Source: Octopus vulgaris (Eukaryota). Taken from it: a stretch of DNA of 64,000 bases. The stretch lies in the NCBI GenBank assembly GCA_951406725.2, contig OX597822.1, positions 5,890,001-5,954,000 of the forward strand. The letters are read 5' to 3'. Both the position numbers and the translations under genes were made by a program. This document shows, in pieces, positions 1-64,000 of this stretch. How positions within the stretch are numbered: position 1 is the stretch's first letter; each line of letters begins with the position of its first letter. The notes under the pieces were generated by a model. That model worked only from the letters and a program-made list of their open reading frames with translations. It was not told the DNA's origin and did no database searches.

Positions 1-296
1 ATTTCAAAATGTCTTTCAAGGTTTATGAAAATATTAAATATAAACTTATACAATTGGAATGCAGAATGAAATATTTTCTTTACATTTCAGTTTTTAAATA
101 TATTTTCAGATATTTAAAAATAGATGGCAAATTGACAGTCATTAAAACGTGAGATAAAATGTCATGCTGTATATGTACTGACTCTCTGTATTATGAGATC
201 AAATCCTGCTAAAATCAGCTTTACATTTCATTTATTTAATTTTGAAGGGTATCTCTATGGATTTTTCCATAGAATTCTTCTATAGTCTTTTTTTAT

Positions 297-695
297 AGGT
301 GCAGGAGTGGCTGTGTGGTAAGTAGCTTGCTTACCAACCACATGGTTCTGGGTTCATTCTCACTGCGTGGCACCTTGGGCAAGTGTCCTCTACTATAGCC
401 TTGGGCCAACCAAAGCCTTGTGAGTGGATTTGGTAGACGGAAACTGAAAGAAGCCCATCGTATATATGTAAATATGTGTGTGTGTGTATATGTTTGTGTG
501 TCTGTGTTTGTACCCCAACATCACTTGACAACCGATGGTGGTGTGTTTACATCCCCATAACTTAGCGGTTCAGGAAAAGAGACCAATAGAATAAGTACTA
601 GGCTTCCAAAGAATAAGTCCCGGGGTCGATTTGCTCGACTAAAGATGGTGCTCCAGAATGGCCACAGTCAAATGACTGAAGCGAGTAAAAGAGTA
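297..695 (+). mobile_element. tRNA-derived SINE, family A (~400 bp, internal TA/TG microsatellite, GAGTAAAA tail)
   Basis: A-box-like TGGCTGTGTGG, B-box-like GGTTCA, CORE-like CCTTGGGCAAGTG; more than 12 near-identical copies in the window. Confidence 0.9.
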
Positions 696-948
696 TAGAA
701 TTATTTGTAAATAAATACATCTATGTAAACAATGTGACTGAAGATAGACAAAATTGGTGATAAGCATACATGCATATTTCAAGGATTATTGTTCGTTCAT
801 CAGCACCTCATCTCATCCTTCCAGCTATCTACGAACACTTTGCTTAATTGTCCACAAGGTTTAGTAGTATAACATGAATGGAGACACAGTGTTGTCTTAT
901 AAACCTATGGTATACTTAGTAGTATATTATGATTACAAAACAAAATAC

Positions 949-1097
949 TGTAGCCTTGCCAGCAACAAAATTTTGTCCATTTGAGATTGATTTAAAAAGT
1001 ATGAAAGTATCAATCCAGAGTGGGGACAGATGAAATTGTAAGAACATCAGACCAAATGCTTGGATACAAGGTGGTATTTGTATTGACTTTTGCATTC
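949..1097 (-). CDS. Candidate internal exon of an unidentified gene (MQKSIQIPPCIQAFGLMF...GKAT)
   Basis: Open frame in apparently unique sequence; AG/GT ends phase-compatible with the 8837-8992 exon, but both splice sites are weak. Confidence 0.2.
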
Positions 1098-1439
1098 TGA
1101 TTTCAAACCCCACCATTGCTTGCTTATATATGATAGACTTAGATCATCAAACAATTTAATACCACAACTTGGCCCTCTGTGAGTTCACTTATGTGGTGAG
1201 CACCCAAGAAATGTCCTTCCCCGCTATCAAACTTGGTAACCTTGGAAAGAGATATGTGTATTGTCTTCCCTCTTGAATGAAATATCAAAAACATTTTAAT
1301 TGAAAGTTATTAAAAAAAAGAAAAACTCATATGAATATCATATCGTCAACGTCATAACACGCTCCCTTGCATTAATATTTTGCTATAAACATTAACCAGA
1401 AGAAACAGATTGATCAAGAGTAGTTACAGTATCAGTTGA

Positions 1440-1993
1440 GTCTCACTGGACAAGGTGCTTAGTGGTACTTCATTCATCTTCTTCATGTTCTGGGTTCAAA
1501 TTTTACTGTGGTCGATTCTTTTTTTCCTTTCATTCTTATGAAATTGATGAAATAAGTACCCTTTCAGCACTGGGGTTGATGTAATCAACAATCAACTGAC
1601 CCCGCTCCCTTAAAATTTCAGGCCTTGTGTCTATAGTAGAAAGGAAAAGATTATTAGTTGAGCCCTGTCCATTTTTATATTCTGATTTCAAATTCTGCTG
1701 AGGTTGACTTTGCTTTCCTTCTTTCGGGGTTGTCGAAATAAATACCAGTTGTGTACTGGGGTTGATGTAATCTACAAGCCCCCGTTTCCCAAAAGGATGA
1801 ATGGCATTTTGTCCATTTTTATAATTCTAATTTCAAATTCCGCTGTGGCCAACTATGCCTTAGCTCCTGTCAGAGTTGATGAAGCAAGTACCAGTTGTGC
1901 ACTGGGGTTAATGTAATAAACAAACCCCATCCCACAAAAATTTCTGGCCTTGTACCTATAGAAGAAAGGAAAAGATTATTAGTTGAGCCCTGT
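1440..1993 (+). mobile_element. Cluster of old family C (Nin/Deu-domain-like) SINE fragments
   Basis: Repeated decayed GTTCAAATT...CTTTCATCC...AAGTACCAG motifs; 29-bp direct repeat AAAGGAAAAGATTATTAGTTGAGCCCTGT near 1641 and 1965. Confidence 0.7.
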
Positions 1994-2348
1994 GTTATTG
2001 CTAATGAGATCAAATCTTATATTGTTGGTGTCTGATGAGGCTGGATCTAAGAAAGAGAATTTAAATACTTCGAAGTTGTGTTTATTTCTGGAAAACGATC
2101 ATATGTCTGTGTGGTCAAGAAATTAGCTCTTGATCACAATGTGTTGTAATTTGGGCATGCAACCATAATTGTAGCCTCATTTGGAAGAGAGTACAATTTG
2201 GTGGACAGAAACTGTACAGTAGCCCATTGTATGTATGCATGTATGTATGTATGTATGTATGTGTGTATGTAGGTATGTAGGTAGGTATGTAGGTATGTAT
2301 GTATGTATGTATGTATTTTATATATTTACTCATGCACACACACATATA

Positions 2349-3647
2349 TTACATTATTCCATAAATAATAATGTGTTTTTCAATTGCATGAACAAAAAGT
2401 TGGAGGGGATGGGATAAACTACCTGCATCAACTTGCTATAGAAGCACAAAGTAATTTTACCTTGTACTTATTCTTAGTGCAAGTTTTGAAGAGTGCAGTT
2501 CAATTTTAACAGTTATTTTTTCAAAGCTATAATGGAAGTGACAAAGAAGCATATTTGGCATATTTTGCTTTATGTGTTTAATAAAGGCAACAACACAATG
2601 GAAAGTGAGAGGAATATTAATGCAGTATAAGGGGATCGAACAATAAGCATAAGTCTATGTCAATGGTGGTTCCAGAAATTTTGAGCTGGAAACTACAGCC
2701 TAGAAGACGAGCCTCATGCTAGAAGATCTGTAGAGCTCAACAAAGACATCCTGCCAACCCTAGTGGAACAAAATCCCATCATAACTGTTGAGGAACTAGC
2801 AGAGAAGCTTGGATTTGGTCATTCAACCAGTCATTGTTACGTGTGTACCATCATGAAAGTTGGCAAATTGGGTCAATGGATTCCTCACAAATTTTCCAAA
2901 TCTAATTGTGTGCAGAGAGTGAATGTGTGCTCTTCTTTTCTGTCATGCTTCACAGATGAACCATTTTTGGACTGAATAGTTACTGGTGATGAGAAATGGG
3001 TTCTCTATAAAAATGTCAAGTGCCAAAGACAGTGGACAAGGAAAGAAGAAACAGCAGTAGCCCAGGCTAAGGAAGGTCATCATCCATATAAGGTGTTATT
3101 ATCTGTTTGGTGGGATATGAATGGTTTAGTCCACTTTGAACTATTAAATCCAAACCAAATGATAATAAAGGATATCTACTTGAAGCAGCTTGAGTGACCT
3201 AAGTCAGCACTAGAAGAAAATGACCTTTCAAGATTAAAGGTGTTCTTCCATCAGGATAATACTCGACCACATACAATGAGGATGACATTCCAAAGGCTGG
3301 AGCAATTTAAATGGAAAATGATACCCCACACACTATATTTGCCAAATATTGCCTTATCTGATTATCATTTATTTATCCAGGAGAAATAGTTAAATAGTTT
3401 TCAAAATTATTTGGATGGAAAAAAATGTGAATTATGTAGATGAGGTCAGAACAATACTGGAGGAGTATTTTTTGTAATGGACAAATGGATTTTGGAAGAA
3501 GGGCTTTGCAAGTCTTCCAGATAGATGGAAGAGCATTGTAGAAAATGAAGGAGAGTATATATTAGAATAAAAAAGGACTTTGTTTATCTTAGTTTTGAAA
3601 AATAAAAGAAGTATAAAAAAACCTGCATTACTTATGTGATGACCCAA

Positions 3648-3648
<1 letters not shown>
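2349..3648 (+). mobile_element. Near full-length defective mariner (DD34D) transposon
   Basis: Degenerate ~30-bp TIRs at both ends; encloses the transposase pseudogene below. Confidence 0.9.
2532..3570 (+). pseudogene. Mariner transposase pseudogene
   Basis: MEVTKKHIWHILLY start, WIPHK, IVTGDEKWVLY, VWWD, HQDNTRPH and NIALSDYHLF motifs; several stops and frameshifts. Confidence 0.9.
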
Positions 3649-3679
<31 letters not shown>

Positions 3680-4331
3680 CATGTGTGTATATACATACAT
3701 ACATACATACATACATACATACATACACACACATACATACACACACACATACATACACACATACATACATACACACACACATACATACACACACATACAT
3801 ACATACACACACACATACATACATACATACATACATACATACATACACACATACATAAATACATACATACATACATACATACATACATACATACATACAT
3901 ACATACATACATACATACATACATACATACATACATACATACATACATACATACATACATACATAAATACATACATACATACATACATACATACATACAT
4001 ACATACATACATACATACATAAATACATACATACATACATACATACATACATACATACATACATACATAAATACATACATACATACATACATACATACAT
4101 ACATACATACATACATACATACATACATACATACATACATACATACATACATACATACATAAATACATACATACATACATACATACATACATACATACAT
4201 ACATACATACATACATACATACATACATACATACATACATACATACATACATACATACATACATAAATACATACATACATACATGCATACATACATACAT
4301 ACATACATACATAAATACATACATACATACA
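3646..4331. repeat. (TA)n/(TACA)n microsatellite
   Basis: Directly visible. Confidence 0.99.
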
Positions 4332-4646
4332 TGTTTGGTGATGCAAACGTAAAAAATAGAACTCAAAACGCAAGTATGTATATGATTTTTATCGATATTT
4401 GGCAGAAGTAACAGAGTTATTCAAAGACTGAGGATTGTATGTACTAGCACTTATCAAACACACATAGATTCACACACACAGAGTTGTTTATATATATATA
4501 TATATATATATATAAACATAATTATACATAAGAAGCTGTTCATCATTTTTCCAATCCAGGAGAAATAGTTAAATTTGCTCGACTAAAGGCAGTGCTCCAG
4601 CATGGCCACAGTCACATGACTGAAACAAGTAAAAGAGTAAAAGAGT

Positions 4647-4697
<51 letters not shown>

Positions 4698-4714
4698 GTA
4701 TATATGTATATATA

Positions 4715-5786
4715 TACCTCGCTAAGATAAGTATTTATTTATTTATATTTAAGATCTTTAAATTGTAAATTTTAATATTGTATAAGTCTTTGGTGTAATA
4801 ATATTTTCCTTATGTAAATATTGTTGTTTATGTAATGATCTAATTATCGTAATTTTCTATATTATTAGATATTAAATTTAAGTTTATTCGTAAGATACTA
4901 CTTAGCGATAGATTTATGTTTGATAGTAAATATACGAAGTGTCTAAAGTTAGGCTTTTGTATATACATGTATTAATAGTATTAATTGTAGTTTTAAATTT
5001 CTTATAATTAAAATTAGATAAACTTTGATAAACTTAGATATGTTTCGACTAAAGATTGGTCCAGGTTATGTCTAACTTAATAGCATAACTTAGTTATTGT
5101 CTTTTAAAATTGATATTCGCTAGTTATTCCCATTGATAATTATATTTATAGTATTTATTCGATGCTATATAACTACGAATTGATTATTTCTATTAGTATT
5201 TTACATAAGATTTCCGAAAGTTCCTTTAAGTTTGTTTGTTTGTATTTTTGAAATTAGCTATTTCATCTTTAAATATGAAAAATTAATTTATTAGGTTTTT
5301 ATTATATGTACATATATATTTATTTATAGAGATTATTTTAGTTCTTAATTATAATATTTATATACATTTATATATTTTCATTGATAATTTATATATAATA
5401 GTTATTTTTTATTTTTTTAAAAATATTTATGTAATTAGATATAGACTATTACCGATATTAAATTATTGGTGGGTTTCCTACCTTATAAATTAAAATTAAT
5501 ATTTAACATTATAATTGATTTTGATATAATCATAATTGTTAAGTTTTAAGTTTCTAGTTTGATAATAGAGTTTATTATAAGTAAAATTATTATATCATTT
5601 ATATCTTAAAAATATTGTTTAAATATTTCTGATTATTTTTAAAATATTTCAATTAACCTGAAGATTGACTGTAACCATAACTCGAATTATTAATTGAATT
5701 AAAATTATTGTTATTCGAATTGGTATAGCCATGAAACGATCGTAGTGTTTTACGCTTTATCTTTTATTAAACTTTTAATACTTTTG
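4715..5786. mobile_element. Extremely AT-rich (TA)n-flanked insert, probably a decayed Penelope-like element or pLTR
   Basis: Bounded by (TA)n on both sides; carries an HHR-like motif near its right end. Confidence 0.45.
5655..5749 (+). ncRNA. Degenerate type I hammerhead ribozyme with long stem II
   Basis: CTGAAGA (5658-64); imperfect stem II (TGACTGTA..TCGAAT / ATTCGA..TATAGCCA); GAAA (5733-36); palindromic ACGATCGT then A; stem I weak. Confidence 0.5.
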
Positions 5787-5824
5787 ATATATATATATAT
5801 AAAAAAATAAAAAATTTAAAAAAA

Positions 5825-5855
<31 letters not shown>

Positions 5856-5897
5856 ATTAATTAATTAATAAATAAAATAATATATAAATATAAAAAT

Positions 5898-5932
<35 letters not shown>

Positions 5933-6162
5933 AATATTTATAAGTTTAAATTATTTAAATAATTTTTTATTTTTAACTTTTATATTTTAAATTAATTTTA
6001 TGTATTGGCTTATGTTTTTCACTGTTTGATTTGCCTAATAGTGGTTTTATCTCTAATTTAATATAATATGATATAATATATTTATACTATAAAATTGGAT
6101 TTAATCCTAAATCTCATTTTTCCCTGTAAGTTTGGATTTATTCCCTAATATTATTATTATTA

Positions 6163-6219
<57 letters not shown>

Positions 6220-6220
<1 letters not shown>

Positions 6221-6425
6221 TGGATGGTACTGCTGCTACATGCACTGAAATTCTTGATTATATCCAGAAAATGGTCACGCAACTGATTGGCATAGAATCA
6301 CTCGTAGACATACTTCTGCCTCTGGGCCACAGGGGTGTTGTCCTTGCTCTCTACCACTTGTGTAGTGGTTTCTGCTCCTTAAAGCCAAATGGATTTGTAT
6401 CGTTTCCACTGCAAATAGGAGTAAA
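6220..6425 (+). mobile_element. CR1/L2/Daphne-like LINE ORF2 C-terminal fragment
   Basis: LDYIQKMVTQLIG...LLPLGHRGVVLALY resembles the LDRIQxRA...LxxLxHRR motif. Confidence 0.5.
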
Positions 6426-6527
6426 TGGAAAAAAAAATATATATATATACATGGTGATGTATAGATGAAGTAACTTCTGGATAACATAAGCAATGATGAA
6501 AGAGTGAAGTAGAGGGACAAATCTTGA

Positions 6528-6832
6528 ATAATGATGGTGATGATGATGATGACCACAGTGATGATATAATAAAGACAACGAAGAATCTGATGAGGATGAT
6601 GATGATGATGATGACAAGAATGAAGACCATGAAGATTGTGATGATGAAAATGAAGGCAATGGTGACGATGATGAAGGTGATGATGATAATGATGATGATG
6701 ATGAGGATGATGATGATGAGGATGATGATGATGATAGTAATGATGTTTGTGGCGGTGATGACAGTTATGTTGCTATTGAGGTTGACAGTGATGTTGGCAA
6801 TGATGATGATGATGATGATCATCATCATCATC
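6528..6832. repeat. Degenerate (GAT)n microsatellite
   Basis: Directly visible. Confidence 0.95.
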
Positions 6833-7475
6833 GCTGTTTAACGTCTGCTTTCCATGCTGGCATGGGTTGGATGGTTTGACTGAGGACTGGCAAGTCAGGA
6901 GGCTGCACGAGACTCCAATCTGATCTGGCAAGGTTTCTACAGCTGGATGTCCTTTCCAACGCCAACCACTCCGAGAGTGTAGTGGGTGCTTTTTACTTTC
7001 CACTGGCACAGGGGCCAGTCAGGCAGCACGGGTCTTGACCATGCTTGAATGGTGCTTTTTACATGCCACCAGCATGGGAGCCTGTCCAGTTGTACTGGCA
7101 TCGGCCATGCTCAAATGGTCCTTCTTATGTGCCACCAGCGTGGGAGCCTGTCTAACAGCACTGGCATAAACATTGATCAAATGGTGCATTTTACGTGCCA
7201 CTTGCATGGGAGCCTGTCCAGTTGTACTGGCATCGGCCAAGCTCAAATGGACCTTTTTATGTGCCACCAGCATGGGTGCCAGTCAGGCGGTACTGGCATC
7301 GGCCATGACAATGATTTCACTTGATTCAACAGCATATTGCCCGACGATTGAAGGGTACTCTTAAAGGGGCCGGTTATGTGACACTGGCATAGGCCACAGA
7401 TACGATCTCACATGGCTTGCTGGGTCTTCTCAAGTACACCATATCTCCAAAGATCTTGGTTGCTTGCCAGGTCTC
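6820..7475 (-). mobile_element. RTE-type LINE 3' UTR fragment with internal tandem repeats and (TGA)n tail
   Basis: Reverse-complement match to the 3' end of the 18653-20517 element; further copies near 9548, 21661, 30100 and 36180. Confidence 0.8.
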
Positions 7476-7481
7476 CGTCAC

Positions 7482-7702
7482 TGATGATGATAAGGGGAAA
7501 ATGATGACTATGATGAGGACGATGATGACAACCATAATAATGGTAATAATAACATTAATGATGATGATGACGATGATGATGGTGGTGGTGGTGGTGATGA
7601 TGATGATGATGATGCTGAGGACGATGATGTCAATGATGTTGATAATGATGATGATGATGATGATGTTGATGATGATGATGTCAATGATGATGATGATGAT
7701 GT

Positions 7703-7757
<55 letters not shown>

Positions 7758-7860
7758 GGTGGTGGTGGTGATGATAATGATGATGGTGATATTGATGATG
7801 ATGACTATACTGATGATGATGATGATGCCCATTATGATGACAACTACCATGGCGATGAGT
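7482..7860. repeat. (GAT)n/(GGT)n microsatellite
   Basis: Directly visible. Confidence 0.95.
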
Positions 7861-8443
7861 TAAAGTAAGAATTAAGCAACATCTCTTACAAATTATGATG
7901 TTTATATATTAGACAGATCAAAGAAAATATTGAAGACATTCAATCAAGGAACTATAACATTAAACGAATAATTAAGCAAAAAAATCATAAATAAAAAGAA
8001 ATTAGCATAAATTACATATTTATGTACTCAATTAGAGACCCGCTTACATGCATAAAGATTTGCACATATATACAAATATGCATATACATACATGAATACA
8101 GATGCATCTTTTCTATAAACGCACACCGTACAAATATACACACATAACACGTTTACAAATACACATATACACATGTACATGAAAACTTATATATTCTCTG
8201 TAAGCATACGCCATACAAATGGTTACATACAAAAGTAAATAAGTATCTGGACTTTCACATGATCGCCATCATCATCATAATCGTCATCATCATCATGATC
8301 ACCATCATCATGATCATCATCGTCATCATGATCACCATTGACATCAGGATCCCCATCATCATCCTCCTCACCATCGTCACCATCATTACCATCATCATCG
8401 TCATTACCATTGTCATCATCATCACCATCGTTATTATCATTAT

Positions 8444-8793
8444 CTCTCTCTATATATAAATGGCAAAATGTCTGAGTGCATGTCCTTTATACAAATCCAC
8501 AATTTTTCAGTTAGAGAGCTCTCACTTTCTATGGTCATTCAAAACCGTCCAGGGGTGGTCGTGCACATCTTTACATTTTCCCAGTCACCCCGCAAAGCCA
8601 TTAAAAAATCAATAGAAGTGATTTTTGGTGAATTTTCTATCCAAAACCCAATCAAAATGCCTGAAACTTGATACGCCAATTGAATGCCAGATTGGTCGGA
8701 GATATGGTCAGTACTCTTGTGTATGTGTGCACGCACACAGCTGTATATTCATGCACTAGCTCTATGACCCGGCAACGCCAAGTCATAGTGCTA
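8444..8793 (+). mobile_element. Non-autonomous Helitron
   Basis: 5' TC start; 3' hairpin ATGACCCGGC-AAC-GCCAAGTCAT followed by CTAG. Confidence 0.7.
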
Positions 8794-8836
8794 GCCATCT
8801 GTTATTTTTGATGATGACTGAAGAATCCTCACTCAC

Positions 8837-8992
8837 TTGATCAACTGAATTACCTCCCCTTGAATCTTGATAAAGTTCTGGTGTCTCAAAAACTGGTCCT
8901 TCTCTTCTCTCAGAATCAGATAATATTTCTGCCATAACAGCTGCTGGCACTCTGTAAGGGTAAGGGCCCACAGCAGAGTGCTGCCACCACAT
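8837..8992 (-). CDS. Candidate 156-nt internal exon of an unidentified gene (phase-2 frame CGGSTLLWALTLTECQQLLWQKYYLILREEKDQFLRHQNFIKIQGEVIQLI; the phase-0 frame is also open)
   Basis: Acceptor CATTTTAG and consensus donor GTGAGT; length is a multiple of 3; non-repetitive, coding-like composition. Confidence 0.5.
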
Positions 8993-9319
8993 CTAAAATG
9001 GCATTGCTGTGACACAAATAGATGTCCTGAATCACATTCAGATACAGGCCACTTGGCTGATTGGCATTCGTCTATTTACAGCCACATTCCAGTCACTGGC
9101 TGATGCATGTACTGTCTCTTTTCTATTGCTACTATAATGGTCCCTGTTCCCATTAGTTGGATTGTTCTTGTACCTCTCACTCAAGCGGCACTGATTCACT
9201 ATTGATTCTACTTCGTGTCACTATTGATATCCAGCTTTACTTTTCCTGTACTAACTACTATTCCTGGTCCTTTCTTCCCCAAGCATTATTCCTTAGGAAC
9301 TTCTACACATAATGCTAGT

Positions 9320-9537
9320 GCTTATCCAGTTTAGGGTGATAGTACAAGACTTCCCCCCTCTGTCCATTGCAAGGTTGACCCCAAGCACCTCTGGTACTCA
9401 TTTTTAGCTGAGTGAACTGGATCAACAAGGAATGAAGTGCCTTGCATAAGAACACGATGCATAGCCCAATTGAAGAATCGAACCCACCACCTAACAATTA
9501 TGAATCCAATACACTACCCATTAGGCCACATACCTTC
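9320..9537 (-). mobile_element. SINE family B, diverged copy
   Basis: Reverse-complement similarity to 19935-20253. Confidence 0.7.
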
Positions 9538-9547
9538 ATGAATTCAT

Positions 9548-9605
<58 letters not shown>

Positions 9606-10163
9606 TAATGTCCATTGTCCATGCTGGTATAGGTTGGATAGCTTGACCAGGGCTGGCAAGCTGAAGGGCTGCACCAGACTCCAGTCTGACTTGGCATGGT
9701 TTCTATGGCTGGATGCCCTTCCTAATGCCAACCACTCCAAGAATGTAATGGGTGCTTTTATGTGTCACTAGCATGAGTGCTAGTTATAATATAAATGGTT
9801 GAGAATTCCTGAGATGAGTATACATTCAAGATAACCCTCCTTGATATGGAATCATGTTTTGAAACTGATGCTTGAGAGGAACATTTTGCCAAAAAGAAAG
9901 ACAAATGCTTGTTCTATTTCAATCTTTATTTTCATTATTATCATTAGTAAGGCAGTGAGCAGGTAAAATCGTTAGCACAGCAGGTAAAATACTTAGTGGC
10001 ATTTTGTCCATTATTACATTCTGATTTCAAATTCTGCAAAGGTTGACTTTGCTTTTCATCCTTTGGAGGATCAATAAAATAAATACCTGTTGCAAACTGG
10101 AGTTTATGCAATTGATGAGCCTTCTTCCCAAAAGCTTCAGACCTTGTGCTTATAGTAGAAAGG

Positions 10164-10219
<56 letters not shown>

Positions 10220-10220
<1 letters not shown>

Positions 10221-10720
10221 GAGTGAAAAAGCAGTGTATGCCATCAAATTGACACTAGGGTAAAATATATGAAGCCCAGTATACCCATCATGACTACCTG
10301 TCTAATAAGGGTACACCAAGCACAGGCATCACAACCATATGTGTGCAACATGGTGATCTCATATAAAGATAAACAGCACATGACCTTGCAGGTGGGGCCC
10401 AGTTAGAATTTTCTTCTGGTCGAGTAGCCCATCCCACTCAAAAGGTTCCCAAATAAGGGTTGTTTAATGATGTTGAACGAAACACCCATGTTTCCAAAGG
10501 TGAATTATCCAAACCTCTAAGAATCCCTCTCAACACATGGCTATGATGCTCCCCCACTACTTCTGCTCATGATCAGAGATGCACATATCGTCAGCCACTA
10601 AGGGACATGTTCAACTGGTTAAGGTCAAGCAACTGACAAGTAAATCTGTGGTATTAAGCAGAATATTTGCTGTAGCCCATCTTTTATACCAAGACAAAAC
10701 AATGTACATGATATCACTTT
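10220..10720 (-). mobile_element. ~500-bp insert between (TTA)n tracts, possibly an R4/Dong UTR or a dependent SINE; strand tentative
   Basis: Complex sequence bounded by (TTA)n on both sides, adjacent to an R4-like 3' end. Confidence 0.4.
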
Positions 10721-10744
10721 TGTTATTATTATTATTATTATTAC

Positions 10745-13007
10745 TCAGTAGTCTTATTTTTTATCACGTGCTTTCACTACACTACCGAGCACAGCTCTGT
10801 GTGCCTTGGGTTGTGCTATGGTTTATTGTGATGCTCTTATTTTTACTGTATTGAAAGTGTTCTATGTAGGATGTGTGCTGTGACTAGTAGTGCTATTTTT
10901 TGGATGTTACATATACTTGTCAGTCCTGGTGTTTTTGTTATGTATTTGTCTGAATATCTTTTTATCATACGTAATGCATCTGCTATGAAAGGAATTGTTT
11001 CTGCTTTCAGACTCCACATTTGAGTTACCTCTATTTTCAGCTCTTTGTATTTTGAAAGTTTCTGTTTCTTTTAGAGAAACATTGTCATATGTTGGTATTG
11101 CTATATCAATTAGAAAACTTTTTTTTCTTGATGATCTCTGACAACTATATCTGGCTTATTGGCCTTAATTTCTCTGTCTGTGTGTATTGGCATATCCAAG
11201 AGTATGGTTGCTTTCTCATTTTCAGTGACCTTTTCTGGCGGGTGTCTATACCATTATAGATGGTCGATGTGAAGTGTGGTAAAACCATCTAATAACAACT
11301 CTGTTTAGACGGCTGGAATAATACATATAATGTGCCAGTTGGAAAGAGAAAGACACAACCAAATAGAATGTTTGAGAGAATATTTATTGATATGTTAACA
11401 TGTGTGCCTGTGTGTACATCATGTATACAGAATAATATACAGGTTGTCATGAGAACAAAGTGAATGTGTGTATAGGCATGGATGTATGCGTGCATATTAA
11501 GTACATATAAGAATAACAGTAAGAAGACAGTGAAAGAATCTATAATGAGAAGTCAGATGAATGTTCATAGACACAAGAATGAGAAATACCAGTTTGTAGT
11601 CAATAGTACATGGTAGTTGAAATATTGTATCAAGAAGCTGTGGTGATGATGCAGAGCTGGAGTTGTGGTATGTGTCATACGAAGTGGAGGCTGTAATATT
11701 GCTGCCTGAGTCACTTGGTACAAGAGTTCTTGTAGGTTGTATATTTGCTATTAACCATGGTGAAGTAATTCACGAACAGAACTGCATTGAAACCTGGGTG
11801 TGTTACTGTTGGATGGGTGTTGTCGTCTGGCGTTGTTGATGTAACTGGCTGTCTTGTGTGGTCAGGGGCTAGACCTTAAAAAGCTTGGAACCAAAGACTT
11901 TGAGATGAGGCGTGGCTGGGTTTTTATAAGGAGCTGTAGGCTCAAATTGAGTTAAAAACAAGCTGTGTCATGTGATCATATTTAGAGCTCCGATTGGTTA
12001 TACTCTGCAGATTGGCATGACAGAGTAAGAAACGAATTGCACCAATACCAACCAATCAGTGCAGTGGACACAACAGGGTCCAAATAGCGGCCAAAGACTA
12101 GCTGTTATCTGCTACCTGTATATGCCCGTATATCTAATAAAAGGGAGAGAAATTTTCCTAGAGTGTACACTACACCATCTTTATTTCTGTTGTTATTCCA
12201 AAGTGTTGGCACAGCTTCCAGTGCCTATAGGTCGCAACTCTGTCATGTCTGTGAATATATTCCTTCTTAGCCAGGACTGGGCAGCCAGAGACAATATGTT
12301 TTATTGTTTCTTCTCCTATATATTCTGCAGTTAGTTGTATTTCTTTTCACTACAGGTTTTTGGTAATTTCTGATGTGGATCTTTGGTCTTGCACTGCAAT
12401 TAAAAATCCTTCAGTCTCTGCTTTGAGTCCTGAGCTTCTCAGCCATTGCTGGGATTTTGCTTTGTCTTTTACTTTCTTGTTTAGTTTAATCCAGTATTTG
12501 CCATCAAGTGGCTTTCCTTGCCATCACTTTATCGTGATCCGTTGCTGTTTCAGTTTTCGTTTGGATTTCAGTTGTTTTACACCTGTTGTTGTTTCTTCCT
12601 TTTCTTCATAGTCGTTAGGTATTATGACTTCCTCCTTGTATTTGTTAGATTCCTTAAATCTTGAAGACAGTTTTTTTGTTTTGCTCGTGTTTTGTGGCTA
12701 TTTGTATTAGTTTTCCCTGCTTCAGATGTAGATATTTCAGTAGTGCTATGCTGATTATTTTGTAATAGTTTTCTGGCTCTATAAGGACTCTATCACCTTC
12801 CATATGTTGTATAAATAATCTTTCTCTGTCAGAATTTGGATGGTGCATCCTAAATCCTGTCATTATTTTTCTTGTTTTCCTGTCTATTTGATTAGTTCAT
12901 TTAGAGTCCAGTTAAGAATATCGTAGCTGTAACTTATAACTGGGACAGCTAGAGTGTTGATACCTGTTATCTTTTTTTCACGTTGAGCTCTATTTTCAGT
13001 ATTAATC

Positions 13008-13008
<1 letters not shown>
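10745..13008 (-). mobile_element. R4/Dong-clade LINE 3' part (restriction-like endonuclease), interrupted by a solo LTR
   Basis: Minus-strand RMHHPNSDRERLF, HTDREIKANKPDIVV and IDIAIP motifs; flanked by (TTA)n. Confidence 0.8.
11255..12174 (-). mobile_element. Solo LTR (Gypsy-like) inserted into the R4 LINE
   Basis: Ends TATAG (a decayed TGTAG)...CTACA with 4-bp TSD CCAT; the LINE resumes on the other side; TATA- and CCAAT-like boxes at about 11920-12060. Confidence 0.7.
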
Positions 13009-13054
<46 letters not shown>

Positions 13055-13403
13055 TCCTCTGCCTTTGCTAAGGCGGAGGTATTGTTTTCAGCCGCATTTT
13101 GTTTGTTTGTCTGTGGACAAGATACCTCAAGAACTGCTGGATGGATTTGGATGAAACTTTCAGAGATGCTTGGCCTCGTAACTGGCCTGAACTGATTAGA
13201 TTTTGGGATTGATTTGGTACCAGATAAGGATTATGGATTATATTTCCTGTTTTTTTTTTACTTAATTTTTGAGAGTGGCCAGGTTCATTCTTAGTATTCT
13301 CGTTTGTGAGAGCAGCCAGGTTTATTTCAGATTTTCTCATTTTAAAAATCATCTCTGGCTAATCGTTGAGAGGACGTTGGTGTTGCCTTGGTGGAGGTTT
13401 GCG
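13055..13403 (+). mobile_element. Non-autonomous Helitron/Helentron-like element
   Basis: 5' CTCTGCCTT...AAGGCGGAGG palindrome; 3' CTTGGTGGAGG...GAGTGCTCTTGTT end. Confidence 0.5.
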
Positions 13404-13422
13404 TTCTCTGAGTGCTCTTGTT

Positions 13423-13453
<31 letters not shown>

Positions 13454-14276
13454 CTACTTTCTTCCAGCTCTGCATTCTGTGTTGAAATTCCTCTGAGGTT
13501 AATTTTGCCTTTCATCCTTTTGGGGTTGATAAAATAAGTACCAGTTGACCACAGGTGGTGGTAGGCCTTGTGCCTATAGTAAAAAGGGATACCATTAATT
13601 TGTTGCAGCAAGCTGGCAGAATTGTTAGCACACTGGTCAAAATGCTTAGGAACATGTTATCTATCTTGACTTTCTGAGTTCAAATTTCACTGAGGTCAAC
13701 TTTATCTTTTATCTTTTTGGGGCTCAGTTGAATACTGGGGTCGATGTCATTGACTAACTCCCTCCACCAAAATATCTATAGCAGAAAGGATTACTTCTTT
13801 ATTAGTGAGTTTATTTAATTAAAGTAATTGATTACTAATTGAACTGTTAGCTCAATCAACACTCAGCCTTTTTGCTTGAGTCATTTCCATGACATCCATG
13901 ACCTCACCAATGACATGCTCTTGTTACTCTAGGCTCCTTCTTCAGAAAGGGCTCTGACAAACTAGCTCAATGAATGACTGATCAAATAATTAATCAAGAA
14001 ATTAATTAGTCATTGGTGAAATGGTTAATTGATTAACCAGTTGATTAATAATAACAAAACTGAAGTGATATAGAACCAGAATGCTTCTTATTGGTAAATG
14101 GCCCTCCTAATATACAATATCTGTTTCAATGCATGATTTCATGTCAGCAATCTTGCAATGTAAAATTTACAAAAACAATATGTGTGTCTGTGTGTTTATA
14201 TGTTTGTGCATATGTGCGCATGTGTGTGTGTGTGTGTGTGCGCACACGTGTGTGTCTGTATACTCATATATATATA

Positions 14277-14472
14277 GGGAGAGTTTATGAAAATAAACAA
14301 AAGACGAAGACAGGTGGTGTACAAAACAAACAGATGTATTAGTATAACGCTCAGGAATAGAAAAAGGCTTTTACATTTCGAGCCTACGCTCTTCTACGGG
14401 AAGGGACACAGAAAAAACAAGGAGAGAAAAAAAGGAGAGAAAAACTGTGTGTAATAGCTAACGATCTATCAT
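14277..14472 (-). mobile_element. (TA)n-inserted ~200-nt module with minimal HHR (retrozyme/pLTR-like)
   Basis: Minus strand CCGTAGA-A-GAGC GTAG GCTC-GAAA-TG-TA-AAAG; homologous to 38640-38850. Confidence 0.75.
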
Positions 14473-14888
14473 GTGTATATATATATATATATACAACAAA
14501 AATTAAAATTTTGGATACAAAGTTACCAAAGATTTCGTATCCACAAAGCCAGACTCTATAAAATGACTAAAACATAAAGATTTTCTATGTCGCGGACATG
14601 AGAAAATGCTCAGAAATTGAGATTTAAGTTTTAACATATAAAAATGTTAATGAGCATGGGTTGCCTCCCTTGCACCAGAAGATAAAACAAACTTTATAGA
14701 CCCCCAAAAAGCATAACCAGCAAACGGGGAGTTCCAAATTTCCAGTAGGTAGCCCTTGAAGTACACACATTTAGAAAACACTTCTTTAAGACTATTTAAT
14801 GCATCAGGAGTTTAACCCTTAAGAATTTTGGCTCTCTCCATGATTCAGATTTTGCAATGACCACTTCCATTAATATATGGGCCTGGAG

Positions 14889-15107
14889 CAGTGCTTTTTA
14901 AACTTTTTGCTGGAGCGGAACCCCAAGGAAACATTCCACTTGTTTGAGGAACCCCTGTGCAATAGTTTAATAGTCTTATGCACACATATCTGCACAGGAG
15001 AATTAAAAATTACTGCCGATTTTAGCAGTTTTGTAACTTCTTGCGAAACCCCTGGACTGTACTGGCGGAACCCTAAGGTTCCGCAGAACCCTGGTTGAAA
15101 ATCACTG
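14889..15107. mobile_element. hAT-type MITE
   Basis: TIR CAGTG...CACTG; 8-bp TSD GCCTGGAG / GCCTGGAT. Confidence 0.85.
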
Positions 15108-15124
15108 GCCTGGATGATCTATTA

Positions 15125-15770
15125 TACAGGCTGGGAACAAATTTTATGGACATCAATGTGTTCGTATTGAATTTGCATTTGTCAAAATCAAGTGTGGAAA
15201 GCAGCATCCGTCATGATGTATTTCATTGATGTATTTCTGAAGGTGTTCTTGGATGTTGGCCTCCACTCTCCCCAGCATTGCTTTGTCAATTTGGGTGGCT
15301 TCCATATGAATAGCTTCCTTCAAATCGCCCAATGCACATATACATGTGCCTTGAGTTTTCCCCACAAGAAATAGTCACACATGGACAAATCAGGGAACCT
15401 GGAAATGAGGTGGTCACTGAAGAGAAGGCAAAGAATTTCCATTGATGCTCTGGCTGTGGGGGCCATTGCCCCATCCTGCTGAAACCTCACATGTTGAATA
15501 GGCGTACATTTTCATTGTAATTCAGGAACAAAGAAGTTGTTTATCATCTCGATGTAACACTTGGAGTTCTCAGTAATAGCATTTCCATTATTGTCTTGAA
15601 AACAGTAAGGATCAATGATGGTAGCTTTTCCATTAGCACACCAGACTGTCACATTTGGGCTGTGCAGTGGTCTTTTGTGCAGTTCTCTCAGATTTTCAAG
15701 AGCCCAATAACGATAGTTCTGTTAATTTCCCATGCCACTGAGACAGAAATGAGCTTCATCACTCATTAAC
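15125..15770 (-). mobile_element. Tc1/mariner-superfamily transposase remnant
   Basis: Minus-strand FQQDGA and PGSLICPC...FLWG (decayed SPDL..DxFLWG) motifs. Confidence 0.65.
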
Positions 15771-15774
15771 AAAA

Positions 15775-16551
15775 TGAGGTTGTCATTTGCCTCAAAAATT
15801 GCATATTTTATTTATTCAATAAAATCACCATTGGCTTCTACCACAGCCTCCAGACGACTTCAGAATTTCCTGCAACTCTTCTGGATGGTCTCTTTGTTTA
15901 AGTTGGTCAATGCTGCCATAATCCTTGCTTTCAGTTCATATTTGGTGTTACAAGGAGTTTTGTTGGTTTCTCACACAACTGCGCTCTACACCTAATAATC
16001 AAGGAGGTTGCAGTCTGAGAACTTAGGTGGCCAGATGTTAGGGGTGATGTGAATGGAGGAATTGTCTGACAGCCATGACTGGGTTCTCCTTGTGTGATAT
16101 GGTGCAGAGTCCTGTTGCCAGACATAGGGTCTTCCAGCAGTTACCCTTTTGATCCAGGACAGCACTACCTTCTCCAGGCACTTGATGTAGGCCTCTGTGT
16201 TGAGTATGAAGCTGTGTGGGAAGATGAATGGAAGCATAACATCACCATCACTAGTAATCACTCCGAACACCATGATGCTGACTTTTGGTACATGTTCTCT
16301 GATTGCACTGCCCTCAGATTGACTCCCAAACATTCTGAAATGTTCATATTGGAGCTTCTGGTGTGAATTGCAAGCAATTCTGCATGTCGTTTCCAAATTT
16401 CTGGCAGAGTGAATTGTGTCATGGTGCTGTTTTGCTCAGAGACAGTGCCCAACTAACCCTACTATACTGTGTACTGGACAAAATCATAAACAATGTACAT
16501 GCGTGAAATTAAAACTATAAAATGGCAACAACTCACCCATCGCTCCCTGTA
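15775..16551 (-). mobile_element. Internally deleted maT/DD37D-like Tc1/mariner element
   Basis: IMVFGVITSDG, YVWQQDSAPYH and WPPKFSDCNLLDY motifs; same family as 23795-24150. Confidence 0.8.
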
Positions 16552-16664
16552 TACACACATACACACACACACACATATGTAAATGTGTATGTGTATAGAT
16601 TTGTATAAGCCATGCTAGCATAGAAAAGTGATATGAAAGCATATATTATATGTATATGTATATG

Positions 16665-16705
<41 letters not shown>

Positions 16706-17269
16706 GTATATATATATATATATATGAACACACACACACACATGTATATGTTTATATGTCTGTAAATGTGTGTGTGTGTGTGTGTGTTTGTACATGAATA
16801 TGTCGGGTGAGGTGCATGACTGTTTGTGTATATATAAAAGCAATCGAAAGCAATAGAATTTTGACTTTGAAAACAGGAACCAACGTAAAGTAGCAACAGT
16901 TTTACCAATTATTCAAGAGAGTAGATAAGAAGACAGTGCCAATAATTCTAAAAGAGGCATACCTTTAATATCCTGAGTGAATTGAAATTTTTTGCTAATG
17001 TCTCAAAGATTAATAATTAGTAACTTTTAGCTTTTGATTTCCCAGGAGATAAGTAATATCTTTCTTGCAAACAAGATTAAAAATAGCCAGATAATCACTG
17101 GAATTCAAGGTGATTAGTGGTGCTGGTCAGACTGTAACGTATGCCAAACCACACCTTTGGTTTCCCCTCTTCATGCTCAGCCTACCTCTTCCTTACTATT
17201 TTCCAACATTTTGTTTTCATTCTTTTGTCTCTCCTCTGTTTACAATGTTTATGGTTATGAGGTTGTATA

Positions 17270-17391
17270 TACATATATACACACACATATACATACATAC
17301 GTACATATGTATAAATGTATATATATATATATATATATCCATACATATATATACATATATTCACATATATATTACGACACATTCACACAAT

Positions 17392-17472
<81 letters not shown>

Positions 17473-17557
17473 TAAAATAAAATTAATAATTATATATATA
17501 TATACCATACATATATATACATATATACACATATATATTACAACACACGCACACAAT

Positions 17558-17600
<43 letters not shown>

Positions 17601-17696
17601 TTTTTTATTCTTTTATATGTTTTAGCCCTGAGGGTGTGGGCATATATGTATATACATGTATACATATATATAGATATGAATATATATATATATATA

Positions 17697-17738
<42 letters not shown>

Positions 17739-17741
17739 CAT

Positions 17742-17783
<42 letters not shown>
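17270..17783. repeat. Compound (TA)n microsatellite with an internal duplicated unit
   Basis: Directly visible. Confidence 0.9.
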
Positions 17784-17788
<5 letters not shown>

Positions 17789-17965
17789 AAATTTACAGAA
17801 AAACAAAAGATGAAGACAGGTGTATAAACAACAAACAGGTGCATTAGTTTAACGCTTGGGAAGGTGAGAAAGTCTTTTACATTTCGAGTCTATACTCTTC
17901 AACTGAAAGGAACATGTGGAAATAAACAGAGAGAGAATAGCAGTCAATCATGGTGGCTACACATG
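17784..17965 (-). mobile_element. (TA)n-inserted ~180-nt module with minimal HHR
   Basis: Minus strand CAGTTGA-A-GAGT ATAG ACTC-GAAA-TG-TA-AAAGA (17872-17910). Confidence 0.75.
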
Positions 17966-18289
17966 AACACACACACACACACACATATATATAAACGTGC
18001 ACACACACATACATATATATACACATATATACACACACATATATATATGTATTTAGGTTTGTGTGTGAGCTGGCATTTATATGCATATATGTATGTATAT
18101 GCATATATATATGTATGTATATGCATATACATATGCATATATATGTGTGCATGTACTTATATATATGTACATGTGTGTGTGTGTGTGTATAAGCACCTCA
18201 AAAGTTGTTAAAAGTCTTGCTTGGAAAAAGTGCTGTTGGAGATTAAGAAAAGTCTGCACCAATCTCATGAAAAAATGAGAGCAAATAAG

Positions 18290-18650
18290 GAAGCTTGGGT
18301 TATAGTAAAAAATCAAGTTTTTTAAGAAACAGCCTCAGTATGCCAAAAGATATGACTCCTCTTCCAAAAAGATGGCTACCTCACAGGAAACCCAATGAGG
18401 ATAAGTGAAATACTGAATTAGCAGTTCTGAAGTGTGTTCACTACCCCAGCAGAATTTTTTACTACTTTACCTGTAAACCAAAGGGGCAATAATTGATTAC
18501 ATCAATATTAAAGAAGAAAACATGACACTGACCATAGATGAGGTTGACACAAACTCAGATGCTGGCCCTGATAGATTCTCAGCAGTCCTTTTCAAATCAT
18601 GCAAATGAGCCCTTGCAAAACCACTGCAGCTTCTTTTTCAGGGCTCTCTT
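18290..18650 (+). mobile_element. CR1/Jockey-like LINE fragment
   Basis: ILN*QF*SVFTT...AGPDRF resembles the region upstream of the RT domain. Confidence 0.45.
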
Positions 18651-19562
18651 GCAAGTGGTAAGCTCCCAGACAAACTAGCAAAACCAAAGTCTTAGTAAGT
18701 AGGAAAGCAGACAAATCACAAACCCCTTTAAGTAGATAGCCCTGCTCAATCTGTAGAAAAGGTGTATGTAGAAACCCCATAATATGTACCTGCTGTAAGC
18801 TACGGACACATGAGAGGTGCAGCAATATCAAAGGAAGGTTAACTGGGAAGGTAATTTTTGTGTGTGGCAGATGCACAGGTGCAATATACACCAAAGATAT
18901 ACAGAATGCAAATTGCATCATATACCAAGGGGGAAGGCTATAAGTATTTAATAGCTTCCCTTTCCGAGGTGACCAAGTCAGTAGTTGGGGTGGATGCTCT
19001 GAGAGTGTAGCTGCTAGAATAAGGATAGCCTGAGCAAAGTTCAAAGAGCTCCTGCCTCTGCTGGTAACAAAGGGTCTCTTGCTCAGAGTGAAAGGTAGAC
19101 TGTATGATGCCTGTGTGGGAACAGCCATGCTACACAGCTTGAAAGAAACGAAGCTAGTATGCTCCACTGGATGTGTAATGTCACTGTGTCTACACAACAG
19201 AATCCAAGCAACCTGAGAGTAAAGTTGGACATAAGAAGCATCAGATGTGGTGTGCAAGAGAGATGACTGCACTGGTACAGTCATGTGTTGTGCATGGATG
19301 AAGACAGTTGTGTGAAAAAGTGTCACACCTTAACAGAGGAGGGAACCTGTGCAAGAGGTAGACCCAGGAAGACCTGGAATGAGATGGTGAAGCACAGCCT
19401 TGAAACATTGGGTCTCACAGAGGCAATAACAAGTGACCAAGACCCTTGGAGATATGCTGTGCTTGAGAAGACCCAGCAGGACAAGTGAGAACATAGCCAT
19501 GGCTGATGTTAGTGTCACATAACTGGCTCATTTAAAAGTACCCTTCAATCATTGGGCAATAT

Positions 19563-19793
19563 GCGGCAAGCTGGTAGAATCATTAGCACACTGGGCGAAA
19601 TGCTTAGCAGTATATTGTCTGCCATTATGTTCTGAGTTCGAATTCTGCCAAGGTTGACTTTGCCTTTCATCCTTTTGGGATCAATCAAATAAGTACCAGT
19701 TATGCACTGAGGTCAATGTAGTCAACTTCATCCCTTTGTGTGTCCTTGTTTGTCCCCTCTATGCTTAGCCCCCTGTGGGCAATAAAGAAATAA
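19563..19793 (+). mobile_element. SINE family C (Nin/Deu-domain-like), nested in the RTE UTR
   Basis: GCTGGTAGAATC...GAGTTCGAATTC...GCCTTTCATCC...AAGTACCAG. Confidence 0.85.
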
Positions 19794-19934
19794 ATGTGCC
19801 AAGAAGAACTGTTGAATGAAGCGAAATCGTAGTTGTGCCCAGTGCTGGTGCTGCGTGACTGGTACCCATGCCAGAGGCACGTAAAAATTACCATTTGGTT
19901 GTGACTGATGCTGGTGTCACCTAACTGGCACCGT

Positions 19935-20253
19935 GAGGGCGCGTGGCTTAGTGGTTAGGGCATCCGGCTCATGATCGTAAGGTTGTGAGTTTGATTCCCG
20001 GCGACGCGTTGTGTCCTTGAGCAAGACACTTTATTTCACGTTGCTCCAGTCCACTCAGCTGGCAAAAATGAGTTGTACTTGTATTTCAAAGGGTCAGCCT
20101 TGTCACTCTCTGTGTCACGCTGATTTTCCCCGAGAACTACGTTAAGGGTACACGTGTCTGTGGAATGCTCAGCCATTTGCACATTAATTTCACGAGCAAG
20201 CTGTTCTGTTGATCGTATCAGCTGGGACCCTCGTCGTCGTAACCGGTGGAGTC
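19935..20253 (+). mobile_element. SINE family B (tRNA head with a CAT anticodon-like loop), young copy
   Basis: TGGCTTAGTGG A-box, CTCATGA loop, B-box, TGTGTCCTTGAGCAAGACAC core; CpG-rich. Confidence 0.85.
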
Positions 20254-20664
20254 TTTGAACTGGCACCTGTGCTGGTGATGCATAAAATGCACCATATGCC
20301 AGTGCTGGCTGACTGGGTCCTGTGCAGGTGGCATGTAAAAACCACCCATTGCACTCTTGGAGTGGTTGGCATTAGGTAGGGCATCCAGCTATAGATACCT
20401 TGCCAAATTATATTGGAGCCTGGTGCAACCTCCTTGCTTGCCAATGCTCAGTCAAAGCATCCAACCCATGCTTGCATGGAAAGCAGACATTAAATGATGA
20501 TGATGATGATGATGATGGTATATATCCGTGTATGTGAGTGTGTGCATTTGTGTATATGTGTATGTGCATGTATTCATATATATGTTTGCATGTATAAACA
20601 TGTACATTTATATTACTATATCTTTCTCTCACTCTCTGTCTCTTTCTCATTATGTACATATATC

Positions 20665-20733
<69 letters not shown>

Positions 20734-21000
20734 ATTTCTTGTGCAAAACCAGCAGGTAGATCTCTGCTGGCCCTAGTGATACATTCATTCAAAGTAGTTA
20801 AACAGTATGGGTTCTTCCAAAATTCGTAAAATACATGTCTGAATGAGACAGCAATGCATACAGAGAAAAATAGCAAGTTTCAAATTACAACATTAATAAA
20901 AACAAGGTTTGCATAAAAACATGTTCTTTGGAATAAAGTCATACGTATGCTTTATATGAAAAAAATCAATACATAATTCATAAGTTGAATGAAAAACTTT

Positions 21001-21191
<191 letters not shown>

Positions 21192-21854
21192 TTCTTGATT
21201 TAAAGTTCATTTTTGAGTTTTACATGTGATGTGAATGGATAATGTTGCTGAAGTAATGAGAAAAGAATTTAATGTAAGTGATATGGTGAATAGGTGGATG
21301 TGAGATGCGGAAACTTATTATTATTATTATTATTATAACGACTTGTTCATCTTCAGATGTGTTTAATAGCTAAGATCAGATGTATGAAAGCTGGTAAAGC
21401 TATGTTGTCTTGCTTTCTTTATGCTATACTTGGAATTATAGCGATGTGAAGACTTGCTACAGTGCTGCCAAGATGATTCAAAAATTATTAAGAGGAAGGT
21501 TCTTTTGAGGTTCATTTTATATTGTTCTATTATTCTGGAAGAATACCAGTCACTTATAGTCCTATAAAAACTAGTAGAAAACGGTATGTGATTAAAATGT
21601 CATCAGTTGGATGCGTCATAACTGCCATCAGGCATTTCTTTTACATTCCTTGAAGTGAAGATCATCATCATCATCATCATCGTTTAACGTCCGCTTTCCA
21701 TGCTAGCATGGGTTGGACGGTTCAACTGGGGGTCTGGGAAGCCCGAAGGCTGCACCAGGCCAGTCAGATCTGGCAGTGTTTCTACAGGTGGCTGCCCTTC
21801 CTAACGCCAACCACTCCGTGCGTGTATAATAATAATAATAATAATAATAACAAC

Positions 21855-21893
<39 letters not shown>

Positions 21894-22029
21894 TTTAATA
21901 AATCAAGAATTTATCTTGCATGGGTGTTTAATATACATATATTCATCTACATAACAGCAAGAACAACAATAATAATAAAGATGATGGTGATGATGATGAT
22001 GATAACAATAATAGTTGACAAGATGTACC

Positions 22030-22467
22030 ACATGTGATATATAGTTGATATTGTGTGTCCCTTTGACTCATGAATAGACAAGAAGGAAGTTGAAAAAAGA
22101 GATAAATACAACCATCTTGAGTACAAAATACTTTTCTGGCCATGGAAAATGAAGACAGTGAAGATAGTGCCAATTATTATTTTGGGGTCCTTGGGGACAG
22201 AATCAGAAGGCATCAAAAGGAATATAAAAGAAATTAGAATAGAGTGCCTTGTAGAACTGCTACAAAGAGGTTGTTTCCTTGGCATGGCCAGAATAGTCAG
22301 GAGAGTATTAGATAGTTGAAAAGAACAGGTAACATGGTACCATAGGCTGCAGGCAGCAAGCTCCCTATTCCTGCAGGACCCCAGGAATTCCAACAAAGCC
22401 TGAGATAAAAAGAAATAATAATAATAATAATAATCATAATAATAATAATAATAATAATCATAATCAC

Positions 22468-22519
<52 letters not shown>

Positions 22520-22520
22520 G
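22030..22520 (+). mobile_element. R4/Dong-like LINE 3' end with (TAA)n tail
   Basis: VDIVCPFD, VKIVPIIILGSLG and CFLGMARIVRRVL motifs, followed by (TAA)n. Confidence 0.7.
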
Positions 22521-22637
22521 ATGCAATAATAATAAATGTAGGATGCACCACTCAAAATATGACATTGAAAAGTTATATACACAAGGTTCTGAAGGTGGTA
22601 GAGGCCTTACACAGCTAGAAAACTATTATAAAAGATA

Positions 22638-23149
22638 CTGTAAATCCTCGAGTATAGTCCACCCTTGAGTATAATATGCACGGGATTTTTAGGGAGCTGT
22701 ATCTCTGAAAAACCTGAACCTTGTGTCTAATACGCACCCCTTCTCTAACCTGAATCAAAGAGGTCTATATAACATCCTTGGTTTGTAAAAATGTATACGG
22801 TAACATCCTTTATTATTATTGTATATATAATATAATGCAAACGTGTAACTTTTTTGAGCATTTTGTTTGCAGAAAATTAAGAAATAACAGTAATAACGCT
22901 TAATGAATGTTGCTTACTGCAAGTTATGGATGATTCTTTTATGAGTTCATTGTTTTCAGGCTTAGCTTAAGGTATTTTCACACCCGACATCACAAAATTT
23001 GTCTGAATAAACATAGCTAGGCAGCAAATAGAGACTAGGACATTGCTCAGAAGATATTTTTCATTTTTAACTTCATATATAGTATGCACTAAGGACTTTG
23101 ACCTTTAAATTTGGGGGAAAAAATGCGGATTATACTCGAGGATTTATGG
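22638..23149. mobile_element. Tc1/pogo-type MITE inserted in an R4-like remnant (22545-23760)
   Basis: TIR CTGTAAATCCTCGAGTATAGTCC / GGATTATACTCGAGGATTTATGG; TA TSD. Confidence 0.85.
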
Positions 23150-23794
23150 TAACCACCACAGGAGTACAGAAATGTCTAATTCAGAAAGAAGGAAAACTGG
23201 TACAAATAGTCAGAAAACATGAGCAAAACAAAGAACTGTTTTCTGTTTTTTAAGGAAGCTGAAAAATACAAGAAAGCAGTCATAATACCTGACAAATGTG
23301 AAGGAAAATAAGAAACAAAAAAGCTGTAAAACAACCGAAATTCCAAGTAAAACTGGAACATCAGTATATCATGATAAATCGATGGCAAGAGAAGCCCTTA
23401 CATTGCTAAACATTGGGATAAACAGAAAAGAAATAGACAAAGTAAAATCCCAAGAATGGTTGAGAAGCTAAGGACTCAATGCAGTGATTGAAGGATTTTT
23501 AATTGTAGCACAAGATCAAAGCCTTTTCTGAGGTGTGTCCAGAAAGGGTCTCAGAAAATGACAAAGCAACCATCCTCTGGGATATACCAATACACACAGA
23601 TAGAGAAACCAAGGTTAATAGATGAGATATAGTTTTCAGAGATCCCTAAGAATAAAAATGCCTTCTAATTGATGTATGAATACCAACAGAAGTCACCAAA
23701 AGCACATAATTAAAAAAAAATACAAGTAAATGCAGAATATGTGGTGATAGAGAAGAAACAATTTATCATATTGTCTCTGGCTGCCCAGTCCTGG

Positions 23795-24150
23795 TTAAGT
23801 GTCTGGCCACCAAATTCCTCAGACTGCAACCCCTTTGATTATTATGTGTGGGGCACAGTTGAGCGAGAGACCAACAAAATTCCTTGTAGCACTAAAGATG
23901 AACTGAAGGCAAGGATTATGGTAAAATTCACCAACTTAAACAAGGAGACCATCCAGAAGAGTTGTAGGAAATTCCGAAGTCATCTGGAGGCCATGGTTGA
24001 AACCAAAGGGGATTTTATTGAATAAATTTACTCTTTAGTATATCAAGCTATTTTTATGTAATTTTGATTAGTATATTTGTTAAAATGAGGCGTCAGTGTT
24101 ATTTTCATTTTTGTGTAATTTAGACGACAATATATTCACTGCCCCCTGGA
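23795..24150 (+). mobile_element. maT/DD37D-like transposon 3' end
   Basis: WPPNSSDCNPFDYYVWG...FRSHLEAMVETKGDFIE*. Confidence 0.85.
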
Positions 24151-24151
24151 C

Positions 24152-24420
24152 ATTTAGTGGCTCCTTTGTCATATAGGAGCGAAGCCATTGCTAGAAAGAA
24201 TCATTGAAATGAGTCATTGATGATGATGCAATGTGTGGCTCTCTTATATAACTCTTGATCCAACCAAAGATTTCACATTTTTTTGCATAATACACAGTTG
24301 TGTTGGCAGGCAGAAAGAATCGGTGCCACAGTATAAAGTCTTTTGACATGTTTTCTTAATCCTGCAATTGAATGGCACACCTTTCCACAAGTTACACAAA
24401 TTCTGATGTCAACAATAGCT
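24152..24420 (-). mobile_element. RTE-like LINE 3' end with C2H2 finger
   Basis: CVTCGKVCHSIAGLRKH. Confidence 0.55.
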
Positions 24421-24453
<33 letters not shown>

Positions 24454-24546
24454 ACACACACACATGTTTGTGTTGAACTGGAAGAATTAATTCTCTGTAC
24501 TGGATGGTCAGATAAATAATTTCTTTTAATAGATATCAGTAATTCA

Positions 24547-24718
24547 ATACCGTAAGTTTTGCGTGAAAATATTTTCAGTTATTTGATTGGAATTTGAATA
24601 ATGGCTGGCAAATCTGCCATTTAAACATTGCAATTGCTCAGCGATTACACTATGCAGGCAATATTCAGTCACAGTGAACATACAATGATTGATTGAGAAG
24701 CAGGAGTGACTGACTAGC
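24547..24718 (-). CDS. Candidate exon (VSHSCFSINHCMFTVTEYCLHSVIAEQLQCLNGRF...TQNLR)
   Basis: Open frame in unique sequence; its phase-2 donor (CG|GTATTG) joins the 8992 acceptor in frame; acceptor is weak. Confidence 0.3.
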
Positions 24719-25013
24719 TTTGAGAATGGTATACTGCAGACACATGATGCAAGCAGCAATATATATGCAAATACATGAAGCACACATATATAAAATGCAT
24801 GCATGCATGTCCACATACAAATCTATTAGACAGTATATCACCTACCCGCTCCATTCGTTCCATATGTCTCTTTTCCAATTACTTATTTCAGTCATTGGAC
24901 TGCAGCCATGCTGGGGCTCTGCCTTGAAAAGTTTAGTTGAATAAATTGGTACCAGTATTTTTTATTATTATTAAAGTCTAGTGCTTATTTTATTGGTCAC
25001 TTTCGCCAAGTAT

Positions 25014-25181
25014 ATAGGCGTAGGAGTGGCTGTGTGGTAAGTAGCTTGCTTATGAACCACATGGTTCCGGGTTCAGTCCCACTGCGCAGCACATTGGGCA
25101 AGTGTCTTCTACTAGAGCCTCAGGCCGACCAAAGCCTTGTGAGTGGATTTAGTAGACGGAAACTGAAAGAAGCCTGCCGTA

Positions 25182-25227
<46 letters not shown>

Positions 25228-25445
25228 AGTATATGTTTGTCTGTCTGTGTTTGTCCCCCCAACATTGCTTGACAATGTTGGTGTGTTTACATCCCCATAA
25301 CTTAGTGGTTTGGCGAAAGAGACCGATAGAATAAGGACCAGGCTTACAAAGAATAAGTCCTGGGGTTGATTTGCTCGACTAAATGTGGTGCTCCAGCATA
25401 GCCTTAGTCAAATGACTGAAAAAAGTAAAACAGTAAAACAGTAAA
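25014..25445 (+). mobile_element. SINE family A
   Basis: Full-length match to 297-695. Confidence 0.9.
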
Positions 25446-26430
25446 TGGCTAAGTTATATGAATGTAAAAAATCTAACAGTATTTGTTAAACTAGTGGGGA
25501 CAAATACAAAGACACACACACACACACGCACACAACTGGCTTTCATACAGTTTCCATCTATCAAATTCTTTCAAAAAGCATTGACCGACCCAGGTCTCAT
25601 ACAGTAGAAAACACTTGCTCAAGGTGCCACACATTGAGATTGAACTTGAAGCCACATGGTTGCAAAGCAAGCTTTTTAACCACACCGCCATGCTTGCTCC
25701 TAAACATTAATATGTCTAACCTCATTTCTAGGTTTCAATAATTCCATCATGCTATAATATCAAGGGGAGTAGACATCCAATACAAAAGATAATAACCACT
25801 CACTGAAAATTTCTATATATTAAATACACATAAATTCTATTTACTCATTTTTATTCATATACACCATACAGGCAGACGTGCGTATATAAACCAGAAAATG
25901 CACCCCAGCTTCAACCACTACAATATAATATCCACAATATACATACAACACCACTGATATAGGTTAATATACTCCAGTTCTGTATACATTCTGATGATAC
26001 AAAGATGTTTCTTAATCAATTTTTGTGGCCAATTAAAAGCACTAGAGAAATAACCAGTACTACACACTCCCTGAAATTTTACTTACATTTATATAGACTT
26101 AATTCTTTTGTAAAAGGAGAGAAAATTTCATTGATGACATGACATTTTGCATATCTGCAAAATGTCATCATTGCTGACATTTTGCATATCTGTAGTCTCA
26201 TGGAATCTCATGGAATCTCGTGCCACATTCTTGTTCATTTAAATGTAAGTGTTGTCTTCTATTATTATTCTGATTGAATAATTGTAAAATTATTCACACA
26301 AAGCCTATGGTACTGAACTAATGATTTTTATGGAAAGAAATATATATATCGAATGTAGGATAAAATTTCTTCGAAAAAAACTTTTATCAATGGCCAGCAT
26401 ATTAAAAAATACATTTAAAGGTTAAATTTA

Positions 26431-26819
26431 TAAATAACTTATAAAATGAGGGCAAAAGAAAAATTCTAATGCTAAATATGCCAAAAATAGACAAAATTGT
26501 CAATAACCATTATAATTTTTGTGTCTCGAAACAAACCGATAGAAATTTCTAAAAAAATTCCATTAATTCTGAAATTTCTAAAAAATTCCATGAGTATGAG
26601 TAGGTATTTCATTTATGTCTTACGTATTTATTGCTGAGGAGGAGAAAATTCTTATGAATTAACTCTGAAATTGGGACCAATATGGTAATAACGGAATTTT
26701 TTAGAAATTTTTATCGGCTTGTTTCGAGACACATAAATTATAATGGTTATTGACAATTTTGTCTAATTTCGGCATATTTGGCATTAGAATTTTTATTTTG
26801 TCCTTATTTTATAAGTTAT
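26431..26819. repeat. ~130-bp inverted repeat (26431-26561 / 26693-26819) inside a (TA)n-flanked Penelope-pLTR-like insert
   Basis: Arms are reverse complements with scattered mismatches. Confidence 0.9.
26628..26688 (+). ncRNA. Type I hammerhead ribozyme
   Basis: TTATTG-CTGAGGA-GGAG AA AATTC TTAT GAATT AA CTCT-GAAA-TTG GGAC CAA-TA-TGGTAA: full core and three stems. Confidence 0.75.
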
Positions 26820-26951
26820 ATATATATATATATATAAATACAAATGGGACAAGAACATAAAACATCCAGATAGACGATACAAAAAAACGCGGACGGGTCA
26901 TTCGAAGCCTTTAATCTTCAGTCAAGAACCAGATCATCCTTGCAATTTCGG

Positions 26952-27106
<155 letters not shown>

Positions 27107-27306
27107 ACCTTCTCCTTCAAGTGGCTGCGACTGAGAAACTCTACCTACCTACCTACCTATCTATATCTACATATACACAAATTTTTATGTTACAGGCACT
27201 TGGCACACAACACCCAATACATAAAGATGTACCCAAATATCAGCTGCAAAAGTTTGCTCCCCTGTTCATATGTACATATGCAAAAACACTTACATATACA
27301 AATATG

Positions 27307-28035
27307 TACAAGGTACATTGCAGAAGTTTTGAGACTTTTCCAGGACAGACATTTATTAATTTCAAAGCCTCCTTCAGCTTCTCCTTCAATTTGGGAAACA
27401 ACCAAAAGTCATAAGGAGCAAGGTCCACACTGTAGGGAGAGTGACAGACCGTTTTGGTGCTTGTCTCTGTCAAGTAGTTGTTGTTTACCTGGATGGAATT
27501 GTGGGCTGATGCAGTGTCCTGGTGCAGGTGCTCTGGCCCTTTGCGATGAAATCATCACTTCCTGAATCCCCTCAAAATCTCCACTCAATACTCATTGTTG
27601 TCTGTCTGGTTAAAGAGGACCTGGAGAGTGTATAAGATGCTCTTGCTGTCAAAATAGGGTATCATTATGAGTTTCCCAGTGGACTTACTTGCCTGACCTT
27701 TTGTTCCAAAGAAAATCAGATGCACAGCTCATGCAAGTTAATTCATAAGTAGTCTGGAGCATTCCATAAATTCCTGCAGCCTTTTTACTCAGTTTAATAC
27801 AAGACTTTATATGGTAGCTTCCAAATTGTCTTCATGTCCTGACTGACTTCTGCAAGCTAGTTAGCTGTGACAAGTAGGTTTAGTAGGGTGTGTTCACAGT
27901 GCTGTTACAGCCGTCTCCTTCAATCTGGAATAACAAAAGATGACAGGTCAGCTTATGAGATGCGTAGTAATAATATACTCAAATTATGATAACCTTGGTC
28001 TCAAAACTTCTGAAATGTCTGAAATGCACCTTCAT
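27307..28035 (-). mobile_element. Internally deleted mariner element
   Basis: [20 protein letters not shown]; TIR AAGGTACATTGCAGAAGTTTTGAGAC with its complement at about 27999-28033. Confidence 0.8.
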
Positions 28036-28368
28036 GTATAAGATGCTCTTGCTGTCAAAAAAGGGGATCATAATGAGTTTCCCAGTGGACTTACTTGCCT
28101 GACCTTTTGTTCCAAAGAAAATCGGATGCATAGCTCATGCAAGTTAATTTATAAGTAGTCTGGAGCATTTCATAAATTTGTGTATATGTAGATATAGATA
28201 GGTAGGTAGATAGGTAGGTAGGTAGGTAGAGTTCTCAGTCGCAGCTACTTGAAGGAGAAGGTATACACACATATATATATATATACATATATATACATAT
28301 ATATATATACATATATATATATATGTATATATATATATATTTATATATATATATATATAATTGTGATT

Positions 28369-28414
<46 letters not shown>

Positions 28415-29749
28415 TATATAAGATGCTCTTGCAAACATACTCATGCCACCACACACACATACACATGCATGCACACACACACACACACACATACGCACAC
28501 ACACACACACACATGCTCATGCATGCACACACACACAAGAATGTTCAAGTGTTATTTGAACCCTGGAAGAACAAAATGTGAACTTGGTTCTGGAGAGATA
28601 TTCAAAATCAAAACCTCAACTGACAAAACTAAACCCTCTAATGCATTTAGTATGGATCTCATCCATTTCTGTCAGCTCGTTAAACCCATACTAATTACGA
28701 TAATAATTCTCTTTGAAAGAAGCACAAGGTCTGATATTTGGGGGCAGGGGTGGTCAATTACATCGACCCCAATACTTGACTGGTATTTATTTTATCAAGG
28801 CAAAGTTGACCGTGACAGAATTTTAACACATAATGGTCACAATGCTTCTGAGCATTATGTCCAGTGTTCTAACAATTCTATCAGCTTACTGCCTTACCAA
28901 TTATGATACTAATGATTTCTAAGGTAGACGTATGTCCACAATATTTTATTGGGGTGGTGGTGGTAGTAGTGGTTTGGTTGGAAACAGACAAAACTGTCTC
29001 ACACCTCCTTATCTATTTTACAAAATTACTTTGTTGTTTTTCTTTCAGTTTTGAAACCCTTTTGTATTCTAATCTTCCATTTGTTCTCATTCTGAGAGAA
29101 AATAACATTAAGGGGTTAAATCTGATAGTTTATATATATTTTCTTCCCCCTTGAGAGAACAAAAAATGTCAATTTTTATTTATTTATTCCTTTGTTTACT
29201 TATCGTAATTGTATTTATCTATTTTTGTCTTATCAGAACATTGGTAAATCTACTCAAGTTTTAATAGTTTTTTTTTTCTGAGAACCTTATATTCTTTTTA
29301 CTTTTAAACTGAAATAATCTTTATTTCAGAGTTGTACTTTTCTAGTAGATGACTTGATCAGAAATCATCTGTCGAAACTGAAGCATTTATATTATGAAAG
29401 AGTCAATCTCGCCCTTAAATAACACCCCACATCCTCTGTTAAATTCACCTTAAATATATTTCACAAGCTATGAAGGATCAACATGTTTGTTGCACAACTG
29501 ATTCAGTGGTTAGGTTACAGATGTGTGATGAACATTTTGACTCCCCCCCCACCTTCATACAATAAATTTAAATTTAAAGTGAATTTAAAAGTATTGTATG
29601 TTGTTAAAGGGTCAGAAGGGCTCTTGCACAGTCCTTATTTGCTTTCTAGCTAAAGTCTATAATTATCAAAGAACAGAGTGACCACACAACTGAATTCTAA
29701 TTCTTCCTCTGTCAGTTTGAATTTATACCTATGTCAGTACTTTATTTTA

Positions 29750-30017
29750 TTCATCATTGTCATCATCATAATCATCATCATCATCATTGTCATCATCATC
29801 ATCATTATCGTCATCATCGTCATCATCGTCATCATCATTATCATCATCATCATCATCATCATCGTCATCATCGTCATCATCGTCATCATCATTATCATCA
29901 TTATCATCATCATCATCATCATCGTCATCATCGTCATCATCATTATCATCATCATCATCATCATCTTCATCATTGTCATCATAGTCATCATTGTCATCAT
30001 CGTCGTCATCGTCATTG

Positions 30018-30065
<48 letters not shown>

Positions 30066-30100
30066 CTGTCATTGTCGTCCTCGTCATCATCATCATCATC
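29750..30100. repeat. (CAT)n microsatellite (tail of an RTE 3' fragment)
   Basis: Directly visible. Confidence 0.95.
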
Positions 30101-30826
30101 TCTAATGTCCGCGTTCCATGCTGGAATGGGTTGAATGGCTTGACAGGAACCAATGTGTCCTAGGAAAGCATCATGCTCTAATGTCTACTCTGGTATGGTT
30201 TCTACAGCTGGATGCCCTTCCTAATGCCTTCCACTTTACAGAGTAGACTGGATGCATTTTTTTTGTGACCTGCATTATTGAGGTTGTCATGAAGTTCACA
30301 GAACTACAAACCCTGGGATAGGTGTGTGTGTGTGTGTACAGAGGAGTCAGCTTTATGCTTAAGGATGAAGGGATTACTATAAGAGTGATTGTGGTTGTCG
30401 GAGAGGAGAGCAGGTTCCTGTTTATTGATCTCAAAATATAAAAGATACAGTCATTATAGACAGGATTTGAACCTAGAACTTAAGGGCTTACACCTTATTG
30501 ATTCAACAAATCCACTGCATTGATTATTTGATTCTTACTTTCTGTATATTTTTTTTTAGCCAAAAGCAAAGGGTAGTTCCTATAACCTTTTACAGAGTTT
30601 TTGAGACTGGTGGAAAGATGAGAGAAAGGTAACCTTAAACTGAAGCCCTCAGTTTGCCAAACCTGGTCAAACTGTCCAAGCCATTTCAGCATGAACAATA
30701 AATGATGATGAGATGATGATGATTTACATATGCACAAATGGCTGTGTATGTGTGAGAGAGAGAGATAGATAGATAGATAGATAGATGGATAGATAGAAAG
30801 ATAGATAGATAGATAGATAGAGAGAT

Positions 30827-30897
<71 letters not shown>

Positions 30898-31035
30898 AAG
30901 AGACTTGTGCTGTTCTATAAGATATTTGAAGGAAAGAAAACTGCACCAAAACATACTTTTATATTGCCGATAACTACAATCATCACTATCATCAACGTCA
31001 TCATTAAACATGTGTGTGCGTGTGTGTGTGTGTTT

Positions 31036-31072
<37 letters not shown>

Positions 31073-31554
31073 TGTGTCTGTTCAAATTACATATTCAAAC
31101 CATATTTATGAAAGGAAGACAAATGTTGCTGCTAAGTGTTCGAGAAGTCACAAAGGAAAACTCTGAACCCAGCGCATGCATATTCAAACTAAATCTACCA
31201 AACGATGACATTCCCACTGTTACGATGAATAAATACGGACAGGAAAATCCTAGACCCATCACACATATGCAAACAGACACACACACACACACACATGTAC
31301 TCATACAGAAGGGACAAGGTCCCTATGGGAGCGAAGAGTGTGAACATGAGGTGAATGGGAAGATATTTGAAATTACTGCAGTTGTTGCTGCTGATGATGA
31401 TGGTGATGTTGATGAAAATGATGATACTGACCAGTGGTTCTTGACCATTTTTTTTACCTGTGAATTCCTTTGTTTCCTATTTTATTCAGGTGAACCCTTA
31501 TAACTATTCCATGTTTAAAAAGCCTGCTATAGTTTCATTATTAGATAATAATAA

Positions 31555-31810
31555 AAAATAAATGCACCCTTTTAAAGCCTAGCCAGTCTCGTGGTCCTGG
31601 TTTCCCAGTTTCAATGGCATAAGTGTTCCTCAGCTGGACAGGATACCAGTCCATTGCAGCGTTACTCGTTTTTGCCAGCTGAGTGGACTGGAGCAACGTG
31701 AAATGAAGTGTTTTGCTCAAGAGCAAAACGCGTCGCCCGGTCCAGGAATCGAAACCACAATCTTACGATCATGGTGCTGACACCCTAACCACTAAGCCAT
31801 GTGCCTCCAT
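31555..31810 (-). mobile_element. SINE family B
   Basis: Reverse-complement match to the head and core of 19935-20253. Confidence 0.85.
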
Positions 31811-31869
31811 TCATTATTAAATACTGATTTCAAATTTTGGCACAAAGCCAGCAATTTCCAGTTTATTAA

Positions 31870-32396
31870 CACTTCGTAGGCTGGTGAAGTCCCTTGAGAT
31901 CGTAACAAATTTTAAAAGTTATGCAACTTTTACATTTTTTTTAATTTAAATGATTTTACATCTCATGACTTTTATTGTCAATAGTTTATGAATGCACATA
32001 CAAATTTTGAATTAAAAATTTCCAGTCACGTGGATGTTATAGCATAAAATATGGTCATTAGGGTCCAACTGGACCCCATTGGTCTTGTGTGAAATTATTG
32101 TTTTCTGTTCTTTTTCAGATATTCTGATCAACTAAATTGTACTTCATAACTGTACTGCTATGAATCGGTATACATTTTTCTTTTATTTTTTTTGTTTCAT
32201 TTTATATTTAGTGCTATATATATAGTTTATAAAACTATTAAAAAAAAGTGCTAAATTTCTTGTTCTGTACCATGCATTTACACATATGTAAAAGATGAAA
32301 CAAATGTTACTTTATGGATAGTGCTGAAATCCTCAAAAATAAAAAGGGTCCTTAATGGCCTTTTGTGTAATTCCAACCCTGCCAGCTCACAAAGGG
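31870..32396. mobile_element. piggyBac-type MITE
   Basis: TTAA on both sides; TIR CACTTCGTAGGCTGG vs CCCTTTGTGAGCTGG (11/15). Confidence 0.65.
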
Positions 32397-32491
32397 TTAA
32401 ATCAACTCCAACATGGTAGTTATTTCATTGACCTCCAAAAGGACGAAAGACAAAGTCATCCTTGGTGGAATTTGAATTCAGAATTAAATAT

Positions 32492-32897
32492 TACTCTTTT
32501 ACTCTTTTACTTGTTTCAGTCATGTGACTGCAGCCATGCTGGAGCACCGCCTTTAGTCGAGCAAATCGACCCCTAGGACTTATTCTTTGTAAGCCTAGTA
32601 CTTATTCTATCGATCTCTTTTGCCGAACCACTAAGTTACAGGGACGTAAACACACCAGCATCAGTTGTCAAGCGATCTTGGGGGGACAAACACAGACACA
32701 CAAACACACACACACATATATATATACATATATACGACGGGCTTCTTTCAGTTTCCGTCTACTAAATCCACTAACAAGGCTTTTGTCGGCCCAAGGCTAT
32801 AGCAGAAAACACTTGCCGAAGGTACCACACAGTGGGACTGAACCCGGAACCTTGTAGTTCAAAAGCAAGCTACTTACCACACAGCCACTCCTATGCC
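32492..32897 (-). mobile_element. SINE family A
   Basis: Full-length reverse-complement match. Confidence 0.9.
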
Positions 32898-33263
32898 TTT
32901 GGAAATTGTATACAAAAATTGCTAAAATATTTTTTGTATTGTACTGTAGGAGTACAACCAATTTATTACATATAAATTTTAACAGCAAAATCTTATATAG
33001 ACCCTAAAGGTCATATGATCCCTGGCTGAGAACCTCTGATATAGATAATTGTTTCTTATTTAGGAACAAGTTCAACAATTTTTGAGGGAAGAGGTTTAGC
33101 CCATTTCATTGACCCTAGAATGTGACTGGTATTTTTATTGATCCAAGAAAGATGAAATGCAAATTTGAACCCTCAGAACATTATGAGCCATAACATGTAC
33201 CACATTAAAGATTTTGTCAATCTTTTGATGGTATTGGTGGTATTGATGATGGTATTGTTAACG

Positions 33264-33680
33264 AAGGCACCAAACTGGCAGAATCGTTAGCATGCCGGGT
33301 GAAATGCTTAGCGGTATTTTGTCTGCCGCTACGTTTTGAGTTCAAATTCCGCCGAGGTCGACTTTGCCTTTCATCCTTTCGGGGTCGATTAAATAAGTAC
33401 CAGTTATGCACTGGGGTCGATATAATCGACTCAATCCGTTTGTCTGTCCTTGTTTATCCTCTCTGTGTTTAGCCCCTTGTGGGTAGTAAAGAAATAGGTA
33501 TTTTGTCTGCCGCTATGTTCTGAGTTCAAATTCCGCTGAGGTCGACTTTGCCTTTCATCCTTTCGGGGTTGATTAAATAAGTACCAGTTACACACTGGGG
33601 TCGATATAATCGACTTAATCCCTTTGTCTGTCCTTGTTTGTCCTCTCTGTGTTTAGCCCCTTGTGGGTAGTAAAGAAATA
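33264..33680 (+). mobile_element. SINE family C with duplicated 3' half
   Basis: Two tandem B-box/Nin/tail units; 16-bp TSD GGTATTGTTAACGAAG (33251 and 33681). Confidence 0.9.
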
Positions 33681-34217
33681 GGTATTGTTAACGAAGTGAC
33701 AAATTGGTTGAATCAGTAGAACATAACATAAAATGCCTTGTGGTATTTGTCTCAGCTCTTTGCATTCGGAGTTGAAATCCCACTGGGGCTAACTTTGCTT
33801 TCCATGTGGGGTGGTTTCGCAGAATTTTTAGCGTGTTGGATAAAATTCTTTATGATATCTATTTCAGCTCTAAGCTGGCAGAATCCTTAGCACACTGGAC
33901 AAATTGCTACTAAACATTTTGTCTGAGTTCAAATTACATTGAGGCTGGCTTTGCCTTTCATCCTTTTTTGCGGTCAATAAATTAAATGCCAGTCAACTAC
34001 GGATGCTGACGAATACAACTAGCTTCTCACCCAAAATTTCAGGTCTGGTGCCCATAGCAGAAAGGGTATTTATTCCAGCTCTTACTCTCTTAGTACCCAG
34101 GTAGGTATGGTAAATTTGTTTGTATGCAATCAACAGCAAGTTCGCTGGGTTAGCTCAACTCCCTACTGTGTCAGGAACTAATGGCTTCTTACAAATGAGA
34201 TATCAAAAAGAATTCAG

Positions 34218-34695
<478 letters not shown>

Positions 34696-34921
34696 TATCA
34701 ACAATCTAGCAGATCCCTACAGTCAGCATGTGCTACTTCCTGAATATGTGGCATCTGGTGAACCTCAGTCTTTACCAGATGTCCAGCAGATTATTGCAGT
34801 CCTTATGAAATACTCAATGTCCAGTGATTAAATAACAGCAAATATTGTTCCAGTGTAAGCCAGCTTCAATAGAACTCAATATTTTTGCTATTCTAAATCC
34901 ATGTCAGCAATAAATAAATAA

Positions 34922-35337
34922 ATAGGCGCAGGAGTGGCTGTGTGGTAAGTAGCTTGCTAACCAACCACATGGTTCTGGGTTCAGTCCCACTGCGTGGCAG
35001 CTTGGGCAAGTGTCTTCTGCTATAGCCTCGGGCCGACCAAAGGCTTGTGAGTGGATTTGGTAGACGGAAACTGAAAGAAGCCTGTCGTATATATATATAT
35101 ATATTTGTATGTGTGTGTATATGTTTGTGTGTCTGTGTTTGTCCCTCTAGCATTGCTTGACAACCAATGATGGTGTGTTTATGTCTCCGTCACTTAGTGG
35201 TTCGGCAAAAGAGACCGATAGAATAAGTACTGGGCTTACAAAGAATAAGTCCCGGGGTTGATTTGCTTGACTAAAGGCGGTGCTCCAGCATGGCTGCAGT
35301 CAAATGACTGAAACAAGTAAAAGAGTAAAAGAGTAAA
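34922..35337 (+). mobile_element. SINE family A
   Basis: Full-length match. Confidence 0.9.
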
Positions 35338-36179
35338 TGAATAAACCAAATAAAATAAAATATATCATAGAACAAAACCTAGTAATAAAAAGTGTGCCTG
35401 TGGGTAGGGGCAGGCATACTGCATGGTAATAAGTTTGCTTCACAATTACATGGTTTTGGGTTCAGTCCCACTATGTGGTACCTTGAGTAAGTGCCTTCTA
35501 CTATTGCTAAGGGCCAACCAAAGCCTTGTCAGTAGGTTAAGTAGTCAGATACTCAAAGAAGTCTGTACTTATTTGAAGTCTGTGTGTGTATTTAATCTAA
35601 TGGTTTCTTTGCTGAACTGCCAAGTTTTAGGGATATAAGCAAACCAAAACTAATTGTCAAGTAGTGGCATACACACACACCACATATTCTACATGATTTC
35701 AGCCTCCCAAATTCACTTACAAAGCATTGATTGGTTTAGAGCTCTACTAGAAGACACCTGTACTATGTGCTGCACAATATGAATGAACTTGGAACCATGT
35801 GACTGCAAAGTAAATATTAATTTTACTAACTGTCTATCTTTTCTATGTTGTTTATATCCTGAACCTGTTTTTGTGTCATTCTAACCTCCTCGGAGAGTTT
35901 GTAGCACCAGAGATGTGTAATTTTGCCTATTAACTGTTTGTTTTTCATAGAATAGTGAATTTTGGTTAATCTTTATACTCTGCATTTTCTTTCTGAGGAG
36001 GGATTTTATTGTCATTTAGAAGAAAATGTTCCTCTTATCCCTTTTCCATAATTTTATGTTATGTCATTTTATGATTTTCTCTATTCTTTTCTTCTGGTAT
36101 TTTCATCTGTGATCATTTCTTTCTCATCATGCAATAAAAGTGTTGCATTACAAGTTGGTATTGTTAGGGAACAAATTTT

Positions 36180-36620
36180 TACTCCAGCCCATCCAAAGTA
36201 CCTTGGATTGCAGAATGACCTGCTGTGCTTGAGGAGACCTATTGTGTCAAGTACATCAACATCAAAATAAATATCAAATGGAAATTGTAGTTGTGATACC
36301 TGTGCCTGTGGCACGTAAAAAGCACCATCCGAACGTGGTTGATGTCAGCGCTGACTTGATTGGCTTCTGTGCCGGTGGCACGTAAAAAGCACCAACCTAT
36401 CATGGCCACTTCCAGCCTCCCCTGGCACCTGTGCCAGTGGCACGTAAAAACCACCCACTACACTCACGGAGTGGTTGGCATCAGGAAAGGCATCCAGCTG
36501 CAGAAACACTGCCAGATCAGACTGGAGCCTGGTGCAGCCTCCTGGCTTCCCAGACAGCAGTCGAACCGTCCAACCCATGCTAGCACAGAAAACGGACGTT
36601 AAACGATGATGATGATGATG
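36180..36620 (+). mobile_element. RTE-type LINE 3' UTR fragment
   Basis: GGCACGTAAAAA repeats, GGAAGGCATCCAGC motif and (GAT)n tail. Confidence 0.8.
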
Positions 36621-37374
36621 ATATTTGTGATAAAGGTATTTCTTTTACTATCCCTAGAGTTTTTGCTGCTGGTACCCTGCAAACTAGGATCAATTGTTCT
36701 TTTTGTTGTTGCCACTGCTTTTCATCATTTTTGGTTTCTTTGTTTTTTACTAAGTCTTTCCAGTTTGTTGGGATATTCAACTATGGGATGTGTTTTATTC
36801 CAACAAATATAATAACAAAGCTTTCTACTCTGTTTATTTTGTCTCATGCCCTTTTGTCTCAGACACTTCTACTAGGCAAAATTCCAATATCATTCTATGA
36901 ATTTCAGGGACATGGGGGATTGTACGTCTATTTTGACACTCTCTGAAAGCAAGTCACCTTTCATTAAACCTGTTTTGACCCCTTTCCCATACTGCAACAG
37001 AAAAGTGACCACTAGCTATGAAACTACATCATACCCTGAGATAAATACAAACAAAATTTACCAGACCTACCTGGGTACTAAGAAAGTAAGAGCTGGAATA
37101 AATATCCTTTCTGCTATGGGCACAAATGCTGACGATATCAGCTTGTGTTTTGACTACCCTTTACTCAAAAAGTACAACAGAAATATCCATAGCTTTTTCC
37201 ATTTTCAATTGCAAAAACTGCTGACACACCCTAAAGAGCCTTTTGTATTATTTGATATGCAGAAAGATTTTGTCAATTTCCACCTTTTTAAAGCAGAGAT
37301 ATATGATTTTTCTCTTTGTCCCAGCATGGATTAGCTAGAACAAAAAACAAATACAAATAAAATTAACCTCATTT

Positions 37375-37970
37375 CTCAACTGGTACCTATTTTATTGGCC
37401 CTCAAAGGATGAAAGGCAAAGTTGACCTTGGGGGAATTTGAGCCCAGAACATAAGGACAAATGAAATGCCCTGAAGTATTTTATTCAGCTTATTAACAAT
37501 TCTTATTTCTTTACTGCCCACAGGGGGCCACACACAGAGGGGACAAACAAGGACAGACAAACGGATTAAGTAAATTACATCAACCCCAGTGATTTACTGG
37601 TACTTAATTTATCGACTCTGAAAGGATGAAAGACAAAGTCGACCTCAGTGGAATTTGAACTCAGAATGTAGCGACAGACGAAATACTGCTAAGCATTTCT
37701 CCCGGCATGCTAACGATTCTGCCAGCTCACCACCTTAATAATCACATTAATAATAATCCTTTCTTATATAGACACCAAACCTGAAATTTTGAGGGAAGGG
37801 GCCAGTCAATACATCAAGCCCAATGCTTAACTGGTAATTATTTCATCGATCCCCCAAGGGATGAAAGGTAAGTCGACCTAGGCAGAATTTGAACTCAGAA
37901 CTTTAAGATGGATGAAATGCTGCTAAGCATTTGTCCAGCGTATTAATAATTCTGCTTGCTTACCACCTTA
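37375..37970 (-). mobile_element. Cluster of SINE family C copies
   Basis: Reverse-complement matches to 33264-33680. Confidence 0.8.
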
Positions 37971-37977
37971 GTAAGTA

Positions 37978-38380
37978 TTACTTGTTTCAGTCATTTGACT
38001 GTGGCCATGCTGGGGTACCACCTTGAAGGGTTTTAGTCAAAAAAAAAATCAACCCCAGTACTTATTTTTTAAAGTCTAGTACTTATTCTATTGGCCTCTT
38101 TTGCTAAGCCACTAAGTTATGGGGATGTAAACACCTCACCACCGGTTGTCAAGAGGTGGTGTGAGAAGGGACAAACTCAGACACAGAGACACACTCACAT
38201 AGATATATACATGTGTGTATAAACATGATTGGCTTCTTTCAGTTCCTGCCTACCAAGTACACAAACAAGGCTTTGGTTGGCCCAAGGCTGTAACAGAAGA
38301 CACTTGCTCAAGGTTCTATGAAGTGGGACTGAACCTGGAACCATGTGGTTGAGAAGCAAGCTACTTACCATGCAGCCACA
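37978..38380 (-). mobile_element. SINE family A (older subfamily)
   Basis: Reverse-complement match. Confidence 0.85.
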
Positions 38381-38393
38381 TATATATTTTCAT

Positions 38394-38582
38394 CATGTTG
38401 AACCATTAATCCCTACAAATTTTTTTCTCTCTCTGTTTTTTTTCCCTCTCAGTCCTTTCTGTTGAAGATTGTTGGCTCAAAACGTAGAAGATTTTTTCCA
38501 TTCTTCTCAAGCATTAAACTAATACACCTGCTTGTTCTTCCTTCACCTGTCTTCATCTTTTGTTTTCTGTAAAATTGAACTA
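38394..38582 (+). mobile_element. (TA)n-inserted module with decayed minimal HHR
   Basis: CTGTTGA-A-GATT GTTG GCTC-AAAA-CG-TA-GAAGA; homologous to 17784-17965. Confidence 0.7.
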
Positions 38583-38587
38583 TATGC

Positions 38588-38618
<31 letters not shown>

Positions 38619-38621
38619 CAT

Positions 38622-38850
38622 ATGCCTGAAGTCAGAACGCCATGATAGATCGTTAGCTCCTACATGCATTTTTTTCTCTCCTTGTTTCTCTCCTTGTTTC
38701 TTTTCTGCGTATCTTTCTGTTGAAGAGCGTAGGCTCGAAATGTAAAAGACTTGTTTTATTTCTATTCCTGAGCGCCATACTAATACATTTGTTTGTTTGT
38801 ACTCCACCTGCCTTCGTCTTTTGTTTATTTTCGTAAACCTTCCCGTTATA
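38622..38850 (+). mobile_element. (TA)n-inserted module with minimal HHR (variant core)
   Basis: TCTTT-CTGTTGA-A-GAGC GTAG GCTC-GAAA-TG-TA-AAAGA (38712-38749). Confidence 0.8.
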
Positions 38851-38919
<69 letters not shown>

Positions 38920-39317
38920 TCTTTTATTCTTTTACTTGTTTCAGTCATTTGACTGTGGCCATACTGGAGCACCACCTTTTAGTTGAAGAAATAGATCCTA
39001 GGACTTATTCTTTGTAAGCCTGGTATTTATTCTATTGGTCTCTTTTGCTGAACTGCTTATTAATGGGGACATAAAGACACCAACATCGGTTGTCAGGCAA
39101 TGGAGTAGGGAAGAAACACAGACACAAAGACACACATACATAAACACACACACACACACACACACGATGGGCTTCTTTCAGTTTACGTTTACCAACTCCA
39201 CTCACAAGGCTTTGATTGGTTCAAGACTATTGTAAGAGACACTTGCCCAAGGGGCCATGTAGCGGGACTGAACCCAGAACCATGTGGTTGGGAAGCAAGC
39301 TTCTTACCACATAACCA
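38920..39317 (-). mobile_element. SINE family A
   Basis: Reverse-complement match. Confidence 0.85.
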
Positions 39318-39629
39318 TAAATATATATACACACTTGTTCTCACCATGTATATCTTGGTGAGCTGGTCAACTTAAATTCCCTATTTGCCCAACTATTTGT
39401 TTCCCTAAAAGTACCTGAAGGTGGTGGGTTTTAGTCATGATGTAAACTAAGTGCTCATTAATAAAATGCTACTGAAACAGCTGTTGTGAATTTGAAACTC
39501 CGTTTGTGTTCTTCCTCTATAAATACACACACACACATGCATGCACACACACACAGACACACAGACACATACACACACACACTCACACGCTCCCACACAC
39601 ACACGCCCCCACACACACATATTTCTTTT

Positions 39630-40026
39630 CTCTTTATCTTTTATCTTCTATTTGTTTGAGTTATCTGACTGTGGCCTTGCTGGGGCACCACCGTGAAGAG
39701 TTTTGGTTGAACAAATCAACTCCAGAACTTATTTTTAAAGCTTAGTACTTATTCTATCGATCTCTTTAGCCACACCACTTAGTTACAGGGATGGAAACAC
39801 ACCAACACCGGTTGTCAAGTAATGGTGGAGGGACAAACATAGACACACAGACACATACACACACACAATGGGCTCCTTTCAGTTTCCATCAACCAAATCC
39901 ACTCACAAGACTTTGGCTGGCCCGAGGCTATAGTAGAAGATACTTGCTGAAGCTGCCATGCATTGGGACTGAACTCAGAACCAGGTGGTTGGGTAGCGAG
40001 CTTCTTACCATGCAGCCACACCTGCA
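39630..40026 (-). mobile_element. SINE family A (older)
   Basis: Reverse-complement match. Confidence 0.8.
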
Positions 40027-40175
40027 CTTCCACATAGCAATACCTGCGACATGTGTGTGTGTGTGCGACTGTGCATGTGTAAATGTGTGTGTGTGCCTGT
40101 GTGTGTGCCTGTGTGTGTGTATGTGTGTGTGTGTGTATGTGTGTATGTGTGTATGTGTATGTGTGTGTGTGTGTG

Positions 40176-40264
<89 letters not shown>

Positions 40265-40269
40265 ATATG

Positions 40270-40300
<31 letters not shown>

Positions 40301-40866
40301 CTTATAATATATGCCTGAAATATTGGATAAACTTCAGAAGCTTTAAAGTGTCATAACTCACAAGTTTTATCCTTGGGTTTTATTTTCACTGCGATAGTAA
40401 ACATATTTGTTAAACATATTGTATTTGATTTCCCTATTCATATTTATCTATTATCACACTATATTCACACCATTGTCATGAAATCCCGAATGTGAACCTT
40501 ATATCTTTACATAAATTTCTTTACACTAGTAACAGTTTGTTTACATTATTCATAAGAAGCTATATTCTCCTTGAGCTTGGAGGTTGATAGGAGAAGAAAG
40601 AAATCCCTAATGAGTCTTAAGAAAATGTCAATGCTTGGACAATTCTCTCACTTTTAACTGTTAAAACTCCTGAGGCTTATCTGCTGGTAATATTTTCACA
40701 GTAAGGCTACGTTGTTATTGTACATGGTGCATATGATTTACATATAAGAATTTGTTCAACCATCTGTTGATACTTCTGTTGTCACATGTATATGTAAGTA
40801 TCTATGTGTGTGCATGTGTGTATGTGTGTAGGTATGTATGTAGGCAAATATGTATGTATATGTGTG

Positions 40867-40898
<32 letters not shown>

Positions 40899-40979
40899 TG
40901 TATGTATGTATGTATGAGTGTATGCATCTATGTGTGAGAGTGTATATATATTTGTATGTAATCCTCACCATATTCGTAT

Positions 40980-41590
40980 GTAATCCCTCACCATAGTGTG
41001 GTTCACCTATTGCAGTTCACCTATTGTAGTTCACCTATCCCGGTTCACCCGAGACCCCCTTCGGTCATGACACAGACCATGTGATTGCACCTAGAAAGTT
41101 ACCCTCCCAGGCAGAAGCCCAGGCAAGGTTGTTTATGGAAGACCAGCAGTCGCCCATGCATACCAGCCTCCCCCTCTCCACGCCACCAATGTTATCCAAG
41201 GGAAAGGCAAAGGGGGGGGAGGCAGATACAGCTTGGCACATGTAATGTCGCAACTCATTTCTACAGCTGAGTGAACTGGAGCAACATGAAATAAAGTGTC
41301 TTGTTCAAGAAAGAAACACGCAGCCCGGTCTGGGATTCGAGCTCACAACCTCATGATCGTAAGCTCAACGCTCTAACCACTGAGCCATGTGCCGGACCAC
41401 CAATCGCGATTTATTATTAAACTTATGTTGATTCCTCTGTGGTGTTGTTTTGCATTTTTAATAAAATAAATATACAAATTGTAAAAATAATATGAAAAAT
41501 ATACAGTACAGCATTGTTTCTGCTTTGCAAATTTTCCCATATCGCGGGGCTTTTTGGAACATAACACCCGCGATAGTCGAGGGATTACTG
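40980..41590. mobile_element. pogo/Tigger-like MITE with a nested SINE B (41052-41393, minus)
   Basis: Ends GTAATCCCTC... / ...GAGGGATTACTG-TA; GTTCACCTAT subrepeats. Confidence 0.7.
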
Positions 41591-41651
41591 TACACCTTAT
41601 GTATGTGTGTGTATACACACGCACTTATTCATCTGTATGTGTGTATGTGTA

Positions 41652-42070
41652 TACTCTTTACTCTTTTACTCTTTTACTTGTTTCAGTCATTTGACTGCGG
41701 CCATGCTGGAGCACCGCCTTTAGTCGAGCAAATCGACCCCGGGACTTATTCTTTGTAAGCCCAATACTTATTCTATCGGTCTCTTTTGCCGAACCGCTAA
41801 GTGACGGGGACGTAAACACACCAGCATCGGTTGTCAAGCAATGCTAGGGGGACAAACACAGACACACAAACATATACACACACTTATATATATATACATA
41901 TATACGACAGGCTTCTTTCAGTTTCCGCCTACCAAATCCACTCACAAGGCATTGGTCGGCCCGGGGCTATAGCAGAAGACACTTGCCCAAGCTGCCACGC
42001 AGTGGGACTGAACCTGAAACCATGTGGTTGGTTAGCAAGCTACTTACCACACAGCCACCCCTGTGCCTGT
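41652..42070 (-). mobile_element. SINE family A (young)
   Basis: Reverse-complement match, CpG retained. Confidence 0.9.
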
Positions 42071-42098
42071 ATGCATGCATACACAAGCTCCACACACA

Positions 42099-42132
<34 letters not shown>

Positions 42133-42281
42133 ATACACACACATTTATCTGTGGACATCAGTGTGCAGCTGCATTTGCATGCTAATTCTATGCTAATGTA
42201 ATCTTAAGTAACGAGTCAACCTGTTACAAAATACAGCTCCAAATGTATTGAGTGTTACTATGTGTTGTTTATATATGTATG

Positions 42282-42315
<34 letters not shown>

Positions 42316-42453
42316 TGATTATGTGTTATAAGGATGTTGGTCTCACAATCATCAGATTGTTCATTCCCTTCCTGGACTTGGTGCTGACGAGGGCATTTCA
42401 TTTTATATTGCTGAAAATGAATACTAGTGACAGCTGGGGATTTAAAATTGTAG

Positions 42454-43279
42454 CTGGGAGTTTATATTCCCAGCATATTAAACACTGCGGAATTCTGCAT
42501 ATGTTCTGACTTAATGGGCCTGTAGGCTAAAAGCAGACTTTAACTTCCATATATACATATATATATATATATAGATATAAGTAGGTGAATGAATTATCCT
42601 ATGTTTATCGTCAGCATGGAAAATTCGTTTAACCGAAACCTGGGTAGCAAATTCACGTCAGAAAACACGGTTGAAGCGACCTGTCAAGGGTAGAAACTCC
42701 GGGTTCTTGTGTAGAAATTTGTGTGTTGTATATGAATAAATGAAAGAATGGAGTCGAACGAAGATGTTAACAAAAGGAATTTACGAGAGTAAAGGAATTT
42801 TGTTAACATCTTCGTTCGAGTCCATTCTTTCATTTATATATATATATATAGTACAAAGTAAGATAAGGGTTATGAGGGTAGCCCACTATGGGATATCAGC
42901 TATCCAATATACTGCTGGTGAAGTACCCAAATACTAAATACATAAATGCTTATAATTGCAATGCAATTAATTCCTTTATTGTATTGGATGGGTGAAGGTA
43001 AAGAAATATTTTACCGTAAATTCATAATACAAATAAGAAAATGGAGGAACCAATTCATTTTGATCATCAACTTACGGATATTACAATTTCATATTATTTA
43101 TTAATATATGGAAGTTAAAACAGACTGTAACTCATATATATATATATATATATATGTTACAGTCTCTTTTAACTTCCATATATATGGATGTTAAAGTCTG
43201 TTTTAGCCTACAGGCCCATTAAGTCAGGACATATGTAGAATTCCACAATGTTTAATATGCTGGGAATATAAATTCCCAG
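42454..43279. mobile_element. Foldback-like element with ~100-bp terminal inverted repeats enclosing TA-delimited modules
   Basis: 42454-42555 is the reverse complement of 43179-43279 with few mismatches. Confidence 0.8.
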
Positions 43280-43687
43280 ATAGGCGCAGGAGTGGCTGTG
43301 TGGTAAGTAGCTTGCTTACCAACCACATGGTTCTGGGTTCATTCCCACTGTGTGGCATCTTGAGTAAGTGTCTTCTACTATAGCCTCAGGCCGACCAAAG
43401 CCTTGTGAGTGGATCAGGTTGACGGAAACTGAAAGAAGCCTGTTGTATATATGTATATATATATGTGTGTGTGTATATGTTTGTGTGTCTGTGTTTGTCC
43501 CCCCAACATCGCTTGACAACCGACGTTGGTGTGCTTACATCCCTGCAACTTAGCAGTTTGGCAAAAGAGACTGATAGAATAAGTACTAGGCTTCCAAAGA
43601 ATAAGTCCTGGGGTTGATTTGCTTGACTAAAGGCGGTGCTCCAGCATGGCCGCAGTCAAATGACGGAAACAAGTAAAAGCGAAAAAG

Positions 43688-43688
<1 letters not shown>
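43280..43688 (+). mobile_element. SINE family A
   Basis: Full-length match. Confidence 0.9.
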
Positions 43689-43719
<31 letters not shown>

Positions 43720-44109
43720 ATTTCGGGATGGTTCTTTTTTTTCCTTTTGCCAAATATACACATGCACTATATATTTGTTCTTCACTTGTTTACACTTGTT
43801 CTTATTCTAACTCATGCTTATTGCCAAGAAATTTTTTGTCACACATCTGTGACCTCTTAAGTGACACTTTCCGTGTGTGCTTTTCCTCTGTGTGTGCTTT
43901 TCCTCCACTTATTTCATTCTGTTCTTCTATGATGTATATCCTTATATGTGCATGTGCATGCGTCTGTGTGTGTGTACATGTGTGCATGTGTGTGTATCAT
44001 TGTTCTTAGTAATTCTACGACCTTCCCCTCAGCCTCATCCCTCCTCCATGGTCACTGCTGTTGTCCTAGGACCTTTTTAGAAAATCCTTATGTAAGGGTA
44101 ATCTACAGA

Positions 44110-44540
44110 TTAAAGTTGTAGAAAGGCCTGGTGTCCCTATAAAATCTCTGATCTGTAGAACTTCTGCCTTTGATAAGTCCCCATGTATGGAGAATAATTG
44201 TATTGTATGTAGGATGAACCCACAGGTTAACTGTAAGGTTAGGGATATAGTGTATAGGTTACTATGTACTGAGGGATGGTGCAGAAACCTGACAACTACT
44301 TACATTGGAGAGACTGCACACAGCATGAGGAGCATAGAGGTGAACAATGATGAGAGCTCAAAGAAAAGAAAGGCTCATCAGTGTTCTAGCAACATGCTTG
44401 AACAGAACATAGAGGCTTGATTAATAGCACAGAGGTGAAGGTATTATCGATGCATAGAACAGACACGACATTTAGACAAATCACAGAGGTTATACACATA
44501 GCAGTAGACAGACCAAGCCTCAATAGAAAACACAAATGAG
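44110..44540 (+). pseudogene. Penelope-type GIY-YIG endonuclease remnant
   Basis: VVERPGVPIKSLI...CIVC...DIVYRLLC...YIGETAHS...FRQITEVIHI...PSLN. Confidence 0.8.
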
Positions 44541-45201
44541 ACAATAACACCAACCACTACACCACACAACATGACGACTAAAGACAGAGAGAGGTAAAAA
44601 AATAAAACACAGATACAAACAGGCTAATACACACAAAATAGACATATGCACATACCTGTGATAAATATAACAAATAGAAATAGTTAAATATAAAATAAAT
44701 ATAAGAAATAGAGATAGATAAAAGATATAAATAAATAAATAAAACATTGATTTAAAGGGTTCAGATACAAACAACATAGGAAGTGAGCCCATACACACAC
44801 ACAGATGCACATACAGTAACTTCACAGATGGTCGCAACAGTATCAAGAACATGAATAACAACTACAACAACAACAGCAGTAACAACGATGGAATTAGTAA
44901 CAACAACAACAACCATCACATTGGCAGCAGCATGGGCAAACACACAAACACAGAGGGATACAGGAACTGTACCAAATTTTGGGTCCTAGGACAGCAGCAG
45001 TGACAACGGGAGAGGATACAGGGTTAAGGGGAAGTACGTAGAGCTACTAAGATCAATGACACACACACACACATGAACATATGTACACACACACACACAC
45101 GCACATACAAACATGGATGCAAACTCATGCACACATAAGGATACACATCATAGAAGAACAGAATGAAATAAGTGGAACAAGAGCACACATGGAGATGAAA
45201 A

Positions 45202-45247
45202 GTGTCATTGAATAGGTCACAGATGTGCGATGAAAGATTTCTGGACA
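45202..45247 (+). ncRNA. Decayed minimal HHR in pLTR (second copy at 43822-43867, minus)
   Basis: Two-copy consensus TGTCA-CTGAAGA-G-GTCACA GATG TGTGAC-GAAA-RATT-TC-TG(G)ACA. Confidence 0.6.
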
Positions 45248-45420
45248 ACGGACATGAGTTAGTATAAGAACAGTAATAAACTAGTGAAGAGCGAATATAT
45301 AATGTGTGTGTTTATTTGGCCCCCAAAAATTACCATCCTGAAATACAACATCTGTTTCAACACACGATTTTACATTAAGAATCTTGCAGCACAAATTAAC
45401 AATCATATATATATATTATA

Positions 45421-45625
45421 TAGTCAATCAAAGAAACATAGATAAGAGAAAAAGCAAACAAATGTGGGGACGTAGCACAAGCAATGTATTAGTATGATAC
45501 TCAGAGAAAGAAGAGAGTAGTTGTTTTACGTTTTATGCATAACCCTTCTTTGGAAACAGGAAAAACTGTGAAGTCCAAAGGGAAAGAAGGAAGAAGGAGG
45601 AAAAAAATCACCAACAGTCTATGCA
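45421..45625 (-). mobile_element. (TA)n-associated module homologous to 62560-62763, HHR decayed
   Basis: Shared pyrimidine tract; minus strand GTTT-CCAAAGA...AAAACGTA-AAAC. Confidence 0.6.
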
Positions 45626-45854
45626 TTGCTGCAGTCAAATGACTGAACCAAGTAAAAGATAAAAGATATATATACAAAAGACATACACACACACACACAT
45701 GCACACACACACAGATTAGATGTACCAGGTGTCTTTTTTAATGAATTTGCTAAGTTTTTTTACCCTTACGCATAAGTACCATGTCATGGCACCTCCATGT
45801 GGACTAAGGTGGAATCCATAATTGATAATGATACCTTGTCTAATGAACTATTCC

Positions 45855-46110
45855 TACTCCATGTAATTGTAGGATCCCTACTAAATGGCTACTAGATAAT
45901 CAGTGCTTGCAAGTAAACTTAATTTATAAGTGAGTGTTGCCTGTAATACAGAAACCTTTCATTATATAGCGTCTATATTGTCTCACTTTAAACAGAGGTT
46001 TTACAATCATGCCCACTCATTTAAGAAGCCAGGTAACTGCAAACGTATATCTTTGTCTGAATTGATATGGGACTTTAAAAATACAAAATTTCTTGGTCTG
46101 TGATCATAAT
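45855..46110 (+). pseudogene. Penelope/Neptune-type GIY-YIG remnant (a more decayed one probably follows at about 46200-46560)
   Basis: PCNCRIP...QCLQVNLIYK...FHYIA...FKQRFYNHAHSFK...LSELIWDFK. Confidence 0.7.
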
Positions 46111-47215
46111 CACTTCTCCCTACATTGATGGTGGTGGGGTGATGGTGCACACTGTGCTTACTGGAGGAACTTGAAATCATAATAGGGTTAATCTGGTAAA
46201 CAAAGGTAAGAAAATTTTTATTAGATTATAATTTTCATTTGCCAAAGATTTTATCTCATGGTGTACATTAAATTCCATCAACTAAATTCTATTAGTATCT
46301 TAAAGTTTAAAATCAATTTGCAATATTACAACCCCCCACTCAACTAAACTGATCTTATTAGAAAAAATACTTAGAGAAAACCTTACAGGTTTGTTGAATT
46401 AAATAGTATTAGTCATAATCTATGTCTAACTTATGAGAACTAAGGTTATACATACATTCCTGATTTGATCTTTCATCTGATAGTGATCATTTGTTAATCT
46501 ATACCATTAAGCACTATCATTATTCCTTATACACATATTTTTAATCCCACACATAAATACTGCTCTTATCATATGACAACTTTGTATTTTTTCTGGAATT
46601 TTCTATGAATTCTATTTTCTAACATTGCTTCTTTTTTTTAAAAAATTTGTTCATATTTCTTTATTTTAATTTTGCTTCATATTTGGATGGTTCTTATATT
46701 TTTTTATATTTTATTCATATGGATTTTCATATGTACAGTTGTGTATTTTCCACTTTTCCCTTTATATACATTTAAACCTGTTTTTTTATATTGACATATT
46801 TGTATCGGATTATTTCTTATATTCTACTCCATTTTTATGCCACAGATTTTACACACTCCTCTTAGTATATCAATATATCAAGTCATATTATTTTATTCTA
46901 TGAACCTCTTACTTCTATTTTTTAATCTCCTTGAACTTCTATAATGGGTTGGTGAGCATGTTAACCCTTCCTGTACTGATTAACCTTTTACCGGAAGGTT
47001 TTATAATATTACTCTTCACAACCCTTCAAGGTTTACTTTTAATATTTTTTCTAATATGATCAGTTTACAAACCTTCAGTTGTTAATTTCAATCACTTATA
47101 AACATTATTTTTCATATCTCTAACCACAATGTATTAGTCTTAATGCTTGAGTATAGATTACTCAATTGTTTTGAAAGTTTCACTCCTTTACTTCCTCATT
47201 CCTATAGTGTTGTTG

Positions 47216-47274
<59 letters not shown>

Positions 47275-47275
47275 T

Positions 47276-49320
47276 TATGTTTGACTTTTGCTTTACATTT
47301 GTACAAGTTGGGTCCAAGTCTCACCCAGAGACCTCAAGAGACAACAAGTTGGAAGTTCATGTTGGTGTTATGCCTAGGGTGCCATATATTTGGCTTTGTA
47401 CTTAGTGTTGTATTAGTGAATGTCTAAAAATCCATACGAAAATTATGTTTGTTTTAAAACTTGAGAATTCATAGAAAGCACATTGCGTAGGATATGAGCA
47501 GTTCCCATGAGCACTATCTTTTGAATTTCTGCAATTTTGGGGTTTCCTGGTATCTGAGTTAGGTAGCAATCAGCCCCTTTTGCTATCATTCCCAGGGCAC
47601 CTATGACAACAGGTATTGTTTTAGTCTTCAGGTTCCACATTTCACTAATTTATATTTTAAGATCTTTATATTTGCTTAGTTTTTGTTAGGTCTTGACAGA
47701 TACGTTTATACCGATTGGGACAGTCATATCAATGAGGAGGCATGTTCTTTGTCTGCAGTCTTTCAATATGATGTCTGGCCTGTTTGCATCTATCTTTCTG
47801 TCAGTTTGAATGGTGAAGTTCCAGAATAGTGAGATGTGATCATTTTCAAGCACTGGGAGTGGTTTGTGTTCCCACCAGTTTTTTTCATGGGGCAAATCCA
47901 GGTTTTTGTAAATTACCCAGTGAATATATTGTGCAGCTCTATCATGCCTGTTGAGGTACTCTGTAGGTGCTAGAAGACTGCATTTGGAGACAACATGATC
48001 AATGGTTTCATTTTGTTGTTGACATACATGACATGTTGGGCTACTGCCGTTCTTTAATATGTTGGCCTAGTAGTTTCTTGTAGGTAGGCATTGATCCTAG
48101 GCTGCTATGATAAACTCTTCTGTTTCTGATTTTAAGCCAGAAGCCATTAGCCATTGATGGGTAAGGGCTTTGTCAACATCGGCATTATTTGCTCTGTTTG
48201 GGTATTTACCATTGAGAGTTTTCTTTGCTGTTTATCAGTCAGAATATCTAAGGCAGCAGTTTGAGCACAGGTTTTCATGCACTTAGCTTTTTCTGTGTTT
48301 GTTTCTAGTAAGTCTAATTCTGGAATTTGTTGTATTTAGAATTCACTTAGATATTCCTTTACCTGTTTTGTTACTGAGTATGATGCTTTCTTGTTTTCAT
48401 GTTTTGAGACAAGTTTTAACATCCAGTCCTCAGAGTTTTTCAGGTAGGTGTCTAGGCCAATTGTAGCAATCTTCATTGTTATTGCCAGTTGTAAAAGTCC
48501 ACGGCCTCCCTCTTATCTTGGCAGATAAAGTCGTTCTGTATCTGCCTTAGGGTGGTACATTCTATGCATTGTCAACAGTTTCTGTATTTTTCTGTCAAGA
48601 TTACATATTTCAGTAATTAACCAGTTAACGATATTCAAACTGTAAGTCGCGACTGGTATGGCTAAAGCATTGATCGCTTCGATCCTGTTTCTCGCATTCA
48701 GCTCTGTCTTGAGTATTGCTCTCACCCTGCGATAACATTCTCTTCTGATCCTTTCCCTCATCACTTTGATTCCACCCCCTTCAATTATCCTTAGGTATTT
48801 GTAGCTCTCCGCTGGTTCTAACTCTTTTATGACATTCTGCTGGTCAAGGTTAACATTAGATGTTTCTGTCAATTTTCCTTTGATAAAGGTAGTTTTTGCA
48901 CATTTATCAAGGCCAAATTGCATTCTGATATCATCACTGAATTGTTTAATAATTGCTAGTAAGCCCTTGAGTTGTTGGTCATTTTTTGCAAATAACTTTA
49001 AATCATCCATGTAAATGAGCTGACTAATATTTTTATCAAACATTTTGTAACCGTACCATGCATCATTTTGAGAGAGGTATTAAGGCTAGACAAAAGAGGA
49101 GTGGTGATAGTGAGTCACCCTGGAAAATGCCACATGAAATTCTTACATCTCCAGCATTTAGAGATTCATTGTCACTGTTCAAAGTCAGTGTGGTTCTCCA
49201 TGATCTCATATTTACTGACAGAGTAGGAGCTATTTTATACATTTCCAGAATTTCTTAATCCAGCTATGCGGTAGGCTATCAAAAGCTTTTGTCATACCTC
49301 AAAAGCATTTTGTAATCACA
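47276..49320 (-). mobile_element. R4/Dong-clade LINE (RT + CCHC + restriction-like endonuclease), 5'-truncated, ending in (TAA)n
   Basis: GIFQGDSLSPL, YMDDLKLFA, GLDKCA, ETIDHVVSKC, ANRPDII and TIPVVIGALG motifs. Confidence 0.92.
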
Positions 49321-49724
49321 GTGTAGGTTCTTTTTCCACATCCCTTCATTCCTCAGTTTACACCTTAAACTTCAGATACTTGCAGTTTTGTGGGCCTACA
49401 TGGCTCAGAATATTTGTCTCCTCAGCTCCCTCATTCCTGCCATTTTGCTCTTGCATTACTAACTCACCACTGTTCAATACAGGAGTTTTAATTGACAATT
49501 AACCCCATGGGGGTTGTTGGGGCACTACAGCCATGCAGTGTACCCAGGGCAACAAAGCCTGGTGGAGCTCATCCCTCTCTAGGCTAAACTCATCTCTACA
49601 GCTGAATGGACGGGAGCAACCAGAAATGAAGTATTTTGCTCAAGAGCACAATGGATTGCTCAGTCGAAGGATTGAAACCACAATCTTACAATTGTGAGTC
49701 CAACGCCCTAACCACTAAGCCATA

Positions 49725-50018
49725 TTCTTTTATTCTTTTACTTGTTTCAGTCATTTGACTGCGGCCATGCTGGAGCACTGCCTTTAGTCGATCAAATCGA
49801 CCCCGGGACTTATTCTTTGTAAGCCCAGTACTTATTCTATCGGTCTCTTTTGTCGAACCGCTAAGTGATGGGGACGTAAACACACCAGCATCGGTTGTCA
49901 AGCAATGCTAGGGGGACAAACACAGACACACAAACCTACACACACACACATATATATATAATACATATATACGACAGGCTTCTTTCAGTTTCCGTCTACC
50001 AAATCCACGCACAAGGCA
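49725..50018 (-). mobile_element. SINE family A, 5'-truncated, next to a SINE B (49555-49722)
   Basis: Reverse-complement match. Confidence 0.85.
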
Positions 50019-50538
50019 TATACCGCCACAGTTTTAATTAACCTAACTAATTAACAAATAAGCTCTTTGTTCTTAATGCTGCTAAAATTTTATTTTATTT
50101 TATTTGTCCGTTTTTTTAACAAACTTTGTGTTTTCTTTTTTCTTTACATTTCATTCAATGTTTCAAATGTTCTTACCTTTATTATATTTTCCATTCCTCC
50201 TCCTCCTCCTCTTCCTCCTCCTCCTCCTTCCGTTGCTCATCGTATGAGGTCAAGGGTTACTGATATATGCTTTGTTATGTGTCCATTCTTTGTCAGCTCA
50301 TTCTAACAGGCTCCACTGGAATGCATACGAAATAACCATTTTATTATCTCCATCATTATTTACCGCAACAATCCCCATGGGTAGGCCCTGCAATTTAATT
50401 GCCACTCACTTCTCACTTCACCCACCATTCTCCTCCACTCCAAATTATTATCAACTTTTCACCCGAGTGTTTATTTATTCATTTATTCATTTATTTATTT
50501 ATTTATTTATTATTTTCTCATCACCATTATTGCTGTTG

Positions 50539-50616
50539 CCATCATCATCATCATCATCATCATCATCCCCATCATCATCATCATCATCATCGTCGTCGTC
50601 GTCGTCGTCGTCGTCG

Positions 50617-50667
<51 letters not shown>

Positions 50668-51083
50668 CCATCATCATCATTGTCATCATCATCATCATCA
50701 TCGTCGTCATCGTCGTCGTCATCATCGTCATCATCATCATCATCATCGTCGTCGTCGTCGTCGTCATCATCATCATCATCATCCCCATCATCATCATCCC
50801 CATCATCATCATCATCATCGTCGTCGTCGTCATCATCATCGTCATCATCATCATCATCATCATCCCCATCATCATCATCGTCATCATCATCATCATCGTC
50901 GTCGTCGTTGTCGTCATCATCATCATCATCATCGTCGTCGTCGTCGTCGTCGTCATCATCGTCATCATCGACATCATCGTCATCATCATCATCATCATCA
51001 TCGTCATCGTCGTCGTCATCATCATCATCATCATCATCGTCGTCGTCGTCGTCGTCATCATTGTCACTACCATCATCATTATT
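50539..51083. repeat. (CAT)n/(CGT)n compound microsatellite
   Basis: Directly visible. Confidence 0.98.
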
Positions 51084-51557
51084 ACTAGTGTTTTCTTAAA
51101 GGTCTTAGTAATAGTACAATGTTTATCATCATCATCATCTTAATCATCATCATCATCATGATCATTGTGTCAACTTTTGCTAGTTTCAGGGAAATTTGTA
51201 CTGCATCTCCTGTTACACCTCCAGGTTGCTGGGTGTGTGTGTGTAGCATTGGGTTGTTCTGTTTTTTACTGTTGGGGGATTGCAAACTCTCCCTGGTATT
51301 GTTTTGCATCAGTTTGTAGAGAGGGATCAATAATGTGACAGGTGAAAACGATGTCTGTACCTGTGATCATTTGAGCTTTGGGGATAATACTCAATGGTGC
51401 TCTTAAACACTGTGGTCAAATACCAGAAAACTCAAAAGTGTCAGAACTGCCAAAAATTGACCTCATGGTACTGCGTACATAATAAGAAAAACACGGTCAA
51501 CCTAAAAATACCCAATTTTCTTAAAAGTCTTTTAAAATTGCAAATATTACAAATTTA

Positions 51558-51978
51558 ACAGGTGCAGGAGTGGCTGTGTGGTAAGTAGCTTGCTAACCAA
51601 CCACATGGTTCCGGGATCAGTCCCACTGCGTGGCATTTTGGGCAAGTGTCTTCTGCTATAGCCCCGGGCCGACCAATGCCTTGTGAGTGGATTTGGTAGA
51701 CGGAAACTGAAAGAAGCCTGTCGTATATATGTATATATATGTATGTGTGTGTGTGTGTGTGTTTGTGTGTCTGTGTTTGTCCCCCTAGCATTGCTTGACA
51801 ACCGATGCTGGTGTGTTTACGTCCCCGTCACTTAGCAGTTCGGCAAAAGACACTGATAGAATAAGTACTGGGCTTACAAAGACTAAGTCCCGGGGTCGAT
51901 TTGCTCGACTAAAGGCGGTGCTCCAGCATGGCCGCAGTCAAATGACTGAAACAAGTAAAAGAGTAAAAAGAGTAAGAG
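51558..51978 (+). mobile_element. SINE family A (young)
   Basis: Full-length match. Confidence 0.9.
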
Positions 51979-52229
51979 TTAACAAAATCATAATTCTCAA
52001 CATTTGGTCTCCTTCCTTGATAATCTATCATTGCTAATCATAAATAACAAGAACATTAAAACATCCAGCTTGCTGTTATTTAGAATCTCTTGGTATGACT
52101 TGGGACAACTCATGTAAAACAAAACAGCAACAACAACAACAAAAGCCAAAAGCCTTGATGCAGTACCAGACAATGGCTCTCATGGTTTCTGATCATCATC
52201 ATCATCATTGTCATCGGATTGAGCAGTGT

Positions 52230-53440
52230 ATTATACCATTGTGTAGTGAATTACACCACTGTTTAATGAACTATGCCACTGTTTAGTGAATAAACCATTG
52301 TGTAGTAGATTATACCATTCTGTTGTGAATTATACCACTGTGTAGTGAATTATGCCAGTGTGTAGTGTATTATACCACTGTGTAGTGAATTATACCACTG
52401 TGTAGTGAATTATGCCAGTGTGTAGTGTATTATACCACTGTTAGTGAATGATATCACTGTGTAGTGAATCATACCACTGTTGTTGTACCATTGTGACTGT
52501 TTTGTAGAGAATTATACCACTGTGTAATGACTTGCCTTTTTCTGCAATGAATCATGTGGAGGTGTATGGCTTAGGGATTATTGTGTTGCACTTTTTATCA
52601 TAAGATTGTGGCTTTGTTCCTGGACTGGGAAATGCATTGTGTTTTTGAGCAGAACACTTTATTTCAGGTTGCTCCAATTCACTCAGTAGGCAAAGGATGA
52701 GTAATCTTGAGAGGTATCACTTGGGAGTATATATGCAAAAGAATCTGGGAAACTGGCCTTATGAGACAATGGTTCTGGAAGGACCTTTGATGTTTTTTGT
52801 TGTAGTGTGATATACCACTGTACTGTGAATTATGTGAATTATACCACTGTGTAGTGAATTATATCACTGGGTTGTCTATTAATTATACCGTTCTAGAGTG
52901 AATTATAATACCTATTTCTTTACTACCCACAAGGGGCTAAATACAGAGAGGATGAACAAGGACAGACAAAGGGTTTAAGTCGATTACATCGACCCCAGTG
53001 TATAACTGGTACTTAATTTATCGACCCCGAAAGGATGAAAGGCAAAGTCGACCTTGGCGGAATTTGAACTCAGAACGTAAAGACAGACGAAATACCTATT
53101 TCTTTACTACCCACAAGCGGCTAAACACAGAGGAGACAAACAAGGACAGACAGACGGATTAAGTCAATTATATCGACCCCAGTGCGTAACTGGTACTTAA
53201 TTTATCGACCCCGAAAGGATGGAAGGCAAAGTTGACCTCGGTGGAATTTGAACTCAGAACGTAATGGCAGACAAAATACTGCTAAGCATTCTGCCCGGCG
53301 TGCTAACATTTCTGCCAGCTCGCATTGTGAATTATGGTGCTGTGTAGTATATTATCTCATTGTATGATGAATTATAACACTGTGTAGTTAATTAGATCCC
53401 TGTGTAGTAAATTACAAAACTTTGTAGTGAATTACACAAA
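52230..53440. repeat. 20-bp minisatellite (ATTATACCACTGTGTAGTGA)n interrupted by SINE B (52553-52785) and SINE C (52911-53323)
   Basis: Tandem units visible on both sides of the insertions. Confidence 0.9.
52911..53323 (-). mobile_element. SINE family C with duplicated 3' half
   Basis: Same architecture as 33264-33680. Confidence 0.9.
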
Positions 53441-54501
53441 TATGCAATTAAGGAAATTGGGCCATTGAGTTGTATGCATCATTGCCAAGGATATATCATG
53501 CTGTCAGCAGTAAGATACGAACGGCCAACACCCTGTCTGACTCTCAATTAGCCCTGCTCTCATATTTTATAGCAAAATAAATTTATTTATCCATTTACTT
53601 ATAATAAAGACTTTTATCTTCTATTAAAAACTTGGCTGAAGTATTTGCCAAATCTTTCATTTATTACTCAATTTGTTAGATTAATCTTTTACTACTCCAG
53701 GCTATTCCTTGAGTAAAGTTTGTTATATATTACAAAGAGATATTTGAGAATTTAATCAGATTCTATACATAATTTTATGAGTTTGCCATAAGTTATCTGA
53801 AATTGATTAAAAGTATTCTGATACCATTTTATGATTTTGTTTGAGAATTATGTATATTATATCTTTCATTTTTCATTTGCCTAAGTGCATTCCATGTTTT
53901 GGATACGAAATCTATTTATTGTAGAGCTTGCATTTCTAAAGAATTCACTGACAAGTGATGAATAAAATATTTTATTCAGAATATTATTAGTCATATGTGG
54001 TATACATACATTATAAAACCTAATATTATTCTGTTTATCTAAGTCTCAGTACACTAGTTCTGTCTTTTCGATTGTTAGGCTCAAGAATGAAACTGAAGTT
54101 CTTGTATTTTTAGCTTTGAATTATAATGTCTAAATTTGTCTGCTAAAAGCAGAAAATTGGCAAAGTTGTTTCGATGGTATACCTCGTACTATTCCTTGTG
54201 ATTACCTGTGCTTTGAGTTCAAATACCACGGAAGTCAACTTTGAATTTCATCGTTTGGCTGTGGGATGGATGGTGTTGGTGGTTGATGGAAATGTATCAT
54301 TCCTGGTTAGTGGATTGCTGGAATACTAAGATTACTTGATGAGATGCCTAGCAGTATTTGTGCCAATTCTTTGTATTCTGAGTTCAAATACTACCATGGC
54401 TCACTTAGGTGGTAGACTTAATTCATCACCCAATTAAGCACTGTTAGTTAATTATCTGGCCCTTGGGTGTTTTAGTAGTGTCCATTTTGTAACAAGCATA
54501 C

Positions 54502-54590
54502 CGGTCAAGTTTCTAGTTTGAAGATACATTTTCCCTTTATTCAGTCTTCAAGGTCTTGTAAATGGTTATGACCACTATCTTTCCTTCTGA
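54502..54590 (-). other. Candidate 89-nt exon, possibly 5'UTR plus start (MYLQTRNLT) or non-coding
   Basis: Acceptor TTTTTTTCAATGTTATAG and donor CG|GTATGC; all three read-through frames are closed. Confidence 0.3.
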
Positions 54591-55663
54591 CTATAACATT
54601 GAAAAAAATGCATAATTTATTTTATGAAGATTGTCCTTGTAGCCAGTGGAACATTTTACCATTATATTTGCTTGATTTGATTGGATCTACTATAATTGTT
54701 GTTCTGTGGCTGTGTGGTGAACAAACTCACTTTGCAACTGTATAGTTCAGTCCTACTGCAAAGTACCTTAGAGCAATTGTCTTCTATGGCCCCTGGCCAA
54801 CTAATGCCTTGCAAGTGAATTTGGTAGACAGAAACTGCATGGAAGACTGTCATATATATATATGTAAGTCACAATATATGAATTCAAGTAATCTGGTAAT
54901 ACTCATAAAAAAATTCCTTAATGTATCATTCTATAAAATATTAAATATATAGGAATGTTATATCGAGGATCTACTTTTCAACAAAGACTTTCTTTCATCT
55001 GAGGGTGTTGCTTAAATTCTGCATCATTTTGAAGGAGTTTTTCTATTTTGCATTATTGCACGTATGTAAGTAATTAATTTATTATTTAATAAAATAATAT
55101 AAATTATTTATGTGTTCTTAAGTATTGAAACAATTTGTCATGATATTCGAATTTTCATATTTTTAAATAAAATTTCATCAAACTATTTCCCTGCCATTTG
55201 TGACTTTATAAATATATACACATACATATACCCCCCCACACACACTCATATATAGTTTTTTTGTGATTTAAGACCATTGGTTTCATGCTAAGAGAGAAAT
55301 CTCTCAACAATTATCAAACCTGCAACATGGAATACTGGTGTTTGTCTCTGTTTTGATAAGACTCATGATGCCCATTTATGAGAAATAGACTGGATAATAG
55401 CAGTTGGAGTGAAGTTTGTGTGTTAGTTTGCTTTGAGTTCACAATGAAATTGGAAGGTGTTGATTGGTTAGTTTGTTTGGAATATAGATTTTTGGTTCGT
55501 GAAGAAATTGTGGAATTGTTACCTTGTTATTACCACTGATTGTTATCTTGTTTACTGTACTACACTGGTACAGTATATCTAAACCATCTCTCCCTATATT
55601 GTGGCAGTACCATGACATTTGGAGACGGAGGATATAACATCTGGAGATGGAGGATATAACATC

Positions 55664-55674
55664 TGGCGACGAGG
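55664..55674 (+). promoter_or_regulatory. Primer-binding site TGGCGACGAGG (complementary to a tRNA-Ser(GCU)-type 3' end)
   Basis: Lies 2 nt after an LTR-like ...TAACA end and directly before gag. Confidence 0.75.
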
Positions 55675-57600
55675 GTTTTGAAGCTCACTTAGGTTATTTA
55701 ACAATTTGTTCATGATGCAACTTGTTAAATGATAGAAGACTTATTAGCTTCTATAATACGGTTGCAAAAGCAACAAGAACTGCAACAGGAGTTGCAGAAG
55801 TAACTAGTACAGCAACAGCTATTGGGGTTATACGCAAAGAAGTCCAAAAATGCAGTAAGTTCGTTTTCGCCAGATGGCGTATCAAACTCCATAACAGAAT
55901 TCAGTTATAACCTGGAGCAGGGCGTAACTTTTTCAGCATACTACAGAAAGTAAGAAAAGATTTTTAAGGAAGATTGCAAAACATGATCAGACAAAGAAAA
56001 AGTAAGGTTGTTAATATGTAAATTAGCTCTGTCCAAGCATGAATGATACTGTAATTTCATATTGCTCAAAAACCAAAGTCAAATTTGTTTTCAGGAAACA
56101 ATCAAATTACTGTCTAACATGTTCTGTGATAAAATTTCTCTATTTAACACTCGAATGGAGTGTTGGAGTTTAACTAAAAAAGAGGATGATGACTTTATTA
56201 CGTATGCTAGAACAGTCAGCAGAATGTGTGGAAGTTTTAAACTTAAAGAACTTACTCCTGAGATGGCTAAGTGCCTCATTTTTCTACAAGGCTTTACAGC
56301 AAATGAAGATACAGAAATATGGGCAATAATTCTTTCAAGTGAACCAAGAATTAACCCTGCGGACTGTTGCAGAAGAGTGTCAAAGGATGATGAACCTGAA
56401 ATAAGATGTAAGAAAGATTCAAGAAAAGGATTTCGCAAAAATACAGATGTGTCAACTGATAAAGTATAACCAAAGAAGGTTGCTAGGTCCTAATCCATGT
56501 TATGGATGTGGAGATCTACATTTCAGAAAAGAATGTCCTTTTAAAAACCAAAAATGTTACCATTGTCAAAAATTTGGACACAAGAGTTTACACTGCAAAA
56601 CAAAAGTACGAAGGTGAGCAGAAAGTAAAATCGATTCCCAAATAAGGAAATTTGTACATGTAAAAGTAAACGGAGTAAATATCAAATTTGAACTGGATGC
56701 TGGTGGTGACATCTCAATCATTAACATCGACACTTGGAAGAAAATAGGGAATCTATATTTTAGAAAAACAACAAAAACTGCAATTGGCGTGATGGGTAAC
56801 AAACTACACTTTGTAGGCAAAATGTGGAATGAGGTCACATTTCGAGGAAAAACTTGCAAAAGGAAAGTTTTCATTGTGAAGAATGCAATCAATCTGTTTA
56901 GTACCGACTGGTTGGAGTTATTTGACTTATGGAATTTCGCCATAAGTCTCTACTGCAAAAACATAAATAGCTGTCCCTCTAAAAATAAGCCGTCTGAGGA
57001 ATTGAAGCGAAAATTAAAAAAAGATATTTCCTCAAGTACTATCAGATGAGTTAGGTCTATGTAAAAAGACTGAAGTGTGTTTTCAGTTAAAGGAAAATGC
57101 TGTGCCAGTATTCAAATCCAATAGAAAAGTACCGTTCGCTGCAATAAAAAAAAAAAAATGTAGATGAAGAAATGGACAGACTGGACAAACGTGGAATCCT
57201 TAAAAAGGTGGATTACTCTAAATGGGCAGCTGTGTGCTGATTTTTCTATGGGTCTGAATGACGGTTTAAAGACATGTCACTGTCCACTTCCAATTCCCGA
57301 GAATATTATTGCAAAATCAAATGGTGGCAAAATATTCTCGAAATTGGATTTGTCTGAGGCGTATCTGCAAATAAAGGTTGCTGAGGAATGCTCAAAGCTT
57401 CTAACAGTAAATAGACACAGAAGATTGTACAAATATAATAGATTGTCTTTTGGTCTGAAGGTCGCACCTGCAATATTTCAACAGGTTAAGGATGCGATGT
57501 TGGCGGACTGTCAATTCGCAATTCTACACCTGGATGACATTGATTAAAAGTAATTCGTGTGATCAGCGTGTTGAACATATAAAAGCTGTGTTTGAAAAAA
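55664..57600 (+). mobile_element. Gypsy LTR retrotransposon remnant (K02A2.6/Mag-like gag-PR-RT), 3'-truncated
   Basis: CYGCGDLH...CYHCQKFGH knuckles; protease FELDAGGDISII; RT FSKLDLSEAYLQI, RLSFGLKVAPAIFQ, LDDI; many stops. Confidence 0.92.
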
Positions 57601-58265
57601 ATTATATATTTTATATATTTTTTCTGATATATATATATAATCACAGATCCATTATATAGAAGTCACTTCAGGGTCCTTGGCCCAGAAAGACAAAATCCCA
57701 TGTGAAAGGATGGCTGAAGTAACTTATATATAATGGAACTATGTTTATGCATATTGAAACAATTTGTTGGCTTTCTAAGGCTTTTATAATTGTTTATATA
57801 ATAGTATGTTATGTTAAATATTATATTCATAATATTTAATGTAATATTGTAATATAAATAAATTATTGGATTGTCAATAGAATATCTCTATATTTAATTC
57901 ATATATGTTACATTTTAAAGTTTAGCAAACAGAAACAGTAAAAAGTGACATTTTAAACTTTATAAAGGTTTAGCATATTTTTACTGTTCCTTTCATGACT
58001 GAATTTGTAGGATATATATTACATTGTCAGCTTTTTGAGTTGAAAGTAGAAGATTTTCTAAACAATTATTGAATCAGTAACATAATCAACTGCACCAATG
58101 ATTATAAAAACAAGCTTAAATTTGTAATTTGGGTAGATAAGTTATACATTTTGAAGCTGTTGTCTATAAATACTCATGTTAAACTGTTGTAGCTTGATGG
58201 CCTTTTCAAAAAAAAAAAATGTCTCAAAAAATACACTCCCAGGTCTGGTTTGTAAATCTGTGCCA

Positions 58266-58492
58266 TCAGGTTATCCCATAAGTTCTGTCCCATTTTATCT
58301 TTTTTAAAATTGAATGAAATTTAATAGTATTTTAGAATGTCTAATGGAATTAAAAATTATCTTTATGCATTTGTGTACATTTAAACTAATTAAATATTAT
58401 TTTATTGAATAATAGAATTAAACTTTCTTTGATTAAAACCCTTTCTATCATGGAAGTATCCAAAGAGCATTTGAGGCACATAGTGCTTTATC
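58266..58492 (+). mobile_element. Mariner 5' fragment related to 2349-3648
   Basis: TIR-like GGTTATCCCATAAGT and MEVSKEHLRHIVL start. Confidence 0.7.
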
Positions 58493-59202
58493 TTTCTTTG
58501 TATCTATGTTCTTACCCTTTCCAGTGTTTAAAAACCGGTGTTGGTTTGTTTAGCAGTTCAGCAAAAGAGATCAATTGAATGAGTACCAAACTTAAAAAAA
58601 TAAGTACTGAGAGTGATTTGTTTGACTAAAGACCTTTCTAGGTGGTGCTCCAGTATAGGCACTGTCCTATTATTGAAACAAGTAAAAGATAAAAGGTAAG
58701 ACATGAAGTTACTTTGGCCTTCTTATTACTGGTACTTCTACGGTATTCCTGAGTTAGTTTTGCCTTGCAAGTATTTTCAAAATGTTATAATCATTGTCGT
58801 TATTGTCAATGTTGTCATCGTCATTTTCATTACTGACACCATTGACATTGGTGTCATCACTGTCAATGTAATTGCTATTGTCAATGATGTCATAAATATC
58901 ATTTTAATCACTAGCTTCCATAGTGGCATACATTGAACTGTTCTACAGGATCCGATGAGTCTGAGAACCGTATCATGCTCTGCTACTTTGGCATGATTTT
59001 TATGACAGCGAGTTGGCAATATTGTCGGCATGCTGGACAAAATGTTTTGTGGCACTTTGTCCATCTTTACATTCTGAGTTCAAATAACACTGAGGTCGAC
59101 TTTACCTTTTATCATTTCAGGATTGATAAACAAGTACCAGTTGAACACTGGGGTCGATGTAACTGAGTTACCCCTTCTCCAAATCAAATACACTAAATGA
59201 GC

Positions 59203-59743
59203 ATACATACATATATACATACATACATGCATACATGTATACATACATACATACATGCATGCATGCATCATACATACATACATACATACATACATACATA
59301 CATACATACATACATACATACAAACATACTACATACATACATACATACATGCATGGATACATACATACATACATACATATATACATACATACATACATGC
59401 ATACATACATACATATAAACATACTACATACATATATACATGCATACATACATACATACATACATACATACATACATACATACATACATACATACATACA
59501 TACATACATGCATGTATACATACATACATACATACATATATACATACATACATACATACATGCATGTATACATACATGCATACATACATACATACATACA
59601 TACATACATACATACATACATACATACATACATACATACATACATACATACATACATACATGCATGTATGCATGTATACATACATACATGTATACATGCA
59701 TGCATAAATACATACATACATACAAACATACTACATACATACA

Positions 59744-59775
<32 letters not shown>
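59203..59775. repeat. (TACA)n microsatellite
   Basis: Directly visible. Confidence 0.98.
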
Positions 59776-59776
<1 letters not shown>

Positions 59777-60046
59777 TACATCTTCTTGTACATTTAACTC
59801 TGAGAGGACCTTCAGATTGGAAATTGTCATAGGAATTCTCCTTGTGGACAATGTGTGTGGAAAAATACATTATTAGGCTATGAATGATGTCATCAGACCA
59901 CATGACGCGTCTCATCAGCTCTGGAAACCAAATCTGTTATTCCCAGTTCACTAAAAACTATCTTTCTTATTTTTAAACATTAAATAATAAATAATAAATT
60001 TGCTGATGTGTGCAAAGCTTTGTCAAGCTGGAATATTGAGTATTCT

Positions 60047-60252
60047 TAAGGTGGTGAGCTGGTAGAAACGTTAGCACGCCAGGTGAAATGCTTAACAGTA
60101 TTTCGTCTGTCTTCACATTCTGAGTTTAAATTCTGCCAAGGTTGACTTTACCTTTCATGCTTTCGGAGTCGATAAATTAAGTACCAGTTGCGTACTGAGG
60201 TCGATCTAATCGACTGGCCCCTTCCCTCACCTTGTGTCTAGAGTAGAAAAGA
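60047..60252 (+). mobile_element. SINE family C
   Basis: Head plus Nin-like domain; TSD-like GAATATTGAGTATTCTTA on both sides. Confidence 0.85.
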
Positions 60253-60584
60253 ATATTGAGTATTCTTATCACTTTCCCCCACCACTTTCTCTACTATTGT
60301 TTATGCCTTGTCACTCATGCTTCTCACACTGTAATGAGGCTTGTGAGGTCCCTTTAGTTAGGTCAATGGTACTTCTCTGGAGCTAGTGCAATGCAAAGTT
60401 ATCTAGGTCACTCTATAAAATGGTTGAAGTTGGTGGTACTTGGAAGGACATCTGGGCATAAAAACCAATCAAAACAAGAAAAGGTGAGTGAGTGAGGTCC
60501 TCTTGAATATATGCTGACTCAGGCCATGACAACAATCTAACCTAAGCCAGCATAGAAAACAGATATAAAAGGATGATGATGATG

Positions 60585-60619
<35 letters not shown>

Positions 60620-60633
60620 ATATAATATAATAA

Positions 60634-61010
60634 ACTAGCAGTATCGCCCAGCGTTGCTCGGGTTTGTAAGGGAAATAACTATATAAGCATTTTTAGAGAG
60701 TTATAGCAAAAAAATAGCAAAAAAATGCATTAAAAATGGAAAAAAAATGATGGTAAATTTTTTTTTAAATCTTTGACTCATCGTAGACATTTTTAGAGAT
60801 TTACTTCCCTTATATAATAGCGAAAAAAATGCATTAAAATGGAAAACAAATTATGGTAAATTTTTTTAAAATCGTAGACTCATCGTAGACGCGTGCTAAT
60901 ACCCAGAAGGGCTCGATATGAATCACGACTATAAGATACCTGGTTTTGGTTAAACTGCATCGCAAAATGTGGGAGTAGTTAGGAATCTAAATCGTAGGAG
61001 ACAGACACAG
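60634..61010 (-). mobile_element. Non-autonomous Helitron 3' part
   Basis: Minus strand ends CCCGAGCAACGCTGGG hairpin...CTAG|T; internal tandem duplication. Confidence 0.7.
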
Positions 61011-61225
61011 AAGGTCACCAAATCTTCATCAGTTATTGACCAGAGGGTCAAACGCAATTTTGCACCTTCAACGATAATGTTGAATCCCTCTGATGGTGCC
61101 AGATGCCAGAAGCCTCTGGGAAATGACAAGCTAAGCAAGGGACCAAACATGATAGAAAATGAAAAAACAAGAAATAGATGACTATACAATGTAGAAAGTA
61201 AACATTCTTGCATGAGATAAGACAA

Positions 61226-61507
61226 TCATCATCATCATCATCATTGTTCGACTGTGGTTGAGACAATGGAATTTACCATGCTACGCCAGACTTCACGGTC
61301 CATCATGGCATTATGGAGGTCCTGTTGCTGGATGCCTGTATCCCTGGAGATTACATCAGGGTAGGAGAGTGTGCGCCCTCTGGTATTGTGAGTAGATGGC
61401 TTCCAGAGGAGAAGAGTAGAAATTACCTCTTTTTCAGCTCTACAACAATGTCCAGCAAACTGGACTCTCCTACCTTTCACAAGAGATGACACAGGTGGTA
61501 GTTTCCC
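61226..61507 (-). mobile_element. 5'-truncated RTE LINE
   Basis: RRVQFAGHC...AMMDREVWRSMV; (TGA)n tail; 11-bp TSD AGATAAGACAA. Confidence 0.9.
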
Positions 61508-62052
61508 AGATAAGACAAAAGATGTGAACATATGAGCAAACTGAAACAAATAAACAGAACCCAGCCTTAAGGCCAGGCAGGAGACAAAAACAATGGTTAA
61601 GGTGAGGAAAATATCCTGAAGGATTAACAGAGGGACAGTGAAATGTTATGTGAGTGGTAGATGAGAAGAAATACGACTGGTTGTTTTGAGAGTCCATGTG
61701 AAAAGGAAGGAGGGAACACAATGACTACAGGTCACCTGTCAGTGGTAGGAGTGAGAAAATTGGTAGAGGGCAGAGAGAGACACAGAGAGCAGAGGAGCAA
61801 GGTAAAAGACAGGAACAGATAACAGCACAGAAAGTGTAGAGAAGGAAGAAAGAAAGAGGGAAGAGTGAAAGGAAGAGAGAGGAAGGAATGGCCTTTGTAT
61901 GAAACTCTTGTGAACTCATCTTTGTCCCTCATCCATCCACGAATTGTCTTGTCTTGAATCACATATTTCTATGTTCTCTTTCTGCATTGCATAGTCATTT
62001 CGTGTTTGTTCATTTCTCATTTGGTTGTACATTTATTATTTAATGGAATGTC

Positions 62053-62445
62053 ACAGGAGTGGCTGTGTGGTAAGTAGCTTGCTAACCAGCCACATGGTTC
62101 CGGGTTCAGTCCCACTGCGAGGCATCTTGGGCAAGTGTCTTCTGCTATAGCCTCGGGCCGACCAATGCCTTGTGAGTGAATTTGGTAGACGGAAACTGAA
62201 AGAAGCCTATCGTATATATGTATATATATATATGTATGTGTGTGTCTTTGTTTGTCCCCCCACCATCGCTTGACAACCGATGCTGGTGTGTTTATGTCCC
62301 CGTCACTTAGTGGTTCGGCAAAAAGAGACCGATAGAATAAGTACTGGGCTTACAAAGAATAAGTCCCGGGGTCGATTTGCTCGACTAAAGGTGGTGCTCC
62401 AGCATGGCCGCAGTCAAATTACTGAAACAAGTAAAAAAAAAAAAA
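62053..62445 (+). mobile_element. SINE family A
   Basis: Full-length match. Confidence 0.9.
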
Positions 62446-62559
62446 TCTATATATTCATATGTATATACATACACACACATGTGTATGCCATTGTGTCTGT
62501 GTCTCCCACTGCTGTTTGTGTTGTTGACGTATACATATACATATATATATATATATTGC

Positions 62560-62763
62560 ATGTGTACCGTTGGCGATTTTTTTCCCTCCGTCTTCCCTTC
62601 CTTGGATCTTTCCTTTTCCTATGTTTCTGACGAAGAGCTCCACTCGAAACGTTAAACACCCCTTCTTTCCTTCTTTCCTGAGCGTCCAATAATACTAGAC
62701 TTGTTCCATGTCCTCGCGTTGTTGTGGTTTCTCTTGGTGTTTTCATGTTTGGATTAACATTAT
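62560..62763 (+). mobile_element. (TA)n-inserted ~200-nt module with a canonical minimal HHR
   Basis: TA-flanked; same layout as the 14277, 17784 and 38622 modules. Confidence 0.8.
62622..62658 (+). ncRNA. Minimal type I hammerhead ribozyme
   Basis: TGTTT-CTGACGA-A-GAG(CTCCA)CTC-GAAA-CG-TT-AAACA: 5-bp stem I, intact core, palindromic ACGT in place of stem III. Confidence 0.8.
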
Positions 62764-62767
62764 ATAT

Positions 62768-62854
<87 letters not shown>

Positions 62855-63049
62855 CATTTATATATATATATATGCATATATACTGTATTAGATATTTAGG
62901 TGCAAAACATATAAATATATATATAAATGTATGTGTGTTTATGGTTTGCACCTAAATATCAAATAATTATTGTAACACTCCATAACAAAGTATTTTATCA
63001 CTTCTTTTAATGAATTTTTAGAGTATTATTTAGCATTAATTATCCTACT

Positions 63050-64000
63050 TCATTGAATACGAAGATCTGTTTATGTTGATACTTCTCCAATTTTTATTTT
63101 TCCTTTGAAATATGAAATTACCTGTTCATTTAACAATTCAAATAACTTTATTAATTTTTGAAGTGTAAGATAATTATTAGCTTAAGGTGCAAGAATCATC
63201 TTTTGTCATCTGTTTCTCTCTCGTTTTTGCTTCTATTTATTTTGTTAATGGCATTAAGTACTGGTTTTGCTATTACTGGTCTCTTGAAATCAATTGTAAT
63301 TTATATAATACTTACTTTTAACAGAGAAGCTTTCTTTTGTCTCATTATATATTAATTTAAATGCTGATAAAACTGCAGTTGATATCGTTTTCTTTCTTTG
63401 TGTAATCATATATAGTTTTTGTGCAACAATAAATGCATATTTAATGTGTTTTGTTTCCCATTTTAGGTATCTGATACATAATGATTAGGTCTAGATTTCT
63501 TCTATTCCTAAATTCCTTTGTTCAGCATATCACATGACTTACGGTATTATTTTCTTAGTTTTTCTATGCCTTTATTGTTTTATATAAGCATCACATGCTT
63601 TATCAGATATATCAATTTCTTTAAGGAGAATCTCTACAGAATATCTCTTGGAGATAAACTGAATCCTTATTTGCCAATTTATCTATGGATCTACAGTGTA
63701 ATCATTAAATTACTTATTCACGTATCCAAATTGCATTACATACACGGTGTTTCATCTTATCTTTGATGTAATTAATTCTGTAATCTTCTCTATGTAGAAT
63801 CTCTTCATTTGTTTGGTTAAGTCTATTTTTGCATTTTCCATTTCTATTTTAAGTTTAGAATATGTTTGAAACACATATTTTTATAGATGTAATTTTGTTC
63901 CAACACAATTTCCATTTTCTAGATGCCATTTTCTGAATATATAACTTCTTACCAGCAATTTTCTTCATTAGCAGGTTTTGTTTTAGAACTCTAAATTCTT
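63050..64000 (-). mobile_element. Possible highly decayed Penelope-like ORF remnant
   Basis: Minus-strand VIAKP, DSCTL and YQHKQIF fragments loosely recall the Neptune GIY-YIG C-terminus; A-rich sense strand. Confidence 0.3.

Follow-up and report, generated by a model that had tools for sequence, protein, structure and literature searches.

The module at position 62560

The window analysed here is a 64-kb stretch of the genome of Octopus vulgaris. Close to its right end, between two TA-rich microsatellites, lies a short non-coding module which is very probably the solo 3′ end of a Penelope-like element (PLE). Published work is cited below by PMC number or DOI. The features of the locus are as follows.

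62542..62555, no strand: (TA)7 on the 5′ side of the module, likely part of the target microsatellite (repeat scan)
62558..62763, + strand: solo 3′ end, or pseudo-LTR (pLTR), of a PLE, family A, U4 sub-lineage (A1) (sequence identity)
62622..62658, + strand: candidate minimal type I hammerhead motif (sequence, parse and the published consensus in the supplement of PMC4209133)
62622-62626 (5′ arm) and 62654-62658 (3′ arm), + strand: stem I of the hammerhead (sequence)
62627-62633, + strand: core CTGACGA (sequence)
62634, + strand: extra A (sequence)
62635-62645, + strand: stem II, 3 bp in this copy (sequence, parse)
62646-62649, + strand: GAAA (sequence)
62650-62653, + strand: CGTT, the palindromic CG followed by UU, with the predicted cut after 62653
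62764..62882, no strand: TA/CA microsatellite on the 3′ side of the module, likely the target (repeat scan and TA enrichment test)

The 5′ end of the module lies 69 nt upstream of C3. The module is 94.5% identical over 201 nt to a natural copy (L003; fetched loci are designated by L and a number), 89% identical to the module found downstream of a reverse transcriptase (RT)/GIY-YIG ORF in L051 and L053, and 81-88% identical, over 154-187 nt, to modules that flank the ORF in L089, L090, L093 and L094. The hammerhead had been placed at this point by a preliminary description made from the letters alone, and the sequence bears this out, including the predicted cut. In the same way, the call of a minimal type I hammerhead fits the PLE consensus (PMC4209133). 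CUGANGAH, the G10.1-C11.1 pair of stem II, GAAAN, the palindrome, the NUH site and stem I are all present in 62560 and in A1, and the other lineages depart from this set at U4 or A6. The word "intact" suits the core of 62560 (CUGANGA and GAAA) and not its stem II, whose fourth pair is broken by the A at 62642, a position where 24 of the 30 top matches have G. The fifth pair of stem I is peculiar to 62560, C standing there in 28 of these 30 matches. As for the extra A, it had been described as tolerated in a viroid hammerhead, but it is more than a viroid oddity, being conserved in PLE hammerheads (PMC4209133).

A covariance-model search, proposed as a check, did not recover the motif, Rfam giving no hammerhead match in the 64-kb window or on the module. 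The Rfam matches of the window (150 of 155 listed) are to microRNA- or snoRNA-type models, lie on microsatellites and stay below gathering scores. A tRNA-like head is absent, as had been stated: ARAGORN finds 0 tRNA genes in the window and Rfam no tRNA on the module. The claim that there is no ORF is true of the window, where tblastn of the element protein described below retrieves no protein fragment in the 64 kb, but not of the family, whose long copies carry an RT/GIY-YIG ORF.

The other modules of the window

Five further modules are homologous to that at 62560.

14277..14473, - strand: solo 3′ end, family B, decayed core (82.5% identical to the family B copy L098; parse)
17784..17965, - strand: solo 3′ end, family C (family core CTGTTGA in 20 of 27 parsed copies)
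38394..38582, + strand: solo 3′ end, closest to family C, decayed, GAAA lost (80% identical to the family C copy L254)
38622..38850, + strand: solo 3′ end, family B (core CTGTTGA here, CTGTCGA, that is A6U, in the family)
45421..45625, - strand: old decayed copy closest to family A (69% identical to L003, E 9e-10; core not intact)

The six modules had been described as one family abutting (TA)n. Their homology and their TA-rich flanks stand, but with a mean column identity of 63% they fall into at least three families, A (62560 and 45421), B (38622 and 14277) and C (17784 and 38394). Only 62560, one of the six, has a canonical core (intact CUGANGA and GAAA). The module at 38394 lies head-to-tail with the family B copy at 38622, with (TA)n between them. 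Modules of different families also adjoin across (TA)n in L097, L111 and L130, as they do in the window at 38394-38850, which is expected from repeated targeting of the same microsatellite.

Other repeats are found in the window and in the fetched loci. A SINE-like dispersed repeat with an internal TA/TG tract occupies 62053-62425 of the window and recurs in many fetched loci; it may resemble the tRNA-derived SINEs of octopus. Tandem repeats lie at 33313-33686 (period 184), 52907-53279 (184), 1666-1928 (146), 7039-7307 (66) and 52225-52530 (20), and the longer ones look like tandem SINE-type units. Elsewhere, L031:1-450 resembles a decayed mariner-type transposase. The end of an open frame at L054:3861-4181 resembles a RUN-domain exon, so that this insertion may sit in an intron of a host gene.

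Copy number and insertion targets

The genome searched comprises 2.8 Gb in 227 contigs. A first-look search with the module yielded 4392 candidates, and 39 other full-length scored loci are 93-95% identical to it. The exact 34-nt core pattern occurs 973 times and the reversed control 0 times. The high copy number foreseen from the window alone is thus confirmed. An unselected sample of U4 copies was formed by the first 70 of the 973 exact-pattern places, picked on the core alone; a recognisable 3′ end is present in 65 of them and absent from 5. Three TA units lie within 14 nt of the 3′ end in 57 of these 65, versus 8% of control positions in the same loci, the background of three TA units being 4% in the window. 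For 30 copies with the U4C core, (TA)n adjoins the 3′ end in 24 of 27, versus 12% in the control. Targeting of (TA)n by the module family is real, and the microsatellite homing suggested earlier is upheld.

The parent Penelope-like element

Two of the 30 top matches, L013 and L024, share a long sequence upstream of the module. This extension has 1072 candidates in the genome, and in 19 of 20 fetched loci it is directly followed by the module in the same orientation. Farther upstream, L051-L053 contain a CA-rich spacer and then GIY-YIG and RT frames oriented as the module. A search with the RT fragment gave 11115 candidates, many of them in open frames of 800-1000 aa, and the flanks of the ORF were inspected in 12 stretches around ten places with long frames. 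Modules lie on both sides of the ORF in L085, L088, L089, L090, L094, L095 and L096 and across L091/L092, that is wherever both sides are in view, L093 showing the upstream module only. The module has the sense orientation at both ends of full elements, with a spacing of 5.1-6.2 kb around the ORF. L085-L087 form a tandem array, the tandem or partial-tandem arrangement from which pLTRs arise, and at tandem junctions the end of the module passes through a TATATA tract into the 5′ UTR. The element, whose unit is about 6.2 kb, is thus organised as pLTR, 5′ UTR, ORF (948 aa), CA-rich 3′ UTR, pLTR and (TA)n; the 3′ UTR of family A is long (1.3-2.7 kb). The hammerhead motif lies in the pLTR on the sense strand, and several insertions are accompanied by inverted partner copies, which are typical of PLEs.

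The ORF is intact, 948 aa from Met, in L088, L092, L095 and L096. It carries RT and C-terminal GIY-YIG domains recognised by their motifs, the Pfam matches (RVT_1, E 0.001; GIY-YIG, E 0.011) both being below the cut-off. These motifs are a GxKF-like GLRF, DKG, YIDD, a CX4CxxC linker at residue 817, and IY-CxxC-YVG followed by two His at about 883 and 898. The CxxC between the IY and YVG halves and these two His make up the CCHH motif of the endonuclease. Homologues number 729 among 8000 scored, the named ones being from marine and freshwater invertebrates; a search of solved structures with the ORF gave no match. Judging from these motifs, the element likely belongs to the Neptune clade. Its linker conforms to CX2-5CxxC, which excludes Penelope/Poseidon and is common to Nematis.

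At the DNA level, the ORF piece linked to A1 modules matches the intact ORF with 82% identity, and the pLTRs borne by intact ORFs are only 72-74% identical over 154 nt to the 62560 module. For the exact U4 sub-lineage of 62560, no intact ORF was found among the loci retrieved, its ORF-linked copies being broken and 5′-truncated. RT/GIY-YIG fragments were also seen 5′ of the modules of family B, in 10 of 25 loci chosen for an upstream extension, and 5′ of those of family C, in 3 of 30 loci unselected for it. The ORFs reached in this way are of the same kind, with about 58% protein identity.

The module at 62560 is, with a probability of about 95%, the pLTR or 3′ end of a PLE, likely of the Neptune clade; the solo copies of the window would likely have been inserted into (TA)n by the protein of this element, and the hammerhead is predicted to be weakly active at best. 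It is a leftover end repeat, neither a free-standing retrozyme nor a new kind of element. The preliminary description was right to name Penelope-like enzymes as mobilisers, full copies having an RT/GIY-YIG ORF flanked by the module. It had also proposed a separate non-autonomous retrozyme family, which is contradicted by the colinearity of the module with the 3′ end and pLTR of the autonomous element. Comparison with pLTRs thus gave the outcome that it had foreseen as removing the novelty.

Several particular copies deserve mention. L085-L088, L091-L092 and L095-L096 belong to a very young lineage, whose intact 948-aa ORFs are 99-100% identical on several contigs. Some of its copies stand in 6.2-kb tandem arrays, and there are dozens of equal-scoring matches. 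On these sequence grounds, this lineage is likely active. In L020, at about 250 nt upstream of the module, the ORF is missing and the 5′ UTR continues directly into the module; this arrangement was seen once and would reflect either an internally deleted copy or a template switch. The upstream pLTR at L090:2254-2419 is fused by a deletion into the ORF, leaving an 806-aa frame devoid of the normal N-terminus. L053:127-942 (minus strand) holds a fragment of a second, different Penelope-like family with a Cys linker (GIY-YIG Pfam E 4.6e-6).

Sequencing runs also contain the element. The queried stretch occurs in 20 runs, whose RNA nature is a guess, no RNA run being on record. Assembled contigs of four runs cover most of the pLTR, 5′ UTR and ORF, as a coverage in which no start, end, strand or level can be read. 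Two runs, each from a different study, have contigs that jump over 901 nt in the 5′ part of the ORF (L088:2633-3535); the jump has no GT-AG ends and likely represents a deleted copy rather than an intron.

The 5′ ends of the solo copies and the proposed insertion mechanism

The 3′ ends of the copies are precise and adjoin (TA)n. Their 5′ ends vary, most of them lying 60-87 nt upstream of the core. In the unselected U4 sample, 63 of 70 copies reach no farther than 87 nt upstream of C3, 42 of the 70 having their 5′ end in the 13-nt zone from 75 to 88. The frequency of 5′ ends per base climbs from 0.003 to 0.106 in this zone and is down to 0.002 beyond 140. Past this cliff the flanks share nothing, except in long copies and in one pair with an unrelated repeat. 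A1-like U4C copies behave similarly (18 of 19 end by 86). AT microhomology with the target explains two peaks of 5′ ends, but not the cliff.

The cliff could mark a transcription start inside the upstream pLTR, an explanation to which we give roughly even odds. An Inr-like motif stands at the cliff in A1 and not in A2, and so lends this explanation little weight. Published work does place the promoter and the start site in the pLTR (PMC2377424). However, the upstream pLTR of full young elements extends 367-1713 nt past the core in five out of five, and it reaches at least 183 nt in L089 and about 101 nt in L094. Somewhat less probable, and based on predicted folding, is a stop of the reverse transcriptase at a hairpin located there. 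Across 300 nt of A1, the 30-nt window of greatest predicted stability (-9.1 kcal/mol) coincides exactly with the cliff, and the youngest lineage, in which 5 of 8 GTCATA-type copies extend past 200 nt, is devoid of this hairpin; nevertheless, the U4C A1-like lineage and one copy of family B have a weaker hairpin. The cliff could also be caused by something else, neither a start site nor a hairpin stop.

The known biology of PLEs suggests that the RNA would start in or upstream of a pLTR and that the endonuclease would nick the (TA)n target. Reverse transcription would then begin at an internal site of the RNA, the pLTR/5′ UTR junction, which lies 325 nt before the ATG and has a TATATA tract that could pair with the primer. 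Such pairing would differ from what a Poseidon element does in vitro, where the start site has no homology to the target (PMC11167929). The cDNA would usually end after about 200-220 nt and leave a solo module. Measured from the predicted cut, insertions end about 105 nt farther downstream and begin 60-110 nt upstream, never at the cut itself, and a hammerhead about 105 nt inside the 3′ end therefore sets neither of them. To cut, it would need a dimer or the protein of the element. If the start site lies inside the pLTR, solos would be full copies of the segment from start to priming site. It is conceivable, although doubtful, that the thousands of unit-length solos are complete cDNAs, from the pLTR start site to the internal priming site, which internal initiation regularly yields and which seed SINE-like families, and that these very successful lineages let the core drift and kept the stems.

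Less probable readings: an independent solo family or a retrozyme

One alternative is that solos, once pLTRs, may have become a short non-autonomous family of SINE type that propagates itself with the Penelope-like protein supplied in trans. This would agree with the near-fixed length of 63 of the 70 unselected copies, with the jump of the 5′-end rate at 75-88 nt and with the flanks past the cliff, unrelated save for the exceptions given above. A start site inside the module, extrapolated from PMC2377424, could moreover keep solos transcribed. However, all alleles common among 65 solo U4 copies are present among 22 long copies as well, the comparison yielding no solo-only lineage or allele, and the divergence of solos (92.5% identity) matches that of long copies (92.2%). 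Furthermore, no shared flanking DNA points to the re-copying of a solo, and solos are devoid of the sequence downstream of the pLTR that one element tested in vitro needs (PMC11167929). Self-copying of this kind is improbable.

A non-LTR retrozyme, whose tandem units would be cut by the hammerhead into circles, copied and re-inserted, is less probable still. Such elements derive from pLTRs (bioRxiv 10.64898/2026.07.22.740005), and a unit of about 200 nt with a type I hammerhead and no ORF in the window recalls them. Against this, the window holds no tandem array of modules, and in 100 unselected loci a second match was seen in only 15, about half of them inverted; L174 is the single locus with directly head-to-tail units, and none has three. 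Tandem units each with a hammerhead were thus seen neither in the window nor in these 100 loci, nor was a non-autonomous unit distinct from the ORF-bearing element, with which the module is colinear. Moreover, insertion ends do not coincide with the cut site, and the minimal form of the hammerhead is assigned to PLEs, not to retrozymes (PMC7229834).

Drift of the hammerhead core

The youngest lineage, that of the 99-100% identical intact ORFs, has the core CCGACGA (U4C), a GUC site and a U-U mismatch in stem I. The U4C pattern has 7392 exact copies genome-wide. With positions 4-5 left free, 5865 copies are found, of which 973 have TG, and these positions read CG in 82, TG in 12, CA in 3, AG in 2 and TA in 1 of 100 listed matches. 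The ratio of U4C to U4 is about 5 to 1. U4 is a real, older sub-lineage that includes 62560, T being present in 20 of 22 long A1 copies and pairwise identity being 92%, versus 95% for U4C solos; some U4 solos carry alleles of the C4 lineage. The position A6 has changed in the other families: the family B core is CTGTCGA in most of 29 parsed copies, and that of family C, CTGTTGA, likewise has A6U. An origin of all canonical CTG cores by CpG decay of CCG was considered and rejected, given 12 TG against 3 CA among the 100 listed matches; the T of the long A1 copies also contradicts it.

It may tentatively be proposed that the hammerhead is vestigial in all families, and that the segment of stem II and GAAA is retained for protein binding or promoter function rather than for catalysis. 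This proposal bears on the ribozyme alone and does not conflict with the pLTR explanation. The U4C core and stem I mismatch of the intact-ORF lineage and the A6U of families B and C agree with it, since U4C and A6 changes (A6C) lower hammerhead activity in vitro (PMC3088659). So do the predicted monomer folds of typical family A copies, which pair core bases with the cleavage side, and the finding that a Poseidon element can do without cleavage in vitro (PMC11167929). On the other side, U4C still supports a viroid in vivo (PMC3088659). Furthermore, the conservation of core and stems across genomic copies, on which the ribozyme call had been made to depend, is found: despite a protein identity of only about 58%, the families have in common both stems as well as G5, G8, A9, the extra A, GAAA, the CG palindrome and U16.1. 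Stem I shows a swap from G-C to C-G between A and B/C, which counts as one inherited event only.

The family itself is ordinary: PLEs are abundant in octopus (PMC13282606), and it has been known since 2014 that their end repeats carry hammerheads. The family can serve as a test system, near-identical intact copies with a weakened core standing beside an older lineage with a canonical one. If the drift of the core with kept stems is true, the octopus genome offers a natural experiment on the role of the ribozyme in retrotransposition. The 5′ cliff is a route to mapping the RNA template and to the origin of short non-autonomous repeats from pLTRs.

Comparison with known systems

Neptune-clade PLEs are reportedly dealt with by Arkhipova (2006). 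In the literature searched on octopus, Penelope and hammerheads, solo pLTRs, U4C and A6U, neither the family nor such PLE cores are described, though Lunse et al. 2017 may have them. PLEs make up 6.83% of one octopus genome, in 190 families, 30 Penelope-type families being recently active; ribozymes go unmentioned in the excerpted part of that source (PMC13282606). Solo pLTRs are mentioned in PMC3846280, and further background is provided by PMC6962438, PMC8967140 and PMC6765202.

The closest likeness is to Neptune (PMC8557442), with its single ORF, RT followed by a C-terminal GIY-YIG, CX2-5CxxC linker, CCHH and DKG, as well as pLTRs, partial tandems, inverted partners, microsatellite targets and a hammerhead near the 3′ end. 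The Cys linker is associated both with (TA)n targeting and with the Neptune and Nematis clades, and the role of the hammerhead in PLEs is called unclear (PMC8557442). Unlike Neptune in this account, the octopus element has a CA-rich 3′ UTR of 1.3-2.7 kb in family A, non-canonical cores in whole lineages and a sharp 5′ cliff that results in thousands of near-unit solo ends.

The minimal hammerheads of metazoan PLEs sit in the end repeats, mostly as single dispersed motifs from truncated elements (PMC4209133). They share with the octopus motif a U-rich 5′ flank, CUGANGAH, G10.1-C11.1, GAAAN, a conserved base between positions 9 and 10.1, a palindrome at 15.2-16.2 and a short stem I, and they are inactive as monomers and weak as dimers (PMC4209133). 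The octopus motif differs by its stem II of 4 bp (3 bp in 62560), and the U4C and A6U lineages lie outside the published consensus. Octopus is not among the species of the supplement of PMC4209133 as searched, which includes other molluscs.

In the Poseidon element PAc of the green anole, initiation is internal and hammerhead cleavage is protein-assisted (PMC11167929). As in octopus, its targets are AT-rich and the ends of its insertions are set inside the RNA, not at the hammerhead cut (PMC11167929). However, PAc is devoid of the Cys linker and starts about 111-118 nt into the ORF at an AC-rich stem-loop, whereas the 3′ end of the octopus element lies at the pLTR/5′ UTR junction, at the TATATA tract upstream of the ATG.

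Non-LTR retrozymes (PMC7229834; bioRxiv 10.64898/2026.07.22.740005) are likewise short non-coding units related to pLTRs, with a type I hammerhead. Animal retrozymes are nevertheless defined there as tandem units, with canonical hammerheads and expression as circles, whereas in octopus the copies are scattered, run colinear with autonomous elements and have the 3′ end of the element as their boundary. Finally, the Naiad elements of octopus are also Penelope-like and (TA)n-targeted, but they have an N-terminal endonuclease and no canonical hammerhead (PMC8557442), whereas the endonuclease of the octopus pLTR element is C-terminal.
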